NCBI GenBank assembly: GCA_003141715.1
Contig: PLNF01000096.1
Coordinates: 2,365-66,364, forward strand
DNA: 64,000 nt
Reading direction: 5' to 3'
From: Bacteroidales bacterium
GTDB taxonomy: Bacteria > Bacteroidota > Bacteroidia > Bacteroidales > VadinHA17
Below are positions 1 through 64,000 of this stretch, piece by piece (the first letter of the stretch is position 1; each line of letters starts with the position of its first letter). The position numbers and the translations under genes were made by a program. The notes under the pieces are model-generated. The model saw only the letters and a program-made list of their open reading frames with translations, was not told where the DNA came from and did not search any database.

Positions 1-1444
1 TCTTCATACCAAGGGTATCATACTCAACTCTTTTCCCGGCACGTAGCGCCACTCCTCCAAGCAGAATAGTTTCCGTAACAGGTCCGGTATATATAAAGCT
101 TCCAGGTGATTGTGTGTTGTTTTTGAATGAGTTGATCCATATATTGTTTGGATCCTCACCGGATTTTTCAGAAGCGGTTCTTTTAGGAGTGATATTTTTG
201 TTCTCGACATATAACTCAGGGTTTTCACCTCTGAATCCGGCGATTATTTTCCCTTTTTCACCAACAAACATCATACCTTCACGTTCCAGTGATTTCCCTG
301 AAGAAATATACTCGTCAGGAGTGACAGGTTTCATACCTCCATCGTACCAGAAAAGATCAAACGTTGGTAGTTCTGCCTGTGCCTTGAACTTAAATCTGAT
401 TATACATGAAAGCGGGAAAGCAACATCATTCTTAACGCCTACTGCCACATTCCCCTGAAAAGCACAAGTAGTGGTTCCATAAGCCTCAGCACTTATCGCC
501 GGAGAATTGATTCCCAGAGTCAGGAAAAGAGGAAACAGACTATAATGTCCCATGTCTGCTATACTTCCTGCACCAAAATCGTACCAGCCTCTGAAAACTG
601 CGTTTGTATAATTTGGATGATATGGTCTATCCGGAACAGGGCCCAGCCATAAATCCCAGTTAAAGTCTTTAGGTATAGGAGGAGTTTCTGTGGGATTAGC
701 TTGCCACTGCGGCCACATCGGCCTGTTCGACCAGTTATGTATCTGCTTTAGCTTGCCAATTGATCCATCGCTTATCCATTTCTTAATTACATCGTAGTCA
801 GGTCTTTTACTCCATGCAAGAAGATGTGTGCTTAGTCCTGTTTTTTTTGCCGTTTCAATTGTCAGCCTCGCTTCATACATCCTGTTGGCAATCGGTTTAT
901 GCGTTACTACATGTTTCCCTTTTTTCATTGAAGCTATTGCTACAATGCCATGAAGATGGTCAGGGGTCATGATTTTTATCGCATTCAGATCTTTCTCTTT
1001 TTCAAGTAATTCCCTGAAATCCTCATAAGCAGCACATCCTTTATAGGTGCCTGAATCTTTTGATTTTCCATAATATTTCTGAACAAATTCCTGTCCGATA
1101 TCTCTTCCTCCGGGTATTCCCTTGATATCTTCTCCCCATGAATTATCACCTAATGCCCTTCGGATACTGTCACGCACATCGTTTAACGACCAATCTATAT
1201 AGTTTGTACTGAACTTATTGGGATCGCAGACAGCAACTATCTGCAATGCAGGATTCGAAATCAATGCTGTCATTTCTCTTAATCCCTGTGTCCCGCAACC
1301 AATATATCCAAGCGTGATCTTATCGCTTGGAGGAATATAACCTGGTCCCCCCAGAACTTGTCTGGGTACAATTGTAAGAGCCACGGAAGCAGCAGCAGCT
1401 GATCCAAGGAACTCGCGGCGGTTAATTTTTTTTGAGATAGCCAT
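1..1444 (-). CDS. Gfo/Idh/MocA-family oxidoreductase with twin-arginine signal (C-terminus runs off the window)
   Basis: Absent from the supplied ORF track because the frame leaves the window at position 1. My translation from the ATG at 1444 gives MAISKKINRREFLGSAAAASVALTIVPRQVLGGPGYIPPSDKITLGYIGCGTQG...IMTPDHLHG.... It has an RREFL Tat motif and a Rossmann-type start, and the frame stays open to the edge when read by hand. Confidence 0.8.
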   Translation of the reverse strand, partial: MAISKKINRREFLGSAAAASVALTIVPRQVLGGPGYIPPSDKITLGYIGCGTQGLREMTALISNPALQIVAVCDPNKFSTNYIDWSLNDVRDSIRRALGDNSWGEDIKGIPGGRDIGQEFVQKYYGKSKDSGTYKGCAAYEDFRELLEKEKDLNAIKIMTPDHLHGIVAIASMKKGKHVVTHKPIANRMYEARLTIETAKKTGLSTHLLAWSKRPDYDVIKKWISDGSIGKLKQIHNWSNRPMWPQWQANPTETPPIPKDFNWDLWLGPVPDRPYHPNYTNAVFRGWYDFGAGSIADMGHYSLFPLFLTLGINSPAISAEAYGTTTCAFQGNVAVGVKNDVAFPLSCIIRFKFKAQAELPTFDLFWYDGGMKPVTPDEYISSGKSLEREGMMFVGEKGKIIAGFRGENPELYVENKNITPKRTASEKSGEDPNNIWINSFKNNTQSPGSFIYTGPVTETILLGGVALRAGKRVEYDTLGMK

Positions 1445-1516
1445 TTTTTTGAAATTGATTTATGATAAGTGTTAATAATTTTATTGGATATAATTTACGT
1501 CTTGAGTATCCGATAA

Positions 1517-2386
1517 TCAAAGACTATGAATGTAACCTGCACTCTCTTTAAATGTTTCTATTCCCATTTCCACAAAGAAATTCTTTACTCCAGCTGTTTT
1601 GAGGGTGGCGAAAAATTCCTTCCAGTCAACGATTCCTTTGCCAATTGGAACTTCCTTCTTTTCGGTAGCAGACCAATCTGCAAGGTGAGCAGAAATAAAT
1701 CTGCCAGGGTACTTTGTAAAATAGGTTGAAGCTTTATAACCCATGCTTATCACGGCTACCTGAAACTGCATTTTGACATATGCGGGATCGAGCTGGCTCA
1801 TCAAAGCATCATAGATAAGAGTATCGCCGATTTTTTCAAATTCCATATTATGATTGTGGTACCCCATCTGGATACCTGATTTTCTGGTTTTTTGCCCCAT
1901 CGTATTCAATTCGTCAGCGGCTTTAAGCCAGTCGCTGATTGTTGCCTCTTTTGGCAGACCGAAGCTGGAGAGAATCATTTGTGTCTGCCCTGATTCCTTA
2001 GCAAATTCAATGCGTTCATCAATGTGCTGTCTGAGTTCGTCCATTCCATAATGTGTGCTTGGCCATGAAAGACCAGCATCATTAATGATCTTCTTCATCT
2101 CTTTGGCTTTAAATTTCATCAGGGGGCCGAATCCTAAACTTTCATAACCGGGTGGGGAACACATTTCAACACTTTGATATCCCATATTTGCAACCATTTT
2201 TAAAGTACCAGGAAAATCATTCCCAATCTTTTCCCTTACGATCCATGCCTGGAATCCAACAGGCATTTTAACAGGTTCCGGAAGAACACCGGCATCAAGG
2301 TTCAGAGGAATCTGTGATGCAATAACAACTGATCCTATTCCCAGGGCACTTTTCCCCAGAAACTGTCTTCTTGATAATTTGTTCAT
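1517..2386 (-). CDS. Sugar phosphate isomerase/epimerase (xylose-isomerase-like TIM barrel), Tat-exported
   Basis: 289-aa ORF with an SRRQFLGKSALGIG Tat-type N-terminus. The GYHNHNMEF and FFVEMG segments are typical of AP-endonuclease-2 / xylose-isomerase-like barrels. It is tandem with the Tat-exported oxidoreductase. Confidence 0.75.
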   Translation of the reverse strand: MNKLSRRQFLGKSALGIGSVVIASQIPLNLDAGVLPEPVKMPVGFQAWIVREKIGNDFPGTLKMVANMGYQSVEMCSPPGYESLGFGPLMKFKAKEMKKIINDAGLSWPSTHYGMDELRQHIDERIEFAKESGQTQMILSSFGLPKEATISDWLKAADELNTMGQKTRKSGIQMGYHNHNMEFEKIGDTLIYDALMSQLDPAYVKMQFQVAVISMGYKASTYFTKYPGRFISAHLADWSATEKKEVPIGKGIVDWKEFFATLKTAGVKNFFVEMGIETFKESAGYIHSL

Positions 2387-2548
2387 AATGAGTATGTTTA
2401 TATTAATAAGGAACGGTATGATTTCCTGTAACCAAGATGTTGCTGTCCATACAAATTTATAAAATTGACAGGATAAATAACTGAATCTCTTAATGTTTTT
2501 TAACCTGGCCTATCAAACTATTTTAGACAATTAAATTATCTTTAGGAT

Positions 2549-3511
2549 ATGAAAAAGATATATTATTTATTGTCCGGACTAACACTTATCGCAATGCCAT
2601 TTACAAAATTTCCGCAAACAGAGATCAGCAACGGATTAATCCGTGCTACTATCTACCTTCCCGATGCCAGTAAAGGGTATTACCAGGGAACCCGTTTCGA
2701 TTGGTCAGGTAATATGGTCAGTCTTGAGTACAGCGGCCATAACTATTTCGGGCAGTGGTTCACTAAATACAGTCCCGAAATACATGATGTGATCATGGGT
2801 CCGGTTGAAGAATTTACTCCTTTGGACTATTCTGACACAAAACCTGGTGGCAGTTTTATTAAAATAGGAGTGGGAGTAGTCTATAAACAAGATGATAAGC
2901 CATATACATTCAGCAGATTATACAAGTTATTAAATCCCGGAAAATGGTCAATAAAAAAGAAATCAGATCAGGTATTATTTATTCACGATCTTGAGGATAA
3001 GGTTTACTCATATCATTACGAAAAAACTGTCCGGCTGACAAAAGATAAACCAGAACTGGTACTGTACCATACCCTGAAAAATACAGGAACCCGTACAATT
3101 GAGACCAGTGTCTATGACCATAATTTTTTTGTAATTGATAAACATCCTATTGGTCCCGGACTTGTAGTGAAATTGCCCTTTAAGCTCAAAGGTGAAGGAG
3201 TGGGATTTGGAGAATTAGCTGAAATTCAAGGCAATCAGATATCCTTTCTCAGAACAATAGGTAACGGGGAATATGTTGAGTGTTTTTCTCTTGAAGGATT
3301 TGGCCCCAGTGCGGATGATTATGAAATCAGGATTGAAAATCGAATAACAGGGGCAGGTGTGAAGATTACCTGCGATCAGCCTTTTCTGAAGCTGGCATTC
3401 TGGGCCTGTCCGACAACCCTGTGTCCTGAACCATACATAAAAATTAAAGTAGAACCGGGAAAAGAAATCAGCTGGACGATAAAATACGAATTTTATACTC
3501 TGTCAAAATAA
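2549..3511 (+). CDS. Exported hypothetical protein
   Basis: 320-aa ORF with a signal-peptide-like N-terminus (MKKIYYLLSGLTLIAMPF). I recognise no catalytic motif. Confidence 0.6.
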   Translation: MKKIYYLLSGLTLIAMPFTKFPQTEISNGLIRATIYLPDASKGYYQGTRFDWSGNMVSLEYSGHNYFGQWFTKYSPEIHDVIMGPVEEFTPLDYSDTKPGGSFIKIGVGVVYKQDDKPYTFSRLYKLLNPGKWSIKKKSDQVLFIHDLEDKVYSYHYEKTVRLTKDKPELVLYHTLKNTGTRTIETSVYDHNFFVIDKHPIGPGLVVKLPFKLKGEGVGFGELAEIQGNQISFLRTIGNGEYVECFSLEGFGPSADDYEIRIENRITGAGVKITCDQPFLKLAFWACPTTLCPEPYIKIKVEPGKEISWTIKYEFYTLSK

Positions 3512-3581
3512 CGGCTCAAAGGCGTAACGGCATAACGGCTGCATTATTAATCGCACACCGCATGCCGCATACCCTATACCA

Positions 3582-4553
3582 CTATTTAATATTAGTTTTT
3601 GTACCTGTCTGTATTATAATATTCTTCCGCCATTCGTACTTAGAACCATTCTTCAAACTAAGTAATACATCGTATGTTCCAGGAGAACAGCAATTTGCGA
3701 CTTTTATGTTCTCATAACTAATTATTTCGATGTTTTTATTTGGTGCAGGCGTGCCTGATTGTTTGTCAGCAGTTCCTGCAGGATATAATTTCATCACATT
3801 TACATCCTTGTTTACTCCGGTATAGCTAATGCCCCCTGCATTAAGATTAGTTGAAATCTTATATTTGATATCGGGTTTCATTGTAAAGTTTTCAAGCCAG
3901 ATGTTGTGAGTCTGTCCAGAAATTCCAATAGAGATAAGTAAATCATATGTTCCGGGTTTTATACTGCCACTGGTTTTATTGGTAGATTGATCAGGAGGTA
4001 TTGGTTTATCATGTTTGCCTTTTGCATAAAAGGATGGTATGCCAAAATACAGGTCTTGTATTGTACTGGATTTGAACCTGCTGACTTGTGTCTCGAAAGA
4101 TGCTAGCCCTTTAAATGTAGCCGGTGTTTCTCCAATCAGGATCTGGTAATCGTACAGGGTTACAGAAACGGATGTCTTTGTTTTAGGTTTTATAATTATG
4201 TTGCCTATAACAAAGCTAACTGTACCAGGTTTTCCTGAAAGCTTGAAAATAAGTTTCAAGTCATATGTACCTGTTGCAGCTCCCTGCACCTTGATCTCTT
4301 TTCCTGCGTTCAGGAGCTTAAATGTCGAACCGGATATCAGATCCCCTAGGGTTCTGATATTTACGGCTAATGGAGTCTTGTCATTAACAGTAAGTGCTGC
4401 ATAACTCTGTTGCACCCACACCTGGCTCCAGCAATGTTCAGTTTTGACGGTTATCCCGTTATCTAGTTTATAGCTGTAGTTCGAAACGGGCTGAGCCTGA
4501 AGGGAGAGAATTACGATTGTCTGCAAAGCCAAAAAGGAAAGTAGTTTTTTCAT
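3582..4553 (-). CDS. Exported beta-rich hypothetical protein
   Basis: 323-aa ORF with signal peptide MKKLLSFLALQTIVILSLQA. It contains repeated GTYDL / PGTYD(L/V)L segments, suggesting repeated beta-sandwich units. Confidence 0.6.
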   Translation of the reverse strand: MKKLLSFLALQTIVILSLQAQPVSNYSYKLDNGITVKTEHCWSQVWVQQSYAALTVNDKTPLAVNIRTLGDLISGSTFKLLNAGKEIKVQGAATGTYDLKLIFKLSGKPGTVSFVIGNIIIKPKTKTSVSVTLYDYQILIGETPATFKGLASFETQVSRFKSSTIQDLYFGIPSFYAKGKHDKPIPPDQSTNKTSGSIKPGTYDLLISIGISGQTHNIWLENFTMKPDIKYKISTNLNAGGISYTGVNKDVNVMKLYPAGTADKQSGTPAPNKNIEIISYENIKVANCCSPGTYDVLLSLKNGSKYEWRKNIIIQTGTKTNIK

Positions 4554-4592
4554 CAGAGTGTAATTTTAATCCATCAGAGTGTAATTTTAATC
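4551..4592. repeat. Perfect 21-bp tandem duplication (catcagagtgtaattttaatc x2) spanning the start codon of the 3582..4553 gene
   Basis: Read directly: 4551-4571 and 4572-4592 are identical. Copy 1 contains the minus-strand ATG. Confidence 0.9.
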
Positions 4593-4785
4593 GTTGAGAA
4601 AGATCCAATCAAATTTACACTTTTTAAATGACAGATAAAATTTTTTTTTGAAGTCAGAAATGCGAAATTGGTATGCTAAATTGTATAAAACAAATTGTAT
4701 GGACTGATTTTTTAATATCCTGAGGAATATTTACCTTTCAATTGTTGTCTATTAATATATCAACTCACTTTAATAATTAAAGAAT

Positions 4786-5340
4786 ATGAAAAGAAACATT
4801 GAAAAAATTCAGTTTAACGTCTCATCTTTCATAAGGTTAGTATCACTCACACTTATGCTGGCACTTTTTGCACCGGTAATGACAAATGCACAGGCCGGTA
4901 AAACAAATTTTGCCGGTGACTGGATATTAAATGCAGAGAAGAGCACACAGCCACAAGGTGGTCAGGGCGGCGGTAGCGGTATGAGAATGGGTGGCGGAAA
5001 TTTTGTTGCTACTCAGGAAGCCAATCTTCTGACAGTTGTCAGAACAAGGACGAGTCAGGATGGTCAACCCACCACAATGACAATGAAATATACCCTCGAT
5101 GGAAAAGAGAGTGTCAACACATCACCCAGAGGTGAAAGCAAATCCTTAGCAAAATGGTCTGCTGATGGAAAGTCTCTTACAATTGAAACTTCAAGGACCA
5201 TGGATATGAATGGCGAGTCCAGGACAATGAAATCAACAGAAGTATGGGTGCTGACTGATGCAAAAACACTTACTGTTACAACTACAAGACAAGGCCCTAA
5301 TGGTGAGGTAAAGAGTAATATGGTTTATGATAAGAAATAA
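4786..5340 (+). CDS. Exported hypothetical protein
   Basis: 184-aa ORF with a hydrophobic signal region (LVSLTLMLALFAPVMTNAQA) and a Gly-rich linker. It is followed by a terminator. Confidence 0.6.
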   Translation: MKRNIEKIQFNVSSFIRLVSLTLMLALFAPVMTNAQAGKTNFAGDWILNAEKSTQPQGGQGGGSGMRMGGGNFVATQEANLLTVVRTRTSQDGQPTTMTMKYTLDGKESVNTSPRGESKSLAKWSADGKSLTIETSRTMDMNGESRTMKSTEVWVLTDAKTLTVTTTRQGPNGEVKSNMVYDKK

Positions 5341-5366
5341 CTTTTAAATCTAATTGACAATTACTT

Positions 5367-5390
5367 GGCTCCGCGAGGGGCCTTTTTTTT
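5367..5390 (+). terminator. Rho-independent terminator
   Basis: The sequence ggctcc-gcga-ggggcc forms a stem-loop followed by T8, 27 nt after the stop at 5340. Confidence 0.75.
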
Positions 5391-5498
5391 GAATTTGAGA
5401 ATAAATTAATCTATTCAGATGTCTAATAAGAAAAGAAATAATCCTGCAGCTTAAACAGGATATTGTTTTATGAAGACATCAATTAATAAATTATTATC

Positions 5499-6032
5499 AT
5501 GAAAAGAAATGTTACAATCATCGGATTATTGCTTGTGCTTTTGATAGCAGGCAGTGCATGCCACAATGCAAGGCATGAAAGGAAAGACATGAGAGAAATG
5601 GGAAAGATGATCAGGATGAGAATGGGTCAGAATTTCAAACATTTCAGAGGAATGCCGGGTATGAGAGGAATGATGGGGCAGGGAATGAGAAATGGAATGA
5701 TGAGATGTATGGGTCCTGGAATGGGAAATGGAATGATGAGAGGTATGGGCCGGATGCCTATGGATAGCACCGGATGGATGCCGATGGCACCTGGAAGAAG
5801 GATGCTGGAAAGTATTCCTAACGTCACGGAAAACCAAAAGAAGCAAATAGAAGATCTTACAAAAAAACATTTCGACGAGATGAAAAAACTCAGGGAAGAG
5901 ATGTTTTCGAAAATGCAGAACATGATGGTTTCAAACAGGAAAGAAATGCTCAATATTCTTACTGATGAGCAGAAGAAATTCCTGGAATCCGGATCGGCTA
6001 AACTGTCTCCCTCACCTGAAAAGGCGAAATAA
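5499..6032 (+). CDS. Periplasmic Spy/CpxP-like protein with an extremely Met/Gly-rich segment
   Basis: 177-aa ORF with a signal peptide ending in a lipobox-like AGSAC. It has a run of GM(R/M)GM motifs (MPGMRGMMGQGMRNGMMRCMGPGMGNGMMRGMGRMPMD). The C-terminal helical part has LTxxQ-type motifs (VTENQKKQ, LTDEQKKF). Confidence 0.6.
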   Translation: MKRNVTIIGLLLVLLIAGSACHNARHERKDMREMGKMIRMRMGQNFKHFRGMPGMRGMMGQGMRNGMMRCMGPGMGNGMMRGMGRMPMDSTGWMPMAPGRRMLESIPNVTENQKKQIEDLTKKHFDEMKKLREEMFSKMQNMMVSNRKEMLNILTDEQKKFLESGSAKLSPSPEKAK

Positions 6033-6062
6033 TTAAAGCTGGTTGTTAGTTGCTTGTTACTT

Positions 6063-6098
6063 GTTACTCGTTAACTGTTTATTCTTCAGACGAGTAAC
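6063..6098. terminator. Hairpin between convergent genes (possible bidirectional terminator)
   Basis: gttactcgt (6063-6071) pairs with acgagtaac (6090-6098). It lies between the stops at 6032 (+) and 6115 (-), and there is no clean T-run. Confidence 0.45.
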
Positions 6099-6114
6099 CA
6101 GTAACCAGTAACAT

Positions 6115-7077
6115 TTACTTTAAGTCAGGAGCATTCATGAGATCCCTGATTTGTCTCCAGCCAATAAGAATTATATGATTTGTCTTTAACAGTTCTTTAA
6201 ATTCAGGACTTGAAACCAGATCAAGATCATGCTGACGCCAGGCAGAGCCATAATCATCGTGCCCCTTGCTTATTGCCTGCATTTCATCATTATCAAGAGC
6301 CAGATGAACTATCATCTCATTTAACCCGGGCTTCATTGCTTCGATGGCTTTTTTGTAAGCATCAATCCATTTCCCTGTAATCATCTTAGGTTCCAGCATG
6401 AATAAATTATCAAGAAGGAAGATTTTTGATTCCATTGATTTAGCCACATCGGGTGAAAACCAGGTCAGATATGCACGTGGAAACAAAACCGGCAAATGAT
6501 ATAATTCGGAAAGAGTCAGGTATATTTTTATCAATTCGGGATTAGCCAGAACACTGCCCATGTGAGTATCAAGATGGGTTGGTTGAACACCTAAGGCAAT
6601 CGCTTTATCAACTTGGGCCTTCAGCTCTTTCTCTGCTTCAACTCCTTTTGCAACCTTGCCAAGTTCTTCTACCGAAGGATAAAAATAATTATTCTTATCA
6701 AGCAGGCTGGGAATCTGGTCTGAAGGAGTTATGCCACCCCATTTATACAGATCCCATTCTGACGTCATCGTAAGGTGAATTCCAACATCCAACCCGGGAT
6801 GGTCTTTTACATAAGCCGCAATTTCAGGTGCCCATGGACATGGTACCATAATGCTTCCGGAAGTAATACCTTTATTATCGAAAGCTCTTATACATGCCGT
6901 ATTAACGGAATGAGCCAATCCCATATCATCAGCATGGATTATAAGCAATTTAGAATCCTTTGGATATCCCAGCAATTCGGCCAGATTTTTATTTCCCTGT
7001 GAACTTATGCTGAGAGTGATTAATAAGCTGGTAAGTACAAGTAATAACTTTTTCATTTTGAGGTTAATTAAATACAT
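6115..7077 (-). CDS. ChbG/HpnK (YdjC-like) carbohydrate deacetylase family protein
   Basis: 320-aa ORF. The IIHADDMGLAHSVN and HLDTHMG segments match the YdjC-family metal-site pattern. The likely true start is the MKKLLLV methionine at 7056, which precedes a signal peptide. Confidence 0.7.
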   Translation of the reverse strand: MYLINLKMKKLLLVLTSLLITLSISSQGNKNLAELLGYPKDSKLLIIHADDMGLAHSVNTACIRAFDNKGITSGSIMVPCPWAPEIAAYVKDHPGLDVGIHLTMTSEWDLYKWGGITPSDQIPSLLDKNNYFYPSVEELGKVAKGVEAEKELKAQVDKAIALGVQPTHLDTHMGSVLANPELIKIYLTLSELYHLPVLFPRAYLTWFSPDVAKSMESKIFLLDNLFMLEPKMITGKWIDAYKKAIEAMKPGLNEMIVHLALDNDEMQAISKGHDDYGSAWRQHDLDLVSSPEFKELLKTNHIILIGWRQIRDLMNAPDLK

Positions 7078-7202
7078 TAATGATGGAGTTTATCAAAGTT
7101 TAGGTCCTTAATTCCTGTCAGGAATAGTTTTTTACGAAATTACAAATAATTCTAAATCGAAGTTAAATATGGCCCTGAATCTTAAACACATCTCCCAATA
7201 AT

Positions 7203-7238
7203 AAAAAAAAGACCCCACAGGTTTTAGATCCTGTGAGG
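7203..7238 (-). terminator. Rho-independent terminator for the 7297..8277 gene
   Basis: On the minus strand, cctcacagg-atctaaaa-cctgtgggg is followed by a T-run (plus-strand A8 at 7203-7210). Confidence 0.7.
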
Positions 7239-7296
7239 CCTCATACTTTGCCTTTCATAACATATGCCTGAAGATCAGTGCATAATCCTTTTTTTA

Positions 7297-8277
7297 TTAT
7301 TTTAATTCCACGACTGCATACTTTGAGATTTTCCAGAACTGGTCGGGATCTTTTATCTCTATGCTGGCTATTTTGTTGTCTTTGTCACGAACCAACTCGT
7401 AGGAGCTGCTCGGGTGACTGGTTATAAGCTTTGCATCTTTTGAATTCACCGGAATACTTTTCATTTCCTTAATGTTGACCTGGGTAAATAAATTGTCAGA
7501 AAAATCGCGATGTAAAGATTCTTTTTTTCCTAGTCCGAGAAATCCGCCTTCTTTAGAAACAAGTCCCTTAGCTTTCAGAGATTTGTAGGTTCCGGAAGCT
7601 ATATAACCTTTATTCATTTCAGCGGTCTGATTACTTATTTTCTCATCCTTCTGTGCAATGGCAACCTGCTGGTCAGTCATACGGGTATTAAGCTGTCCGA
7701 TCTCGAAATCCTTTTTTGTCAGAGTAACTTTCAGGTCAGCTATTTCAGTCTCACGCTGCTGTATTGAAGCTTCCAGTTCAGCAACTTTAACTTGCAGACC
7801 TTTAATTGTTCCACCTGAATTCTTCAGCTGCGCGGTCAACGATGCTATTTTCTTTTTATTCTGATCGAGCAGGGTATTAACATACTCAATATCCTTCAGG
7901 ATCTGTTGCTTTTTGTCTTTTGAAAATTCCTGATCCGATGACTTCATCGTGATTATATTTTCCTTCTCTTTTACTGTGCTCAGGTCTTTTTCAATCTCAT
8001 CAAATGTCAACATCCATTCGTTGATCACTGAATCGCGTGAAGTTAATAATTGTGTAAATGAGTGTTTCTGGTTTTCAACAATAGCAACATGTTTTTTCTG
8101 CTCATTTTTATACGTCGAATTAACCACCAAACCAGCTGCAAGAAGAAGTACCAAACAAATTATGGTGGTTGTGGTGACACCTTTTTTCATTCCTTCTTTC
8201 TTTGCTTTTTTTTCATTATTCCGCGAAGCCGCATTATCATTTACGATATTTCGGTTGCTGTTTACTTCATTTGTCAT
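7297..8277 (-). CDS. Membrane-anchored coiled-coil protein, unknown function
   Basis: 326-aa ORF with one TM segment (TTTIICLVLLLAAGLVV). This is followed by a long heptad-like charged region and a C-terminal globular part. Confidence 0.55.
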   Translation of the reverse strand: MTNEVNSNRNIVNDNAASRNNEKKAKKEGMKKGVTTTTIICLVLLLAAGLVVNSTYKNEQKKHVAIVENQKHSFTQLLTSRDSVINEWMLTFDEIEKDLSTVKEKENIITMKSSDQEFSKDKKQQILKDIEYVNTLLDQNKKKIASLTAQLKNSGGTIKGLQVKVAELEASIQQRETEIADLKVTLTKKDFEIGQLNTRMTDQQVAIAQKDEKISNQTAEMNKGYIASGTYKSLKAKGLVSKEGGFLGLGKKESLHRDFSDNLFTQVNIKEMKSIPVNSKDAKLITSHPSSSYELVRDKDNKIASIEIKDPDQFWKISKYAVVELK

Positions 8278-8572
8278 TTTTGTTCCTCCTTGTTTAATTT
8301 ACTTTATTGTTGTAGTTTTTATTTTGATAAAAATGTGAAATTCATACTTATTTGTTTACTTATCAGGAGTAATGTATAATCCTCCTTTACCGGATAATTG
8401 CATTCCTTATTTCAAATATTATGCCTTAAATCGATTATGATTTTAACATATTTAAAATGAGCATATTACCAATATGCAATTTGAATGAGGAATTGTTCAT
8501 TTTGAGAAAACAATTCTCATATTGAGAAAAAATGAATGGAGTGTTGATAGTTTTATTTGGAGGATTTATTCA

Positions 8573-9922
8573 TCACTCCTTTTCTTCTTTTAATATTCGG
8601 TAGATGGTAGAAATTCCAATATCGAGTTTTTCTGCTGCCAGTCTTATATCGTTGTTGTTTTTCTTCAGCGTGGCTTTAATGATTTTCACCTCGTATTCCC
8701 GTAAGGTCAGATTGTCAGTCGTTACATCTGACAAAGGATCACCTCTGTCAACTACAAGGTCTGCTGGTTCGATCTCATCATCTGCTGATAAGGTAACTGC
8801 AAGTTCAATCACAGATTTTAATTCGCGAACGTTTCCCGGAAACGGATAACTCATCAGTTTTTTTTGTGATTGTACCGATAACTTTTTTAATGGAATGTTA
8901 TTTTCATCGCAGAACTTCCCCATAAAATACCTTGCAAGGATCAATATATCATTTGCTCTGTCACGTAATGGCGGTAATTCAATTGGCAATCCTAACAGCC
9001 TGTAATATAGATCTTCCCTGAAGTTACCTTTCTTTACTTCCTCTTTCAGGTTTTTATTGGTTGCTACAACAATGCGACAGTCTGTTTTCACAGGCTTATT
9101 ACTGCCAATCCGAACAATTTCTTTTTCCTGCAGAACACGTAATAATTTTGCCTGTAAATTCAATTCCATTTCACCTATTTCGTCAAGGAAGAGTGTTCCT
9201 CCGTCGGCTTCTTCAAAGCGGCCAATCCGTCGGTAGGCTGCTCCCGTAAAAGCTCCTTTCTCATGACCAAACAACTCACTCTCGATCAGCTCAGAAGGGA
9301 TTGCTGCAACATTTACAGTGACAAATGATCTGTCTTTACGCTTCGAGTTGTAATGAATAGCCTTTGCCACCAGCTCTTTTCCAGTTCCTGTTTCACCCGA
9401 TATTATCACAGTAATATTCGTACTCAGGGCTTTGTTAATAAGATCGTAAACGGTTTTAATAGCGGGACTTTCGCCAAGTATGCTTTCACGAAAACTATAT
9501 TTTTTTTGAACTTCCTTTCGTAGAGTTGTTATCTCTCTTTTAAGACCAATACCGTTCCTTATATTTTTGACTGTGTTAAGAAGCCGGTCCTTAATATCTT
9601 CAGACTTGCTGATATAGTCATAGGCACCCATCTTTAGTAAGCTTACCACCGTGTCAATATCTTCCTGTTCAGAAATCAGTATAACCTGAACATCAGAATT
9701 TTCCTCCCTGATTCTTTTTAGGACATCAAGCCCTGTAAAGTCGGGAAGCCGGTAATCAAGGGTAACAATATCAGGTGATTCAAACAGACAATTCAAAAAA
9801 TCTCTTCCGTTGAAAAAACTCTTTATCTCATAGTCAGGATTTAAAGAGAGAGTGTGCACTAAAAGCCTGTTATACCATTCGCTGTCTTCTACAACAAATA
9901 TTTTAAAAGGCTTTTCTGACAT
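8573..9922 (-). CDS. Sigma-54-dependent response regulator (NtrC/Fis family)
   Basis: 449-aa ORF with a receiver domain (FVVEDSEWY...TLDYRLPD) and an AAA+ domain. The AAA+ domain has Walker A GETGTGKE and the sigma-54 contact motif ESELFGHEKGAFTGA. A C-terminal Fis-type HTH is present (AAEKLDIGISTIYRILK). Confidence 0.9.
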   Translation of the reverse strand: MSEKPFKIFVVEDSEWYNRLLVHTLSLNPDYEIKSFFNGRDFLNCLFESPDIVTLDYRLPDFTGLDVLKRIREENSDVQVILISEQEDIDTVVSLLKMGAYDYISKSEDIKDRLLNTVKNIRNGIGLKREITTLRKEVQKKYSFRESILGESPAIKTVYDLINKALSTNITVIISGETGTGKELVAKAIHYNSKRKDRSFVTVNVAAIPSELIESELFGHEKGAFTGAAYRRIGRFEEADGGTLFLDEIGEMELNLQAKLLRVLQEKEIVRIGSNKPVKTDCRIVVATNKNLKEEVKKGNFREDLYYRLLGLPIELPPLRDRANDILILARYFMGKFCDENNIPLKKLSVQSQKKLMSYPFPGNVRELKSVIELAVTLSADDEIEPADLVVDRGDPLSDVTTDNLTLREYEVKIIKATLKKNNNDIRLAAEKLDIGISTIYRILKEEKE

Positions 9923-9998
9923 ATCCTGTTGAATTCTGGTTTATAGTTTATTACGGCATTTACAAAGTAAAGTAAAAATGGCCGTATTTGCCAGAGTT

Positions 9999-12395
9999 TT
10001 AACTGATTTTCGCGATATGTTCTTTTATAAGTCCACTGACGGCTTCAAATTCCAGTAAGGATTCTCCGGTCAGCTTTTCAAGATCCTGTGGTTCGATCTT
10101 TTTTTGAATATTTTCTTCAATCTTTCTCAAGAGATTACAGAGATCCACTGCACCAATATGCCGGCATGGTGGTAACATCTTATGAGCCATGTCAGCAACT
10201 GAGTCCAACTGTCCCGATTTAACCGTCTCCTGCATCTCGTTTATCCCTTTTTTTGTGGAATCAATAAAAGAGAGCAGCATCTGTTTTACAAACTTTTCAT
10301 CACCCCCTGAAATATGATAGAGATTTTGTAAATTAATTTTTTCCTGACCGGCAGAGTTAATCTTTTCTTCTCTTACCAGATCAGCTCCCGAAACCGATGC
10401 GCAATCTTTAATCACAGAAAGAATTGTTGTCAGTAACATCTCTTCAGTGAATGGCTTTGGAAGAAAAGCGTTCATCCCGGCCCTTTGATATTTTTGCCAG
10501 TCTTCACTTATGGTAGCAGCCGAGATACAGATTACCGGCATTTCTGATTTTGTGATTTTCATCTCATTCCGGATAAACTGTGTTGCCTTTAACCCGTCTA
10601 TTCCCGGCATCCTGGCATCCATAAACAGCAGATCATAGCGATCTGTTTTTAACATTTCCAATGCTTCCATTCCATTTGCAGCCTCATGATACCTGACTTT
10701 CCATCGTTCCAGTATCGTTTTGAAAAGCAGACGGTTGTATTCCTCATCGTCGACAACCAGGATTTTCATATTTCTGATTTCTTCAGGAATATACAGGGGA
10801 GGTTCAACTTCTTTTCTGACCTGTTTTTCATCACCAGTCAGGTAAGGGATATGACAGGTAATTTTGGTTCCCTGGTTTTTCCTGCTTACACATTCAATAG
10901 TACCACTATGCAATTCTATAAGTTTTTTGACTATTGATAAGCCTAATCCGGTTCCGCCATATTTACGAGTGGTGCTCATCTCCTCCTGTGCGAAATCTTC
11001 AAAAATGAAATTTATTTTGCTCTCATCTATACCAATACCTGTATCAATAACCTCCACAACCAGCTCAGTTTCTGATGATTCCTTTTTAATACAATTCACA
11101 TTGAAATGTACTTCACCGTTCTTAGTGAATTTGACGGAATTACTAACCAGATTTATCATTATTTGTTTAAGACGGTATGGATCGCCCACCAAAACATGCG
11201 GGGTATCCGGACTTATTGCATAGCTTAACCTGGTATTATTTCTCATGGCCTGTCTTTCAAACAATGCATAAACATCTTCAAGAATTTGCACAATTGTGAA
11301 ATGTACTTTTTCCAGAGCCATTCTGCCATTCTGCAATTTGGAAAAATCGAGGATATCGTTAATTATATCCGCGAGGTGATCGGAAGATGATTTGATAATT
11401 TTCAGTGAACGGGTTGTATTTTCATCCAGTGGTTCATGCAGAAGCTGTTCGGTAAACCCTGAAATAGCCGTTACTGGTGTTCGGATCTCGTGGCTCATAT
11501 TTGCCATGAAGAGTTCTTTTGTACGGGCCAGTTTTTCTGATTCATCTTTAGAACTCTGCAGGGCAATCTGATAAACATGGGTTTTTCTTATGTATCGTAC
11601 AATAATAAACATTACCAGTATTGCAAGGAGAGTACCTGATACTGAGAACATAGCCAGCCAGATATAAGTATTTGCTGCTAATTTATCAGCAGCTAAGGCT
11701 TTCGCTTTAACGAGTCCGTAAATCTCATTTTCTATTTTGGTAATCAGGTCATAAAACTGTTCTTTGATTTCACTGCTGGTGACAGCTAACTTCGACTCTC
11801 TTATCGTCAGTTTTGCTTTTGTTATGCTGTCTTGTTGTTCTATTTCTTTCAGATCGCTGATAATTTCCTTTTCATTCAACCTGTTTTTATTAGCTCGACT
11901 GAAAACACGTTTAAGTATACTTCTTTCAGTTTTGCTGTCTTCAACTGAGTTACTATCGAGCCTGACCGATAAATGTTTGAGATTTTCAACAACAGTGTAG
12001 TTATTATGGAGGTATAACAACTGGTTCCAGATAACAATGTTTTTTTCAATCAGCTTACTAATAGTGTCAGTCTGTTGGGTTAGTACTGAATCATTTATAC
12101 ATTCAGAATGCAATCTGCTTACTTTTTCATCAATGTTGGAGATTATTGTGTAATAGGGTCGAAGATCAAGAGTATCGTGTGTATTTGTATAGATTCGGAT
12201 ACTGTTTTGTGCTTTTTCCAGATCCATTGATATCTCCCGTATACTTGACAACCTGAGGTCAGGTTTTAAGTTCACCTGAATTGAAGCAACAATTGAAGAA
12301 AGGTTCCGATACGACAAATAACCGGTTGCTGAGAGTAAGATTACTGCCAGTATCATTAATAATCCAATCTTTATCTGAATTGAAATTTTCTTCAC
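9999..12395 (-). CDS. Hybrid sensor histidine kinase / response regulator with C-terminal HPt domain
   Basis: 798-aa ORF with two TM segments flanking a sensor region. It has H-box MSHEIRTP, G2 box GGTGLGLSIVKKLIE, a receiver domain (ILVVDDEEYNR...MDARMPGIDG) and an HPt-like HKMLPPCRHIGA. Confidence 0.9.
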   Translation of the reverse strand: MKKISIQIKIGLLMILAVILLSATGYLSYRNLSSIVASIQVNLKPDLRLSSIREISMDLEKAQNSIRIYTNTHDTLDLRPYYTIISNIDEKVSRLHSECINDSVLTQQTDTISKLIEKNIVIWNQLLYLHNNYTVVENLKHLSVRLDSNSVEDSKTERSILKRVFSRANKNRLNEKEIISDLKEIEQQDSITKAKLTIRESKLAVTSSEIKEQFYDLITKIENEIYGLVKAKALAADKLAANTYIWLAMFSVSGTLLAILVMFIIVRYIRKTHVYQIALQSSKDESEKLARTKELFMANMSHEIRTPVTAISGFTEQLLHEPLDENTTRSLKIIKSSSDHLADIINDILDFSKLQNGRMALEKVHFTIVQILEDVYALFERQAMRNNTRLSYAISPDTPHVLVGDPYRLKQIMINLVSNSVKFTKNGEVHFNVNCIKKESSETELVVEVIDTGIGIDESKINFIFEDFAQEEMSTTRKYGGTGLGLSIVKKLIELHSGTIECVSRKNQGTKITCHIPYLTGDEKQVRKEVEPPLYIPEEIRNMKILVVDDEEYNRLLFKTILERWKVRYHEAANGMEALEMLKTDRYDLLFMDARMPGIDGLKATQFIRNEMKITKSEMPVICISAATISEDWQKYQRAGMNAFLPKPFTEEMLLTTILSVIKDCASVSGADLVREEKINSAGQEKINLQNLYHISGGDEKFVKQMLLSFIDSTKKGINEMQETVKSGQLDSVADMAHKMLPPCRHIGAVDLCNLLRKIEENIQKKIEPQDLEKLTGESLLEFEAVSGLIKEHIAKIS

Positions 12396-12440
12396 GGGCA
12401 GGTGGCAGGATAAATAATACCCAAAGCTATAATTTATGAG

Positions 12441-13721
12441 TTACTGCTTATTGTGATTAGATTCTTTGTTATCTGACTCTTTCTTTTTATCGTTTTTCTT
12501 TATTGTCGTTGCTGACTTTTTTTTAGCGCCACTCCTTTGGCTGGAAGGCTTCACCACTGTCTTTTTTGACAGGCTGGTTGCCTGGTGTGTACCTGTATTT
12601 TGTCCGGAATGAGGATTTATCACCGACTTGTCAGTCACTGTGGTAGTTGACCTCCTGTTTATCCCGGTATTGTTACCAGATGATGGATTTGTGACGGTTT
12701 TGTTGGTCACATTCGTAGTCGACCTCCTGTTTATCCCGGTATTGTTACCAGAATGTGGATTTGTGACTGATTTGTTGGTCATTGTGGTATTTGACCTCCG
12801 TGTTAAGTTGGAGTTATTCCCTGATGAGATAGCCGCTGATCTTCTGTATTGTTCCGGATGAGCTTTAGCGAACATTGCTTCCCCTTCCTTTCTTTGGTCG
12901 GGATGCGAATATGTTGGTTTATAATAACCCATCTCTATTCTGTGATGTATATCCGGAGAATAGGAACGTCTCCCATTGTAATAAAAGTCGTTCCATCTTG
13001 AATAGCGGTGGTAGTTCCATTGGCGGTAATGTCCGTAATAATAATGATTCCAATTGTCCTGATACCCATAGTAGTAATTCCAGGAGGACGGATGCCATGT
13101 ATGCCAGTAACTTGGGTAATAGCCCCAGTACCATGGTGAGTGCCATATTGTATAGGAGGGAAGAAAAATAAATCTTACCAGAGGCCAGGCTGCAATTTGA
13201 ACTGGTGTGGTATTTATATAAGTAACAGTCTGTCCATTAACTGTTCTTGTATCCCCTGTATATCCAGGATTGGATGTTTCCCCGTGATTTGCGTCATCAA
13301 ATATTGGTTCAATTATATAATCCTTGCCATATAATTGTTCGTCACCTGTAAGTTGGATCTGCACCTGCCCATTCTGAAAACGCTGCACAGTAAAAACGGC
13401 AACATCCTGATTTTCCTTCGGGCTTACTGCAACCTGCAAAACAATATTATGAACATCTCCGTCGACATTATCAATTACTTTTATATAGTCCACCAGGTTA
13501 TCGCCATTAAGGTCGAGATTATTGATAGTGGAGTTTTGATCATTCAGGTTTCTTTCAAATTCTTCAAGTGTTTTTGATTCCTGGAACAGCTTCATGACTG
13601 CATAAAGATTAAGATTATCTCCCGGGAGACCCAGCTTTTCCTCGTGATTATCCTGTGCCACGAGTGTCGTACCAGCGGCAAACAAAGCCACCAGAATAGA
13701 TGTAATTATAAATTTTTTCAT
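12441..13721 (-). CDS. Exported protein with a Trp/Tyr/His-rich core and 24-aa tandem repeats
   Basis: 426-aa ORF with a signal peptide. It contains WHSPWYWGYYPSYWHTWHPSSWNYYYGYQDNWNHYYYGHYRQWNYHRY, then about three copies of TTNVTNKTVTNPSSGNNTGINRRS, and a Lys-rich tail. Confidence 0.6.
   Translation of the reverse strand: MKKFIITSILVALFAAGTTLVAQDNHEEKLGLPGDNLNLYAVMKLFQESKTLEEFERNLNDQNSTINNLDLNGDNLVDYIKVIDNVDGDVHNIVLQVAVSPKENQDVAVFTVQRFQNGQVQIQLTGDEQLYGKDYIIEPIFDDANHGETSNPGYTGDTRTVNGQTVTYINTTPVQIAAWPLVRFIFLPSYTIWHSPWYWGYYPSYWHTWHPSSWNYYYGYQDNWNHYYYGHYRQWNYHRYSRWNDFYYNGRRSYSPDIHHRIEMGYYKPTYSHPDQRKEGEAMFAKAHPEQYRRSAAISSGNNSNLTRRSNTTMTNKSVTNPHSGNNTGINRRSTTNVTNKTVTNPSSGNNTGINRRSTTTVTDKSVINPHSGQNTGTHQATSLSKKTVVKPSSQRSGAKKKSATTIKKNDKKKESDNKESNHNKQ
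12590..12810. repeat. About three tandem copies of a 72-bp coding repeat
   Basis: gacctcctgtttatcccggtattgttaccaga... recurs starting at 12649, 12721 and 12793. Confidence 0.8.
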
Positions 13722-14067
13722 AAAATATATTATTAAAAGAACAAGTTAATACAAAAAAGTAATAACAAAACTTATACCAACTTTTTTTTCTGAAAGTTAT
13801 GATCAGGTTTACTGACGTAACAAAAGGCCAGAGGTCAACCCGGACAAAGTATTATCCGTTTAATAGTTGTATTATTACACAAAATTGTTTAATTCAGAGA
13901 TTTTCAACACAAGAATTCAATTATAAAAAACTAGCTTTATTAAAAATCAGTTCAGTCATATTTTCTGATAAATGATAAGATGCCAGGCAGCACTAACACC
14001 GGATTCTACTGCAGGAAGCTGAATATTTTATTTGAGGAGTTGTTGTCATAATTGCAGATAATTATAA

Positions 14068-14736
14068 ATGCAGAATTCAGGCAAAATATTGATAATGATA
14101 TTTGTTTTTGGCATGATCGGTGTTGGCAATAAACCGGCAAAAGAAAATATTGATATTCACCAGCTTTGGTCTGATTGCAAGTTGGAACAGATGATTTCCT
14201 ATGAAGTCTTTAAAACTGCTATTCTTGGGTGCCAACAGATAGATAATCTTTATAAAAAAAACCTTGTAACTATAATTGATTTTTCAAAGCCATCAACTGA
14301 AAAACGGTTTTTTGTAATTGATCTGGAGAATAAACGACTTATTTATAAGTGCTTTGTTGCACACGGCAAAAACTCAGGTGATAATTATGCAAAAAGCTTC
14401 TCAAACCAGCCGGGATCTCTTAAAAGCTCACTGGGCTTTTTCCTTACAGCAGAAACGTATTATGGCGATCATGGCTATTCACTCAGGCTTGAAGGTCTCG
14501 AAAAAAGTATCAACGATAATGCCAGAGCCAGGGAGATAGTCATTCATGGGGCAGAATATGTAAGTGAAGAATTTATTAAAAAGTTTGGCAGGCTTGGTCG
14601 AAGCTGGGGATGTCCCGCCTTACCCGTTGAAATATCAAAAGAAATAATTGATAAAATTTCAGGTGGGAGCTGTCTCTTTATATATGGTGATGATATTTAC
14701 TTCAGAGAGAATTCTGTTTTTCTTAACAGGAAGTAA
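14068..14736 (+). CDS. L,D-transpeptidase catalytic-domain family protein (YkuD-like)
   Basis: 222-aa ORF. IVIHGAEYV...GRSWGCPALP matches the His ... Ser/Thr-x-Gly-Cys active-site pattern of YkuD-fold enzymes. Confidence 0.7.
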   Translation: MQNSGKILIMIFVFGMIGVGNKPAKENIDIHQLWSDCKLEQMISYEVFKTAILGCQQIDNLYKKNLVTIIDFSKPSTEKRFFVIDLENKRLIYKCFVAHGKNSGDNYAKSFSNQPGSLKSSLGFFLTAETYYGDHGYSLRLEGLEKSINDNARAREIVIHGAEYVSEEFIKKFGRLGRSWGCPALPVEISKEIIDKISGGSCLFIYGDDIYFRENSVFLNRK

Positions 14737-14740
14737 ACTT

Positions 14741-14761
14741 TACCGCATACCGCATACCGCA
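14741..14761. repeat. (TACCGCA)x3 heptamer tandem repeat just after a stop codon
   Basis: Read directly. It starts 5 nt after the stop at 14736. Confidence 0.9.
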
Positions 14762-14782
14762 AAACTCGCACCTCACACAGGT

Positions 14783-15640
14783 TTATTTTTCACCAGCCTC
14801 CGACGCCTCTTTAACAACCTCCAGATTATGCCTGGCTTTCTCTGCAATTCCCGGATTCTGATTTTTCACAAGCTGTTCCAGGAGTTCTGTTGCTTTATTC
14901 CAGTTTTTGGCAAAGATATAGTCGTTGGATTCTTTAAAGGTACTGCCGGTATAAAGTTGTTTTGTATCATGAATTATGTAAGGATAAAACTTGGCTATAT
15001 AATCCTGCCCGGCCTGAAATGCCAGGTCTCCGATCTCTTCTCTGGCTCTTGAGATGGATGGTACCAGTATAAATCCGGAATTTGCTGATCTGGGTATGAA
15101 GATTGATGACTGCTCAACTTCACTTCGGTCTATCAGATCGCCTTCTTCTGAATATAGGGACAAAAAAAACCTTGTATTCAGTTTGAAATTTATTGTTCTG
15201 TACCTTACTCCATAATAATAGTTAACAACAGTATCCCGCTCAAAAAAGATACTCGTAGAATCAAGAGTCAATAACAGGTTGGCATTAAATCTGTTACAAA
15301 TATTATTAATAGTATCCACGGGCAGCAATGTTGTCAGGTCTCCGGCTTCAATGCTCTTTTTCAAAGTATCGCCTACGACGAAATTGAAGGAACTATCGCT
15401 TGAAACTGATGATAATCCGTCGAGTAAATTCATTACTCCTGCATGGTACGATATCCTATCCTTCTTATTTACATTTACTGGTACTGTGTAGTTGAACAAA
15501 TTGACAAATACAATTTTATGATGTTCTTTCTCAAGAATGATCTCAGGGTCAATTCTCTTCCCGATGTATACTATTCTGATACAGGAAGATAATACCATTA
15601 TAATCGACATAGGAAGGAAAAGCCTGATAAATACTTTCAT
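14783..15640 (-). CDS. Putative lipoprotein, unknown function
   Basis: 285-aa ORF with a signal peptide and lipobox-like VLSSC. The C-terminal helical segment resembles a TPR-like hairpin. Confidence 0.55.
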   Translation of the reverse strand: MKVFIRLFLPMSIIMVLSSCIRIVYIGKRIDPEIILEKEHHKIVFVNLFNYTVPVNVNKKDRISYHAGVMNLLDGLSSVSSDSSFNFVVGDTLKKSIEAGDLTTLLPVDTINNICNRFNANLLLTLDSTSIFFERDTVVNYYYGVRYRTINFKLNTRFFLSLYSEEGDLIDRSEVEQSSIFIPRSANSGFILVPSISRAREEIGDLAFQAGQDYIAKFYPYIIHDTKQLYTGSTFKESNDYIFAKNWNKATELLEQLVKNQNPGIAEKARHNLEVVKEASEAGEK

Positions 15641-15794
15641 TTATTCTTCTGATTCAGTTCAACAATGTGAAACTATAACTAAAAATAAGTAAAAAAATTA
15701 TAACAGAAATCGGAAATATTCATTATGCTGCTGTTGACCAAATGTGAACTTGTACTAAATTGAATTTAAGCTGATTTTAGAATCATTAAATTTT

Positions 15795-15802
15795 TAAATT
15801 TG
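15795..15802 (+). promoter_or_regulatory. Candidate Bacteroidota -7 promoter element (TAAATTTG = TAnnTTTG)
   Basis: The motif lies 26 nt upstream of the ATG at 15828. I see no clean -33 TTTG. Confidence 0.3.
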
Positions 15803-15827
15803 TACAGTTTAATCAATCATTAATAAT

Positions 15828-16427
15828 ATGAAAGAACTTGTACGTTGCCGCCCATGTGGATTTGTAATGGATGCGGACAAGCTGGGGGATGTCTGTCCGG
15901 CTTGCGGAATGCCCAGAAAAGTTTTTGAACCGTACAGGGAAAAGGTTTCCCGTAAAAGGTTGCTTTTACTCAATTTTGATCTTCATCCGATTGCCATTCA
16001 TCTTTCTCAGGCCCTTGTCATAGCTATCCCCTTATTGGTGATAATAACAAATCTTTTTAAACAATTTCAGCCAGAAGTGCTGAAAAATGTTTTAATATTT
16101 TCAGTGTTTGTTTTCCCGTTTACCCTAATCCTGGCAATTATCACAGGAGCAATTGATGGACTGACTAGATTCAAAACACTTGCTACTCCTATTTTAAGAG
16201 TTAAAATTATATTCAGCCTGATAATACTTTCGTTATCAGTTGCCCTGTTTTTTATTGCTCCGCAGGGAAACCTTTATGTTCTGACAATAGGTTTAAGTAT
16301 CCTGTCTCTTGGTGCCGGCATCCAGCTGGGTTTGTGGGGCAAGAAGCTTGTTAATGTGATATTACCCGGCTCATATCCACAGAAGAAAAGCAGTAAAGTA
16401 ACTCAACCTGAAGGGGAGAAAGGGTGA
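15828..16427 (+). CDS. Membrane protein with N-terminal rubredoxin-like zinc ribbon
   Basis: 199-aa ORF with a CRPCG...CPACG Cys4 knuckle pair, followed by about four hydrophobic helices. Confidence 0.65.
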   Translation: MKELVRCRPCGFVMDADKLGDVCPACGMPRKVFEPYREKVSRKRLLLLNFDLHPIAIHLSQALVIAIPLLVIITNLFKQFQPEVLKNVLIFSVFVFPFTLILAIITGAIDGLTRFKTLATPILRVKIIFSLIILSLSVALFFIAPQGNLYVLTIGLSILSLGAGIQLGLWGKKLVNVILPGSYPQKKSSKVTQPEGEKG

Positions 16428-16451
16428 ATAGTTGCTACTTAAATTTTATCC

Positions 16452-16931
16452 ATGAAGGCTGTCAGCATTAAAGAACTCAAAGAAGAATTAACTAATAATA
16501 CACCTAAAGAACTGCGGGATCTATGTTTGCGTCTGGCAAGATTCAAAAAGGAGAATAAGGAATTATTGACCTATCTTCTGTTTGATTCATCAGATGAAGT
16601 TTTATATATAGAAAGTGTAAAAAAGGAAGTCGATGAGCAGTTTGAGTTGATAAACAGAAAGAGTCATTACTTGATTAAAAAAAGTTTCCGTAAAATTTTA
16701 CGCTGTATCAGGAAATATGCCAGGTATTCACAAAAGAAAGAAACGGAAGTAGAATTACTGGTATATTTTTGTACAAAACTTAAAAAATTTACTCCTTCAA
16801 TTAAGAAGAACTCCGGACTTCAGAATTTCTATAACAAACAAATAGAGACGATCAGAAAAAAAGTAACTCTCTTACATGAAGACCTGCAATTTGACTATGG
16901 AATCGAATTGAATGAATTAACCAGTGACTGA
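16452..16931 (+). CDS. Hypothetical cytoplasmic protein
   Basis: 159-aa ORF starting 24 nt after the previous gene. It is charged and helical, with no motif I recognise. Confidence 0.5.
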   Translation: MKAVSIKELKEELTNNTPKELRDLCLRLARFKKENKELLTYLLFDSSDEVLYIESVKKEVDEQFELINRKSHYLIKKSFRKILRCIRKYARYSQKKETEVELLVYFCTKLKKFTPSIKKNSGLQNFYNKQIETIRKKVTLLHEDLQFDYGIELNELTSD

Positions 16932-17482
16932 AAAATATATTATGTATTATAATCGATAGACGATTTTGATTGATGAAGAAAGCAATTTTTTTGCATTTTC
17001 TGGTGAAAAGAGTTACTTTTGACATATGTCGGATACCAGGGAAAATATCAGAATTGTTCATTTTGATTCAATTATTGTTATTGCGATTGTCTTTTTAGGG
17101 CTGTTGGTTTACAATAATTCTTTCAAAAATACAACTGGACAGAACAGGATCCCGGTTTCAACTTATATATCTGTAAGTGAGAATTACGCGGTTTGCTGCC
17201 CGTGTATCAGGTTACAGGTATTCCAGAAAACATGGATATCAAATAAGGATAACTTTAACCTTTTGGCTTTTAACAGGAATCTATTATCTGAAAACAAAAA
17301 AGCCGGTATAAAAGTCTCTCATCTTCAGATTATCAGACAAAGTTCACATATAATTCCTCAATTCATTCTCCGTTATCATCTGTTTCCTGCAGAAATGGAT
17401 GAACCACCACATTTAAGTTAATTACGCATCTGTATTTCTACAGGGTTCATTTTTTTATTCTATTAACTTAATATCAAGAATT

Positions 17483-18346
17483 ATGAAAAGCTTAATTTAT
17501 TTAATTATTTCTATTGTTATTTCAATGACATTGACTTCTACTATACAGAAAACTTCTGAAAGCACTAAAAGTATCACACTTCAGTCAAGAGTGATTAATG
17601 TTTCTTCCGCTTTATTAAAACAATCAGCGGATATTATTTCCGCCAGGTTGAAAATGTCAGGTATTAACTTATTCGAAATCAAGGTTTCAGAAGAAAAAGG
17701 ACAACTTAATATCGTATTGCCTGACAAAACTGACATGTCTGAAATTGAAGGAATGCTCACATCAAAAGGAGAGTTGGCTTTCTATGAGACATATACCCAT
17801 AATGAAATTTCAGATTTATTGAAACATGATAATCAGCTTTTTACGATCCTTACTCACAATCAGGAAGAAAAACCTTCTGATCCCAGGGTGGGATGTACAA
17901 GTAATGAAAACCGAAAGGTGGCTGATAATTACCTCCGGTCGGCTATTCCTGTCAAGAATTGTAAATTATTCTGGGGATTTGAATCTAAAAAAGCAGGGTA
18001 CTGTTTATTCGCGTTAAAAACCAATGAGGCTGGAAAACCATTATTGGTTAGATCGGATATTGAATCTGTTAAAATTGTCACTGGTAAGGATACGCAAGAC
18101 TCAAAAATTCAGATCAAATTAAAGCCGGCAGCAATAAGCCTTTTTGCAGATGCTACAAAAAGCAATCTGAATAAAGTTATTGCAATCGTCATTGATGATC
18201 AGGTATATTCCTGGCCTGTAGTGAGGAATGTCATTGAAGGAGGAGAAATTGAAGTGACCGGTAGTTTCACTGCAAAAGAGGTGAATTATTTCCCGGCTCT
18301 CTTTAATTCTGAACAACTTCCGCTTAGTTTTAAATTACTGAAGTAA
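17483..18346 (+). CDS. Exported protein resembling the periplasmic P1-head of SecD, without a membrane core
   Basis: 287-aa ORF with a signal peptide. KGELAFYET and VIDDQVYSWPVVRNVIEGGEIEVTGSFTAKEVNYFPALFNSEQLP follow the SecD P1 pattern (VLDGxVxSAPxIxxxIxGGxAxITGxFxxxEAxxLAxxLxxGxLP). Confidence 0.5.
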   Translation: MKSLIYLIISIVISMTLTSTIQKTSESTKSITLQSRVINVSSALLKQSADIISARLKMSGINLFEIKVSEEKGQLNIVLPDKTDMSEIEGMLTSKGELAFYETYTHNEISDLLKHDNQLFTILTHNQEEKPSDPRVGCTSNENRKVADNYLRSAIPVKNCKLFWGFESKKAGYCLFALKTNEAGKPLLVRSDIESVKIVTGKDTQDSKIQIKLKPAAISLFADATKSNLNKVIAIVIDDQVYSWPVVRNVIEGGEIEVTGSFTAKEVNYFPALFNSEQLPLSFKLLK

Positions 18347-18355
18347 GCAAATTAA

Positions 18356-18390
18356 GAAGAGGCTGTACCGGTACAGCCTCTTCTTTTTAT
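18356..18390. terminator. Strong rho-independent terminator between convergent genes
   Basis: Perfect 13-bp stem gaagaggctgtac-cg-gtacagcctcttc followed by TTTTT. Confidence 0.85.
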
Positions 18391-18440
18391 TACTTAATGC
18401 CTTCATCCGGGATCTGCCAGACAAAGCGAAGTGTTGAATG

Positions 18441-19151
18441 CTAATTTCCAAAAACTTTTTTAAGCAACTCTGATGTCCTGGCCATAGGATCCTTACGGAT
18501 CTTTAATTCTTCTTTTGCAATCATAATAAAGAGACCATCAATGGCTTTTTGGGTGACATACTGAGTAAGATTTGGATTCATTTTTTTAACCATTGGAATC
18601 TTATTATAGATTGTAATCAGATCGCTCCAGTATCTGGTGGCATTAACATTATCGAGCGAAGTTTTAATTATGGGCTGAAATTTGTCAATAAGCTCAGGTG
18701 ATGTGGTATTCTTCAGGTACATAGTGGCTGCATTATCTGCTCCTTTCACAATATTGATTGCATCTCTGACGGTCATGTCTTTTATAGCGGTTATAAAAAT
18801 AGGTTTTGCTTCGCTGGCAGCTTTTTCAGCAGCCCTGTTCATGGATTCATTAAATTCATCCACTTTTTTACCCATTCCCATTGCCCTAAGTTTTGATTCC
18901 ATCTCCTTTGCTTCAGAAGGGAAGGGAATTTTAATTTCAGGATTGCCCCAATATCCATTAAGCACAGAGACCAGTTTCACACTTTCACCTGTGCCATTTA
19001 CCAGCGCTTCTTTAATACCATTGGCTGCATCCTTTTCAGTCAGCCCCTTGTTCTTAGAGTTAAGTAATCTTTTTGCATCCTTTAAAAACTGAGCTTCTAT
19101 TTGTTGGATACTAAGAAGTGCTATAATTAGAAGGAAACCGATCTTTTTCAT
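18441..19151 (-). CDS. DUF4197-family exported protein
   Basis: 236-aa ORF with a signal peptide. LTEKDAANGIKEAL...GNPEIKIPFP...ATRYWSDL is the pattern I associate with DUF4197. Confidence 0.7.
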   Translation of the reverse strand: MKKIGFLLIIALLSIQQIEAQFLKDAKRLLNSKNKGLTEKDAANGIKEALVNGTGESVKLVSVLNGYWGNPEIKIPFPSEAKEMESKLRAMGMGKKVDEFNESMNRAAEKAASEAKPIFITAIKDMTVRDAINIVKGADNAATMYLKNTTSPELIDKFQPIIKTSLDNVNATRYWSDLITIYNKIPMVKKMNPNLTQYVTQKAIDGLFIMIAKEELKIRKDPMARTSELLKKVFGN

Positions 19152-19339
19152 GTTACTTGTAATTGAAGGTTGGAATTACTCATACAAATATCCTGCCAAA
19201 TGATTATATCATGCATTCCCGGTTTATTGTTTGTCCCCTTCTCTATTCTCCGCCATCTTATAAATACATTTTTCTTGAAAATCTGTTGATAAGCCAGGCT
19301 TTAAACACCTTGCATGAGCAATAAAACAAACTTTTATTT

Positions 19340-20098
19340 TCATATAGTCCATAATAATCCGAGATAGGAAGTAAATGTATTATCTTTTGTCAATGTATGG
19401 CCAAAAGAAAAAATGAAATGAAATTTCTCAGAAGGATTAATTGAACCTCCCAGATTGAATCCGGTTTCAGATTTGGTGATTTTAGTATCAGCAGTATGAT
19501 AATAAAGTTCTCCACCCAATGTTATAAACTTTGAAAAGTCGTACTGGATCTCCCAGCCTGAAAATATCCAGTTTTTATTATTAGCACCTTGATTAATCCA
19601 GTAACCAGCTCCTCCGTAAGTAGTCAGTTTTCCCCATGATTTTTGCAACCATACCGGAAGATAGATCTTCATTTTCCCGTCACTGAATTCACTGTTTTTA
19701 ATTGTGGGAATTTCCAGAATAGGGAAGGTACCTATCTGAGGGGCGCTTTCTGTTTCCTGCACAAAACGGTATTTTATTCCAAATTCTGTATCTGCATATC
19801 CGTAATCAGAACCATGAGGTCTTGCATAATCATAATTCATTGGCAATAATAAATGGACCTGAACATTTGGAATCAGCCCGTAATTTAATTCAATATGAGG
19901 AGCTGTTCCGGACCATACTCCGGTCTGCAGGTTATTTATTGATGATATGTAGTACTCCCAATGTTTAAATATGACAGTTTCAGGGTCGTCAGTATCGAAA
20001 GGTGGCCCGGCATAAATCATTTGAGTATTTAAAAAGACATATATGACTGAAAAAACTATATATTTTTTATCAATTTTTGACATATTATGTGATTTCAA
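19340..20098 (-). CDS. Putative outer-membrane beta-barrel transporter (MetA-pathway/phenol-degradation-like family)
   Basis: 252-aa ORF. GPPFDTDDPETV near the N-terminus, alternating beta-strand pattern, aromatic C-terminus (LGLLWTI). Confidence 0.5.
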   Translation of the reverse strand: MKSHNMSKIDKKYIVFSVIYVFLNTQMIYAGPPFDTDDPETVIFKHWEYYISSINNLQTGVWSGTAPHIELNYGLIPNVQVHLLLPMNYDYARPHGSDYGYADTEFGIKYRFVQETESAPQIGTFPILEIPTIKNSEFSDGKMKIYLPVWLQKSWGKLTTYGGAGYWINQGANNKNWIFSGWEIQYDFSKFITLGGELYYHTADTKITKSETGFNLGGSINPSEKFHFIFSFGHTLTKDNTFTSYLGLLWTI

Positions 20099-20241
20099 TA
20101 CTTCAAATATTTTTAAATCAGGCCAACGACTTATTACACAACTTTAATCTTATATAACATGAAAATATGATTTTTGTTTAAACATTGTCTATCATTCTGC
20201 TCCGCAACCTTACTTTAATAGTTATACCTGAAATAAAACCT

Positions 20242-20249
20242 TATCTTTG
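20242..20249 (+). promoter_or_regulatory. Candidate -7 promoter element (TATCTTTG = TAnnTTTG) upstream of the cold-shock gene
   Basis: The motif lies about 49 nt upstream of the ATG at 20298, consistent with the long 5' leaders of cold-shock genes. Confidence 0.3.
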
Positions 20250-20297
20250 ATCAAATTCGTCCGACTGGATAATTATTAACGAACCAAATATCATTTT

Positions 20298-20750
20298 ATG
20301 GGCAGATCGCAGGAAACATCGAACAAAAAAGAAGTAAAAAATAAAAAGGATAAAAAAAGAAAAGAAAAGGAGAAGAAGCGGCTCATCAGAAAAGAGAGTG
20401 GAAAAAGCAGCTTTGCCGATATGATTGCCTATGTTGATGAGTTTGGAAAGATTTCCTCAACACCTCCAGATCCTAACAAAAAGATTGAGGTCCAAGCAGA
20501 TAACATCGAAACCGGAGCTAAGAAAAATATCCCTTCTGCAAAAGCCAGTTACATACGAAAAGGTGTTGTGACTTTTTTCAATGATTCAAAGGGCTTTGGA
20601 TTTATACGTGATATGGAAAATAAACAGAGTGTTTTTGTTCATGCCAACAACCTGCAGGAACCGATCAAAGAGAATAATATTGTCGCTTTTGAAATAGGGA
20701 AAGGGCCTAAAGGGCTGACAGCTTTAAATGTAAGGTTGTTTAAGGAATAA
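20298..20750 (+). CDS. Cold-shock-domain protein with a Lys-rich N-terminal extension
   Basis: 150-aa ORF. GVVTFFNDSKGFGFIRD...VFVHANNL contains the RNP1/RNP2 motifs of a cold-shock domain. The N-terminus reads KKEVKNKKDKKRKEKEKKR. Confidence 0.8.
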   Translation: MGRSQETSNKKEVKNKKDKKRKEKEKKRLIRKESGKSSFADMIAYVDEFGKISSTPPDPNKKIEVQADNIETGAKKNIPSAKASYIRKGVVTFFNDSKGFGFIRDMENKQSVFVHANNLQEPIKENNIVAFEIGKGPKGLTALNVRLFKE

Positions 20751-21045
20751 TAATGTTCATTTGCCTTCGGCGAGTTCACTTCGTTCGGTTCTTTTGCTCC
20801 TCCAAAAGAAAGTAACATGAATTTGTGGCGAACAAAAAATGAACAGAACCCGTTGTGAACATCTTTTAACTATTAAATTAAACAATTCAGGCAAACCATT
20901 GTTCTTATTACAATGATTGACTTGTTATTAAATATGGACCTAACCAGTGATTTCTCTCAGGAAAGAGAAATATCAATCTCACATTTTGCGGTTAATGCAA
21001 CAACTAACCATATCGTTTTTCGCTCACTTTTTTTATGATTTTGTT

Positions 21046-21465
21046 ATGAAAAGTATTTTAAAAAAGATAGTCTCGATCACCTTTTTGCTGACATTGGCTT
21101 TCAAAGTATTTGCTCCAACGAGTGAATCTCTGATCGTTGTCAGAACTTCTCCTCTTGAGCCGTATAAAAGTCTTATTCACGCAATAGGTATGGTCGAAAC
21201 TAAGTACGACACTCTGGCTTATAATCCTCTTGAGAAGGCAGTTGGCTATTTCCAGATACGTCCAATACGTCTTATAGATTACAATAGCAGAACAGGAAGC
21301 ATGTATTCAAGGAATGACTTGTTCAATTATAAAATTTCCGAGAAGATTTTTTTATACTATGCTACTGAGATAGGTCCGTACGATTTAGAACGAATTGCCA
21401 AGACCTGGAACGGTTCAGGTAAGAGTACTATTCTCTACTGGGAACAGGTAAAGAAGTTCCTTTAG
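21046..21465 (+). CDS. Lytic transglycosylase (SLT-domain)-like protein
   Basis: The track ORF starts at 20947, but the MKSILKK methionine at 21046 precedes a signal peptide. AIGMVETKYDTLAYNPLEKAVGYFQI fits the SLT catalytic-Glu pattern. Confidence 0.55.
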   Translation: MKSILKKIVSITFLLTLAFKVFAPTSESLIVVRTSPLEPYKSLIHAIGMVETKYDTLAYNPLEKAVGYFQIRPIRLIDYNSRTGSMYSRNDLFNYKISEKIFLYYATEIGPYDLERIAKTWNGSGKSTILYWEQVKKFL

Positions 21466-21898
21466 GCAACCTGTAATAAAACAGGAACTCATAGCCATTC
21501 CATTTTACCGGGGTGTTTAGACAGGCAATAGCAAAATCATCTTTTATATAAGGTGTTATAAGATCTTTATACCTGGCTATCAAAGGAATGCCGATAAGTA
21601 TAATTGAAAATATTGTCCCGGTTACCAGGAGTATCCATGTAAGGTATTTTTTGAATGTATTCCTGTCATTAACCAGTTCATATACAAAGGAAGCGGCAAA
21701 ATAGGAAAGAGGAAAATATGCGAGAGATGAGTAGTGTACAATTTTTGTTTTTTAAAACCATTAGTATCATATTGTTCAAATTTAAACAGATATTCTGAAT
21801 TCCTGATTCCAGTTAATAAAATGCTGAAATTTTGTAATGAGGTATTTGTGGTATGATTGAACAAGTATACTTAACTTCACGTTTGATAGAAATACATT

Positions 21899-24811
21899 AT
21901 GGAAGAAAGAAATACCACAGGCTGGCAAAAACTGCTGACAGGGTATCCCTGGTTCAGGTGCAAAGGATGTTACGGGATAACAGCTTATTCGGAATTTATG
22001 CCCCCGCCGCGACTGGGCTATAAACCATATGGCAAACCAGATAATCGTATTCTGGAGGAAGATGATCTTTTTGGGTGGAAGATTTCAGAAATGGAAGAGG
22101 AATATGAACTCAAACCCGGGATTGAACATATCGGCCATCAGATAATGAGTAATATTCTGAAACTTGGCATGGGACTTCCAGAGCATTTTATCAGTGGTCA
22201 TGGAGGGGAGAACCTGCTGAATAACCCTTATTGGCCACCAGAACTGGCCTCCCATGCCGGGTCTTTACTGCACGAGAGATATGTGACATTACTGCCACTA
22301 ATGCTTTCCCGTACCCAGGATGATAAGGGAAGAGTTATCTGGACTTTCTTCGGAAACAGCATTCATGAACCTGAACAGGTTTTTTGGAAAAGTTTCTTTA
22401 TTGCACCGGGAATGGAGATATCTGAAACTGAATCAATATCTTTCTTTACAGGATTGTTGTCTGAAGCGTATGGAGAAAAACTAACTGATGGTGAATCTCT
22501 TTATAATGCGGGATTCAGGATAATGACTTCTGAGGGATCTGTACTTCCGGCCTGGACAAAGAAATTTATTGTTGTTGACGATTCATCATTCATGAACGTA
22601 AGATATCTCTTGACATTCAGTCCTTTCAGCATTCTTCCGGAAATAGTTAAAAATAATTATCTCTCAGGGATATTATCTTTGGTTCCGTTTCCGGGGAGTC
22701 TGGTATTCTGGGGCATGCCTGGTTATCTCCGTCTGAAAAAAGAACTTCCGGTAACCGCCCAGATCCCGTTACTGAACCTTGTAGCACGAAACAGGGGAAT
22801 TGGAGGATTGCGGGTGACACAATCAGGATGGCTTCACGAGCCACACGCTGGTAGTAAAGACCTTAAAATGAACGAAAATCTTATAAAAGACACTTACCAT
22901 CGTACCCACCGCTGGCAAAGGGTCCACAGATATCAGGATGAACTGAATGAGGTAGCACATAAGATAAGATTGATAAAAGCATTATTTAGTACTGAACCCG
23001 ATTCTATGGGTTTGTATGACAAGCCATTAGCCTGTAACAGCCAGCTTTGGAACAATAAGTTCGAACTATTGTTAAATGGTCCGAAAGCAGGAAGGAGAAA
23101 AATATTGGAGGTTGAGAAGACCCTTTTAAAAGGAGGACTTTTTGGATACAGGTTCTTTTATCCACCGATGCGCGTCGGGGAGCATGAAATATATTTGCAC
23201 AGGCCTCTTGTGGCTTTTGTCTCGAAAGAATCTGATAAGGTTGAGATAAGGGCTGAATCGCTTTTTGGATATATCACTGGTTATCAAGATAATAACCAGG
23301 AGATGTCAAATCCGGTTGAACTTTGGCCAAGGATGCAGAAGCGCGACCTGTATCTTTCTGCTCTTCATGATTTCAATTCGGTTAATGATCATTATGCTCA
23401 TCAAACTTCTTTCAATATTATCTCCTTGCTAGAGAGCTGGAAGATGCAGAAGCGGAAGCTCTTAAAAAGATCGTTTGCACAAAACCTTTTAAATATTGCA
23501 AAACATAAAACGCTTGAACATTGGTTTGACGAACTGGATACTCATCTTACTTTACCGGAAAAAGCCGGTCAGATCCAGAAGGTTCTTGGAAAAATTATAG
23601 AAGAGCATTATGATTCAACTCTTCCTGAACCACTTACCTTTACTGAAACATCTACACGAAAATTTGAAGAAAATTGGTGGAATGATATAAAATTCCTTGC
23701 ACAAGGCGAATTCATATACAAGGATAATGCAGATATAATGCTTGATGAGACAACTCTTTCATTGGTACTGAAACAACAACGCGATCTTGAACAACTGGGA
23801 GATTATTTTATAGGAAGGTATCGTAAAGTGATAGCTGATGCGGGCATGGAAGGTCAGGCAATGGTGGGAGAATTGCCGTTTAAATGGAATACACTATTTG
23901 ATTTCACACAATATGGAGGTTGGCTGGGAAATCAGAATGGCAATATTCATGAACGAAACTTACTTGTAATTATACCGGGAAAAAACAGAAAGCAGGCAGT
24001 TGTACTTGGAGATCATTATGATACTGCTTATATGGAAGATGTTTATGAAAAAGAACGTGGCGGCTCAGGAGCACGATTAGCAGCAAGGGGTGCCGATGAT
24101 AATTATTCTGCGAGTGCAACACTATTACAGTCAGCGCCCATCCTTTTAAAATTGTCGAAAGAGGGTAAGCTTGAGCGAGATATATGGCTTATACATCTTA
24201 CCGGTGAAGAGTTTCCGTCTGATTGTATGGGCGCCCGCAACCTCTGTCAGTCCCTGGTCGAAAAAAATCTGAATCTGAAAGTGGATGAAAAGACTAATAT
24301 AGACCTTTCAGACACGGAAATTGTTGGACTTTATGTGATGGATATGATAGGTCATAACCGCAATAATGACCAGGATATTTTCCAGATATCACCCGGAAAA
24401 AGTGCTGAATCATTGTACCTTGCATATCAGGCACATCTTGCAAATATGATCTGGAATGAGTGTACTCATAAATGGAACAGGCAACCCGAAAGATTAAATC
24501 TGAGCCGGGGTGAACGAATTAAAGAAATGAAGGAAATACCTGATATTGCCAGGCATCTGGCTTTGAAGGGAGAGGTGCGTACACAGTACAATCCACATAG
24601 TTCACTTTTTAATACCGACGGACAGATATTCTCTGATACAGGTGTTCCAGTGGTGCTTTTTATGGAGAACTACGATATAAACAGGACTGGTTATCACGAC
24701 ACAAAAGATACTCTTGAGAATATCGATCTTGATTACGGTGCAACTCTTGCTGCTATTGCAATTGAAACGGTCGCACGCGTTGCAACATTACCAGAGACTG
24801 GTTTCAGCTAA
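21899..24811 (+). CDS. Large (970 aa) cytoplasmic protein: unknown N-terminal region of about 650 aa plus a C-terminal M28-family metallopeptidase domain
   Basis: No signal peptide. M28 ligand pattern: LGDHYDTAY, GADDNYSASA, HLTGEEFPSDCMG, YVMDMIGHN, TGYHDTKDTLENID. Confidence 0.75.
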   Translation: MEERNTTGWQKLLTGYPWFRCKGCYGITAYSEFMPPPRLGYKPYGKPDNRILEEDDLFGWKISEMEEEYELKPGIEHIGHQIMSNILKLGMGLPEHFISGHGGENLLNNPYWPPELASHAGSLLHERYVTLLPLMLSRTQDDKGRVIWTFFGNSIHEPEQVFWKSFFIAPGMEISETESISFFTGLLSEAYGEKLTDGESLYNAGFRIMTSEGSVLPAWTKKFIVVDDSSFMNVRYLLTFSPFSILPEIVKNNYLSGILSLVPFPGSLVFWGMPGYLRLKKELPVTAQIPLLNLVARNRGIGGLRVTQSGWLHEPHAGSKDLKMNENLIKDTYHRTHRWQRVHRYQDELNEVAHKIRLIKALFSTEPDSMGLYDKPLACNSQLWNNKFELLLNGPKAGRRKILEVEKTLLKGGLFGYRFFYPPMRVGEHEIYLHRPLVAFVSKESDKVEIRAESLFGYITGYQDNNQEMSNPVELWPRMQKRDLYLSALHDFNSVNDHYAHQTSFNIISLLESWKMQKRKLLKRSFAQNLLNIAKHKTLEHWFDELDTHLTLPEKAGQIQKVLGKIIEEHYDSTLPEPLTFTETSTRKFEENWWNDIKFLAQGEFIYKDNADIMLDETTLSLVLKQQRDLEQLGDYFIGRYRKVIADAGMEGQAMVGELPFKWNTLFDFTQYGGWLGNQNGNIHERNLLVIIPGKNRKQAVVLGDHYDTAYMEDVYEKERGGSGARLAARGADDNYSASATLLQSAPILLKLSKEGKLERDIWLIHLTGEEFPSDCMGARNLCQSLVEKNLNLKVDEKTNIDLSDTEIVGLYVMDMIGHNRNNDQDIFQISPGKSAESLYLAYQAHLANMIWNECTHKWNRQPERLNLSRGERIKEMKEIPDIARHLALKGEVRTQYNPHSSLFNTDGQIFSDTGVPVVLFMENYDINRTGYHDTKDTLENIDLDYGATLAAIAIETVARVATLPETGFS

Positions 24812-24877
24812 CTATTATTTTTATTCATTATTTTTTTTCAACTTTAATAATTATTATAACACTAAATTTATTAAACC

Positions 24878-25360
24878 ATGAATATTACATTCAGAACAAC
24901 TCCTGAAAAACGTGATATAAAACGAGTGATGGAAATTGTTGAGTCAACAAAATTCTTTTATGACCACGAGGTTGAAATTGCTGTTGAATTGGTCGCAGAA
25001 CGACTAAGCCAGGGTGAATCAACCGGGTATTATTTCGTTTTTGCAGAAGTCGATGGTGTCACAGCTGCCTATTCCTGCTATGGACCGATCAGCATGTCAA
25101 AAACAAGTTATGATCTTTATTGGATCGCTACTCATAATGATTTCCGTGGAAAAGGTATTGGAAGAAAACTTATTGATGAGACCTGCAATCAGGCAAGAAA
25201 AATGGGATGTAAGATTCTAATTGCCGAAACTTCAGGTTTGGAGCATTATGCCCCTACAAGAGCATTCTACGATAGTAATAAGTTCGAACTGGAAGCCAGA
25301 TTGAAGAACTTTTATGCTGAAGGCGACGATAAACTATTTTATACCAAAAGAATAGATTAG
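24878..25360 (+). CDS. GNAT-family N-acetyltransferase
   Basis: 160-aa ORF with the acetyl-CoA motif FRGKGIGRKLIDE. It lies 66 nt downstream of the M28 gene on the same strand. Confidence 0.8.
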   Translation: MNITFRTTPEKRDIKRVMEIVESTKFFYDHEVEIAVELVAERLSQGESTGYYFVFAEVDGVTAAYSCYGPISMSKTSYDLYWIATHNDFRGKGIGRKLIDETCNQARKMGCKILIAETSGLEHYAPTRAFYDSNKFELEARLKNFYAEGDDKLFYTKRID

Positions 25361-25363
25361 TTA

Positions 25364-25398
25364 CTTGTTGCTCGTTTCTGGTTCTAACGAGCAACAAG
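25364..25398. terminator. 13-bp perfect hairpin between convergent genes
   Basis: cttgttgctcgtt (25364-25376) pairs with aacgagcaacaag (25386-25398), and an A-run follows. A nested alternative pairing exists: tttctggtt with aaccagaaa. Confidence 0.6.
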
Positions 25399-25426
25399 CA
25401 ACCAGAAAAAAGCAATACTGATTAGT

Positions 25427-28015
25427 TTAATTTGCTATATCAACTTTTACAGACGCAGTTTTTAATCCTTTTGATTCAGCCTTAACTATAAATGAACCTG
25501 TTGCACCTTTTTCCGCGGCGATTATTACAAGACACAAACCATTATAAGCTTTCTTTGACTTAGCCTGGAATGACTCATGGCTCGTAGCATCACCGTTATC
25601 GGTTGCAACGATTCTTCCCGGCCCTTCAATGCTGAAAATGAGCTGGTTATTGCTTTTCGGAACAAGGAGCTTATTCTTATCTTCAATCCTTACAGTAATA
25701 TAGATAAGGTCAGTACCATCAGCATGAATAACAGGTCTGTCAGCCGCCATGGATAACACAGATGGTTTATCAGTTGTACGAACTACATCATCTGCCCATT
25801 TAATACCATTCTTATAAGCAATTACTTTAAGTTCACCGGGCTGATATACAACATCATCCCACTTTAGACGGTATTCAAATTCCCCCTTTTTCTTCTTACC
25901 AAGCGATTTGCCATTCAGGAAAAGTTCAGCTTCATCACCCGAAGTATAAACATAAACGGGTGTAACCAAACCTTTTCTTTCGGGCCAGTTCCAGTGAGGG
26001 AAAATATGCGCCATCGGAAGTTCGGGTCTCCATCTTGACTGATAAAGATAGAAGCGATCTTTCTTAAATCCTGCTAAGTCCATTATTCCAAAGTAGCTGC
26101 TGCGGGATGGAACCTCTTTTACACCCTCTTTCTCCAGCATTTTAAGTATTTCGTCGTACCCCCAGGAATTTGGTTTGAGACCAGTCAAATCTCCATAATA
26201 TGGCGTAGGCTCACCTATATAATCAAAGCCTGTCCATACAAACTCGCCCATGGCAGCGGGATATTTATCAAGCATCGTCCATTGCTGGTCGGGTGTGGTT
26301 GCCCAGCCAGGATAAGCTACATCATACGATGTTACCTGGAAAATCCCCTTGCCGGGCAGGTTATTGTCGAGATCACCCTGTACAATCGGGAAAAAGTATT
26401 CACCCCTGGAACTGACTGTTGAAGCTGATTCGGTCGAAATTAGTCCGAGATTAGCATTGTCTTTCAGATCGTAAAACCTCTTATAGTCACCAAGATGGTA
26501 ATTAATGCCAAAAACATCAAGTGTCTTCTGGAACCCATTTGTCCCGGAGTTGCCATTGTCGCAGCCAGATGTTACCGGGCGTGTATTGTCTTCTGACTTG
26601 ACTATTGAATTGAGAGCTGTTGCAAGGTAAGGATTTCCCTGATCAGGAACCTCGTTTCCAATACTCCACATAAACACGGAAGGATGATTCCTGTCGCGGC
26701 GTACCATAGCTTTTAAATCTTCTGAATGCCAGGCATTGAATATGAGATTATAATCTTTTGGTTTTTTACCAATTCTCCATGCATCAAATGCTTCAACCAT
26801 AATAAGAAATCCCATCTTGTCACAAAGATCAACCAGTTCCGGGGCAGGTGGGTTATGACTTGTCCTGATGGCATTGCAACCCATCTCTTTCAGGATTTCG
26901 AGTTGACGTGCTGCAGCACGTGTATTGAAAGCAGCTCCCAGAGCTCCCAGATCATGGTGGTTGCAAACACCCCTTATTTCAACTCTTTTTTCATTGAGGA
27001 GGAAGCCATTGCGTGCTGTAAAATTCAAAGTTCTGAAGCCGAAATTGGTTTCATATCTGTCAGTTACAGTTGTTCCCTGCATCACAATCACAGCTACACG
27101 GTATAGTTCCGGTTTATTTATATTCCATAAAACCGGTTCTTTTACCTGAATATCAAACCTGAAGTCATGATTCTTCATGCCCGGAATTGTTGCGGTGACA
27201 ATACCCGATTCTGCAACAGGTGTAGCCGCAGGTTCAAATTTATCATTCAGTTTATAAACAAGGGCTTTAACTGTAACTGGTACCGGATCATTAAAATGGC
27301 TTTCAACTTCAGCCTGTACGCTCAGCATGCCTCTCTCTTTCTTAATCTCAGGGGTAGTACAGAAAACGCCATTATTTGCAATCTGCAATTGTGAAGTTTT
27401 TACCAGCCAGACATTCCGGTATAGACCTGCCCCCGGGTACCATCTGGAATCCCAGTTCTTGGTGTCGAGTCGTACAGCAATAATATTTTCTTTCCCGATA
27501 ATTATATAAGGTGTAAGATCGAGACGGAAAGAAGTGTAGCCATAAGGCCATTCTCCTACATACTTCCCGTTCAGCCATACTTTAGCATTAGCCATTGCTC
27601 CGTCGAAATCTATATAGATACGTTTTCCTTTATCATTGTCATTAACGATAAAATGTTTCCTGTACCATCCGATCCCTTTCCATGGTAAAAGTCCGGTATT
27701 GTTCTCAAGCGTATCGCTGAACGGGCCCTCGATTGCCCAGTCGTGTGGCAGATCCAATGACCTCCAGTTATTGTCGTTGACTGAAGGGAGCTGCAGGTTT
27801 TCAGGCTCCTTATCAGTTGTAACAGCTTCATCAGAGGCATTAAAATACTTTACGAATTTCCAACCCTGGTTAAATGATTCTCGTGACCGTGGTGATTCCT
27901 GTGCTATTAAAGCATCACTGATACAGATCGTTATCATAATCATCAAAAATGATAAGATTGATATTCTTTTCATATTATGCTTTTTAGAATTTTTCTCTAA
28001 AGTAGTCAAATCCAT
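25427..28015 (-). CDS. Glycoside hydrolase family 2 (beta-galactosidase-type)
   Basis: 862-aa ORF. NAIRTSHNPP, WSIGNE (acid/base region), sugar-binding and Ig-like segments. The probable true start is the MKRISILSFLMIM methionine at 27973, which gives a signal peptide. Confidence 0.85.
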   Translation of the reverse strand: MDLTTLEKNSKKHNMKRISILSFLMIMITICISDALIAQESPRSRESFNQGWKFVKYFNASDEAVTTDKEPENLQLPSVNDNNWRSLDLPHDWAIEGPFSDTLENNTGLLPWKGIGWYRKHFIVNDNDKGKRIYIDFDGAMANAKVWLNGKYVGEWPYGYTSFRLDLTPYIIIGKENIIAVRLDTKNWDSRWYPGAGLYRNVWLVKTSQLQIANNGVFCTTPEIKKERGMLSVQAEVESHFNDPVPVTVKALVYKLNDKFEPAATPVAESGIVTATIPGMKNHDFRFDIQVKEPVLWNINKPELYRVAVIVMQGTTVTDRYETNFGFRTLNFTARNGFLLNEKRVEIRGVCNHHDLGALGAAFNTRAAARQLEILKEMGCNAIRTSHNPPAPELVDLCDKMGFLIMVEAFDAWRIGKKPKDYNLIFNAWHSEDLKAMVRRDRNHPSVFMWSIGNEVPDQGNPYLATALNSIVKSEDNTRPVTSGCDNGNSGTNGFQKTLDVFGINYHLGDYKRFYDLKDNANLGLISTESASTVSSRGEYFFPIVQGDLDNNLPGKGIFQVTSYDVAYPGWATTPDQQWTMLDKYPAAMGEFVWTGFDYIGEPTPYYGDLTGLKPNSWGYDEILKMLEKEGVKEVPSRSSYFGIMDLAGFKKDRFYLYQSRWRPELPMAHIFPHWNWPERKGLVTPVYVYTSGDEAELFLNGKSLGKKKKGEFEYRLKWDDVVYQPGELKVIAYKNGIKWADDVVRTTDKPSVLSMAADRPVIHADGTDLIYITVRIEDKNKLLVPKSNNQLIFSIEGPGRIVATDNGDATSHESFQAKSKKAYNGLCLVIIAAEKGATGSFIVKAESKGLKTASVKVDIAN

Positions 28016-28093
28016 GGAATCAGTGATACTTCATACTCTGATAAAATTCACAACCTTTACAGCTTCTAAAGCCTTTATGGCTTTTATTGACTA

Positions 28094-28135
28094 TTACTTT
28101 TATCTTTTTACTTTTATCTTTTTACTTTTGTCTTT
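28094..28135. repeat. 14-bp tandem repeat x3 (ttacttttatcttt) in a divergent intergenic region
   Basis: Read directly. The third copy has one substitution, and the array ends 20 nt before the ATG at 28155. Confidence 0.85.
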
Positions 28136-28154
28136 TATCTTAATACTCTCTTCA

Positions 28155-29819
28155 ATGAATAGATCATCTGTCATTTACTTAGCATTACTAATCTCCATTT
28201 TACAATTGTTTCCGGTTCAGGCCCAATATCAACCGCCGGCAAATAAGATATTTACCCGGCAAGACACATTACGTGGATCGATAACTCCTGAGAGAGCCTG
28301 GTGGGACCTGACGTATTATCATCTTGATATTGTGGTAAATCCTTCCGACAGTACGATTTACGGAACTAACACTGTCACATACAGGGTTTTAAAACCTTAC
28401 AATATAATGCAGATTGATCTTCAGGAACCATTGAAACTGACTAAGGCGGTTCAGAACAATAATACTCTTAACTTCAAAAGAGAAGGCAATGTATACTGGA
28501 TTGAACTTACTGAGAAACAGGAACAGGGAATGATCTATTCCGTTATACTGACTTATGGGGGAAAACCAAGGGTTTCAACAAGGCCTCCCTGGAGTGGTGG
28601 CATAACATGGAAGAAGGATAAAAACGGTCTGCCTTTTGTCGCCTCCTCCTGCCAGGGTGATGGAGCAAGTCTTTGGTGGCCATGCAAGGACCATATGTAT
28701 GATGAACCCGATAGTATGCTGATAAGCGTGAATGTTTCCGGAAACCTGATGGATGTATCAAACGGAAGGTTGAGAAGTGTGGTCAGGAAGAAGAATAAAA
28801 CAAAGACATACAACTGGTTTGTCGCGAACCCTATTGACAATTATGGTGTAAATATCAACATTGGTGATTATGCACACTTCTCCGAAATCTATAAAGGTGA
28901 GAAAGGGGCGCTTGATTGTGATTATTACGTACTGAAGGAAGATCTTGAGAAGGCAAAACTTCAATTCAGGCAGGCTCCTTTGATGTTGACTGCTTTTGAA
29001 CACTGGTTCGGTCCTTATCCGTTCTATGAAGATGGATACAAACTTGTAGAGGCGCCTTATCTGGGAATGGAACACCAGAGCTCTGTCACTTATGGCAATG
29101 GATTTAAGAATGGTTACCGTGGAACTGATCTTAGTAATAGCGGATGGGGTTTAAAATTCGATTTTATCATCATACATGAATCGGCCCATGAATGGTTTGC
29201 AAACAGTATCACCTATGATGATATTGCCGACATGTGGGTTCATGAGAGCTTTGCTAATTATGCAGAATGTCTTTATGTTGAGTATTATTTTGGCAAGGAG
29301 GCAGGAAGTGAATATGTTTTAGGAACGCGCAGTAATATAATGAACGATATCCCGATAATAGGTATCTATAATGTCAACCATGAAGGCTCACACGATATGT
29401 ATTATAAAGGCGGTAATATGCTTCATACACTTCGTCAGATTATTAATGATGATGAGAAATGGAGAGGTATTTTGCGAGGCCTTAATAAAGATTTTTATCA
29501 TCAGGTTGTGAAAGGCTCTCAGATTGAGAACTATTTAAGTGAGAAAACAGGGATTAACCTGAAATCCTTTTTTGATCAATACCTGAGAGATGTAAGAATT
29601 CCTGTATTTGAATATTTCATAAAAGGTAATAATCTTACTTTCAGATGGAACAACTGTGTTACGGGATTTGATATGCCCCTGAGAATATATGCCTCCGGAG
29701 AAGAAATGAATATATCTCCCAAAACCGGACCAACCACTATAAAACTTGATTCTGATAATGCGGTTATTAAGGTCGATCCGGGATATTATGTTGCAAAGCT
29801 GAATATAACAGGAGAATAA
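28155..29819 (+). CDS. M1-family zinc metallopeptidase (aminopeptidase N-like)
   Basis: The track ORF starts at 27636 but overlaps the GH2 gene on the opposite strand. The MNRSSVIYLALLISILQLFPVQA methionine at 28155 gives a signal peptide. The gluzincin motif is HESAHEWFAN...WVHESFANY. Confidence 0.85.
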   Translation: MNRSSVIYLALLISILQLFPVQAQYQPPANKIFTRQDTLRGSITPERAWWDLTYYHLDIVVNPSDSTIYGTNTVTYRVLKPYNIMQIDLQEPLKLTKAVQNNNTLNFKREGNVYWIELTEKQEQGMIYSVILTYGGKPRVSTRPPWSGGITWKKDKNGLPFVASSCQGDGASLWWPCKDHMYDEPDSMLISVNVSGNLMDVSNGRLRSVVRKKNKTKTYNWFVANPIDNYGVNINIGDYAHFSEIYKGEKGALDCDYYVLKEDLEKAKLQFRQAPLMLTAFEHWFGPYPFYEDGYKLVEAPYLGMEHQSSVTYGNGFKNGYRGTDLSNSGWGLKFDFIIIHESAHEWFANSITYDDIADMWVHESFANYAECLYVEYYFGKEAGSEYVLGTRSNIMNDIPIIGIYNVNHEGSHDMYYKGGNMLHTLRQIINDDEKWRGILRGLNKDFYHQVVKGSQIENYLSEKTGINLKSFFDQYLRDVRIPVFEYFIKGNNLTFRWNNCVTGFDMPLRIYASGEEMNISPKTGPTTIKLDSDNAVIKVDPGYYVAKLNITGE

Positions 29820-29941
29820 GTAAGTCAAAATGCAAAATGCAAAAGTCAAAAGGAAGACAGAAGAGAGTATATTTAACCCGGCAAGAATTCTGTGAAACTC
29901 TGTGACCCTCCCCTTTGCGTACTCTGCGGTTAAAAAACCGG

Positions 29942-32900
29942 CTATTTTATAGGATAAGGTGGATGATTTGGGATCTTTTTAGCCTGTGTTTTCAGATCTT
30001 CTAATATAACCTCGATAGCTTTATTTAACTGCTGATCTGTACCTGTATATTCAAGATAAGGATCATTGTCGACAACAATATCAGGTTCTACCCCAGTGCC
30101 TTCGATAATCCATTTTTTCCCTTCCAGATCATATCTCGAAAATTCCGGTCTGTTCAGAAATCCTCCGTCAACCAATGGAAGGGTACCTCTTATCCCGGTT
30201 ACACCCCCCCAGGTTCTTTTCCCGACTACTTTACCAAGGTTATAGTTTTTAAACCTGTAAGTGACTATATCACCATCGGAAGCCGAAAATTCATCACATA
30301 ACATTACCATAGGGCCATACATAGTTCCTTCCGGATCGACATCTGGTTTTGAATTACGGGTAATAACTATTTGTGATGCAACCCTTCTCAGATTCTCAAT
30401 GATAATTGGAGAAACAAATCCTCCTCCGTTACCTCTTACGTCTATCACCAGCGCTTCTTTTTCAAGTTGTGGGAAGTAATATTTAATGAACTCATTAAGG
30501 CCATCCACTCCCATATTCGGGATATGAATGTAACCTACCTTTCCATTGGTGGCTTTATTTACTTTCTCTATGTTATCATTCACCCATTTTAAGTAATATA
30601 ATTGGGATTCATCATCAATTGGCATAACTGTGACCTCACGTTTTCCCTGTTCCTGCGGCAGGGCGTTCAAAATAAGCTTAACCTGCTTACCGGCTTTATT
30701 TACAAGAGCTTCATAAATATTATTCAATTTATTTACCGGTTTTCCGTCTATTGCCAGTATAAAATCACCTTCTTTTGCATCTACCCCAATTTCAGTTAAT
30801 GGCGATTTAACCTGCCCGGTCCAGTTCTGTCCTTTTAATATTTTATCTATCCTGAAATAGCCGCTCGCTTTATCTTTAGTTATTTCTGCACCAAGTAACC
30901 CTGTTTTGATCCTCTCGGGTTGGGGTCTGTCGCCTCCGCCTACATAAGCGTGCCCAATATTCAGTTCGCCGATTAATTCGCCGAGAATATATGTCAGATC
31001 ATTCCTGTGATTAACATATTTCACTAATTCTTCATATTTATCACCCTGGGCTTTCCAGTCAACGCCATTCATGTTAGGAGAATAGAAAAAATCCCTCATC
31101 TGGCGCCACGATTCTTTATAGATCTGTTCCCATTCTTCCTTTTTATTGATGGTCATCTGCAGACCAGACAGATCCAATTTGTCTGTCACCTTAACTTCTG
31201 AGGAAGGAAGGCTAATAATACCGTATGCATTATTTTGGGCAACGATCATTTTCTTTTTATTTGCTGATATTTCATAACCATCGACAAGTCCCAAATTCTT
31301 TTCTTCTCTTGCATCAAAATCATACATATATAAAACTGGTTTATCGTCTTTCTGCCCTTTTCTCTGATAAAAGAGTTTGTTTTCCACTGAATTCAGATTG
31401 AAATAATTAGAGGCTTTTAAAGGTAGTTTTCCGATTCTTCCCTCGATCCCGTCAATATCAATTTGTATATCAGGGATCTTTGCTGTTGGTTTAGGTTCCT
31501 TTTTTTTATCATTTGCTTCAGGCTTAACTTCTGCAACGGGCAGTTCTGCCTCATCACTTTTAAGCCTGAATAAAGATGGGGTATCTTTACTTAATGTGAC
31601 AAAATAAATATTATTCATATCAGAATAACTAATTGTCGGTCCTATATTGCTGAACTCGGGATTAAAATCTCGCGAAGAAACAAAGAACAGATATTTTCCG
31701 TCACTGCTGAATATCGCGCTAAAAGCATTATACCAATTTTCTGTGACGGGGTTTGATTTTTTCTGTTCGAGAGAATAAAGGTAGATTTGCTGGAACCTGT
31801 TATCGCTGTATTTTGTATAAGTGATCCATTTACTGTCAGGTGACCAGGCATATTCCCTGATTTCAAATATGGAATCAATATCGACATCGGTAGTCACCTT
31901 TGTATCAATATCTACATAATGCAGTGTTTGGTTGCGATCGGACCAAAGAAGTTTTTTACTGTTGGGTGACCAGTAAGGCTGATATTTGTAGTTTGCACTT
32001 CCGGAAGTGATCTGCGCGGCTGGCTGGCTTCCATCCTGAGCCTGGATAAATATCTCATCTTCACCGGTTTTATCTGAGATGTAGGAGATCCACTTTCCAT
32101 CAGCTGACCATTTTGAATCTCTTTCGTGTATCCCTGATGATTGAGTAAGATTTCTGGTTTCACCATATTTTTCAGGCACAGTAAACACTTCACCATGAGC
32201 TCCAAATATAGCTCTCTTCCCATCGGGTGAAATTTCAAAATTAGTTATGCTTTTACTGACATCTTTCAATTCAGGTCTTCCAGACAGGAAATCTTCAGCA
32301 ATTATTATTTTCACTTTCCCTGATTTTTCTGTTGCCAGGTCCATTTTATAGATGTAGCCTCCATTCTCATATACAATTGCTTTATTTCCAAGTGATGGGA
32401 ATTTAATATCAAAATCGGGGAAGTCGGTAAGTTTCTTTGTTTGCCTGGAAGTAAGGTCGATAACATACAGATTCATCCTTTTGTTTTCATCCCTGTCCGA
32501 CAGAAAATATATTTTATCTCCATACCACATAGGAATAATATCCTGTGCAGGATTATTGGTTATGTTTTCAACTTTATTGGTCTTGAAATCGAAGACCCAG
32601 ATATCATCAGCCATGCCTCCCCGGTATCTTTTCCAGGTTCTGAATTCCCTGAATATCCGGTTGTAAGCCATTTTCTGATCATCAGGCGAAAATGAGCAAA
32701 AACCTCCCCGTGGAACAGGCAGCTCTTCAGGTAAAGATCCATCAGTATTTACTGAGTAAAGTGAACCGTTGAAATCGTTAAATGACTTTTTCCTGGAACG
32801 AAAGATTATACTCTTATTATCATGTTTCCAACCAAGAACTATGTTGTTAGGGCCCATCCTGTCAGCAACATCATCGCGGCCTAATGTCGCAGTGAAGGTT

Positions 32901-33208
32901 ATCCTTTTTGGTATACCTCCTTCCGAATTCATAAGATAGACTTCAGTATTTCCATCATATTGTCCGGTAAAAGCAATGGTCTTACCGTCCGGTGAAAACC
33001 TTGTAAACATCTCATAACCATTGTGATTTGTTAACTTTCTTGCAATCCCGCCATCTGCTGAAACAGAATATAGATCACCTGCATATGTAAATACAATCTG
33101 ATTGTCATATATAGCAGGAAATCTCAGCAATCGTGCCTCATCCTGCGCAAGAAGACTGATTTGAACAAAGAACATAAACATCAGAATTACTAAAGCTGTT
33201 TTTTTCAT
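29942..33208 (-). CDS. Tricorn-protease-like S41 peptidase (beta-propellers + PDZ + S41 domain)
   Basis: 1088-aa ORF with a signal peptide. LRFPAIYDNQIVFTYAGDLYSV...SPDGKTIAFTG propeller repeats, a PDZ-like segment (GDFILAIDGKPV) and an S41 core (VIDVRGNGGG...SASDGD). Confidence 0.85.
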   Translation of the reverse strand: MKKTALVILMFMFFVQISLLAQDEARLLRFPAIYDNQIVFTYAGDLYSVSADGGIARKLTNHNGYEMFTRFSPDGKTIAFTGQYDGNTEVYLMNSEGGIPKRITFTATLGRDDVADRMGPNNIVLGWKHDNKSIIFRSRKKSFNDFNGSLYSVNTDGSLPEELPVPRGGFCSFSPDDQKMAYNRIFREFRTWKRYRGGMADDIWVFDFKTNKVENITNNPAQDIIPMWYGDKIYFLSDRDENKRMNLYVIDLTSRQTKKLTDFPDFDIKFPSLGNKAIVYENGGYIYKMDLATEKSGKVKIIIAEDFLSGRPELKDVSKSITNFEISPDGKRAIFGAHGEVFTVPEKYGETRNLTQSSGIHERDSKWSADGKWISYISDKTGEDEIFIQAQDGSQPAAQITSGSANYKYQPYWSPNSKKLLWSDRNQTLHYVDIDTKVTTDVDIDSIFEIREYAWSPDSKWITYTKYSDNRFQQIYLYSLEQKKSNPVTENWYNAFSAIFSSDGKYLFFVSSRDFNPEFSNIGPTISYSDMNNIYFVTLSKDTPSLFRLKSDEAELPVAEVKPEANDKKKEPKPTAKIPDIQIDIDGIEGRIGKLPLKASNYFNLNSVENKLFYQRKGQKDDKPVLYMYDFDAREEKNLGLVDGYEISANKKKMIVAQNNAYGIISLPSSEVKVTDKLDLSGLQMTINKKEEWEQIYKESWRQMRDFFYSPNMNGVDWKAQGDKYEELVKYVNHRNDLTYILGELIGELNIGHAYVGGGDRPQPERIKTGLLGAEITKDKASGYFRIDKILKGQNWTGQVKSPLTEIGVDAKEGDFILAIDGKPVNKLNNIYEALVNKAGKQVKLILNALPQEQGKREVTVMPIDDESQLYYLKWVNDNIEKVNKATNGKVGYIHIPNMGVDGLNEFIKYYFPQLEKEALVIDVRGNGGGFVSPIIIENLRRVASQIVITRNSKPDVDPEGTMYGPMVMLCDEFSASDGDIVTYRFKNYNLGKVVGKRTWGGVTGIRGTLPLVDGGFLNRPEFSRYDLEGKKWIIEGTGVEPDIVVDNDPYLEYTGTDQQLNKAIEVILEDLKTQAKKIPNHPPYPIK

Positions 33209-33440
33209 TGAAAATGAATTAAATATTTTAATTATTAAATAATTGTGTCCATACGAAAAGTTGAAAAAAATCTTTTCGGAGAGGAATCAATAATAAGATA
33301 TTTTAATATGAATATCTAAAGATATGGTCTTATCATCAATTTTCAAAATTTTAATCTGGTAGTTCAGGCAATTTTAAATTCAGTTTGAAAATTATAGTCT
33401 ATGATATTGCGGCATTTAGCCCCCTGGGGGCAATAAACTC

Positions 33441-33764
33441 TCATTGTTTTACCAGTATCGGCTTACCGAATCCAATCTTTTCAAGAGGTTTCAGCTGGGA
33501 TGCGGCATCGCCAACAATCACATAAAACATTTTATCAGGAACGATATATTTATCTGTGATTGCCTTATGATCTTCAATCGTCATATTCTTTATTACGTTT
33601 TCTTCCTCCTTTATATAATCATCAGGAAGTCCGTATTTAGACATTGTTGACAGCATTTCAACCAATGCTCCGTTTGTCTCGAACCGAAGGGCATTTGACA
33701 GGATCATACAGTTTTTAATAAATTGCAGGTCATTTTCGTTAATGCCATTAAGATATTTTTCCAT
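33441..33764 (-). pseudogene. Probable C-terminal remnant of an M16 (pitrilysin/insulinase) peptidase
   Basis: The 107-aa ORF ends ...FYVIVGDAASQLKPLEKIGFGKPILV, which reads like the last part of the inactive C-terminal M16 domain. No upstream catalytic half is present, and 247 nt of non-coding sequence lie upstream. Confidence 0.45.
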
Positions 33765-34011
33765 CTCATCTTTAATAATTTAAGTTTAAGAATATTGGTG
33801 CTAAATGCAAAATGTCATTCTATGATTTAAAAAGCTGAGTGTATTAATCCAAAATTAAACAATTTTTGCGTCTATTAATTTCCCGGAAAATTATTTGAAG
33901 AGAATTTTTTGTATATTTTCTTGAAGAAATGCGCAATGCCAATGGAGTGAACTGGCTTATAACAAATCACAGCCATTAAGAACATGAATTATATGAAGGA
34001 GAAACTTTCGA

Positions 34012-37000
34012 TCATTCCATCTCAGCAATCGCATAAAGATCACTAACTGATAATTCAACTGCCTTTTTGAGGTTTTCTGATGCCGCAGGAGTATCGCCCA
34101 GGCCCTTATAACCAAGCCCTTTCAGCAAATATGCATTTGAAAGCCGAACATTTTCAGCTTCCTGCTCCCCGAATTTTGCAAAAAAATCAATCTCTGATCC
34201 CTGTTTAATCCTTTTATCGCCTTCTGTTATAAGGGAATTGAAATATTCTGATGCTTTTGCTTTATTTCCAAGTTTGAGAAAGCTCAATCCCTGATAATAA
34301 CGGATATAATTATAATTTTCTCCTGATAACTGTTCGGATGATCTCGTAAAATATGATTCAGCATTTGTTTTTTTCCCAAGTGCTTCATAAGTCAGTCCAA
34401 TATAATAATTTATTTGTGGGCTCCTTGAGTCATGATCAATACCTGAGGTTTTTGAGTTATCAGGTGTCTCAAGAATTGATAGGAATTGCTTAAGGGCCAG
34501 TTCAAATTTTTTCGAGGCAAAATATTTCTTTCCCAGCAACAGGTTTGCATCCACTGAAATATCTCTTACCCGTGAGTTCCCTTCACGAAAATGAAAATTG
34601 CTTTTGCTCAGATAATCCACTGCCTTTTCTGACTGTCCGGAAAGATTCAGAACAATTATTTCTCTTACAAAAGAGTCATCCCGTTGTTTTACAATTTCAT
34701 TCTTTGCCTCAAAAAGTTTAGCGCGTTTTGCTATAGATGTATTGTTCATTTCATAGAGCGGATCAAGTTCGGCATAGAATACCGGATCATCCTGTTTAAT
34801 TTGGAATGCTTTTTCATAAGCATTTATTGCTTTTGCCAGGTCATGAGAATATTGATAATATCCCCACCCAAGGTTCCTCCATGCAATTGCCAGTGACGGA
34901 TTGAGTTTTACTGCAGTCTCCCAGTTTTCAATTGCCTTTTGAGGTTGTTTGTCATAAAGCAAGTTCCCCAGGTAATAGTAGGGTTTTGCATCGTCTGGAT
35001 TATATTTTGAAGCCAGCTTAAAAACATTTTCAGATTCAAGCCTGTAAGGGAACCCATAGTCAACTGACTGATATGATGCTTCTTTGAAGTACTTTTCAGC
35101 TTCTGATTTATTACCATTTTTATCCTCGATATAACCCAGGTAATAACTGATTTCCTGATTTTTACCATTATAGCGTTTCAGTATTTCATCAGCCTCTGCA
35201 AAAAATCCATCATTCAGATAACCTACAGCAAGCTCAAGATAGTTCTGATCAAAATCCCTCATTTTCCTGTTAAGGTCTGCAAGTATTTTCTCTGCATACT
35301 GAGGAGTTTCAGATTTCTTTGCCAGAAGATAATTCTCGTTGGCTGCCCTGAAATCGAGAGGGTCGTTCTTTATAATCGCTGCTATAGTTGCCTTCGCACC
35401 ATCAAAATCGCCTAAGTTCCTCAGTATGGAAGCTTTAAGAGTTATTGCGCTGTTATTTACGGCATTTGTTGACAGGGATTCATTAATCTGACACAAAGCT
35501 TTTTGAAAATCACCCTTAATACATGAAATTCTTGATAGCTCAATATAAGCAGCCGAGTGATAAGCATAATCCCATGTTGCGCGGTAAAGGGTGTCAATTG
35601 CTTCGTCGTAAAGCCCGAGTAACTTAAGTGTTAGCCCCTGAAGATAAAGCGCTTCGCAGGTAGCAGGACGGGTGTAGTCTTTAGTAAGTCTTTTTATTGC
35701 TTTACTGAAGAAGCTTCTTGCAATATTGTATTCCCCATTTCTCAGATGTATATTACCAACCGCAATATTGGTTCGTATATCTGAAGGATCACGTTTTAAC
35801 GCCTCATTAAAATAATCCGTTGCATTGAGCATCGGATTATAAAACTGCTGGATCCGGCTGCCTGTCAGGTACAATTCTTCAACTGTCGGTATATCTTTTG
35901 GAAGGGGAGGCCTTTTAACAGTTTCCGGAAGCTTATCTGGTTTCTTATTCTCAACTGGCTGGTATGCAACGAGTACTTCATTGTTGTCTGAATTTATCAT
36001 TTCTGTTGAGATATCAGTGAAATTAAACGGACCGTTTATATTAACTGATTCAGTGAAAGTTTTTTCAGGGGAAACCTCAGAAATTTTCTCAAAGACTATT
36101 TCCCCTTTTCTTTTGAGAAGAATCTTCGCCCTTGTCACTTTTTGTGTTGAGTAGTAACCAAGAAATACAACATTATCACCTCTTTTTTCAAGGTTAACGG
36201 CTCCATTCAGGTTAGCATATTTGAATCCCCCGATATCTTTTACAGGATACCAATATTGCCTGAATGTTTTTACTTCATAGGGTCTAATCCAGCTGTAATC
36301 AGGTTGATTGTCAGAAAATGCACCAACCATTATTTCTACATATGGTCCGGAATCGTCTGTCAGTCTGGCTTCAGTTGCCTGCCCTGCTTCACCTGATCCC
36401 CATTCCCAGAGTTTTGCTCCTTTTATAATATTATGATCACCAATATGCACAGTGCCTGTTTCTTTTCCGTGATCATAGCCTCCCATAAAATCCTCCTTAA
36501 GATCGTACGCAAAGTATGAATCCTGATTTACAGAGTTTTTCCACCAGCTAATATCGACGCCCTTTGTAAAGTCTTCACCATTATAAACCTCAGTTGATAT
36601 TGGCCAGTTTGTGAAGCTGTTTTTAGCATGGTAAGTGGCGACCTGGACACTGGGTGGAAAAATTACCTGGTAATCCTTATTGGTATGAGCTGCCACATTT
36701 GCCCAGTAAAGGAAAGTATTAGCATACGGTGTAGAGTTTATAATCTTTACATCAGCTGAGTAATATGATTTACCCGGGTAAGCCGTAATCCCGATTGTCC
36801 ATCTCATCCTGTGACGAGGTTCAGTCTCACCTATCCAGATTGTCTTGCTTCCGTCTGCATTTTCTGCAAGATCATAGTCGACAGGCAGAAAAGTCGATGC
36901 CCTGTGGTGATGAATTACACACCATTCAATTCCTCCTGAGACCCACGCTCCCAACATACCTATATTTGATGGTTTTACAACACCATTTTTATAAATGAAG

Positions 37001-37350
37001 TTATAACCGTTGGTTTTGTCGGTACCATAGTAAAGTTTTCCACCGATCTCAGGCGTAATACAAAGCTTAATATATTCATTTTCAAGAATCAGTGCTTTCC
37101 ATTTCTGATCAGATTTTTCGTTGGCAATAACATCATTCATGCCGTAGGGATATATGAATTTTGAGGCTCCCTGGTATGATTCGTTCTTGAAGAACATAGG
37201 GTTTTTATCCGGAGGACTCACTTTATAGGTCGGAATGATCCAATCCTGTTCCGAAATCTTGACCTGCGCGGTCAAACTTGCAGTGCTCAGGAGGACGACA
37301 GGAAATACGGCTACAAGAAGGTTTGACAGTTTAAAAGGTTTTAGATTCAT
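34012..37350 (-). CDS. DUF5107-domain protein with a long TPR-repeat C-terminal half
   Basis: 1112-aa ORF with a signal peptide. An N-terminal beta-rich region of about 450 aa is followed by many 34-residue A/Y/L-patterned repeats (e.g. AIENWETAVKLNPSLAIAWRNLGWGYY). Confidence 0.65.
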   Translation of the reverse strand: MNLKPFKLSNLLVAVFPVVLLSTASLTAQVKISEQDWIIPTYKVSPPDKNPMFFKNESYQGASKFIYPYGMNDVIANEKSDQKWKALILENEYIKLCITPEIGGKLYYGTDKTNGYNFIYKNGVVKPSNIGMLGAWVSGGIEWCVIHHHRASTFLPVDYDLAENADGSKTIWIGETEPRHRMRWTIGITAYPGKSYYSADVKIINSTPYANTFLYWANVAAHTNKDYQVIFPPSVQVATYHAKNSFTNWPISTEVYNGEDFTKGVDISWWKNSVNQDSYFAYDLKEDFMGGYDHGKETGTVHIGDHNIIKGAKLWEWGSGEAGQATEARLTDDSGPYVEIMVGAFSDNQPDYSWIRPYEVKTFRQYWYPVKDIGGFKYANLNGAVNLEKRGDNVVFLGYYSTQKVTRAKILLKRKGEIVFEKISEVSPEKTFTESVNINGPFNFTDISTEMINSDNNEVLVAYQPVENKKPDKLPETVKRPPLPKDIPTVEELYLTGSRIQQFYNPMLNATDYFNEALKRDPSDIRTNIAVGNIHLRNGEYNIARSFFSKAIKRLTKDYTRPATCEALYLQGLTLKLLGLYDEAIDTLYRATWDYAYHSAAYIELSRISCIKGDFQKALCQINESLSTNAVNNSAITLKASILRNLGDFDGAKATIAAIIKNDPLDFRAANENYLLAKKSETPQYAEKILADLNRKMRDFDQNYLELAVGYLNDGFFAEADEILKRYNGKNQEISYYLGYIEDKNGNKSEAEKYFKEASYQSVDYGFPYRLESENVFKLASKYNPDDAKPYYYLGNLLYDKQPQKAIENWETAVKLNPSLAIAWRNLGWGYYQYSHDLAKAINAYEKAFQIKQDDPVFYAELDPLYEMNNTSIAKRAKLFEAKNEIVKQRDDSFVREIIVLNLSGQSEKAVDYLSKSNFHFREGNSRVRDISVDANLLLGKKYFASKKFELALKQFLSILETPDNSKTSGIDHDSRSPQINYYIGLTYEALGKKTNAESYFTRSSEQLSGENYNYIRYYQGLSFLKLGNKAKASEYFNSLITEGDKRIKQGSEIDFFAKFGEQEAENVRLSNAYLLKGLGYKGLGDTPAASENLKKAVELSVSDLYAIAEME

Positions 37351-37629
37351 AGCTTAAAGATTTTATCTAAAATTATGAAAAGAATAGAATTGGGCACTTT
37401 GTCATTCAACTATTACGCAGGCATAAACAAATTTGAGGTTTATAAGTTATGATCCTGGTTATTTTAAAGTTAGTAGCAGGGAACCAGAAGACGGAAGTAA
37501 TAATTTCTTTAACCTTCGGACTTCGTGCTTCCGATTTCGGACTGATTAATACTATGAACTATGACCAAAAACTTATGAAAATGTTAAAAAATGAATGGTA
37601 TTTAATTTGATATGATCTCCACGATGACT

Positions 37630-38214
37630 CTACTTGATTGCGAAGGTTAATCCTGCTCCAAGGGATATTGGAACTGGTGTTCCGCTAGCGAATATAGGGT
37701 CAATCCTGATTGAAACCGGGATTTTTATACTTTCACCTGCATTAATCATATAACCTGACTCCAGACAAATTCCGGCAGATACTCCACTATTGAAAAAATG
37801 GAGTCCAGCTCCTCCAACAAAAAAGAATTTGTTGATAAAATGTCTGCCTAGCAACATCATACTGAAAGTTGTGACATTAAACTCGCGATAGACAGGTGAG
37901 GGTCCATAAGGAATTACATAATACGCATAGTAAAGTTTATTCCATGCAACCTCTGCACCAAACTGGATCGGTTTTTCAGATAATAGAAATCCCCGTACTG
38001 CAGCGGAAAGATGAAACTGGTTCCAGTTTTCCAAATTATCACTTGAATAACCCAGTGCTTTTTCAAAATTTATAAGGGTAAATCCAGGGTACACAGAAAG
38101 AGAGACCTCTTTAGACTTTTGAGCGTGACCAATAGATGTTAACAGCATAAAAATGGTCATAAAAAGTACTGATACAGATAGTTGTCTGTTACATAAAATT
38201 TCAGTTGTTTTCAT
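37630..38214 (-). CDS. Small outer-membrane beta-barrel-like protein
   Basis: 194-aa ORF with a signal peptide, alternating hydrophobic strands and a terminal aromatic residue (LTFAIK). Confidence 0.45.
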   Translation of the reverse strand: MKTTEILCNRQLSVSVLFMTIFMLLTSIGHAQKSKEVSLSVYPGFTLINFEKALGYSSDNLENWNQFHLSAAVRGFLLSEKPIQFGAEVAWNKLYYAYYVIPYGPSPVYREFNVTTFSMMLLGRHFINKFFFVGGAGLHFFNSGVSAGICLESGYMINAGESIKIPVSIRIDPIFASGTPVPISLGAGLTFAIK

Positions 38215-38428
38215 GGTTTTTAGTTTGTCTGAAAAGTTAAGCTATTTAACCATAATTCACAAAAGTTTTTGACGGGATTTTTTTTCGTTTTTCAGCAACG
38301 AATTGAGCACCGTTCAATTCAATAAATTGAGCTTTGGATGCCTTATGGTAACAACATCTGTTGCCACTGAGAGATATTCAGACTGCTTACTAACCATCAC
38401 CAAATCTCCCCGTCTTCTCTTCTCCAGC

Positions 38429-39127
38429 TCATCTCCTGTTCCTTCCTTCTTTACCAAGCCACAGTAATGCGTCTATAATCAATTTATCCTGCATTTCATT
38501 ATTAAAGGTAAAGGAAAGTTCCTTATCGGTTTTATTCTCATAGTCAAGGTCGTTATGGCCCATATTCACATACAACATTTTATAGTTTTTATTTGTCCAT
38601 ACAACAGGGTAATAGCCACTATGCCATATCTCGTAAAGTTTAGGTCCCGTTCCAAGCGGGAAACTTGTTGAGTCAATTGATAGAAGAATTTGAATATCAG
38701 GGTTTTTTCTTAAGTCATTTTTCCAGCTATACCATTCATTAGGTGATGAAATAAAAGTATCAGGCAGGTTTTTGGTGGAAGGATGATTATGGTTCTCCAC
38801 CTTTAAGACCGCTGATGTTGGCCGCCATGTGTTTCCTTTATATTCTCCCGAGCCAAGAAATTGGTTATGGTACCAATCCCAATTCTGGGGAAATGCGGAA
38901 GGGGTAAGTGCAAAACCGGCAAAATGAAATCCAATCCAGGCGCCTCCATTCTCCATATATTCTCTGAATGCATTTCTCTGTGCCGCAGAATCAGGTCTCG
39001 TATCAAGAAAAATTACTACCTGGTATTTAGCAAGGAACCGGGTATTCATATCATTCCAGTTATTTGTCGAATCGTAGATGAAGTCGTATCTGGCAGCCAT
39101 TTTAGTAAACCATTTGTTCGCCTCATG
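38429..39127 (-). pseudogene. C-terminal 232 codons of a ThuA-like gene split by the mobile element
   Basis: The frame of ORF 38429..39100 stays open upstream with no start (..SIVIHEANKWFTK-MAARYDF..). VVIFLDTRPD...GGAWIGFHFAG...HPSTKNLP fits the ThuA-like fold. The N-terminal part of the gene lies at 47945..48112. Confidence 0.75.
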
Positions 39128-39178
39128 TATGACAATTGAATAATATGTTTATCTTCGCATAACCAATAATGAGATAAA

Positions 39179-40615
39179 ATGAAAAAAGCAGTCAGTTACA
39201 TTCGAATCAGTAGTGACAAGCAGGATAATCAGAGACAAATACAAGACATTGAGAACTTTTGTAAAAAAGAAGATTATAAGATTGTCAGAGAAGCATTTTC
39301 AGAAACAAAGTCAGGCACAATCAAAAAGCGTCCAGTAGTACTGGAAATGTTGAAATATGTTGATGACAATCAGATTAAATATATTATCATCAGTGAGGTT
39401 AGCAGGTTAGGCAGACAGAATGAAATCATAACTATAATTGAAGACTTGACAGCCAAAAAGGTATGCGTTATATTTTTAAAAGAAAACCTTTATAGTCTGA
39501 ACATAGATGGTAGTATAAATCAGACAACAGCATTGATGATAAACATTCTGGCAGCAATGGCAAAAGCAGAGGTTGAAACCCTTAGTTATAGAATTAATTC
39601 TGGAAAGACTTTTGCCATCATAAATAAACAACATTGGCATGGAACACGGAATTATCCAGTCGGATATCAGTCAGTAGATAAAAAATTAGTTATAAATCCA
39701 AGTGAAGTGCCGACAGTAAAGTTAATTTTTTCGAAATATTTAGATGGTTGGGGAGCAGTTAAAATATGCAATTATTTAGACTCATTGAAAATCCTGACAA
39801 GAAGTGCAATTAATGGTAAAAAGATAAATCATAAATGGGACGTGGGAACTCTGAAACAAATACTTAGAAGCAAGTTATATATTGGTGAAAGATTATGGGA
39901 TAAGAAGTATTATCATGTACCAGACTTGAGAATCATAGATGACATAACCTTTAATAAAGTACAACAAAGATTAAAACTCCGGCACAATAACTCGCCTGCA
40001 TTCTCAAAAACAAGGAAGTATGAATACCTTTTTGATAGCAGAATGATTAAATGTAAAGTCTGTGACAAGTATTATTATGGTGAAAAAAGGTATAATGAGT
40101 ATAAGTGCATCAGTGGTAGAAATCATAAAGGTTGTCAGAATCCTGCAATTAAAATGAATTACATTGAACATAATATCCTGTTATATTTATTGGAGCATTG
40201 GAGTGACTTACTATCAGATGATGATAATACACAACAAGACGCATTGAAAATAGAGTTAGTATTACAGCAACAAGAACATGATAAGACACTCCAAAGGTTA
40301 GAAAGGATTAATGAGTTATACATTGATTCTAAGTACTCAAAGTCAGAACATCAGTTAAAGACTCAGCAGACAACAGAAGTACTTGAGAAGATTCAGCAGA
40401 ACATCAGTACTATTGAAGATAAGATGACAACTCTTGACATCAGTACATCAGTATTGAAACAGGAATACAACATCAAAGGTGAATCAGTTGAGTTACAAGC
40501 AACATTCAGTAAAGAAGTCTTACATAAAATCATTCATAGTATTAATGTTAGTATGGTTGATGATAAGCAAAGCATTGAAGTCTTATTAGTCAATAGACAA
40601 TCATTCACACTATAA
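39179..40615 (+). CDS. Large serine recombinase (integrase)
   Basis: 478-aa ORF. It has an N-terminal resolvase domain (AVSYIRISSDKQDNQRQ with the catalytic Ser, VSRLGRQ), a recombinase domain, a zinc ribbon (CKVCDKYYYG...YKCISGRNHKGC) and a C-terminal coiled coil. Confidence 0.9.
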   Translation: MKKAVSYIRISSDKQDNQRQIQDIENFCKKEDYKIVREAFSETKSGTIKKRPVVLEMLKYVDDNQIKYIIISEVSRLGRQNEIITIIEDLTAKKVCVIFLKENLYSLNIDGSINQTTALMINILAAMAKAEVETLSYRINSGKTFAIINKQHWHGTRNYPVGYQSVDKKLVINPSEVPTVKLIFSKYLDGWGAVKICNYLDSLKILTRSAINGKKINHKWDVGTLKQILRSKLYIGERLWDKKYYHVPDLRIIDDITFNKVQQRLKLRHNNSPAFSKTRKYEYLFDSRMIKCKVCDKYYYGEKRYNEYKCISGRNHKGCQNPAIKMNYIEHNILLYLLEHWSDLLSDDDNTQQDALKIELVLQQQEHDKTLQRLERINELYIDSKYSKSEHQLKTQQTTEVLEKIQQNISTIEDKMTTLDISTSVLKQEYNIKGESVELQATFSKEVLHKIIHSINVSMVDDKQSIEVLLVNRQSFTL

Positions 40616-40771
40616 TGCATTGATAATTAACAAACAAGGGGATAGCCGGTCCATACCTACGAGCATGCCTTCAAACCACAGTGGCTCTCTTCTTACACTA
40701 ATTACTATTTTTATAATATATTTTTTAATATAGGGGGGATAATGACTATTCTTATAGTCATTATATGCATT

Positions 40772-41086
40772 CACACACAAAAAGGTATAAACGTCCCGTT
40801 ATAGTATATATTATTATATATATATATTATTATCAGTTAGTTAACAACGGGACAAAAGACGGGACATGGACGGGACACAACGGGACATAATATTAATAAG
40901 TAATATATATTATTAATTATCAAAGGATTAATAACGGGACATATTATTAACGGGACATATTATTAAAACGTCCCGTTGTGTCCCGTCCATGTCCCGTCTT
41001 TTGTCCCGTTGTTACAATCTTAATAATCAGTACATTATATTTATTAACGGGACATTTATGCCCAAACGGGACATTTTTTGTGTGTG
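40772..41086. repeat. Iteron/palindrome array: 13 copies of CGGGAC, including a perfect 44-bp inverted repeat
   Basis: Arm A (40843..40886) is aacaacgggacaaaagacgggacatggacgggacacaacgggac. Arm B (40970..41013) is its exact reverse complement. Two aacgggacatattatt direct repeats lie between the arms. Outer inverted pair: cacacacaaaaa (40772) and tttttgtgtgtg (41075). A (TA)n-rich tract lies at 40801..40836. Confidence 0.9.
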
Positions 41087-41287
41087 GGAGTATATTTTCA
41101 TACATAAAGTCATAAAATATTTATGAAGTAGAAATAAAATATGTTTGACAACATAAAATGAAAATAATGGGTAGTCATTATCAGGTAGTTAGCATTTTAA
41201 TTAAAAAATAACATAAATATTTTTAAAAAAGATTCAAGATTTTTAAATGAATAACGTATTTACTTAAAAGATCAGTAATGATTTTTT

Positions 41288-41329
41288 CCCCTGTGGCTGG
41301 TCGTAACCTGCCAGCCACACAAAAAGGGG
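41288..41329. promoter_or_regulatory. Hairpin plus GGTTAC triplet upstream of the ATPase gene
   Basis: tgtggctgg (41292-41300) pairs with ccagccaca (41311-41319), flanked by cccc and gggg. The loop carries gtaacc, and aggttacaaaa recurs at 41335 and 41368, the latter abutting the ATG at 41378. Confidence 0.5.
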
Positions 41330-41377
41330 TTAAAAGGTTACAAAAAATAATAGGTTTAGAGTAAAACAGGTTACAAA

Positions 41378-42541
41378 ATGAGTAGTTTAGAATTAAGTGG
41401 TGAAACAACCACAAGCACAGGAGACACAAAAAGTCTTTTTTACAACAGGCAAGAAGCAAAGCCAAGTAGAAAAAAAATAATTGAATTACCAACATTCAAA
41501 GTACAGACAATGGAGAATGCCTTTAAAGACATAGCACCAACAGTCAAAAATCAAAAAAATATTTTTGGTGACTTAATTGCAGAAGGCGATTTATGCATAT
41601 TATTCGGGAGAGCAGGTACAGGCAAGAGTTTTTTAGGATATCAAATAGCCGGAGCAATAGCAGAGGGTAAAAATGTATTGGATATGCTGGATATTATGGT
41701 TGATAGAAGTACAAGAAAATATCATAATCTTAATAATGAAACTCCGGCACAAAAAGTCCTTTATGCCGATTTTGAAGCAACGATTGAGAAGACTTACAGA
41801 AGATACAATCCATATACATTCAGTGAAAACTTCCTGATAGCAATTCCAGACAGATTAACAGTGGTTGATAATTTACTTTTTATTGACAGTATTGAAGCAG
41901 AAATTATAAAAACAGGTGCAAAAGTATTGATCATAGACAATATATCAGCAATCTCTCAAGACAATGAAAAGAGCAATCAGGCAGCAAAATTAATGAATAA
42001 AATTAAGGACTTGCAGAGACGAAATAAATTAACAGTATTAATAATGGCTCACACTCCAAAAATACAACAGGGAGAAGCAATTATATGGACAAATATGGCA
42101 GGGTCTTCGAATCTTTACAACCTTGCTGAAAGTATACTGGCAATAGGTACTACAACCATTGACAATGATATCAGGTATATAATACAACTAAAAGCACGAT
42201 ATGTTGACGTATTATATCATAAAGACAACGTTATAGCCATAAAGTTTAGGACACAACCAGACGGCAATAAAGGATTTTCTTTTGTGAATTATGAAAGTGA
42301 AGAAGAACTCATAAAGACAGTTGAAAAAAGCAGAAAAGAAGCACAAAAAAAAGACATTATAAATAGAATTAATATGTTTGGTACGAAACCTGCGGACATT
42401 GCTGAAGAATTATATGAAAAGTATTATCCAGAACATGAGATAACTTTAATTACTTATAAAGACACTATTAAAAAGGCAGTCCAGCGACTAAAGAAGTCAG
42501 GACTTATAAATAATGATGAAGATAATACCTCAGTACAATGA
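41378..42541 (+). CDS. RecA/RepA-like P-loop ATPase (AAA_25-type, putative replicative helicase or loader)
   Basis: 387-aa ORF with Walker A GRAGTGKS and Walker B VLIIDNISAI. This layout is typical of ATPases paired with primases in mobile elements. Confidence 0.7.
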   Translation: MSSLELSGETTTSTGDTKSLFYNRQEAKPSRKKIIELPTFKVQTMENAFKDIAPTVKNQKNIFGDLIAEGDLCILFGRAGTGKSFLGYQIAGAIAEGKNVLDMLDIMVDRSTRKYHNLNNETPAQKVLYADFEATIEKTYRRYNPYTFSENFLIAIPDRLTVVDNLLFIDSIEAEIIKTGAKVLIIDNISAISQDNEKSNQAAKLMNKIKDLQRRNKLTVLIMAHTPKIQQGEAIIWTNMAGSSNLYNLAESILAIGTTTIDNDIRYIIQLKARYVDVLYHKDNVIAIKFRTQPDGNKGFSFVNYESEEELIKTVEKSRKEAQKKDIINRINMFGTKPADIAEELYEKYYPEHEITLITYKDTIKKAVQRLKKSGLINNDEDNTSVQ

Positions 42542-43506
42542 AAGCAATAGAAGTAGAATTATTCCCGAAAGTTAACGATAGAAGTACGCACAGCGTACAA
42601 TCATTAGAAAGATTACTAAAATGGACGACAACAAATACAGCATTACAGGTAAAAACTTCTTCTTATAGACAGTTTTTAAATGAAAATCCCAATGCCACAC
42701 CAAAAGAAAAAAGTGATAAGAAGTTATATTATTTTCCTGCCATAACCTTTAGCGGGACTTTTAGCGGGACTGGTACAGCAAAAGACATAATAAAAATGAG
42801 TGGACTCATAGTACTGGACTTCGATCATATTGATAATTTTAAAAACGTTTATGAGCAACTTAAAAATGATAATTTAACACACTTACTGTTTGTCAGTCCA
42901 AGTGGTGACGGCTTAAAACTGGTAGTAAAACACAACTTGAAAGATGCTCTGAAATGGCAAACATTATATTATGAATTAGAAGATTCGTACTTAAAAAGAT
43001 TTGAATTACAGACAGACAAGTCAGGTAAAGACATAAATCGAATGTGTTTTCTTCCTTATATGGATACATTATATCAGAATGATAAAAGTGTTACATGGGA
43101 GTTTAAAGGGGATTTTGAGAATAAAAAAGTGAGAGTGTATAGGGTAGATGAACCAAGTAGTGAGTTAAATGAACCAAGTAACTTAGTTAAAGAATGCCTG
43201 TATATAGCACAATATCTTTTCGAAAATCATATTAACATAACAGACACTTATTCTGACTGGATATCTTATGGATTTAGTTTATGTGAATTAGGTGAAGAAG
43301 GGAGAGCAATTTATCATATTATCAGTAGTGTTAGTCTTAAATATGACGAAGACACTATTAATAAAGAATATGATTATATGATGACGAATTATGACGAAGA
43401 TAAATCAGGGATTGAGAATTATATCAGCAATGGTAAAAAAGCGATAGCAGACTATTGTTTATATAAAAAATATGGCTTCTTAGCCGATAAAAATAATATT
43501 ATTTAA
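42538..43506 (+). CDS. Archaeo-eukaryotic-type primase (BT4734/VirE-N-like domain + PriCT-like C-terminus)
   Basis: 322-aa ORF whose start overlaps the ATPase stop (ATGA). IVLDFDHI (DxD), VSPSGDGLKLVV (sGxGxK/H) and NRMCFLPY motifs are present. The C-terminal WISYGFSLCELGEEG is PriCT-like. Confidence 0.7.
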   Translation: MKAIEVELFPKVNDRSTHSVQSLERLLKWTTTNTALQVKTSSYRQFLNENPNATPKEKSDKKLYYFPAITFSGTFSGTGTAKDIIKMSGLIVLDFDHIDNFKNVYEQLKNDNLTHLLFVSPSGDGLKLVVKHNLKDALKWQTLYYELEDSYLKRFELQTDKSGKDINRMCFLPYMDTLYQNDKSVTWEFKGDFENKKVRVYRVDEPSSELNEPSNLVKECLYIAQYLFENHINITDTYSDWISYGFSLCELGEEGRAIYHIISSVSLKYDEDTINKEYDYMMTNYDEDKSGIENYISNGKKAIADYCLYKKYGFLADKNNII

Positions 43507-43518
43507 AATTTAAAAGCA

Positions 43519-43710
43519 ATGAAAAAACAAGTAAAGTACATTAGAGGCAGTTATAATGTAACGCCTAAAGTAAACCCAAAAAATAAAAAATTTATATTGA
43601 ATTGTGATGCAGTCTTCTTAGAAAGATTGAAACAAATTAAAACCATGAAAAAAATGAGTATATCAGCGTATATTAGAAATCTTGTGAATCAAGATTATCC
43701 AAATATTTAA
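43519..43710 (+). CDS. Small ribbon-helix-helix-like protein
   Basis: 63-aa ORF. FILNCDAVFLERLKQ...MSISAYIRNLVNQDY resembles the CopG/RHH strand-helix-helix layout. Confidence 0.4.
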   Translation: MKKQVKYIRGSYNVTPKVNPKNKKFILNCDAVFLERLKQIKTMKKMSISAYIRNLVNQDYPNI

Positions 43711-43761
43711 ATAAATAAAACTGATTGACAGTCAGTTTTTAATATTAATAAAATTTAAAAT

Positions 43762-44196
43762 ATGAAACAATTAGCAATTGAGCAAATTAATGACTCACGA
43801 ATCAAAAAACAATTGATTGAACATAATGCCAGTAAAACAGAAATGGCAATCATTTTGAATAACACTTTTATATATAATCATTCGATTGAAGAAATTATTA
43901 CTGGTAAAATTGATGATTTTAGGACAATTAATTTAATTTTTCAGATGAACGCACAAATTATGAAACAATTAGAAATGCTTAGTAAGCGTAATGAGCGTAA
44001 AACTAAAGAAATAAACAGACATGAAGAAATCCAAGAAAAGCAAAAAATAATGGAGAAAATCAGATTAGAAAAATTAAAAAATGAAAAAATAAAATTAGAT
44101 ATGAAAAGTCCTGCACAGAATCCTAAAAAAAAGGAGAGTCAAATTAATAAAATGTTTAGAGAAATGAATGAAAAATTTCCTAATGAATGTAAATAA
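43762..44196 (+). CDS. Hypothetical coiled-coil protein
   Basis: 144-aa ORF with a Lys/Glu-rich helical C-terminal half. Confidence 0.4.
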   Translation: MKQLAIEQINDSRIKKQLIEHNASKTEMAIILNNTFIYNHSIEEIITGKIDDFRTINLIFQMNAQIMKQLEMLSKRNERKTKEINRHEEIQEKQKIMEKIRLEKLKNEKIKLDMKSPAQNPKKKESQINKMFREMNEKFPNECK

Positions 44197-44536
44197 CACA
44201 AATAATTATAAATAAAAGTGACTAAGTATAGGGGTATTTTTAGATCGAGTTTCCTAAAACTCGCAAATGCCCATTACAAGCCAAAGTATTATATAAAAGG
44301 GGGTAGTTAAGGGGTTAGTCATGGCAAGGCCATGAAATCCTTAAATGTACCCCTTTAATATAATTCTTATACATTGCTCCGGTCATTTTTAATACGCATA
44401 TCCGCACTAAATGCCAAAGTATATATAAAATTTGACTAAAAACCCTGTTTTTCAGATCATGAACTCAATGTACATGAAATATTTATTATTTTAATTATAT
44501 TATGTACATTAGATCATAATCTCAGCGACTTGACAA

Positions 44537-44575
44537 TAAAAATGAGTCACCAATTCGATGACTCATTCTGTTTTT
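44537..44575. terminator. Bidirectional terminator hairpin inside the element
   Basis: aatgagtca (44541-44549) pairs with tgactcatt (44559-44567). An A-run lies on the left and a T-run on the right. It sits 65 nt beyond the stop of the minus-strand lipoprotein gene. Confidence 0.65.
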
Positions 44576-44631
44576 AATATGTTTCATGTGCCCAAATAAG
44601 GCAACCATATCATTCTTTTGAGACTTTACTT

Positions 44632-45498
44632 TTAATACGGGATTTGAGTTACAGTCATTGAAGCAGGTAAAGTCATGTTGAAAGTTACGCCAAGAGCACC
44701 AATTACCCAATAGCAATTACCCATTACCATACCTGTAAAAGGTTTGGTCGTACATGCACCGCCAGCGACAATATATAAATCCAGACTTGTAGAAACATAA
44801 CTTGTATAAGCATAGTGAAAAGTACCGCTTGTAAAAAATAAGTTATGTTGTGCACTACCTGAATAATAATCGACAATAGTCGCAGGAGCATCAATAATGA
44901 TAAGAGCATCCAAAAACGTACCAGTTAAAACAACAGGAGTCCCGTTTATGACGGTTGACGGCATGTTGATACCGATATCCATGACATTGTTGAATTTATA
45001 AGTCTTAGCAGCCATATCCGTTGTCGTGAAAGTGACGTTATACGTGCCGGGTGTGACGGTCATCGTTACAGTACCCGCAAGCAACTGAGCGACAGTTACG
45101 TTTTGAGTATAAGTATTTAAGGCATTCGTCACCTTTAATTGATAAGGAGTCGTACTATAAGCGATTACCCATGTTGCAGGGTCATAACCTTTACCCAGAG
45201 AATATTCTTTTGTCAGAGGTTCAAGACTAAATGATTGAGTTACCATTTCTTGTTTTTGTGGGGGTACTGTCAGAGGTTCGTCATACTTTTGACAACCATA
45301 ACCAAAAGTCATTAGCAGTATTAGTGCAGCACCAATAGTCTTAGCCAATTTTTTACCCATAGAATTTTCGATTATTTTTAATTTTCTCAGGACACTTTTT
45401 TTAAAGTCCGTAAAGTTTTGAGGTTTGTCATGCCCAAGAAACGCATACTGTTTCTGAACATCGAGAATCTCATCGAAGTTTTGTTTTTTTGATACCAT
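44632..45498 (-). CDS. Element-encoded putative lipoprotein (beta-rich, Thr/Val-rich)
   Basis: 288-aa ORF. The internal methionine at 45360 gives MGKKLAKTIGAALILLMTFGYGC, a lipoprotein signal with lipobox Cys. That methionine is the likelier start. Confidence 0.55.
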   Translation of the reverse strand: MVSKKQNFDEILDVQKQYAFLGHDKPQNFTDFKKSVLRKLKIIENSMGKKLAKTIGAALILLMTFGYGCQKYDEPLTVPPQKQEMVTQSFSLEPLTKEYSLGKGYDPATWVIAYSTTPYQLKVTNALNTYTQNVTVAQLLAGTVTMTVTPGTYNVTFTTTDMAAKTYKFNNVMDIGINMPSTVINGTPVVLTGTFLDALIIIDAPATIVDYYSGSAQHNLFFTSGTFHYAYTSYVSTSLDLYIVAGGACTTKPFTGMVMGNCYWVIGALGVTFNMTLPASMTVTQIPY

Positions 45499-45557
45499 TT
45501 TCTTTCATTTTTTAACATCCCATTATTTTTAATATGTCAGCCAGATGCGAATCTGTT

Positions 45558-46103
45558 TTATGCTGATATTTTTTTATGTGCTTCATAATATGCCTTTCGT
45601 TCTGCTTTATGTGCTTCATAATATGCCTTTATATATGTCTTACGTTCTTTTTTATGTGCTTCTCTATATGCTTTTTTATGTGCCTTTCCTTTTGGAGTAT
45701 TATAATATTTTTTTTGATATTCTTTTTGATATTCTTTTCTTTCTTCCTTTTCTTCTGGTGTTAATCTTTTTCCACCACCTTTACCACCCTCACCACCTTT
45801 AAATTTATTTAATAAATTCCAGCCAATACTTTTATAATGAGCAATAGTTAAAATTTCATTAATCTGCCATTGGTAAAGGTTGAGTTCTATATTAAATTCG
45901 TCACCACATCTGTTCAGTTCGACTATCAGAGGTTTTAATCCTTTTGACAGTATTCCGTCTATAACTAATTTTACCCTTTTATTTGTCTTACTATTATGAA
46001 TATAATTCCATAGTCTTACTTTTAATTTTAAGATAGTGTCACCAATGACTATTGGTTCTAAAGTCTGAGGATGAATAATTAAATATGTTTTATGTATAAT
46101 CAT
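45558..46103 (-). CDS. GIY-YIG-like nuclease with a Lys/Tyr/His-rich repeat tail
   Basis: 181-aa ORF. TYLIIHPQTLEPIVIGDT...RLWNYIH fits the GIY-(10)-YIG...R...H pattern, and QINEILTIAHYKSIGWNLLN fits E...GYN. The tail has KAY(Y/R)EAHK(A/K)ERK repeats. Confidence 0.5.
   Translation of the reverse strand: MIIHKTYLIIHPQTLEPIVIGDTILKLKVRLWNYIHNSKTNKRVKLVIDGILSKGLKPLIVELNRCGDEFNIELNLYQWQINEILTIAHYKSIGWNLLNKFKGGEGGKGGGKRLTPEEKEERKEYQKEYQKKYYNTPKGKAHKKAYREAHKKERKTYIKAYYEAHKAERKAYYEAHKKISA
45574..45737. repeat. Degenerate 24-33-bp coding repeats (ttatgtgcttcataatatgcctt) plus a 12-bp duplicate
   Basis: Identical 23-mers occur at 45574 and 45607, with weaker copies near 45650 and 45674. tttttgatattc x2 occurs at about 45711. 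Confidence 0.8.
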
Positions 46104-46248
46104 TTTTTATCTTTTTATATAAATAGTTGAAAATCTCAGAGAATCTTCTGAAAGTCGAAAATAAATATTGAAAATGCTCCCGTAGAAAAATAATGCAGAC
46201 TATTTATTAGTATAGCATTTTAGAATAACAGTATTAAAAATCAGAATT

Positions 46249-46569
46249 ATGACAGACATTGAAAAAATAGTTACAGCGTACGTGAACCAGACTCATGGCA
46301 TGTACACACGTGAATACATTCGTGAACAAATAATGGAGTTACAAAAAGCCAATATTGAGAACAAATTAGACGAAAACAGAGGTATAAAAAGTATTGATAT
46401 GAATCGTGAATACGCTGACATACCATCGCACACAAAATTTACTAAGGAGTACATGGAAAGACGTGCCAGAGAAGACGCAGAAGCACCCGCAAGAGAAGAA
46501 GAAGAACTCATGATAAAATTGAGACTCAAATACAACGGTAGAACAACAAAGTCACCGTATTTTCAGTAA
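46249..46569 (+). CDS. Hypothetical protein
   Basis: 106-aa ORF, charged and helical, with no motif I recognise. Confidence 0.4.
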   Translation: MTDIEKIVTAYVNQTHGMYTREYIREQIMELQKANIENKLDENRGIKSIDMNREYADIPSHTKFTKEYMERRAREDAEAPAREEEELMIKLRLKYNGRTTKSPYFQ

Positions 46570-46597
46570 AAATAACTTTTAATTAAAAATATATAAT

Positions 46598-47530
46598 ATG
46601 CATTACAAATTATTAAAACGACAAATACAGGCAATATTGCCAATGACAGCAAGTGTTACAGATGAAATCGTACAAGAAGCACTGACTTTACAAGAAAATT
46701 ACAAATTTAACATGGCATTGACAGCCAGACAGGTTGACGTACAAGCAAGTTTTTATAATCATACCATTAGTCAGTTAAAGACAGATCAGGACAGTTTTTT
46801 ATGTAAAAAATATATAAGATTAATGGAGTCCAGAACAGCGTTTAAAATTCAGAATTTTAATGAACAAATAACAGGGTCACAAGAGGCAATCATGGTACAA
46901 ATTAATGAAGTTATTGAGGAATATATTGACAAAAACTTTAATGATTTGCGACTGTTTATCAGAGACAAGCAACCAATTTTTGAACGTACTTATAATGCAA
47001 TTAATAATTATTTAGAAAGTAATGTAAGTACCAGACATGGTATAAGTATTGACGGATTAATAATGACTAAATCCAAAGACAGAGAAAAGTTTTTGTCACA
47101 GTACCTTTTTGATTTTAAAAAAGACGACAGGAATATAATGGAAATTTATGAGATAATTGAAGGAATTAAGGCATTCGGTTTGAAATACGGAGTTTATAAT
47201 CCGACAATATTGATACAAGGGTTAATGTTTAACATGATGAATGATGATAAAGATGCAAGTTTGCAGAAAATAAATAATTGGTTAATGAGTGTTGAAGCAG
47301 ACAGACATGATATCGCAGTCATGGAACAACAACGTGCAAAAGAGAATCAGAAGAAAGAAGAACAGGCAAAGGAACGCAAGAGATTGAGTGACAAAAAGAA
47401 TGCAGACGAGAACAAAGCAGAACAACAGCATCGTGACGAAAGACTGAAGACAGGTAAAGAACAATTTAATGCAAATGATGCATTTCAGAAGATTTTACAA
47501 GCAAATAGATTAAATCAGATTAATAATTAA
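46598..47530 (+). CDS. Hypothetical protein with a highly charged C-terminus
   Basis: 310-aa ORF. I see no relaxase, capsid or portal motif. The last 70 or so residues are Lys/Glu/Gln-rich. Confidence 0.45.
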   Translation: MHYKLLKRQIQAILPMTASVTDEIVQEALTLQENYKFNMALTARQVDVQASFYNHTISQLKTDQDSFLCKKYIRLMESRTAFKIQNFNEQITGSQEAIMVQINEVIEEYIDKNFNDLRLFIRDKQPIFERTYNAINNYLESNVSTRHGISIDGLIMTKSKDREKFLSQYLFDFKKDDRNIMEIYEIIEGIKAFGLKYGVYNPTILIQGLMFNMMNDDKDASLQKINNWLMSVEADRHDIAVMEQQRAKENQKKEEQAKERKRLSDKKNADENKAEQQHRDERLKTGKEQFNANDAFQKILQANRLNQINN

Positions 47531-47535
47531 TTATT

Positions 47536-47706
47536 ATGAATACAGAAGATAAACAGATTAGACAGTACTCAATGAGGTTGACAGAAAGTGAATACCAGAT
47601 GTTTGAGGTAGTGAGAAAGAAATATAAAAACTTTAAAAAACTTTTGATTAATTATATCATGTACCAATACATTACTATATTAGATGATAAGGTTGATAAG
47701 AAGTAA
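47536..47706 (+). CDS. Small ORF (56 aa), MobC/RHH-like
   Basis: Below the track cutoff and found by eye: MNTEDKQIRQYSMRLTESEYQMFEVVRKKYKNFKKLLINYIMYQY.... The RLTxxEYxxx pattern recalls relaxosome accessory and RHH proteins. Confidence 0.3.
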   Translation: MNTEDKQIRQYSMRLTESEYQMFEVVRKKYKNFKKLLINYIMYQYITILDDKVDKK

Positions 47707-47799
47707 AATATTAATATAGTGTTTTTCTCTTTTCACTCCAAAAAAGGGACTCAATTATTTTTCGGTGGTTAGTTACTTCTCCACTGTTTTGTAAGTGTC

Positions 47800-47833
47800 G
47801 GGGGTTGCTGTAAAGTCACAACCCCCTTTTTTT
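47800..47833 (+). terminator. Rho-independent terminator near the right end of the element
   Basis: gggggttg-ctgtaaagtca-caaccccc followed by T7. Confidence 0.8.
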
Positions 47834-47944
47834 AATATAGGATATGCGTGTGAGTACTGAACAGGGAATAACAGACTTCTGATACCCCAAGACTATGACA
47901 TGCCTTTAAATCGCTTAGAAATGCCCATCTTTTAATTTTGCCTT

Positions 47945-48112
47945 ATGAACGAAACTAATATGCGCCTTGTCGTTTTTAGCAGTGTAAAAGGCTATCGCTT
48001 TGAATTTTGGGGTCACCTTCTTTTCTATCCCTGAACAAACCAGGGAAATAAATAAAAAGGAGAATACAATTGTCTGAAATCCTATCTTTTTGATTCTATT
48101 TAATCTTAACAT
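47945..48112 (-). pseudogene. N-terminal 56 codons of the split ThuA-like gene
   Basis: ORF 47915..48112 encodes MLRLNRIKKIGFQTIVFSFLFISLVCSG...KAIAFYTAKNDKAHISFVH. It then reads 9 element-derived residues and stops. It joins in frame to 39127 at the shared His codon. Confidence 0.75.
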
Positions 48113-48344
48113 TGTGCAGGGTATTTGAAATATTGATATTGGTAAAGAGAATTCGTTGCATAATACGACCAGAAGGATGGACCACTTTCTACAAAACAGA
48201 CTGGCACATTCTTAATAAAGGTTTTTAGCCAGGTTGAACAGTAATCCATTCCGGCCTCTTCTGAAGCAAAATTAAAAGAAAAACGGGAAAGTCCGAACAG
48301 ACTTTATATATTTACGTCTTAGCTTCCTAATCAGTACACTTTTA

Positions 48345-49967
48345 ATGATATATGATTATATAGTAATTGGTTCGGGATTTGGTGGAAGCGTTGCCAGCCT
48401 GCGCCTCGTTGAAAAAGGTTACAAGGTCCTTCTCCTGGAGCAGGGAAAACGCTTTAATCCGGAAGATTTTCCCAAAACAAACTGGAATATTCCAAAATAC
48501 TTATGGATCCCGGCACTAAGATGCTTTGGATTTCAGAAACTTTCATTTTATACTACAGCAAGTATATTGAGCGGGGTAGGAGTCGGTGGAGGAAGCCTGG
48601 TTTATGCCAATACCTTATATATTCCGCCGGATGAGTTTTTCAACAACCTGTCCTGGAACAGATTCGGCGACTGGAAAAAAGTCCTTGAGCCGTTCTTTGA
48701 CAGGGCCTCATTCATGCTTGGAAGAAAAAAATATTCGAAGCTGAATACCGAAGATAAGTTTCTTGAAGAAGTTTCAAAAGAGATGAATGCTCATAGTACA
48801 TTTGAAACTGTTCATGTAGGAGTAAATATCGATGGAACGGAAGAGGAGAGTGATCCATATTTCAATGGGTTAGGTCCGCTTCGAAAGGGATGCGTTGAAT
48901 GTGCCGGATGCATGGTAGGATGCAGGGAAAATGCTAAAAACACCCTCGACAGGAACTATCTGTGGTTTGCAGAAAAAATGGGATTGGAGATACTTCCTGA
49001 AACGAAAGCAGAAAAAATATCCTATCACGATAGTCTGTACTATGTTGAAACAAAAAGTATAACCTCCTTTTTCAGAGGGAGAAAAAAGATTTTCAGAGCA
49101 AAAGGAATTGTCGTAGCTGCCGGTGCATTAGGAACATTGGAACTCCTGCTTAAACAGAAGTATAAATATGCCACATTGTCGTCGTTATCTGATACACTTG
49201 GTTATGAATTAAGGACCAATGCTGAAACTCTTTGTGCCGTTTCCGGAGGTTTTGAAAAACTTAATAACGGTTTGGCTATTACATCGGTCTTCAGCCCTGA
49301 TCCCTATACTCACGTTGAGATTGTAAAATATCCCGATAAGTCAAACGCAATGAAGTGGTTTTTCGGTCTTTCGGTACCGGGCGCTCGCAACTCAGCCAGA
49401 AGGACCTGGAAACTGTTTGCAAAGACCTTTACCCATCCATGGTTGTTTCTGAAAACAGCTTTTAACTTTAGCTGGTCGACCAGGACAGTAATATTTCTGG
49501 TTATGCAAACGACAGACAATGCTATGAAAATGGTATGGGAAAATGGACTTTTCGGTGATAAAATGAAGATAGACAACAGGGGAAACAAGAAAGTGCCGGC
49601 TTTTATTCCTGTCGGACAAGAGGTTATGGAACGTTATGCGAGAAAGGTGACCGGGATATCACAGAATATATTGCTTGAGGTGTTTTTCAACAGGCCTACA
49701 ACAGCTCATATTCTTGGAGGTTGTCCTATGTCTGATTCCATCGAAACGGGTGTTGTGGATAAAGACCTGAAGGTTCATGGATACCCCGATTTTTACATAA
49801 CCGATGGCTCTGTAATTCAGGGTAACATCGGAGTTAATCCCAGCCTGACAATTACAGCAATGGCTGAGTATTGCATGAGCAGAATCCCTTCCGGGGAGGC
49901 TGAATCAGTTACTGATATTTCTAAACAATTAAAACTTCTTGAAGAAGAATGGAAAAAGAAGAAATAG
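48345..49967 (+). CDS. GMC-family FAD-dependent oxidoreductase
   Basis: 540-aa ORF. It has the N-terminal [35 protein letters not shown]-binding fold and the C-terminal GMC signature region (HILGGCPM...[14 protein letters not shown]). Confidence 0.85.
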
Positions 49968-51325
49968 GGCTCATTATTGATACACAGAGAAAATTTTTTG
50001 CCACAGGCAAAACATTCGATATAAAATACAGAATTGAAATTCTGAAAAAGTTGCGTTCTCTTATTATAGTCAATGAGAAAGAGATTGTTGACACATTATG
50101 GAAAGACTTACACAAGCCTGAGCTTGAAGTGATTGGTACAGAATCGAGACTTGTAATAAAAGAGCTTAACCTTGCCATTCGGAAACTGAGAAACTGGTCA
50201 AAGCACAGAAGAGTCTATACTCCGATAGTGCATTTCCTTTCGCAAAGTTTTGTTGCTCCGCAACCATATGGCCAGGTACTGATACTATCACCCTGGAATT
50301 TTCCCTTTATGCTTGCTTTTATGCCCTTGGTGGGGGCAATTGCGGCCGGCAATTGTGTAATACTGAAGGTTTCCAGGCAGGCACCGAATATTATAACTGT
50401 GATGGAAAAGATACTCAGCAATTTTCCTCAGGAGCTTGTTGCAATGACAAATGGCGATCATAGCATAAGTGAGTACCTTCTTGAACAGAAGTTTGATTAT
50501 ATCTTTTTTACCGGAAGCTGCAGGGTGGGCAAGTATGTGATGCAAAAAGCAGCTGAAAATCTTATCCCGGTTTCTCTTGAACTGGGAGGAAAGAATCCAT
50601 GTGTAGTTGCAGCCGATGCCAGACTTGATTATGCTGCAAAAAGGATTGCCTGGGGGAAATTCCTTAACTGCGGACAGACATGTGTCAGTCCTGATTATTT
50701 AGTGATTGATAAAAAAGTGAAGGATCGGTTCCTGGAGCTTATATGCAGGGAGATTAAATTGTTTTATGGTGATAATCCGGAGAAGAGCGATGATTTTGCA
50801 AGAGTCATCAGTTCTGATAATGTTCACAGACTTTCAGAGCTTATGAAGTGCGGTCAAATAGTTACCGGAGGAATTACAGATGCAGAATCCCGGTATGTTG
50901 CTCCGACAATCATTAAAGATGTAAAACCTGATGATCCGATAATGCAGGAAGAGATATTCGGGCCGGTTCTGCCAGTAATTGACTTTAATGAATTCGAAGA
51001 AGTATACAGTATAATAGAACAAAACCCAAAGCCACTTTCTACTTATATTTTTACTCAGAATAATAAGCTTGTCCGTGAGTTTCTGAGAAGAACCCGTTCC
51101 GGGAATGCAGGTGTTAACGAGACTGTCTTACAGATTGCTTCTCCGTATCTTCCGTATGGAGGTGTCGGAAGCAGCGGAATGGGTAGATATCATGGGAAAT
51201 CCTCATTTGACACTTTTTCGAACCTGCGTTCGGTACTGGTAAAATCGAATCTGTTTGATATCCCTGTACGTTATCCTCCTTATTCAATGTTAAAGGCTAA
51301 AATAGTAAGTTTGCTGATAAGGTAA
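49949..51325 (+). CDS. Aldehyde dehydrogenase (class-3 / fatty-aldehyde type)
   Basis: 458-aa ORF. It has [10 protein letters not shown], the catalytic-Cys region GQTCVSPDY and [10 protein letters not shown]. It overlaps the GMC gene by 19 nt. Confidence 0.9.
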
Positions 51326-51347
51326 CAATTATCTGGATAGAAACTCA

Positions 51348-52469
51348 TTATCGTACTGAATTATAGCCTCCGGGCACTCCTTTTTTGGAAAGGACTATCT
51401 GCCATACCTGATTGCGTCTTCTTGATCTGAATGAACCAGCGGAAGAAAGGAGAAAATACTTCCACATTCTGTAAAAGCGTTCAGAATATTGATTTTTTAT
51501 TTTCTCCCAGTTCTTATCAAAGTTCTGGTACCAGGCCATTAGTGTCTTATCGTAATCCTGACCAAAGGAGTGCCAGTCTTCCATCACGAAATGTTTTTCG
51601 ATTGCTTTTCCAATCTGGGCAACAGAGGGGAGAACTCCGTTTGGAAAAATATATTTTTCAGACCAAAGATCAAGAGTATCCTCCGATATATTCGTTCCGA
51701 TAGTATGAAGAAGAAACAGTCCATCATCTCTCAGGCATTTATCAGCAATTTCGAAGAAAGTTTTGTAATTTTTATAACCTACATGCTCAAACATTCCGAC
51801 ACTGACAATCCTGTTATATTTTTCATTAAGATCCCGATAATCCATAAGCCGTATATCAATGGGCAAGCCTTCACATAATTTTTTCCCTAACTCTACCTGT
51901 TCTTTTGAGACTGTAATTCCTGTAACCTCAACCTTATAATTCTCCGCTGCATATTTTCCGAAAGCGCTCCAGCCGCACCCGATATCCAGAACTCGCATTC
52001 CCGGTTTAAGATAAATCTTGCGACAGATTAACTCAAGTTTGTTCTCCTGGGCCTCATCTAAATTCTGTGCATTCTTCCAGTATCCGCAACTATAAACCAT
52101 CCGTTTATCGAGCATACTTTGAAAGAGATCATTGCCCAGATCATAATGCTTTTCTCCGACGATGAATGCTCTACCTCTGGTTTGAAGGTTAAAAAGTCGC
52201 ACTGATAAAAGTCTGAAGAGAATTGACAATTTCAGCCTGATTTTCTCATCGAGCTGAGCTTTCAATATCTGACAGATAAATTCATCGATTTTTTCAGCAT
52301 CCCACCAACAGTCCATATAGGATTCGCCCACACCCAATTCACCTTCTGTGATTGCTCTCCTGTAAAACTCATCATTGTGCACTCTAATATCCCAGGGATT
52401 ATTCCCGTTAATCTTAACCCCGGCAAGTGCTAAGATGTCTTCCGCAATTGTTTTAAACTTGTTCTCCAT
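51348..52469 (-). CDS. cfa: Cyclopropane-fatty-acyl-phospholipid synthase
   Basis: 373-aa ORF. It has the SAM motif VLDIGCGWSAF, SVGMFEHVG and the CFA-synthase-like N-terminal region YSCGYW. Confidence 0.85.
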   Translation of the reverse strand: MENKFKTIAEDILALAGVKINGNNPWDIRVHNDEFYRRAITEGELGVGESYMDCWWDAEKIDEFICQILKAQLDEKIRLKLSILFRLLSVRLFNLQTRGRAFIVGEKHYDLGNDLFQSMLDKRMVYSCGYWKNAQNLDEAQENKLELICRKIYLKPGMRVLDIGCGWSAFGKYAAENYKVEVTGITVSKEQVELGKKLCEGLPIDIRLMDYRDLNEKYNRIVSVGMFEHVGYKNYKTFFEIADKCLRDDGLFLLHTIGTNISEDTLDLWSEKYIFPNGVLPSVAQIGKAIEKHFVMEDWHSFGQDYDKTLMAWYQNFDKNWEKIKNQYSERFYRMWKYFLLSSAGSFRSRRRNQVWQIVLSKKGVPGGYNSVR

Positions 52470-52642
52470 AACGTTTATCAGATTTGGGGTCAGATAAAAT
52501 GGTCAGGAAGAGATTATTCTTTCAGAGTTGAATGAGATTATATACCTGCTGATATTTAATAAAAAACAGAAACGGTTTTAATTTTGTTCAATCTTAAACC
52601 AAAGTTAATACTTAATTCATAACTTGTCAACTATTTTTTAAT

Positions 52643-52680
52643 GTCTTGCGGTCTTGCAGTCTTGCAGTCTTGCAGTCTCG
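52643..52680. repeat. Octamer tandem repeat (GTCTTGCA) of about 4.5 copies
   Basis: Read directly as gtcttgcg gtcttgca gtcttgca gtcttgca gtctcg. It ends 44 nt upstream of the ATG at 52724. Confidence 0.9.
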
Positions 52681-52723
52681 GTAAATTCGATTATTTTTGA
52701 TAGAAAATTGAAATAGTTGTTGA

Positions 52724-53824
52724 ATGGATCAGGAAAAAGCTATTGTAGGTTTTATAGGATCAGGAGGTATAGCACGCTCTCATGCATATTCACTCAATTC
52801 ATTGCGGTATTTTTATGATGATGTTCCGGAAATTGAACTTCAGGCTGTTTGCTCCGCCACAAAAGAGAGTCGGACGTCGTTCGCCAAACAATTTGGGTTC
52901 ATTAAATCGTATGATTTAGAGGAGTTTGTTGCAGAAAATAAGATAAACACTGTCTTTATCCTTAGTCCAAATAAAGTACATTATGAACACTTTAAGTCAG
53001 TTATAGGAAAGACTGGTTTAAAGCGGATTTATCTTGAAAAACCTGTTTGCTCAAATCTTGAGGAAGAGAAAGCAATTGCCGGATTAATCCAAAATCATTC
53101 AGCTATAAAAATTCAGGTTGGTTTTCAGTTCCTCTTTTCAGCAACGGTCAGGGATATGCTCGTTCTCTGGAAATCAGGGAAGCTTGGTAAACCTCTGCAT
53201 TTCGATCTGAAATACTGGCACAGCGATTATCTCCGGAAGGAATACCGCGACAGGCGTCAATCGCGTCTGACACCGGCACCCGAAGGTGGAGCTATGGCCG
53301 ATCTTGGTTCTCATTCCTTAAGTCTGTTAATTGCGTTTCTTGGTAGCCGGCTGAGAATAACCGGCGCTTTGCAGGGTGGTCATTTTGCAGATGTAAATGA
53401 AGATTCTGATCTTTTCAGCCTTATTAATATTTATGATGATGCCACAGGAGCTGTAGGATCGCTTTCGGCGAGTCGCATCAGTTCCGGAACAGGTGATTAT
53501 TTCTCTGTTGAGATTTATGCTCAGGAAGGTGCATTAAGATACTCCACAAATTCACCCGACTGTTTCGAGTTTTATACAGAGGAGTCTGGTATTTGGAACA
53601 GAAGGATGGTTGGAAGTAACTACAAACCTTTCAGCAGTTTCCCTTCGGCACATGTCCCTCCGGGATGGCTGCGGTCTATGATTCATGCTCATTATCTATT
53701 CCTTACTGATAACAACAATAAAGAATTTGTACCCGATATTGAACATGGTCTGGCAGTACAGAGATTAGTGACACAAACAGCGGAGCAATTGAAAACATTC
53801 AGAAAATTGACAAAAAGTGGATAA
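52724..53824 (+). CDS. Gfo/Idh/MocA-family oxidoreductase (cytoplasmic)
   Basis: 366-aa ORF. GFIGSGGIARSHA Rossmann start and the EKP motif (IYLEKPV). Confidence 0.8.
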   Translation: MDQEKAIVGFIGSGGIARSHAYSLNSLRYFYDDVPEIELQAVCSATKESRTSFAKQFGFIKSYDLEEFVAENKINTVFILSPNKVHYEHFKSVIGKTGLKRIYLEKPVCSNLEEEKAIAGLIQNHSAIKIQVGFQFLFSATVRDMLVLWKSGKLGKPLHFDLKYWHSDYLRKEYRDRRQSRLTPAPEGGAMADLGSHSLSLLIAFLGSRLRITGALQGGHFADVNEDSDLFSLINIYDDATGAVGSLSASRISSGTGDYFSVEIYAQEGALRYSTNSPDCFEFYTEESGIWNRRMVGSNYKPFSSFPSAHVPPGWLRSMIHAHYLFLTDNNNKEFVPDIEHGLAVQRLVTQTAEQLKTFRKLTKSG

Positions 53825-53874
53825 TTACAGGTTGCTCGTTTCGCGTTTCTTGTTTCCTAGTATCTGATTTTTAA

Positions 53875-55422
53875 TTAAAAAATATCGAGCTTTTTCTTTT
53901 TGCTATCCACATTTTGATAAAACAAATCAGTAAAAGCTTCATTTGCACCTGTAAGCAGATAAATTTCTGTACCAGACTCCCTTGCATATGAATTTTCAAC
54001 TACCCCCATAAGTTTGCATTCTTTAAACTGACCGGTTATTCGCTGGCCAGGATTCTTTCCAACTAACAGTATATTCTGAATCTTCTTTAAGCGGGGCAGC
54101 CAGTAAATATAATCCGTGTTATAGGAGTAAGCCTCCGGCATTTTTGTCCGGTTAAAGTAATTTAGGGCACCTGCCTGGCCATAATTAAAACAAATTACCA
54201 GTGTATTTTCACGCTCATTTGAGGGGATCATATTATAGGCTGCAAGTGATTTATCTGCCATCTCATGCCATCCGAGCATGTCAGCAAAATCCTGTGGTAG
54301 ATTGTGGTTTTTTCCATCCTCCCAGCGAAGTAAACCTAATTTTTCAAATGCCTTTGAATTCTGTCTGATCTCAGCCGGAGCATAAATAGGATATACTACC
54401 TTAAGTGTAATCAGAAATATGCCAAGATTAAAAGCGATCAACAGTGGAAGAGCTATCAATCTCCATTTTTTTGATAAAATACTATCGATATAGACACTCC
54501 CAAAAGCAATTACAACAGGGTATATCCCTATCGCATAATAATCCTTCGCCTTCATATAAGCGAAAAGCGCTATTACTGCCACAAAACAAATCCCAATAAA
54601 TCTATAGGCTCTGAAAGGCTTGAAAAAGAAAAATGCCACAATAGCACCGGCAGTCAGAGGTAATGAGCCGAAAAAGAATAAAACCTGGCTTATCAGGAAA
54701 CCGGTTGATGAGTTATTATCAAGTTGATTGTGCTTCAGTACTTTCATATGCTGAAAGACCGGGAAGTGATTTACTATCTGCCAGATAATATTGGGAGATA
54801 ATAATATTAAACTGATTATCAGAGCTTTCCAGAAATTCGGATTGGTAAATATCTTTCTCTGATATGTAAGCAACAAGCCAATAACCAACCCGGCCAGTAA
54901 AAACAAAAGATTGTATTTATTGTAAAAACCAATGGCAATAACAACTGATAAAAACCACAACCATTTAGTTTTTTCAGATTGAAGAAATTTAACCAGCAGA
55001 TAAAAAATAATTGTCCATGTCAGTATATCGAAAGAGTTTGGTTGATAAAGAATATTTATTCTCACCAAATTCGAGAAAACCAGCGCACATGATGCTAATA
55101 TCTTTGAAAACAGATTACCACCGACCGACTCAGCAATCAGCCATGTGAAAGCGATAGTAAGGGCACCAAAAAGGGCAGGGAAAAATCGTATCCAGAACAT
55201 GCTTCCCCCAAGAAAATATATTATTTTAGAAATAAATGCGGTAAAAGGAGGTACAGAAATGTATCCAAATGCAAGATGATCTGTCTGGTTGAGATATAGA
55301 AACTCATCCCTGTGCAGCTCATAAACCGGATTGACAAGTATATATTGTAATATTAGTTTTATGCCAATCAGAAGTAAAAGAACCCAATATCGGTTAATGA
55401 ATCTTTTGAATTTGAAATCCAT
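53875..55422 (-). CDS. ArnT/PMT-like glycosyltransferase (GT39/GT83 type)
   Basis: 515-aa ORF with about 11 TM helices. The first-loop motif HRDEFLYLNQTDHLAFGYISVPPF is typical of dolichyl/undecaprenyl-phosphate-sugar transferases. Confidence 0.75.
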   Translation of the reverse strand: MDFKFKRFINRYWVLLLLIGIKLILQYILVNPVYELHRDEFLYLNQTDHLAFGYISVPPFTAFISKIIYFLGGSMFWIRFFPALFGALTIAFTWLIAESVGGNLFSKILASCALVFSNLVRINILYQPNSFDILTWTIIFYLLVKFLQSEKTKWLWFLSVVIAIGFYNKYNLLFLLAGLVIGLLLTYQRKIFTNPNFWKALIISLILLSPNIIWQIVNHFPVFQHMKVLKHNQLDNNSSTGFLISQVLFFFGSLPLTAGAIVAFFFFKPFRAYRFIGICFVAVIALFAYMKAKDYYAIGIYPVVIAFGSVYIDSILSKKWRLIALPLLIAFNLGIFLITLKVVYPIYAPAEIRQNSKAFEKLGLLRWEDGKNHNLPQDFADMLGWHEMADKSLAAYNMIPSNERENTLVICFNYGQAGALNYFNRTKMPEAYSYNTDYIYWLPRLKKIQNILLVGKNPGQRITGQFKECKLMGVVENSYARESGTEIYLLTGANEAFTDLFYQNVDSKKKKLDIF

Positions 55423-55664
55423 TTGAATTTTTTTTTTTGAATTGTTTATGAGTATGGTTTAAATTGATCAAAATTGAAATTGAAATAGTGAACATGATGT
55501 TAACTGCCTGTAAATTAATTTTCAGCTAATTTATAAAATATTTACACTTGCTATTTAAGGAAAGAGATGTAATTTTAAACTGTGAATTATCAAGCATATT
55601 GGATCTGGCATTCAAATAGAATCAACAATAATTATAAATAATAAAATAGTAACATTATTAAGAA

Positions 55665-56027
55665 ATGATATCAAAGATTTTATATTGGACTCCGCGGATT
55701 TTAACTATACTTTCAATTTTTTTTATGACGATGTTTTCATTTGATGTGTTTGGAGGAAATGAGTCTTTTGGTATGAAGATGCTTGGGTTCCTGATGCATA
55801 ATATTCCGGTTTTGATATTAATCGCTATTTTAATTATTGCATGGAAATGGGAAGTGGCAGGCGGGGCTCTTTTCATACTGGCTTCGATATCCGGGACTGT
55901 CTTTTTTCATTCTTTTTCAGGAAATCCGGGTTCACTTATGGTTATTGCGCCGTTTTTACTTATCGGGATATTATTTATCCTTCACGCGGTTTTCTTTGGA
56001 GTGAGTCCTGTGAAGAAAAATGTTTGA
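55665..56027 (+). CDS. Small integral membrane protein
   Basis: 120-aa ORF with four hydrophobic helices. Confidence 0.5.
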   Translation: MISKILYWTPRILTILSIFFMTMFSFDVFGGNESFGMKMLGFLMHNIPVLILIAILIIAWKWEVAGGALFILASISGTVFFHSFSGNPGSLMVIAPFLLIGILFILHAVFFGVSPVKKNV

Positions 56028-56055
56028 GCTTTGCCTGACCGTCGGATAAAAATTC

Positions 56056-57219
56056 TTACAGATATCTAAGGAGTTGTTTCTCTTTGTGTTCAGATTTATA
56101 CCTGCCATACCATTTGCACACAGGATACAGAAGGACAACAACGCTTAACCAGATTAAATAAATCGCAGGCAGTTCCACTCCGCCACCTGTTTCAGGCCGG
56201 CCATTCTTAAAGACGCCAAAAAGCAGGTCCTTGCTGCCAAACCCCTGTAAATACAACATTGCAAACATAAGAGAATGAATTATAAAAAGATGGAGGATAA
56301 AATAAAACAGCGGCACTCTTCCATAAACAGATAGTATTTCGGTAAACCTGTTCTTTAGCTTCTCTGAAATGAACAGCAACAAAAACATTATTCCAAGGAA
56401 CAATAATGTAAAGAGGAGCGAAGGGGGGTATTTTGTTGTATTTATAAATGAAAGAAATGTAAAAAGAGCCGACTTTTGCCTCGACCATACAGAAGGATCT
56501 CCATAAATATTTATAAACCTGATGATGGTGAACAGGGATAATGATCCCAACCCGATCCTGAAAAATATTTTATTTCTTTTTTCAGCCGGAATTTCAAAAG
56601 ATTCTCCAGATGCAAACCCTGTCAGCATAATTCCAAGCCATGGTACAAGCGGATATGCTGTGAAAAATGAAAAGCCGGGAGTTATGCTCATCATAAAAGG
56701 GCGCAATAATACAGAAGAAAAGAAAATCGCAACCGGGTTTGCCGGAATAGAGATGCCCTGCAAAAGGTTATGGCAGAAGATTATAACTAGTCCGATTATG
56801 CCTATTATCCGGGATGGTAATTTTAAAAGCAACGAAAGAACGATAAAACTCAATCCGATAGCTGAAATAACTTCTATTATCATCAACCGGAAATGTATAT
56901 CGTACCAAAGAGCGAAGTTTACAAAAGTAAATTCCAGGATGACCAGCCAGATTCCCCTTTTCAGCAGGAAGGCTCTGCTTACAGAAATATTATTACTCCT
57001 TTTAAATGAAATGTAAGCAGAAACACCAGATAAAAAGACAAAAGTAGGTGCACACAGGTGTGTAACCCATCTGGTCATAAATAATAAAGTCGTAGTCGTT
57101 TGCAAGTTTGTCGGACTCTGACTTATTGAAGTCGAATGCATAAAATCTCTTACATGGTCCAACGCCATGATTACCATTACCAGACCTCTTGTTACATCAA
57201 TACTGTTTATGCGCTTCAT
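56056..57219 (-). CDS. DUF1624 / heparan-alpha-glucosaminide N-acetyltransferase-like membrane acyltransferase
   Basis: 387-aa ORF. The N-terminal RINSIDVTRGLVMVIMALDHVRDF motif and about 10 TM helices. Confidence 0.7.
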   Translation of the reverse strand: MKRINSIDVTRGLVMVIMALDHVRDFMHSTSISQSPTNLQTTTTLLFMTRWVTHLCAPTFVFLSGVSAYISFKRSNNISVSRAFLLKRGIWLVILEFTFVNFALWYDIHFRLMIIEVISAIGLSFIVLSLLLKLPSRIIGIIGLVIIFCHNLLQGISIPANPVAIFFSSVLLRPFMMSITPGFSFFTAYPLVPWLGIMLTGFASGESFEIPAEKRNKIFFRIGLGSLSLFTIIRFINIYGDPSVWSRQKSALFTFLSFINTTKYPPSLLFTLLFLGIMFLLLFISEKLKNRFTEILSVYGRVPLFYFILHLFIIHSLMFAMLYLQGFGSKDLLFGVFKNGRPETGGGVELPAIYLIWLSVVVLLYPVCKWYGRYKSEHKEKQLLRYL

Positions 57220-57342
57220 CTCTCACAGCATCTTAAGTTTGCTCATATAAATGTTTCTTATTGGAAGTTCTTGTCTCTCGTTTTTCAATGCACATAAAAT
57301 CGGGATCAGGATTAATAAGTTACTGTTTGAGTAAATGGCTGA

Positions 57343-57855
57343 TTATATTTTGATAAGATCTCCAATAATACTGATTGAATCTGAAATGCATTTTTCACAG
57401 ACTGTTTCAAACAGATTATTATCTTTTGCATAACGATGTCCTTCTTCTGTTTTTAAATCACATTTCAACAATGCTAAACAATCTGTAGTGCCATTGATCT
57501 GCTTAAATTTTTTACTGAATTGTTGTATCATCTCATAGGTTTTTTCTTTTCTATCCTGGTTATCGGTAAACTTTTTACAGTTATAAACACCGAGTACCAT
57601 GTAGGACCCTGTAACGGCACCGCATGTCTCCTGCAGTCTGCCCATTCCTCCTCCGAATCCGCATGCAATACTTAATGCAAGCTTTTTATCAAAATTCATT
57701 TCCTCTGAATAAGCAGTTAATACAGCCTGTGCACAGTTCAGTCCTGATTTGAATGACCCGATTGCTTTTTCTTCAATGTGTTTTATCATATCTTTTTTTT
57801 GCTTTAAAGGTAAAAGATTTTCTCTGGGCAACTCTGTGTTTCCTCTTTGATTCAT
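57343..57855 (-). CDS. C_GCAxxG_C_C-family protein
   Basis: NCAQAVL...ACGFGGGMG...TCGAVTG...C...C pattern. The likely start is the MIKHIEEK methionine at 57789. Confidence 0.7.
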   Translation of the reverse strand: MNQRGNTELPRENLLPLKQKKDMIKHIEEKAIGSFKSGLNCAQAVLTAYSEEMNFDKKLALSIACGFGGGMGRLQETCGAVTGSYMVLGVYNCKKFTDNQDRKEKTYEMIQQFSKKFKQINGTTDCLALLKCDLKTEEGHRYAKDNNLFETVCEKCISDSISIIGDLIKI

Positions 57856-57961
57856 CTGTGATTCTCTGTATAACCAAAAAACTTAGATGGAATCGAATAA
57901 TTTTTTCATTAATAAAAGTATTGATATTTAACTCTTTGCGGCCTTTGCTAAAACTTTGCGG

Positions 57962-58813
57962 TTAATAAGTCTTAATTGAGGTCAGTTCAAAATCTTTTAA
58001 AAGAACAAAAGTATAATTCATCTCTCTGAGTTTTGGGACAATTTTCTCCATAGCTTCTTTTGTATTCCACTCCGGGTGATTAAAATGCATAATGACTATG
58101 GCTCCCGGCTTTATATTCTTCACAACATTTTCTTCAATCAAGTTTTCAGGTGTAAACGGAACGGCATCACCCGAAAGAACCTGATAACTTATAACCGTAA
58201 TGCCTAATCTGGCGGCCATGCTGGCTGAGGCTTCATCTATAAAAGCTGTTGCTGATCTGTAAAATCGGGGGCGATGATTGGTAATGGCTTCTATTTTGCG
58301 GGCATTTGCCTCAATTTCATCAAATGCTTCTCCGGCATTTGATGTACCCTTAATTCCATATGCACTTTCCCCCGATGTTGAACAAGGTCTGTGGTTGAGA
58401 CCATGGTTTTCAATCTCAAATAAACTATCACGGCTAAGATTAAGAAATACAGCAAATTGTGAATCGATCCACTTTCCACTGACAAATAATGTTGCCGGAA
58501 TCTTTTCATTATGCAGAAAATCTATTAATTTTTTATCGTATCTGTTGCCATTTTTGCCACCACATGCATCAAATGTAAATGCAATTAATTTCTTTTGTGT
58601 AAGTATTTTTTCATCCACTCCGTTAACAAATTCGCCCCAACGTCCTGCTGGTGTGTGTGCAAATTCCGAAACAATCTTTGACTTTAATTCTGAATAGGAT
58701 CTATCATTGTTCAGCTTTTTCAGAAATGTTGCATTCGTGAATTCTTTTGCTTCCTGGGGAGAAACAGGTCCGACAAAACCCAGAATCAATAAAAGCATGA
58801 GGATGATTCGCAT
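57962..58813 (-). CDS. Polysaccharide deacetylase (NodB homology domain)
   Basis: 283-aa ORF with a signal peptide. It has FTFDACGG (TFDD-type motif 1), ENHGLNH (motif 2) and RFYRSATAF (motif 3). Confidence 0.8.
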   Translation of the reverse strand: MRIILMLLLILGFVGPVSPQEAKEFTNATFLKKLNNDRSYSELKSKIVSEFAHTPAGRWGEFVNGVDEKILTQKKLIAFTFDACGGKNGNRYDKKLIDFLHNEKIPATLFVSGKWIDSQFAVFLNLSRDSLFEIENHGLNHRPCSTSGESAYGIKGTSNAGEAFDEIEANARKIEAITNHRPRFYRSATAFIDEASASMAARLGITVISYQVLSGDAVPFTPENLIEENVVKNIKPGAIVIMHFNHPEWNTKEAMEKIVPKLREMNYTFVLLKDFELTSIKTY

Positions 58814-58961
58814 AGGAGTATTTGTTAAAATGCTTTTGAGTCTGAAACTAACCGATCAAAACTATGGTTTACGAAATGTAAGAACATACAGATCACCATC
58901 GCAGATCTCTTTATATTCAATTTTGTCATTTTTGAAAATAGTTGCCATATTTCATAATTTT

Positions 58962-59342
58962 TTACTTATTTTTTACGAATTCGATCAATTCAATTGGAGC
59001 CCCATTATGTTCAACCATTGCAACTCTTACGCCGTCAGACGGGGAGTTGGGTTCTGTTATTACTTTAAGATCACGGAATGATAGTTCATGATCCAGATCA
59101 GCAACCTCAAATGCCAGATGAGGGACTGTTTGAATTAATTTATTAACCGGGCTTCCCTCTTCATACCGCATCCACTCGATTCCAAACGGACTGCTGCTGA
59201 ATCCGAAGATATAAAGCCCGAATTGCGGCAAATATACTTCATCAGGCATAACCTTATTTGTAGGTATCCCCAGGTGATGATATTTCCATCCCCATTTTTC
59301 AATTGATTCTGGCAGTTCATTATCGAGTCTGACTTTTATCAT
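58962..59342 (-). CDS. VOC/glyoxalase-fold family protein
   Basis: 126-aa ORF with the paired beta-alpha-beta-beta-beta pattern: HHLGIPT, HLAFEVADLD, IELIEF. Confidence 0.55.
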   Translation of the reverse strand: MIKVRLDNELPESIEKWGWKYHHLGIPTNKVMPDEVYLPQFGLYIFGFSSSPFGIEWMRYEEGSPVNKLIQTVPHLAFEVADLDHELSFRDLKVITEPNSPSDGVRVAMVEHNGAPIELIEFVKNK

Positions 59343-59417
59343 AAGTTTTTTGTCATAAATTTAAATTGTTTTTTATTTTCAAAGTTCCCGGGATTTAAGT
59401 TAATTTGCAGCCAAATC

Positions 59418-59490
59418 CGGCCCGTAGCTCAGCTGGCAGAGCACGTGACTCTTAATCATGGGGTCGAGGGTTCGATTCCCTCCGGGCCGA
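59418..59490 (+). tRNA. tRNA-Lys (anticodon CTT)
   Basis: Hand-folded cloverleaf. Acceptor cggcccg/cgggccg (7 bp), D-arm gctc/gagc, anticodon arm cgtga-ctCTTaa-tcatg, T-arm gaggg-ttcgatt-ccctc, discriminator A. No CCA is encoded. Confidence 0.9.
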
Positions 59491-59665
59491 CATTTTTAAC
59501 CACCATTTATCATATTATCAGATAGATGGGTTTTTTGTTTCCCCGCATTTGTTCCACAAATACAAAAACTCATCAAAAACAAAATTTATTTTAGTGAACA
59601 TTACAAATTTATTATTATTTGATTTAATTCTTGTCGCTTCTTGATTTTGTCAATTAATCTTATAT

Positions 59666-59733
59666 GCTTCCGTCATACCGAGATTCGCAGCCTTCTAAGC
59701 TGTGGGTCGAGCATTCGAGTCGCTCCGGAATCA
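59666..59733 (+). other. Degenerate tRNA-like sequence (TCT anticodon loop, reduced D-arm), probably a tRNA pseudogene or att remnant
   Basis: Anticodon arm gcagc-ctTCTaa-gctgt, T-arm gagca-ttcgagt-cgctc (one mismatch), acceptor gcttccg/cggaatc (one mismatch). Its 3' 30 nt resemble the tRNA-Lys 3' end (about 22 of 30 identical by hand). Confidence 0.3.
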
Positions 59734-59968
59734 CAAAGACAAAGCTTAATTAAACTGATATTCAGTTGATTGAGCTTTTTAATTTCCTTATTTATTGCGA
59801 CATTTCTACAACCAAATCAGAAACTCATCAGCAATAGTCTAATATTGATAGGGAGGAGATCGTGGTTCCTAGTGCATCTTTTAAGGTCATTTTTTGTTGG
59901 TCAATTTGAACACGAATAATGTAAAACTGGTCTCTTTATGGTTATGAGATTTCTGTAGATAACGTTAT

Positions 59969-60424
59969 TTAAAACTCCATCTTTTGCAGACCTTTTTCCT
60001 GAATCTCCTTTTCAGTTGTAAAATAATATTGCATGTATATTCCACCAATCGGTTGAAATATTTTTTTGACGGCATTAAACCAACAACTATAATATAAGGA
60101 AATGTTTGCAATTGGTTGAAAATCATTATTTCCAACCTTAAAATGAGTAATATTTTGATTATGGAAAAATAATTCTCCATTATAATAAACCACAATATTG
60201 CCGCCTTCAACATAATAAAATTCGTAAGGAACATTTAACTCATACTCATATTCCTCTCGGTTGTTAAAATACGGCCTTAGATTCGGGTCAATTGGCAAAG
60301 CAAACTTAAAGGAAACTTGGTGCCATTCATTGATAGGTCCAACGTATTTTTTAATTTCGTTGTTAGGGATTTCATAATAATGAGTAAATGTCCCAGATTT
60401 GTCTCCACAGAATTTAAGTAGCAT
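59969..60424 (-). CDS. Hypothetical protein
   Basis: 151-aa ORF, Tyr/Asn-rich, with no motif I recognise. AT-rich context. Confidence 0.4.
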   Translation of the reverse strand: MLLKFCGDKSGTFTHYYEIPNNEIKKYVGPINEWHQVSFKFALPIDPNLRPYFNNREEYEYELNVPYEFYYVEGGNIVVYYNGELFFHNQNITHFKVGNNDFQPIANISLYYSCWFNAVKKIFQPIGGIYMQYYFTTEKEIQEKGLQKMEF

Positions 60425-60594
60425 AAATCATTAGTTTATAAGGTTATACGAATAACTACAAAATTGCATTAAATCGACTCTCATAGGTTTCCTCGTCCAT
60501 TAAAGATTTATCCAGGCTGCCGAAGGCAATATTGTTCAGGTTCTATTGCATTTATAAAAACAAAAATATTCCGTATTTCTCGATTTATTTCAAA

Positions 60595-61197
60595 TCAATT
60601 AGGGAATGAAGTTTTTGTCTTCCCATGGCAGTTTTTGTATTTTAGTCCACTTCCACAATCACAAGGATCATTTCTGCCTAATTTTTTCCCAAGTATGGTT
60701 GGCTTATGATAAATGTCATTAAACTCCTTTACATAGTCAATGGTTTTCAAGGAGGGTATTCTAAATGAGAATGTTGTTTTTTGACCAACATTGGTAATAG
60801 CAAAATCTCCAATCGAAATAATATCCATACCAATAATTATGTCGAAGTTACCTATAAAATTCTTGCATTCAGTTACCTTAACAAATGGAACGACCACATT
60901 ATTTGGAAGATAGATATTGACTAAATATACATTTTGCAGACTTATCCCGTCAGCATGTTGCACGTTTGCTTTTGTGGTAGGAATCAAACCTAATGATTTT
61001 GCAACAGCTGGAGTAATTGCTGAACCCGTTGCACCAGTATCCCAGAGGGCTTTTACTGGACTTACTTTTGGTGGAGTTTCTCCAGTATTTAATCTTCCAT
61101 CAAAAGGAAGAGATATGCCACAGTTATTAATAATCTCTCTTGCAAGGCCATTAAAAATTGTAGTAAAGACATTAATTCGAGGTTGGGGATTATCCAT
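60595..61197 (-). CDS. Retropepsin-like (clan AA) aspartic protease with a C-terminal SEC-C metal-binding motif
   Basis: 200-aa ORF. It has the catalytic [12 protein letters not shown], the IIIGMDIIS (ILG-x-D-like) segment and the C-terminal [16 protein letters not shown]. Confidence 0.75.
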
Positions 61198-61493
61198 TAT
61201 GAAAAGACAACTCTTGAATGAAAAGTTTGTGTGTAAGAATCACTCCCCGGAGTGCAAACTTGAATCAAAAAAGTCCCAAGTTCGTTTGATTTCAGAGATT
61301 CAGTATAAGCTTCAGCTTCGCTGTTATAATCACCAATTACTTTGTCTCCTTTTATCACAATTACCCTTCCATTATACTTCTTCAAGAGCTCAGCTTGATG
61401 ATCGAGATAATATTTAAACTCTTTTTCTAACATAGACTTAAATTTGGACTGCAAATATAACACACAAGTTAGTGCAAAGTTATAGATTTTCAA
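61197..61493 (-). CDS. Small DUF5678-like protein, overlapping the protease gene
   Basis: The likely start is the MLEKEFKYY methionine at 61433 (78 aa). [29 protein letters not shown]...GTFLIQV follows the pattern of small proteins often found next to clan-AA proteases. Its stop and the protease start share one base (TAATG). Confidence 0.5.
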
Positions 61494-61538
61494 ATTTTTT
61501 TTGACAAATCACCACTAATCAGTCTTTAAGTTAAGCAA

Positions 61539-61625
61539 AACCCCCGAATTTCTCTAGGGCCTCGCTGCATCGGTTTGTTGCTTTCCAAGCTGAGACTAGT
61601 GGGTTCGAATCCCTTTCCCCGCTCA
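61539..61625 (+). repeat. Copy A of a repeat of about 48 nt, fused to a degenerate tRNA-Gly(TCC)-like 3' half
   Basis: aacccccgaatttctctagggcctcgctgc... is followed at 61581..61625 by ctTTCCaag...gggttcgaatccctttccccgctca. That segment resembles the anticodon loop, T-arm and acceptor 3' strand of tRNA-Gly. Confidence 0.6.
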
Positions 61626-61731
61626 CTGAAAATAAAGAAGTTAAAGGAATTAAACTCTTTTTTTGTATATCAATTTGCACTGATTTTGTATACTTCAAAT
61701 AATATAACACTCTGAGAAGGGAAGATTGCAG

Positions 61732-62607
61732 TTATTTCTCTTTAAAATATTCAGAGTAGTTTTTCATATTTCGAAGGTCATCTGAATTAGTTTGGATTGC
61801 TAAAACTAGTTTATGGTCAAGTTGATATGTCTGAATTAAGAAATAGCATAAAATACCCTCAACTGTACAAAATAAAATAAAAAGCAAAAGAAATTTTATT
61901 GTAAAAATTGATTGTATAATTACAATTGGATTGAATGTAATTGCGAGTTCCTCGTTATTCGGTACTGGCATAAAATGCAGTGAGTAAATTACAGTCAACG
62001 GAAATGAAATCATTAGAATAATGATTATTATCCTTAATGGTTTAATAGTGCTTATAAACGAATTAAGATCTTGTAAATTTTGCTGAAAATGTTGGATGAG
62101 TGTGTGGGATTCTACTTCTAATTGGTTTATGGCTTCTCGTTCAGCATTTAAACTATCCCATAGTCCGACTGGTGCAATTTTAGAAAGGAGTTTTCTTTGA
62201 ATAATCGAAAATCCCTCTTGCACTGGAATGTGACGAGGTCTATATTCTTCATATAATTTATTAAATGCCTCTAATACTGAATCATCAATTTTGAACAGAT
62301 TACTGTTATTTTGGTAAATCTTATTTAATATTTCAACTTGATTAAGATTTTCAAACTCGCCATTTTCAATTGAGTCTTTTAAATCACTGTCATAAAAAAC
62401 ACTCAAATTTGTATACCAAGAAAAATGTCTTATTGAAATACTTGCTTTGAGGTGATTGAAGTCTATTAAAAGTTGATCAAAATGAGAAATAGTTGCGCTT
62501 ATTTTCTCATTAAGTCCAAGTAGTCTTGAAATAATAAATGCTCCAATTATTCCAATTAGCGCTGCTGCACTTTGAGAAAAGGAGCTAAAAAACCAGTTCC
62601 AGTCCAT
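61732..62607 (-). CDS. Membrane protein, unknown function (one N-terminal and two C-terminal TM helices around a helical soluble domain)
   Basis: 291-aa ORF. Hydrophobic segments are AAALIGIIGAFIISRLL, LRIIIIILMISFPLTVIY and FLLLFILFCTVEGILCYFLI. Confidence 0.5.
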   Translation of the reverse strand: MDWNWFFSSFSQSAAALIGIIGAFIISRLLGLNEKISATISHFDQLLIDFNHLKASISIRHFSWYTNLSVFYDSDLKDSIENGEFENLNQVEILNKIYQNNSNLFKIDDSVLEAFNKLYEEYRPRHIPVQEGFSIIQRKLLSKIAPVGLWDSLNAEREAINQLEVESHTLIQHFQQNLQDLNSFISTIKPLRIIIIILMISFPLTVIYSLHFMPVPNNEELAITFNPIVIIQSIFTIKFLLLFILFCTVEGILCYFLIQTYQLDHKLVLAIQTNSDDLRNMKNYSEYFKEK

Positions 62608-62702
62608 GTTTACATATTTTCATCTCTCGTAATCAAAGTTACGAATTTCCAAAGAATAGGATTAAAACAGTACATTCCGGTGCAGATGTCCGGGGCTTAA
62701 GG

Positions 62703-63110
62703 TTACTTATAACTTTTAATAGCCGACCATGTACCTGGTACATAATCAACATTAGAAAAATAGCTGCCATTCATCTGATTGAATTTGGAATTAACTATGC
62801 CTCTAAAATTTAAAATAGCTGGGTCTTGCCATAAACAATCAATTAAAACCGAATCACCTTTTATCTTACTCGTGGAAAGTAATTTCATTTCATTTATTAT
62901 AAATGTGTTATCAATAAAACTAGTGTCTGTTATAGAGCCAGCAAGAGCATTATTATCATTTTGAACAAGATTCAAATTGCAATACCTAATATAATTTCCC
63001 TGCATAGTTATTGTAAATTTCCAATTACCTGTTAGAGCTAATGTCGAATCATTTTCCTTTTTACATGAGAAAATAACCAAAGTCAGAATTAAGAAATATG
63101 CTGTTTTCAT
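62703..63110 (-). CDS. Small lipoprotein, unknown function
   Basis: 135-aa ORF. MKTAYFLILTLVIFSC is a signal peptide with a lipobox Cys. Confidence 0.5.
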   Translation of the reverse strand: MKTAYFLILTLVIFSCKKENDSTLALTGNWKFTITMQGNYIRYCNLNLVQNDNNALAGSITDTSFIDNTFIINEMKLLSTSKIKGDSVLIDCLWQDPAILNFRGIVNSKFNQMNGSYFSNVDYVPGTWSAIKSYK

Positions 63111-63169
63111 AAAAATGAATTTTAATGTAAGTTACGATTTTCTAAATATTCACGCCATATTGAAACGAG

Positions 63170-63232
63170 AACCCCCGGATTTCTCCAGGGGGCTCGCTGC
63201 GGGGATTCGTGCTTTAACCCCTCCCCGGTCAT
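63170..63232 (+). repeat. Copy B of the repeat of about 48 nt
   Basis: aacccccggatttctccagggggctcgctgcggggattcgtgcttt is roughly four fifths identical to copy A by hand alignment. It can form cccccgga/tccaggggg and gggg/cccc hairpins. Confidence 0.6.
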
Positions 63233-63381
63233 GGTATGACAGAGCTAATTTATGAAGCTAAACATCTTAAGGCTTCAGATCCAATAGGCCAGGAATTAGG
63301 ACGATAATGAAAATAAACTATAATTACCAGGATAATCCTCACACTTATTCTAAACCTTAATATATTATTGCTAGTCAATTT

Positions 63382-63609
63382 ATGAAATATCATATCGACT
63401 CGATTCGTACATTATCAATTGATTGTTCTGGTGACTTCGCATATGCTGTTACCCGTTACGATGCAACCAATAACGGCCAAACAGCTTTCGGTGTTAATAT
63501 TGTTGTCCTTAAAAAGATCGGCGGCAAATGGCTTATCGTAGCTCATGAAGCAGCTGTACCCGATCCAAATATGTCGATTCAGAGCCTGTATACTCTAAAA
63601 TCTCACTGA
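63382..63609 (+). CDS. SnoaL/DUF4440-like (NTF2-fold) fragment, probably N-terminally truncated
   Basis: The 75-aa ORF ends ...VVLKKIGGKWLIVAHEAAVPDP, typical of the last strands of the NTF2-like fold. The usual N-terminal helices are missing. Confidence 0.35.
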   Translation: MKYHIDSIRTLSIDCSGDFAYAVTRYDATNNGQTAFGVNIVVLKKIGGKWLIVAHEAAVPDPNMSIQSLYTLKSH

Positions 63610-63786
63610 TTTCGAATTTGTCCTTGCAGTTGAAGGCAACCAAGTAATAATTTTATTGCATTGTGATAATTTAATGCTTAATTTTGGTATTACCCGGAGA
63701 TGCTGTCGAGTTCTGAAACAAGATGTCGCATCAGTACCGGTTAAACATCTGATTTATAATTTATTAAATAATTGGAGGAAATCGTT

Positions 63787-64000
63787 ATGAAAACCAGAAG
63801 CTCTTTTTCAGTATTGATCTTTTTTGTCATTATTGCCATCGGTTTAGCCATCGCTTATTCTGCAAATAGTGCTCTGGCAGGTACAGGAACTATGGTTATT
63901 GGGGTAATTACGTTTCTTCTTGCTATTATTATTTCAGCTGCAATTAAGATAGCTGACCAGTGGGAAAAAGCTGTAGTCTTACGTTTAGGCCGTTTCCAGT
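63787..64000 (+). CDS. SPFH/band-7 (stomatin/slipin-like) protein, N-terminal part (runs off the window)
   Basis: Found by eye: ATG at 63787 preceded by ggagga. MKTRSSFSVLIFFVIIAIGLAIA...IKIADQWEKAVVLRLGRFQ gives a TM anchor followed by the start of the SPFH domain. Confidence 0.7.
   Translation, partial: MKTRSSFSVLIFFVIIAIGLAIAYSANSALAGTGTMVIGVITFLLAIIISAAIKIADQWEKAVVLRLGRFQ

What the first reader, a model, noticed from the sequence alone, without database searches (positions are those of the whole stretch)
40772..41086. Dense CGGGAC iteron array built as a perfect 44-bp inverted repeat: putative origin of replication of the element
- **Count (seen):** the hexamer CGGGAC/GTCCCG occurs 13 times in about 280 bp, 8 forward and 5 reverse.
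- **Inverted repeat:** four forward copies at a pitch of 10-12 bp form arm A (40843..40886). Their exact reverse complement forms arm B (40970..41013).
- **Between the arms:** two aacgggacatattatt direct repeats.
- **Outside the arms:** further copies at 40793, 41048 and 41067, and an inverted pair cacacacaaaaa / tttttgtgtgtg.
- **AT-rich tract:** an almost pure (TA)n tract at 40801..40836 lies next to the array and looks like a DNA-unwinding element.
- **Position:** the array sits between the recombinase gene and the ATPase-primase operon.
- **Inference:** helically phased iterons next to an AT-rich tract and replication genes are the classic signature of an initiator-dependent origin. The long perfect palindrome could also extrude as a cruciform or serve as a single-strand origin.
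Basis: partly seen in the sequence, partly recalled or inferred. Interest (0 to 1): 0.75.

Follow-up and report, generated by a model that had tools for sequence, protein, structure and literature searches.

The report
Replication origin of a mobile element
A mirror-symmetric cluster of 13 copies of the DNA word CGGGAC beside an easily melted AT-rich stretch is very probably the replication start site of an 8.8-kb mobile element; the same layout recurs beside replication genes in related elements, phage satellites and phages.

Summary
CGGGAC occurs 13 times in 40793..41072 (8 forward, 5 reverse; Poisson P about 1e-26). Four-site arms 40842-40886 and 40970-41014 form an exact 45-bp inverted repeat.

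The array lies in an 8,820-bp element that splits a ThuA gene. The element encodes a serine recombinase, an SF4-type (AAA_25) ATPase and an AEP primase.

Comparative evidence supports the origin reading:
- Eleven loci (nine distinct sequences) with 57-87% identical ATPases, L007 showing part of it, keep the layout: inverted site(s), a TA-rich tract, then four GGGACA at 12/11/10 pitch (13/11/10 in L010). Nine also keep an opposed set of three to five sites.
- The integrase upstream varies between serine and tyrosine types, or is absent.
- More distant ATPase relatives carry arrays of other words, usually starting at the ATPase stop codon.
- Two phage ATPases are 93% identical but differ in the C-terminal HTH. 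Their repeats differ too (TGGGACA versus CGATACA).
- A search for the array's exact pitch in viral contigs found it beside unrelated primase or helicase genes.
- The two least stable 40-mers of the element flank arm A.

Not supported: cruciform or single-strand origin, because exact arm symmetry is unique to this copy.

The closest known design is the PICI/SaPI origin, so this is a new variant of a known kind. Replication itself is untested.

The parts
39125..47947 (.). Integrated element of 8,820 bp, including one copy of the 3-bp core ATG at each junction. It splits a ThuA-family gene. Junctions read gcctcATGta (left) and gccttATGaa (right).
   Evidence: ThuA C-part is at 38429..39100(-) and the N-part at 47915..48112(-). 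Joining them at the ATG core gives one uninterrupted 287-aa ORF. GC is 0.27-0.34 inside the element and 0.37-0.41 outside.
39179..40615 (+). Large serine recombinase (integrase of the element).
   Evidence: Pfam Resolvase, Recombinase and Zn_ribbon_recom; PHROG integrase at 4e-76.
40772..40783 (+). Outer inverted-repeat arm cacacacaaaaa. Its partner is at 41075-41086. It is shared only with the closest relative, L006.
   Evidence: (I8).
40793..40798 (-). Left outlying site (GTCCCG), 55 nt before arm A. It corresponds to the GGGACAAATTGTCCC mini-palindrome of relatives.
40799..40841 (.). TA-rich tract, the proposed DNA-unwinding element. It includes TATCAGTTAGTTA (40831-40843), which matches the IHF-type consensus WATCAANNNNTTR with one mismatch.
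   Evidence: It holds the least stable 40-mer of the element. The 50 nt left of arm A are 88-92% A+T in all relatives. The sequence ATAATAATCAATAAGTTAACAA is conserved.
40842..40886 (+). Arm A: four ACGGGACA sites at 40848, 40860, 40871 and 40881 (pitch 12/11/10).
   Evidence: The pitch is identical in 9 of the 10 relatives scored; L010 has 13/11/10.
40887..40969 (.). Central 83-nt spacer, 82% A+T, with two direct AACGGGACATATTATT sites (40935, 40951). It contains the second least stable 40-mer (40886-40925).
40970..41014 (-). Arm B: four sites at 40970, 40980, 40991 and 41003, the exact reverse complement of arm A.
41048..41072 (+). Two right outlying sites (41048, 41067). The equivalent in relatives is a single GGGACAAATGG.
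41075..41086 (+). Outer inverted-repeat arm tttttgtgtgtg, partner of 40772-40783.
41140..41147 (+). The only Bacteroidota-type -7 box (TAnnTTTG: TATGTTTG) on the + strand between the two genes. It is the candidate promoter of the ATPase-primase operon.
   Evidence: The consensus is recalled from general knowledge, and no -33 TTTG was found.
41288..41374 (+). Conserved 5' leader of the ATPase gene, a separate element and not part of the array. It has a hairpin (CCCC, stem 41293-41300 / 41311-41318, GGGG). The loop GTAACC (41303-41308) is complementary to two downstream GGTTAC copies (41336-41341 and 41369-41374, the second abutting the ATG).
   Evidence: 12 pairs, 4 with compensatory changes. 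Loop and downstream words covary in three versions. The leader stays next to the ATG in L004, where the array has moved.
41378..42541 (+). SF4/RecA-type ATPase (Pfam AAA_25), the putative replicative helicase and initiator. It has a C-terminal three-helix domain (residues about 315-373), the proposed reader of the sites.
   Evidence: Pfam. The profile hits the T7 gp4 helicase at 1.3e-8 and RSF1010 RepA at 1.8e-3. AF2 model pLDDT is 79.5. Top Foldseek hits are T7 gp4, T4 gp41, DnaB, KaiC and RadA. Distant homologues have Pfam-detectable HTH domains at the same position.
42538..43506 (+). Archaeo-eukaryotic-type primase (BT4734-like N domain plus PriCT_2). Its start overlaps the ATPase stop codon.

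Best explanation
The array is the vegetative replication origin (oriV) of an 8.8-kb integrative element. It is a new variant of the design known from phage-inducible chromosomal islands.

Shown by sequence comparison:
- The cis-acting array is conserved.
- It stays linked to the ATPase-primase genes.
- The repeat word varies with the ATPase lineage.
- The array sits next to the least stable DNA of the element.

Inferred mechanism:
1. After excision by the serine recombinase, the element's SF4-type ATPase binds the ACGGGACA sites through its C-terminal helical domain.
2. The four sites of each arm have a 12/11/10-bp pitch, about one helical turn, so they present on one face of the DNA. Each arm nucleates one ring.
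3. Because the arms point in opposite directions, two rings would load in opposite orientation, allowing bidirectional replication.
4. Melting starts in the TA-rich tract left of arm A and/or in the AT-rich spacer between the arms.
5. The co-transcribed AEP primase makes the first primers, and host polymerase takes over.

The outlying sites near the candidate promoter may also let the initiator regulate its own operon.
For: 1. The array is far beyond chance.

2. Eleven loci with 57-87% identical ATPases (nine distinct sequences; L007, cut at its contig end, shows part of it) keep the same anatomy 250-900 nt upstream of the ATPase gene: site(s) in reverse orientation, a TA-rich tract of about 50 nt, then four GGGACA at 12/11/10 pitch (13/11/10 in L010). 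Nine of them also keep an opposed set of three to five sites (only two exact sites in L013); a last downstream site follows in all but L010. Site columns are invariant while spacer columns vary.

3. The array goes with the ATPase-primase genes whatever the integrase. The window and L008 have a serine recombinase, L006 and L002 a tyrosine integrase, and in L001 a tRNA gene lies just upstream.

4. The word varies with the ATPase lineage.
- L004 (55% identity) has TGTCACA x12, placed behind the primase.
- Relatives at 28-37% identity have TGTAACA, CGTTTCA, GTGTCAA, AGACA, GTACGCA, CGATACA or TGGGACA.
- In 16 of the 19 loci checked (L004 plus these relatives) the array starts within about 100 nt of the ATPase stop codon, right after its HTH.

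5. A natural specificity swap exists. The L031 and L033 ATPases are 93% identical, with 5 differences in residues 1-292 and about 17 in the last 35 residues (the HTH). Their repeats are TGGGACA and CGATACA. Their primases differ evenly at 82% identity.

6. The module sits in elements that must replicate. L033 is a temperate phage with portal, capsid and integrase. L030 is a circular 8.7-kb element with integrase, Xis, ATPase-HTH, array, DUF6371, prohead protease, capsid and small terminase.

7. The reverse test also points to replication. Searching viral contigs for GGGAC at the exact 12/11/10 pitch gave about 9 distinct loci (GC 0.36-0.69). In 6 of these distinct loci (7 of the 13 contigs returned) the adjacent gene is a primase, helicase or replication initiator. 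The other three distinct loci had no usable neighbour: an unannotated fragment, an ORF without a family match, and a divergently oriented terminase-like gene.

8. The ATPase is a T7 gp4 / DnaB / RepA-type replicative helicase by sequence profile and by fold.

9. The two least stable 40-mers of the 8.8-kb element flank arm A.

10. The design matches what is experimentally established for PICI/SaPI origins: 6-12 penta- or hexanucleotide iterons in two opposed sets around an AT-rich region, read by the C-terminal winged helix of a self-loading helicase. A rep-ori fragment of these islands replicates autonomously (PMC9371898, PMC6092414).
Against: - There is no experimental or read-depth evidence for replication of this element or any close relative.
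- Every close relative in a contig long enough to show its flanks is integrated, and none sits on a recognised plasmid. The plasmid collection holds only 29% identical homologues, in Tn4555-like cfxA circles.
- For the window's own ATPase, DNA binding is inferred. A fold search with the C-terminal domain alone gave only non-significant winged-helix-like hits (best E 0.41).
- GGGAC arrays of the same pitch lie beside replicases whose C-termini do not resemble one another. Who reads GGGACA is therefore not settled.
- The array lies upstream of the operon and 70-90 nt from a candidate promoter, so a purely regulatory role is not excluded.
- In the window and L006 the ATPase lacks the long acidic-ended tail of the other relatives.
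- Proteins of Tn4555 and NBU1 beyond integrase and excisionase have been linked to excision rather than replication (PMC5704250).
Confidence: 0.72

Rival explanations
1. The array is an operator only. The sites bind a repressor or the ATPase itself to control transcription of the ATPase-primase operon, and replication, if any, starts elsewhere.
For: - The array lies upstream of the operon.
- Two outlying sites (41048, 41067) sit 70-90 nt from the only TAnnTTTG box.
- Initiators of iteron replicons commonly autoregulate (general knowledge).
- The element encodes small RHH-like proteins.
Against: - The distance from array to ATG varies from about 270 to 600 nt, because some relatives carry a roughly 300-nt insert in between.
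- In L004 the array lies behind the primase, and in distant relatives it lies 3' of the ATPase gene.
- The same array sits at the 3' end of unrelated replicase genes in phages.
- The RHH ORF is found in only 2 relatives.
- Thirteen sites in two mirrored sets next to a conserved TA tract is not an operator layout.
Confidence: 0.1
2. The array is an accessory site for excision or integration. The ATPase-primase proteins would assemble on it to stimulate recombination, as suggested by the extra genes needed for excision of Tn4555 and NBU1.
For: - The IME review reports that Tn4555 needs an additional protein, and NBU1 a large region, for excision (PMC5704250).
- A Tn4555-like circle carries a 29% identical ATPase with a 3+3 inverted TGGGACA cluster.
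Against: - The array is 1.7 kb from the left junction and 6.9 kb from the right junction.
- It is kept with serine recombinases, with tyrosine integrases, and next to a tRNA gene.
- It occurs next to replicases in phages.
- Assays that score 'excision' by detecting circles cannot separate excision from replication of the circle (inference).
Confidence: 0.06
3. The array is a partition centromere or a packaging (pac) site: a helically phased repeat array bound by an adaptor protein, as in R1 parC/ParR or in small-terminase binding sites.
For: - Two blocks of repeats at about 11-bp pitch resemble parC of plasmid R1 (general knowledge).
- Two RHH-like small ORFs are present.
- L030 encodes a small terminase.
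Against: - The element has no ParA, ParM or TubZ gene and no terminase.
- The arms are inverted rather than direct.
- Across all relatives the array is linked to the helicase gene, not to any partition or packaging gene.
Confidence: 0.05
4. The 45-bp perfect palindrome acts through DNA or RNA secondary structure, as an extruded cruciform, a single-strand origin or a structured transcript.
For: - The arms are exact reverse complements over 45 nt in the window.
Against: - In relatives with mirrored pitch, the spacer bases of the two arms are only 28-50% alike. Other relatives have unequal arm lengths or pitch.
- There is no compensatory pattern.
- The arms are 83 nt apart.
- Rfam finds nothing in the region.
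Confidence: 0.03

Closest known systems
PICI/SaPI replication origins, with the Rep self-loading helicase and its C-terminal winged helix (PMC9371898, PMC6092414)
   Same: - Short penta- to octanucleotide iterons, 6-12 or more copies.
- At least two sets pointing in opposite directions around an AT-rich stretch.
- The origin is next to the helicase-initiator and primase genes of a small integrative element.
- Iteron word and C-terminal DNA-binding domain change together (seen here in L031 versus L033).
- One distant relative (L030) is built like a capsid-forming PICI.
   Different: - The helicase here is SF4/RecA-type (AAA_25, like T7 gp4, DnaB and RSF1010 RepA), not the SaPI Rep lineage.
- In the window's family the array lies 5' of the helicase gene rather than immediately 3'.
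- The layout is a fixed 4+4 mirrored set with a 12/11/10 pitch plus outlying sites.
- The integrase is a large serine recombinase.
- No helper phage, packaging or interference genes were recognised.
Satellite phage P4 ori/crr with the alpha protein (primase, helicase and C-terminal DNA-binding domain); general knowledge, and mentioned in PMC6092414
   Same: - Octamer-type iterons are read by the C-terminal domain of the replicase.
- A second cis site exists, like crr. L031 has a second GGGACA cluster 3.5 kb away.
   Different: - P4 alpha is a single fused polypeptide with an SF3 helicase.
- The iteron word and layout differ.
- The window has only one array.
Polyomavirus (SV40) core origin with large T antigen (general knowledge)
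   Same: - Pentanucleotide sites are arranged as inverted sets.
- The sites are flanked by an AT tract.
- The sites are read by an origin-binding domain attached to a hexameric helicase, which loads as two opposed rings.
   Different: This is a functional analogy only. SV40 uses an SF3 helicase, has 4 sites within 27 bp, and is a eukaryotic virus. There is no homology.
IncQ plasmid RSF1010 oriV with RepA, RepB' and RepC (PMC8567376 and general knowledge)
   Same: - The SF4 RepA-type helicase is a weak profile match to 1g8y.
- The helicase is paired with an AEP-related primase, giving host-independent priming.
- The origin has iterons and an AT-rich region.
   Different: - RSF1010 has 3.5 direct 20-bp iterons read by a separate RepC protein, plus ssiA/ssiB hairpins.
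- No RepC-like gene is present here.
- The conserved hairpin here follows the ATG, not the array.
Bacteroides mobilizable transposon Tn4555 (cfxA) and NBU-type elements (PMC5704250)
   Same: - A homologous ATPase (29% identity) with a C-terminal HTH is followed by a primase-like gene.
- It carries a 3+3 inverted TGGGACA cluster with the same core word.
   Different: - The Tn4555 cluster is small, with 6 sites, a 13-nt centre and no TA tract.
- It lies inside the 3' end of the ATPase ORF.
- The element has a tyrosine integrase, a relaxase and cargo genes.
- Replication of its circle has not been studied.

Membership tests
PICI/SaPI-type origin | Multiple short (5-8 bp) iterons, six or more copies | tested here: met
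   13 copies of CGGGAC with consensus aACGGGACAta.
PICI/SaPI-type origin | At least two iterons on each side of an AT-rich region, pointing in opposite directions | tested here: met
   The site at 40793(-) and the four (+) sites of arm A flank the TA tract. Arms A(+) and B(-) flank an 82% A+T spacer. Both AT stretches are the least stable DNA of the element.
PICI/SaPI-type origin | Origin lies immediately 3' of the rep (helicase-initiator) gene | tested here: not met
   In the window and its close relatives the array is 270-900 nt 5' of the ATPase gene. The feature is met in 16 of the 19 loci checked (L004 plus the distant relatives).
PICI/SaPI-type origin | Initiator is a helicase with a C-terminal winged-helix or HTH domain whose specificity matches the iterons | tested here: inconclusive
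   The helicase fold is confirmed. The model shows a C-terminal three-helix domain, but the domain-only fold search was not significant. Covariation of HTH and repeat word is shown only for the distant pair L031/L033.
PICI/SaPI-type origin | Rep belongs to the SaPI Rep helicase lineage | tested here: not met
   Pfam gives AAA_25. The profile and Foldseek hit T7 gp4, DnaB, gp41 and RSF1010 RepA, all SF4/RecA-type.
PICI/SaPI-type origin | A rep-ori fragment drives autonomous replication, and Rep binds and melts the origin | not testable with these tools
   Needs cloning, EMSA and permanganate footprinting.
Classical iteron plasmid origin (Rep_3 / RepA winged-helix initiators) | Tandem direct repeats of 17-22 bp | tested here: not met
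   The units are 6-8 bp at a 10-12 bp pitch and form inverted sets.
Classical iteron plasmid origin (Rep_3 / RepA winged-helix initiators) | A Rep_3-type initiator gene next to the iterons | tested here: not met
   No such Pfam, PHROG or NCBIfam hit in any ORF of the element.
IncQ (RSF1010) oriV | A separate RepC iteron-binding initiator, plus ssiA/ssiB primase hairpins within the origin | tested here: not met
   No RepC-like gene was found. The one conserved hairpin (41288-41329) stays with the ATPase start codon when the array moves in L004, so it is not part of the origin.
parC/ParR-type plasmid centromere | Repeat array adjacent to a par operon (ParM/ParA NTPase plus an adaptor) | tested here: not met
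   The element has no partition NTPase. Across relatives the array is linked to the helicase gene.
Attachment or arm-type sites of the element's recombinase | Located at the element ends, and specific to the recombinase family | tested here: not met
   The junctions are at 39125-39127 and 47945-47947. The same array occurs with serine and with tyrosine recombinases.

The most novel reading that the evidence does not exclude
A portable origin cassette exists: inverted GGGACA site(s), a 45-55-bp AT-rich tract, then four GGGACA at a fixed 12/11/10-bp pitch. It is shared by at least four unrelated replicase architectures across bacterial phyla:
- AAA_25 helicase with an HTH;
- fused primase and AAA_25;
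- Prim-Pol/PriCT_1 proteins;
- DUF927 helicases.

In Bacteroidota it would mark a large, uncharacterised family of SF4 helicases that load themselves through a C-terminal DNA-binding domain. If so, integrative 'mobilizable transposons' of the Tn4555/NBU type, and small elements like this one, replicate autonomously after excision, and their iterons define incompatibility or specificity groups.
Probability: 0.4. Interest if true: 0.7.

Novelty: new variant of a known kind. Interest (0 to 1): 0.55.

Why it matters
- **An open question becomes testable.** How excised integrative and mobilizable elements are maintained is explicitly described as unexplored (PMC5704250). This locus gives a compact replicon candidate: a 390-bp array plus two genes.
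- **A simple predictor across the family.** The family reaches from environmental Bacteroidota elements to the cfxA transposon Tn4555, capsid-forming satellite-like circles and temperate phages. In all of them, a short-repeat array next to an AAA_25-HTH gene is a candidate marker of the origin.
- **A natural experiment on specificity.** The L031/L033 pair differs in HTH and repeat word and little else. It is a ready-made test of how these helicases recognise their origins.
- **A structural question.** The fixed 12/11/10 pitch recurs beside unrelated replicases. That pitch may reflect how a ring helicase is assembled on duplex DNA.
- **A practical use.** Such a minimal replicon could serve as a vector backbone for Bacteroidota.

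Tried and rejected
- **RNA gene or structured transcript.** Rfam with permissive thresholds found nothing in 39000-48300. The arm complementarity is not conserved.
- **Sigma-70 promoters and terminators.** Matches in 40400-41600 are at the chance level, 7 found against 7.2 expected. Only one Bacteroidota-type -7 box was found.
- **att site of the recombinase.** Rejected once the junctions were mapped in the split ThuA gene.
- **RHH proteins as readers.** orf63 has detectable homologues only in L006 and L012. orf56 has none. The two are unrelated to each other.
- **Intragenic CGGGAC pair (42753, 42765).** It is a coding repeat (FSGTFSGT) without the array's flanking consensus.
- **Hairpin 41288-41329 as an ssi-like part of the origin.** Rejected because it stays at the ATPase start codon in L004, where the array has moved.
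- **Autonomous plasmids with close homologues.** None were found. The plasmid collection holds only 29% identical ATPases in Tn4555-like circles, and the phage collection only unannotated 29% hits.
- **Domain-only structure prediction and fold search of the ATPase C-terminus.** Winged-helix-like folds lead the list but none is significant.
- **Element type.** Pfam, PHROGs and NCBIfam gave no function for the seven remaining ORFs. Whether the element is a satellite or an integrative plasmid stays open.
- **Primary papers.** The Tn4555 and NBU1 excision papers are not in the held library.
- **Prior descriptions.** Literature searches found no earlier description of GGGAC iterons or of this Bacteroidota module.
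Full report
**1. The observation**

CGGGAC or its complement occurs at 40793(-), 40848, 40860, 40871, 40881, 40935, 40951 (+), 40970, 40980, 40991, 41003 (-), and 41048, 41067 (+). That is 13 copies in 280 bp, 8 forward and 5 reverse. The whole window has 26 copies against 7.5 +/- 2.9 in dinucleotide shuffles. At the density seen outside the array, P(>=13 in 280 bp) is about 1e-26.

They extend to 60 nt at 92% complementarity. The site pitch is 12/11/10 in arm A and the mirror image in arm B. The per-site consensus is aACGGGACAta.

The two AACGGGACATATTATT repeats, the outlying sites and the outer cacacacaaaaa / tttttgtgtgtg pair are all present. The 'TA tract' is A+T-rich rather than a strict TA repeat.

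**2. Context: an 8.8-kb integrated element**

A ThuA-family gene is split. Its C-terminal part is at 38429..39100(-) and its N-terminal part at 47915..48112(-). Joining them at a shared ATG core (39125-39127 and 47945-47947) restores one 287-aa ORF.

The 8,820-bp insert has lower GC than its flanks. It encodes:
- a large serine recombinase (39179..40615);
- an AAA_25 ATPase (41378..42541);
- an AEP primase with BT4734-like N and PriCT_2 domains (42538..43506);
- seven ORFs without recognisable function.

The array is therefore internal, 1.7 kb from the left junction. It is not an attachment site.

**3. What the ATPase is**

A profile of 41 homologues hits the T7 gp4 helicase domain (1.3e-8) and RSF1010 RepA (1.8e-3) among solved structures.

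An AlphaFold model (pLDDT 79.5) has a RecA core followed by three C-terminal helices. Its best structural matches are T7 gp4, T4 gp41, DnaB, KaiC and RadA.

It is an SF4-type, ring-forming helicase-like ATPase with an extra C-terminal helical domain. In distant homologues Pfam recognises canonical HTH domains at that position (HTH_23, Sigma70_r4_2, HTH_7, HTH_38). For the window's own domain, a fold search gave only non-significant winged-helix-like matches. Its DNA-binding role is therefore an inference.

**4. Comparative test in close relatives**

I fetched loci encoding ATPase homologues from genomes, metagenomes and viral contigs.

Eleven loci with 57-87% identical ATPases (nine distinct sequences), among them L007 where the contig end cuts the array, have the same structure 250-900 nt upstream of the ATPase gene. 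In order, it consists of:
- a GGGACAAATTGTCCC mini-palindrome, reduced to a single reverse site in the window, L006 and L010;
- a TA-rich tract of about 50 nt with the conserved sequence ATAATAATCAATAAGTTAACAA;
- four GGGACA sites at 12/11/10 pitch (13/11/10 in L010);
- an A+T-rich spacer of 48-93 nt with 0-2 sites;
- an opposed set of three to five sites in nine of the loci (L013 keeps only two exact sites there);
- a last GGGACAAATGG, absent in L010.

Site positions relative to the first site are identical (0, 10, 65, 77, 88, 98, 115) in eight of them. In the alignment the site columns are invariant and the spacers vary. Only the base 5' of GGGACA differs by subgroup: C in the window and L006, mostly G in L002, L003, L008, L009, L012 and L016, and mixed in L001, L010 and L013.

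Only the ATPase and primase are shared by all these loci. What lies upstream of the array differs:
- a large serine recombinase in the window and L008;
- a tyrosine integrase in L006, the closest relative, and in L002;
- a tRNA gene in L001.

The array belongs with the replication genes.

**5. The word varies with the ATPase lineage**

L004 (55% identity) has no GGGACA upstream. It has twelve TGTCACA sites in opposed groups around AT-rich stretches, placed just behind the primase gene.

Relatives at 28-37% identity carry dense arrays of other words:
- TGTAACA (L018, L029);
- CGTTTCA (L019-L021);
- GTGTCAA (L022, L023);
- AGACA (L026);
- GTACGCA (L030);
- CGATACA (L033);
- (T)GGGACA(A) (L025, L027, L028, L031, L032).

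In 16 of the 19 loci checked (L004 plus these relatives) the array starts within about 100 nt of the ATPase stop codon, directly after its HTH.

The clearest case is L031 versus L033. Their ATPases are 93% identical, with five differences in residues 1-292 and about seventeen in the last 35 residues, which form the HTH. Their repeats are TGGGACA and CGATACA. The adjacent primases differ evenly at 82% identity. This is the pattern expected if the C-terminal HTH reads the repeats.

**6. The module sits in replicating elements**

- L033 is a temperate phage with portal, major head protein and integrase.
- L030 assembles as a circle (123-nt terminal repeat). It carries a tyrosine integrase, Xis-like HTH_17, ATPase-HTH, the GTACGCA array, DUF6371, prohead protease, an HK97-type capsid and a small terminase. 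This is the gene set of a capsid-forming PICI-like satellite.
- In the plasmid collection the only homologues (29% identity) are in 10-12-kb cfxA circles that correspond to Tn4555. There, three TGTCCCA and three TGGGACA sites form an inverted cluster in the 3' end of the ATPase ORF.

**7. Reverse test from the DNA side**

I searched IMG/VR for GGGAC-N7-GGGAC-N6-GGGAC-N5-GGGAC. This returned 13 contigs, about nine of them distinct, with GC from 0.36 to 0.69. A pattern of 20 fixed bases is expected well under once by chance (my estimate).

These loci share features that the search did not require:
- 6-15 sites within +/-200 nt;
- in most of them, two inverted sites 45-70 nt upstream with an AT-rich stretch in between.

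Six distinct loci (seven of the 13 contigs) lie next to a replication gene:

| Locus | Neighbouring gene | Position of the array |
|---|---|---|
| L041/L045 | 728-aa primase plus AAA_25 helicase | starts at its stop codon |
| L042 | 699-aa primase/helicase | just 3' of the gene |
| L038 | 848-aa Prim-Pol/PriCT_1 protein | downstream |
| L043 | 626-aa relative of the L038 protein | downstream |
| L047 | 645-aa DUF927 primase/helicase | downstream |
| L044 | Lin1244_N replication initiator | inside the gene |

For the remaining three distinct loci the neighbour says nothing. L036 is a 1.4-kb fragment whose ORFs I did not annotate. The short ORF beside the L046 array matched no family. The only annotated neighbour in the L039/L040/L048 locus is a divergently oriented terminase-like gene.

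The helicase cores of L041 and L042 are only remotely related to the window's ATPase. The C-termini of these proteins do not resemble each other. This result strongly supports an origin function. It leaves open who reads GGGACA in those phages.

**8. Unwinding element**

With nearest-neighbour energies, the least stable 40-mer of the whole element is 40800-40839, in the TA tract left of arm A (dG -33.3; mean -46.9, sd 3.8). The second least stable is 40886-40925, between the arms. The 50 nt left of arm A are 88-92% A+T in every relative.

Matches to the IHF-type consensus WATCAANNNNTTR (recalled from general knowledge) lie in this tract in most relatives. In the window they lie at 40831 (one mismatch) and 40918.

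**9. What is not supported**

Exact arm symmetry is peculiar to this copy. Where relatives have mirrored pitch, the spacer bases of the two arms are 28-50% alike. Other relatives have unequal arms. A cruciform, single-strand origin or RNA hairpin is therefore not a conserved property. The perfect palindrome more likely reflects recent homogenisation (inference).

An operator-only role fits poorly, because the distance and even the side of the array relative to the operon vary. No partition or packaging genes are present.

**10. Mechanism proposed**

The shown parts are the conserved site array, its linkage to the helicase-primase genes, word and HTH covariation in relatives, and the adjacent unstable DNA.

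The inferred parts are as follows:
1. The ATPase binds the ACGGGACA sites through its C-terminal domain.
2. Four sites per arm, at about one helical turn apart, nucleate a ring.
3. The opposed arms load two rings in opposite orientation.
4. Melting occurs in the TA tract and/or the central spacer.
5. The AEP primase primes both strands.

The outlying sites, 70-90 nt upstream of the single TAnnTTTG box at 41140, may add autoregulation.

**11. Comparison with known systems**

The closest is the PICI/SaPI origin. It has six to twelve penta- or hexanucleotide iterons in two opposed sets around an AT-rich region, next to rep. The iterons are read by the C-terminal winged helix of a self-loading helicase, and the rep-ori fragment replicates autonomously (PMC9371898, PMC6092414). 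[quoted passage not shown]

The differences here are:
- the helicase lineage, SF4/RecA-type rather than SaPI Rep;
- the position 5' of the gene in this subfamily;
- the fixed 4+4 geometry;
- the serine recombinase.

P4 ori/crr with the alpha protein, the SV40 core origin and RSF1010 oriV are functional analogues with specific differences, listed in the tables. Kazlauskas et al. noted that RepA-type helicase domains and C-terminal winged helices accompany MGE primases, and suggested a role in origin recognition (PMC5862659). I found no description of this array or of the Bacteroidota module. [quoted passage not shown]

**12. Verdict**

The array is real, conserved and very probably the element's replication origin (confidence about 0.72). 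It is a new variant of the PICI-type origin design, driven by a different helicase class. Interest is moderate. The finding is expected in kind. It does offer a compact, testable replicon and a clean natural experiment on specificity. The unexplained recurrence of the same site and pitch beside unrelated replicases also deserves follow-up.

Noticed in passing
window 41288-41374: There is a conserved 5' leader just upstream of the ATPase start codon. It has a GC-rich hairpin with compensatory stem changes across relatives. The hairpin loop (GTAACC) is complementary to two downstream copies of GGTTAC, the second abutting the ATG. Loop and downstream words covary in three versions: GTAACC/GGTTAC, CTGACC/GGTCAG, and GGGTCTG/CAGACC in L004. 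This could be a translational switch or pseudoknot, or a three-site protein operator. No Rfam family matches.
   Followed up: partly
L036-L048 (IMG/VR contigs): The exact GGGAC 12/11/10 pitch of the window's arm A recurs in about 9 distinct viral contigs with GC from 0.36 to 0.69. In each case it comes with inverted upstream sites and an AT-rich gap. It lies beside at least four different replicase architectures: AAA_25 fusions, Prim-Pol/PriCT_1, DUF927 and a Lin1244_N initiator. Their C-termini look unrelated, so who reads GGGACA there is unexplained.
   Followed up: partly
L034 (CP103138.1) 1008-1068; also L035: A 10-kb circular cfxA record corresponding to Tn4555 carries a 29% identical ATPase. 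The 3' end of its ORF, just after the HTH, contains TGTCCCA x3 and TGGGACA x3 as an inverted cluster. This suggests that the excised Tn4555 circle may have a replication origin.
   Followed up: partly
L008 about 2320-2475; also L009, L001, L013, L010: Five relatives carry an insert of about 300 nt between the array and the ATPase leader. It holds a TAnnTTTG-type promoter box, several ACTGAAA repeats and a stem-loop followed by a T-run. It looks like a small RNA gene. It is absent from the window and has no Rfam match.
   Followed up: partly
C-termini of ATPases in L001, L009, L010, P0003, P0016, P0025, P0028: Most relatives extend the ATPase by a 70-170-aa low-complexity tail ending in ..ITD(E/N)YDDI(P)(I/Y/L). 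This resembles the acidic DDDIPF tip of bacterial SSB that recruits replisome proteins (a resemblance recalled from memory). The window's protein and that of L006 lack this tail.
   Followed up: no
L030 (IMGVR_UViG_3300012942_000311, 8,791 nt): This contig assembles as a circle (123-nt terminal repeat). It carries a tyrosine integrase, Xis-like HTH, ATPase-HTH, a GTACGCA x7 array, DUF6371, prohead protease, an HK97-type capsid and a small terminase. This is a capsid-forming, PICI-like satellite architecture in a likely Bacteroidota host.
   Followed up: partly
L031 7920-8083: A second cluster of eight (T)GGGACA sites lies 3.5 kb downstream of the one next to the ATPase gene. This is reminiscent of the ori plus crr pair of satellite P4.
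   Followed up: no
window 40831-40843, 40918-40930, 41025-41037, 41179-41191; relatives as: Matches or near-matches to the IHF-type consensus WATCAANNNNTTR sit in the AT-rich parts of the array. One (AATCAATAAGTTA) is conserved just left of arm A in most relatives. It is possibly a bending-protein site.
   Followed up: partly
window 39125-39127 and 47945-47947: The element is a precise 8,820-bp insertion into a ThuA-family gene, with a 3-bp shared core (ATG) and similar flanks (gcctcATG and gccttATG). This is consistent with serine-recombinase integration at a short crossover site.
   Followed up: yes
window 43519-47706: Seven ORFs have no family match. They include two RHH-like small proteins (63 and 56 aa), a 288-aa beta-rich protein with an N-terminal membrane segment, and a 181-aa protein with a very basic repeat-rich C-terminus (..AYYEAHKAERKAYYEAHKK). 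No relaxase, capsid or terminase was recognised, so whether the element is a satellite or an integrative plasmid is open. A strong terminator-like hairpin lies at 47800-47834 near the right end.
   Followed up: partly
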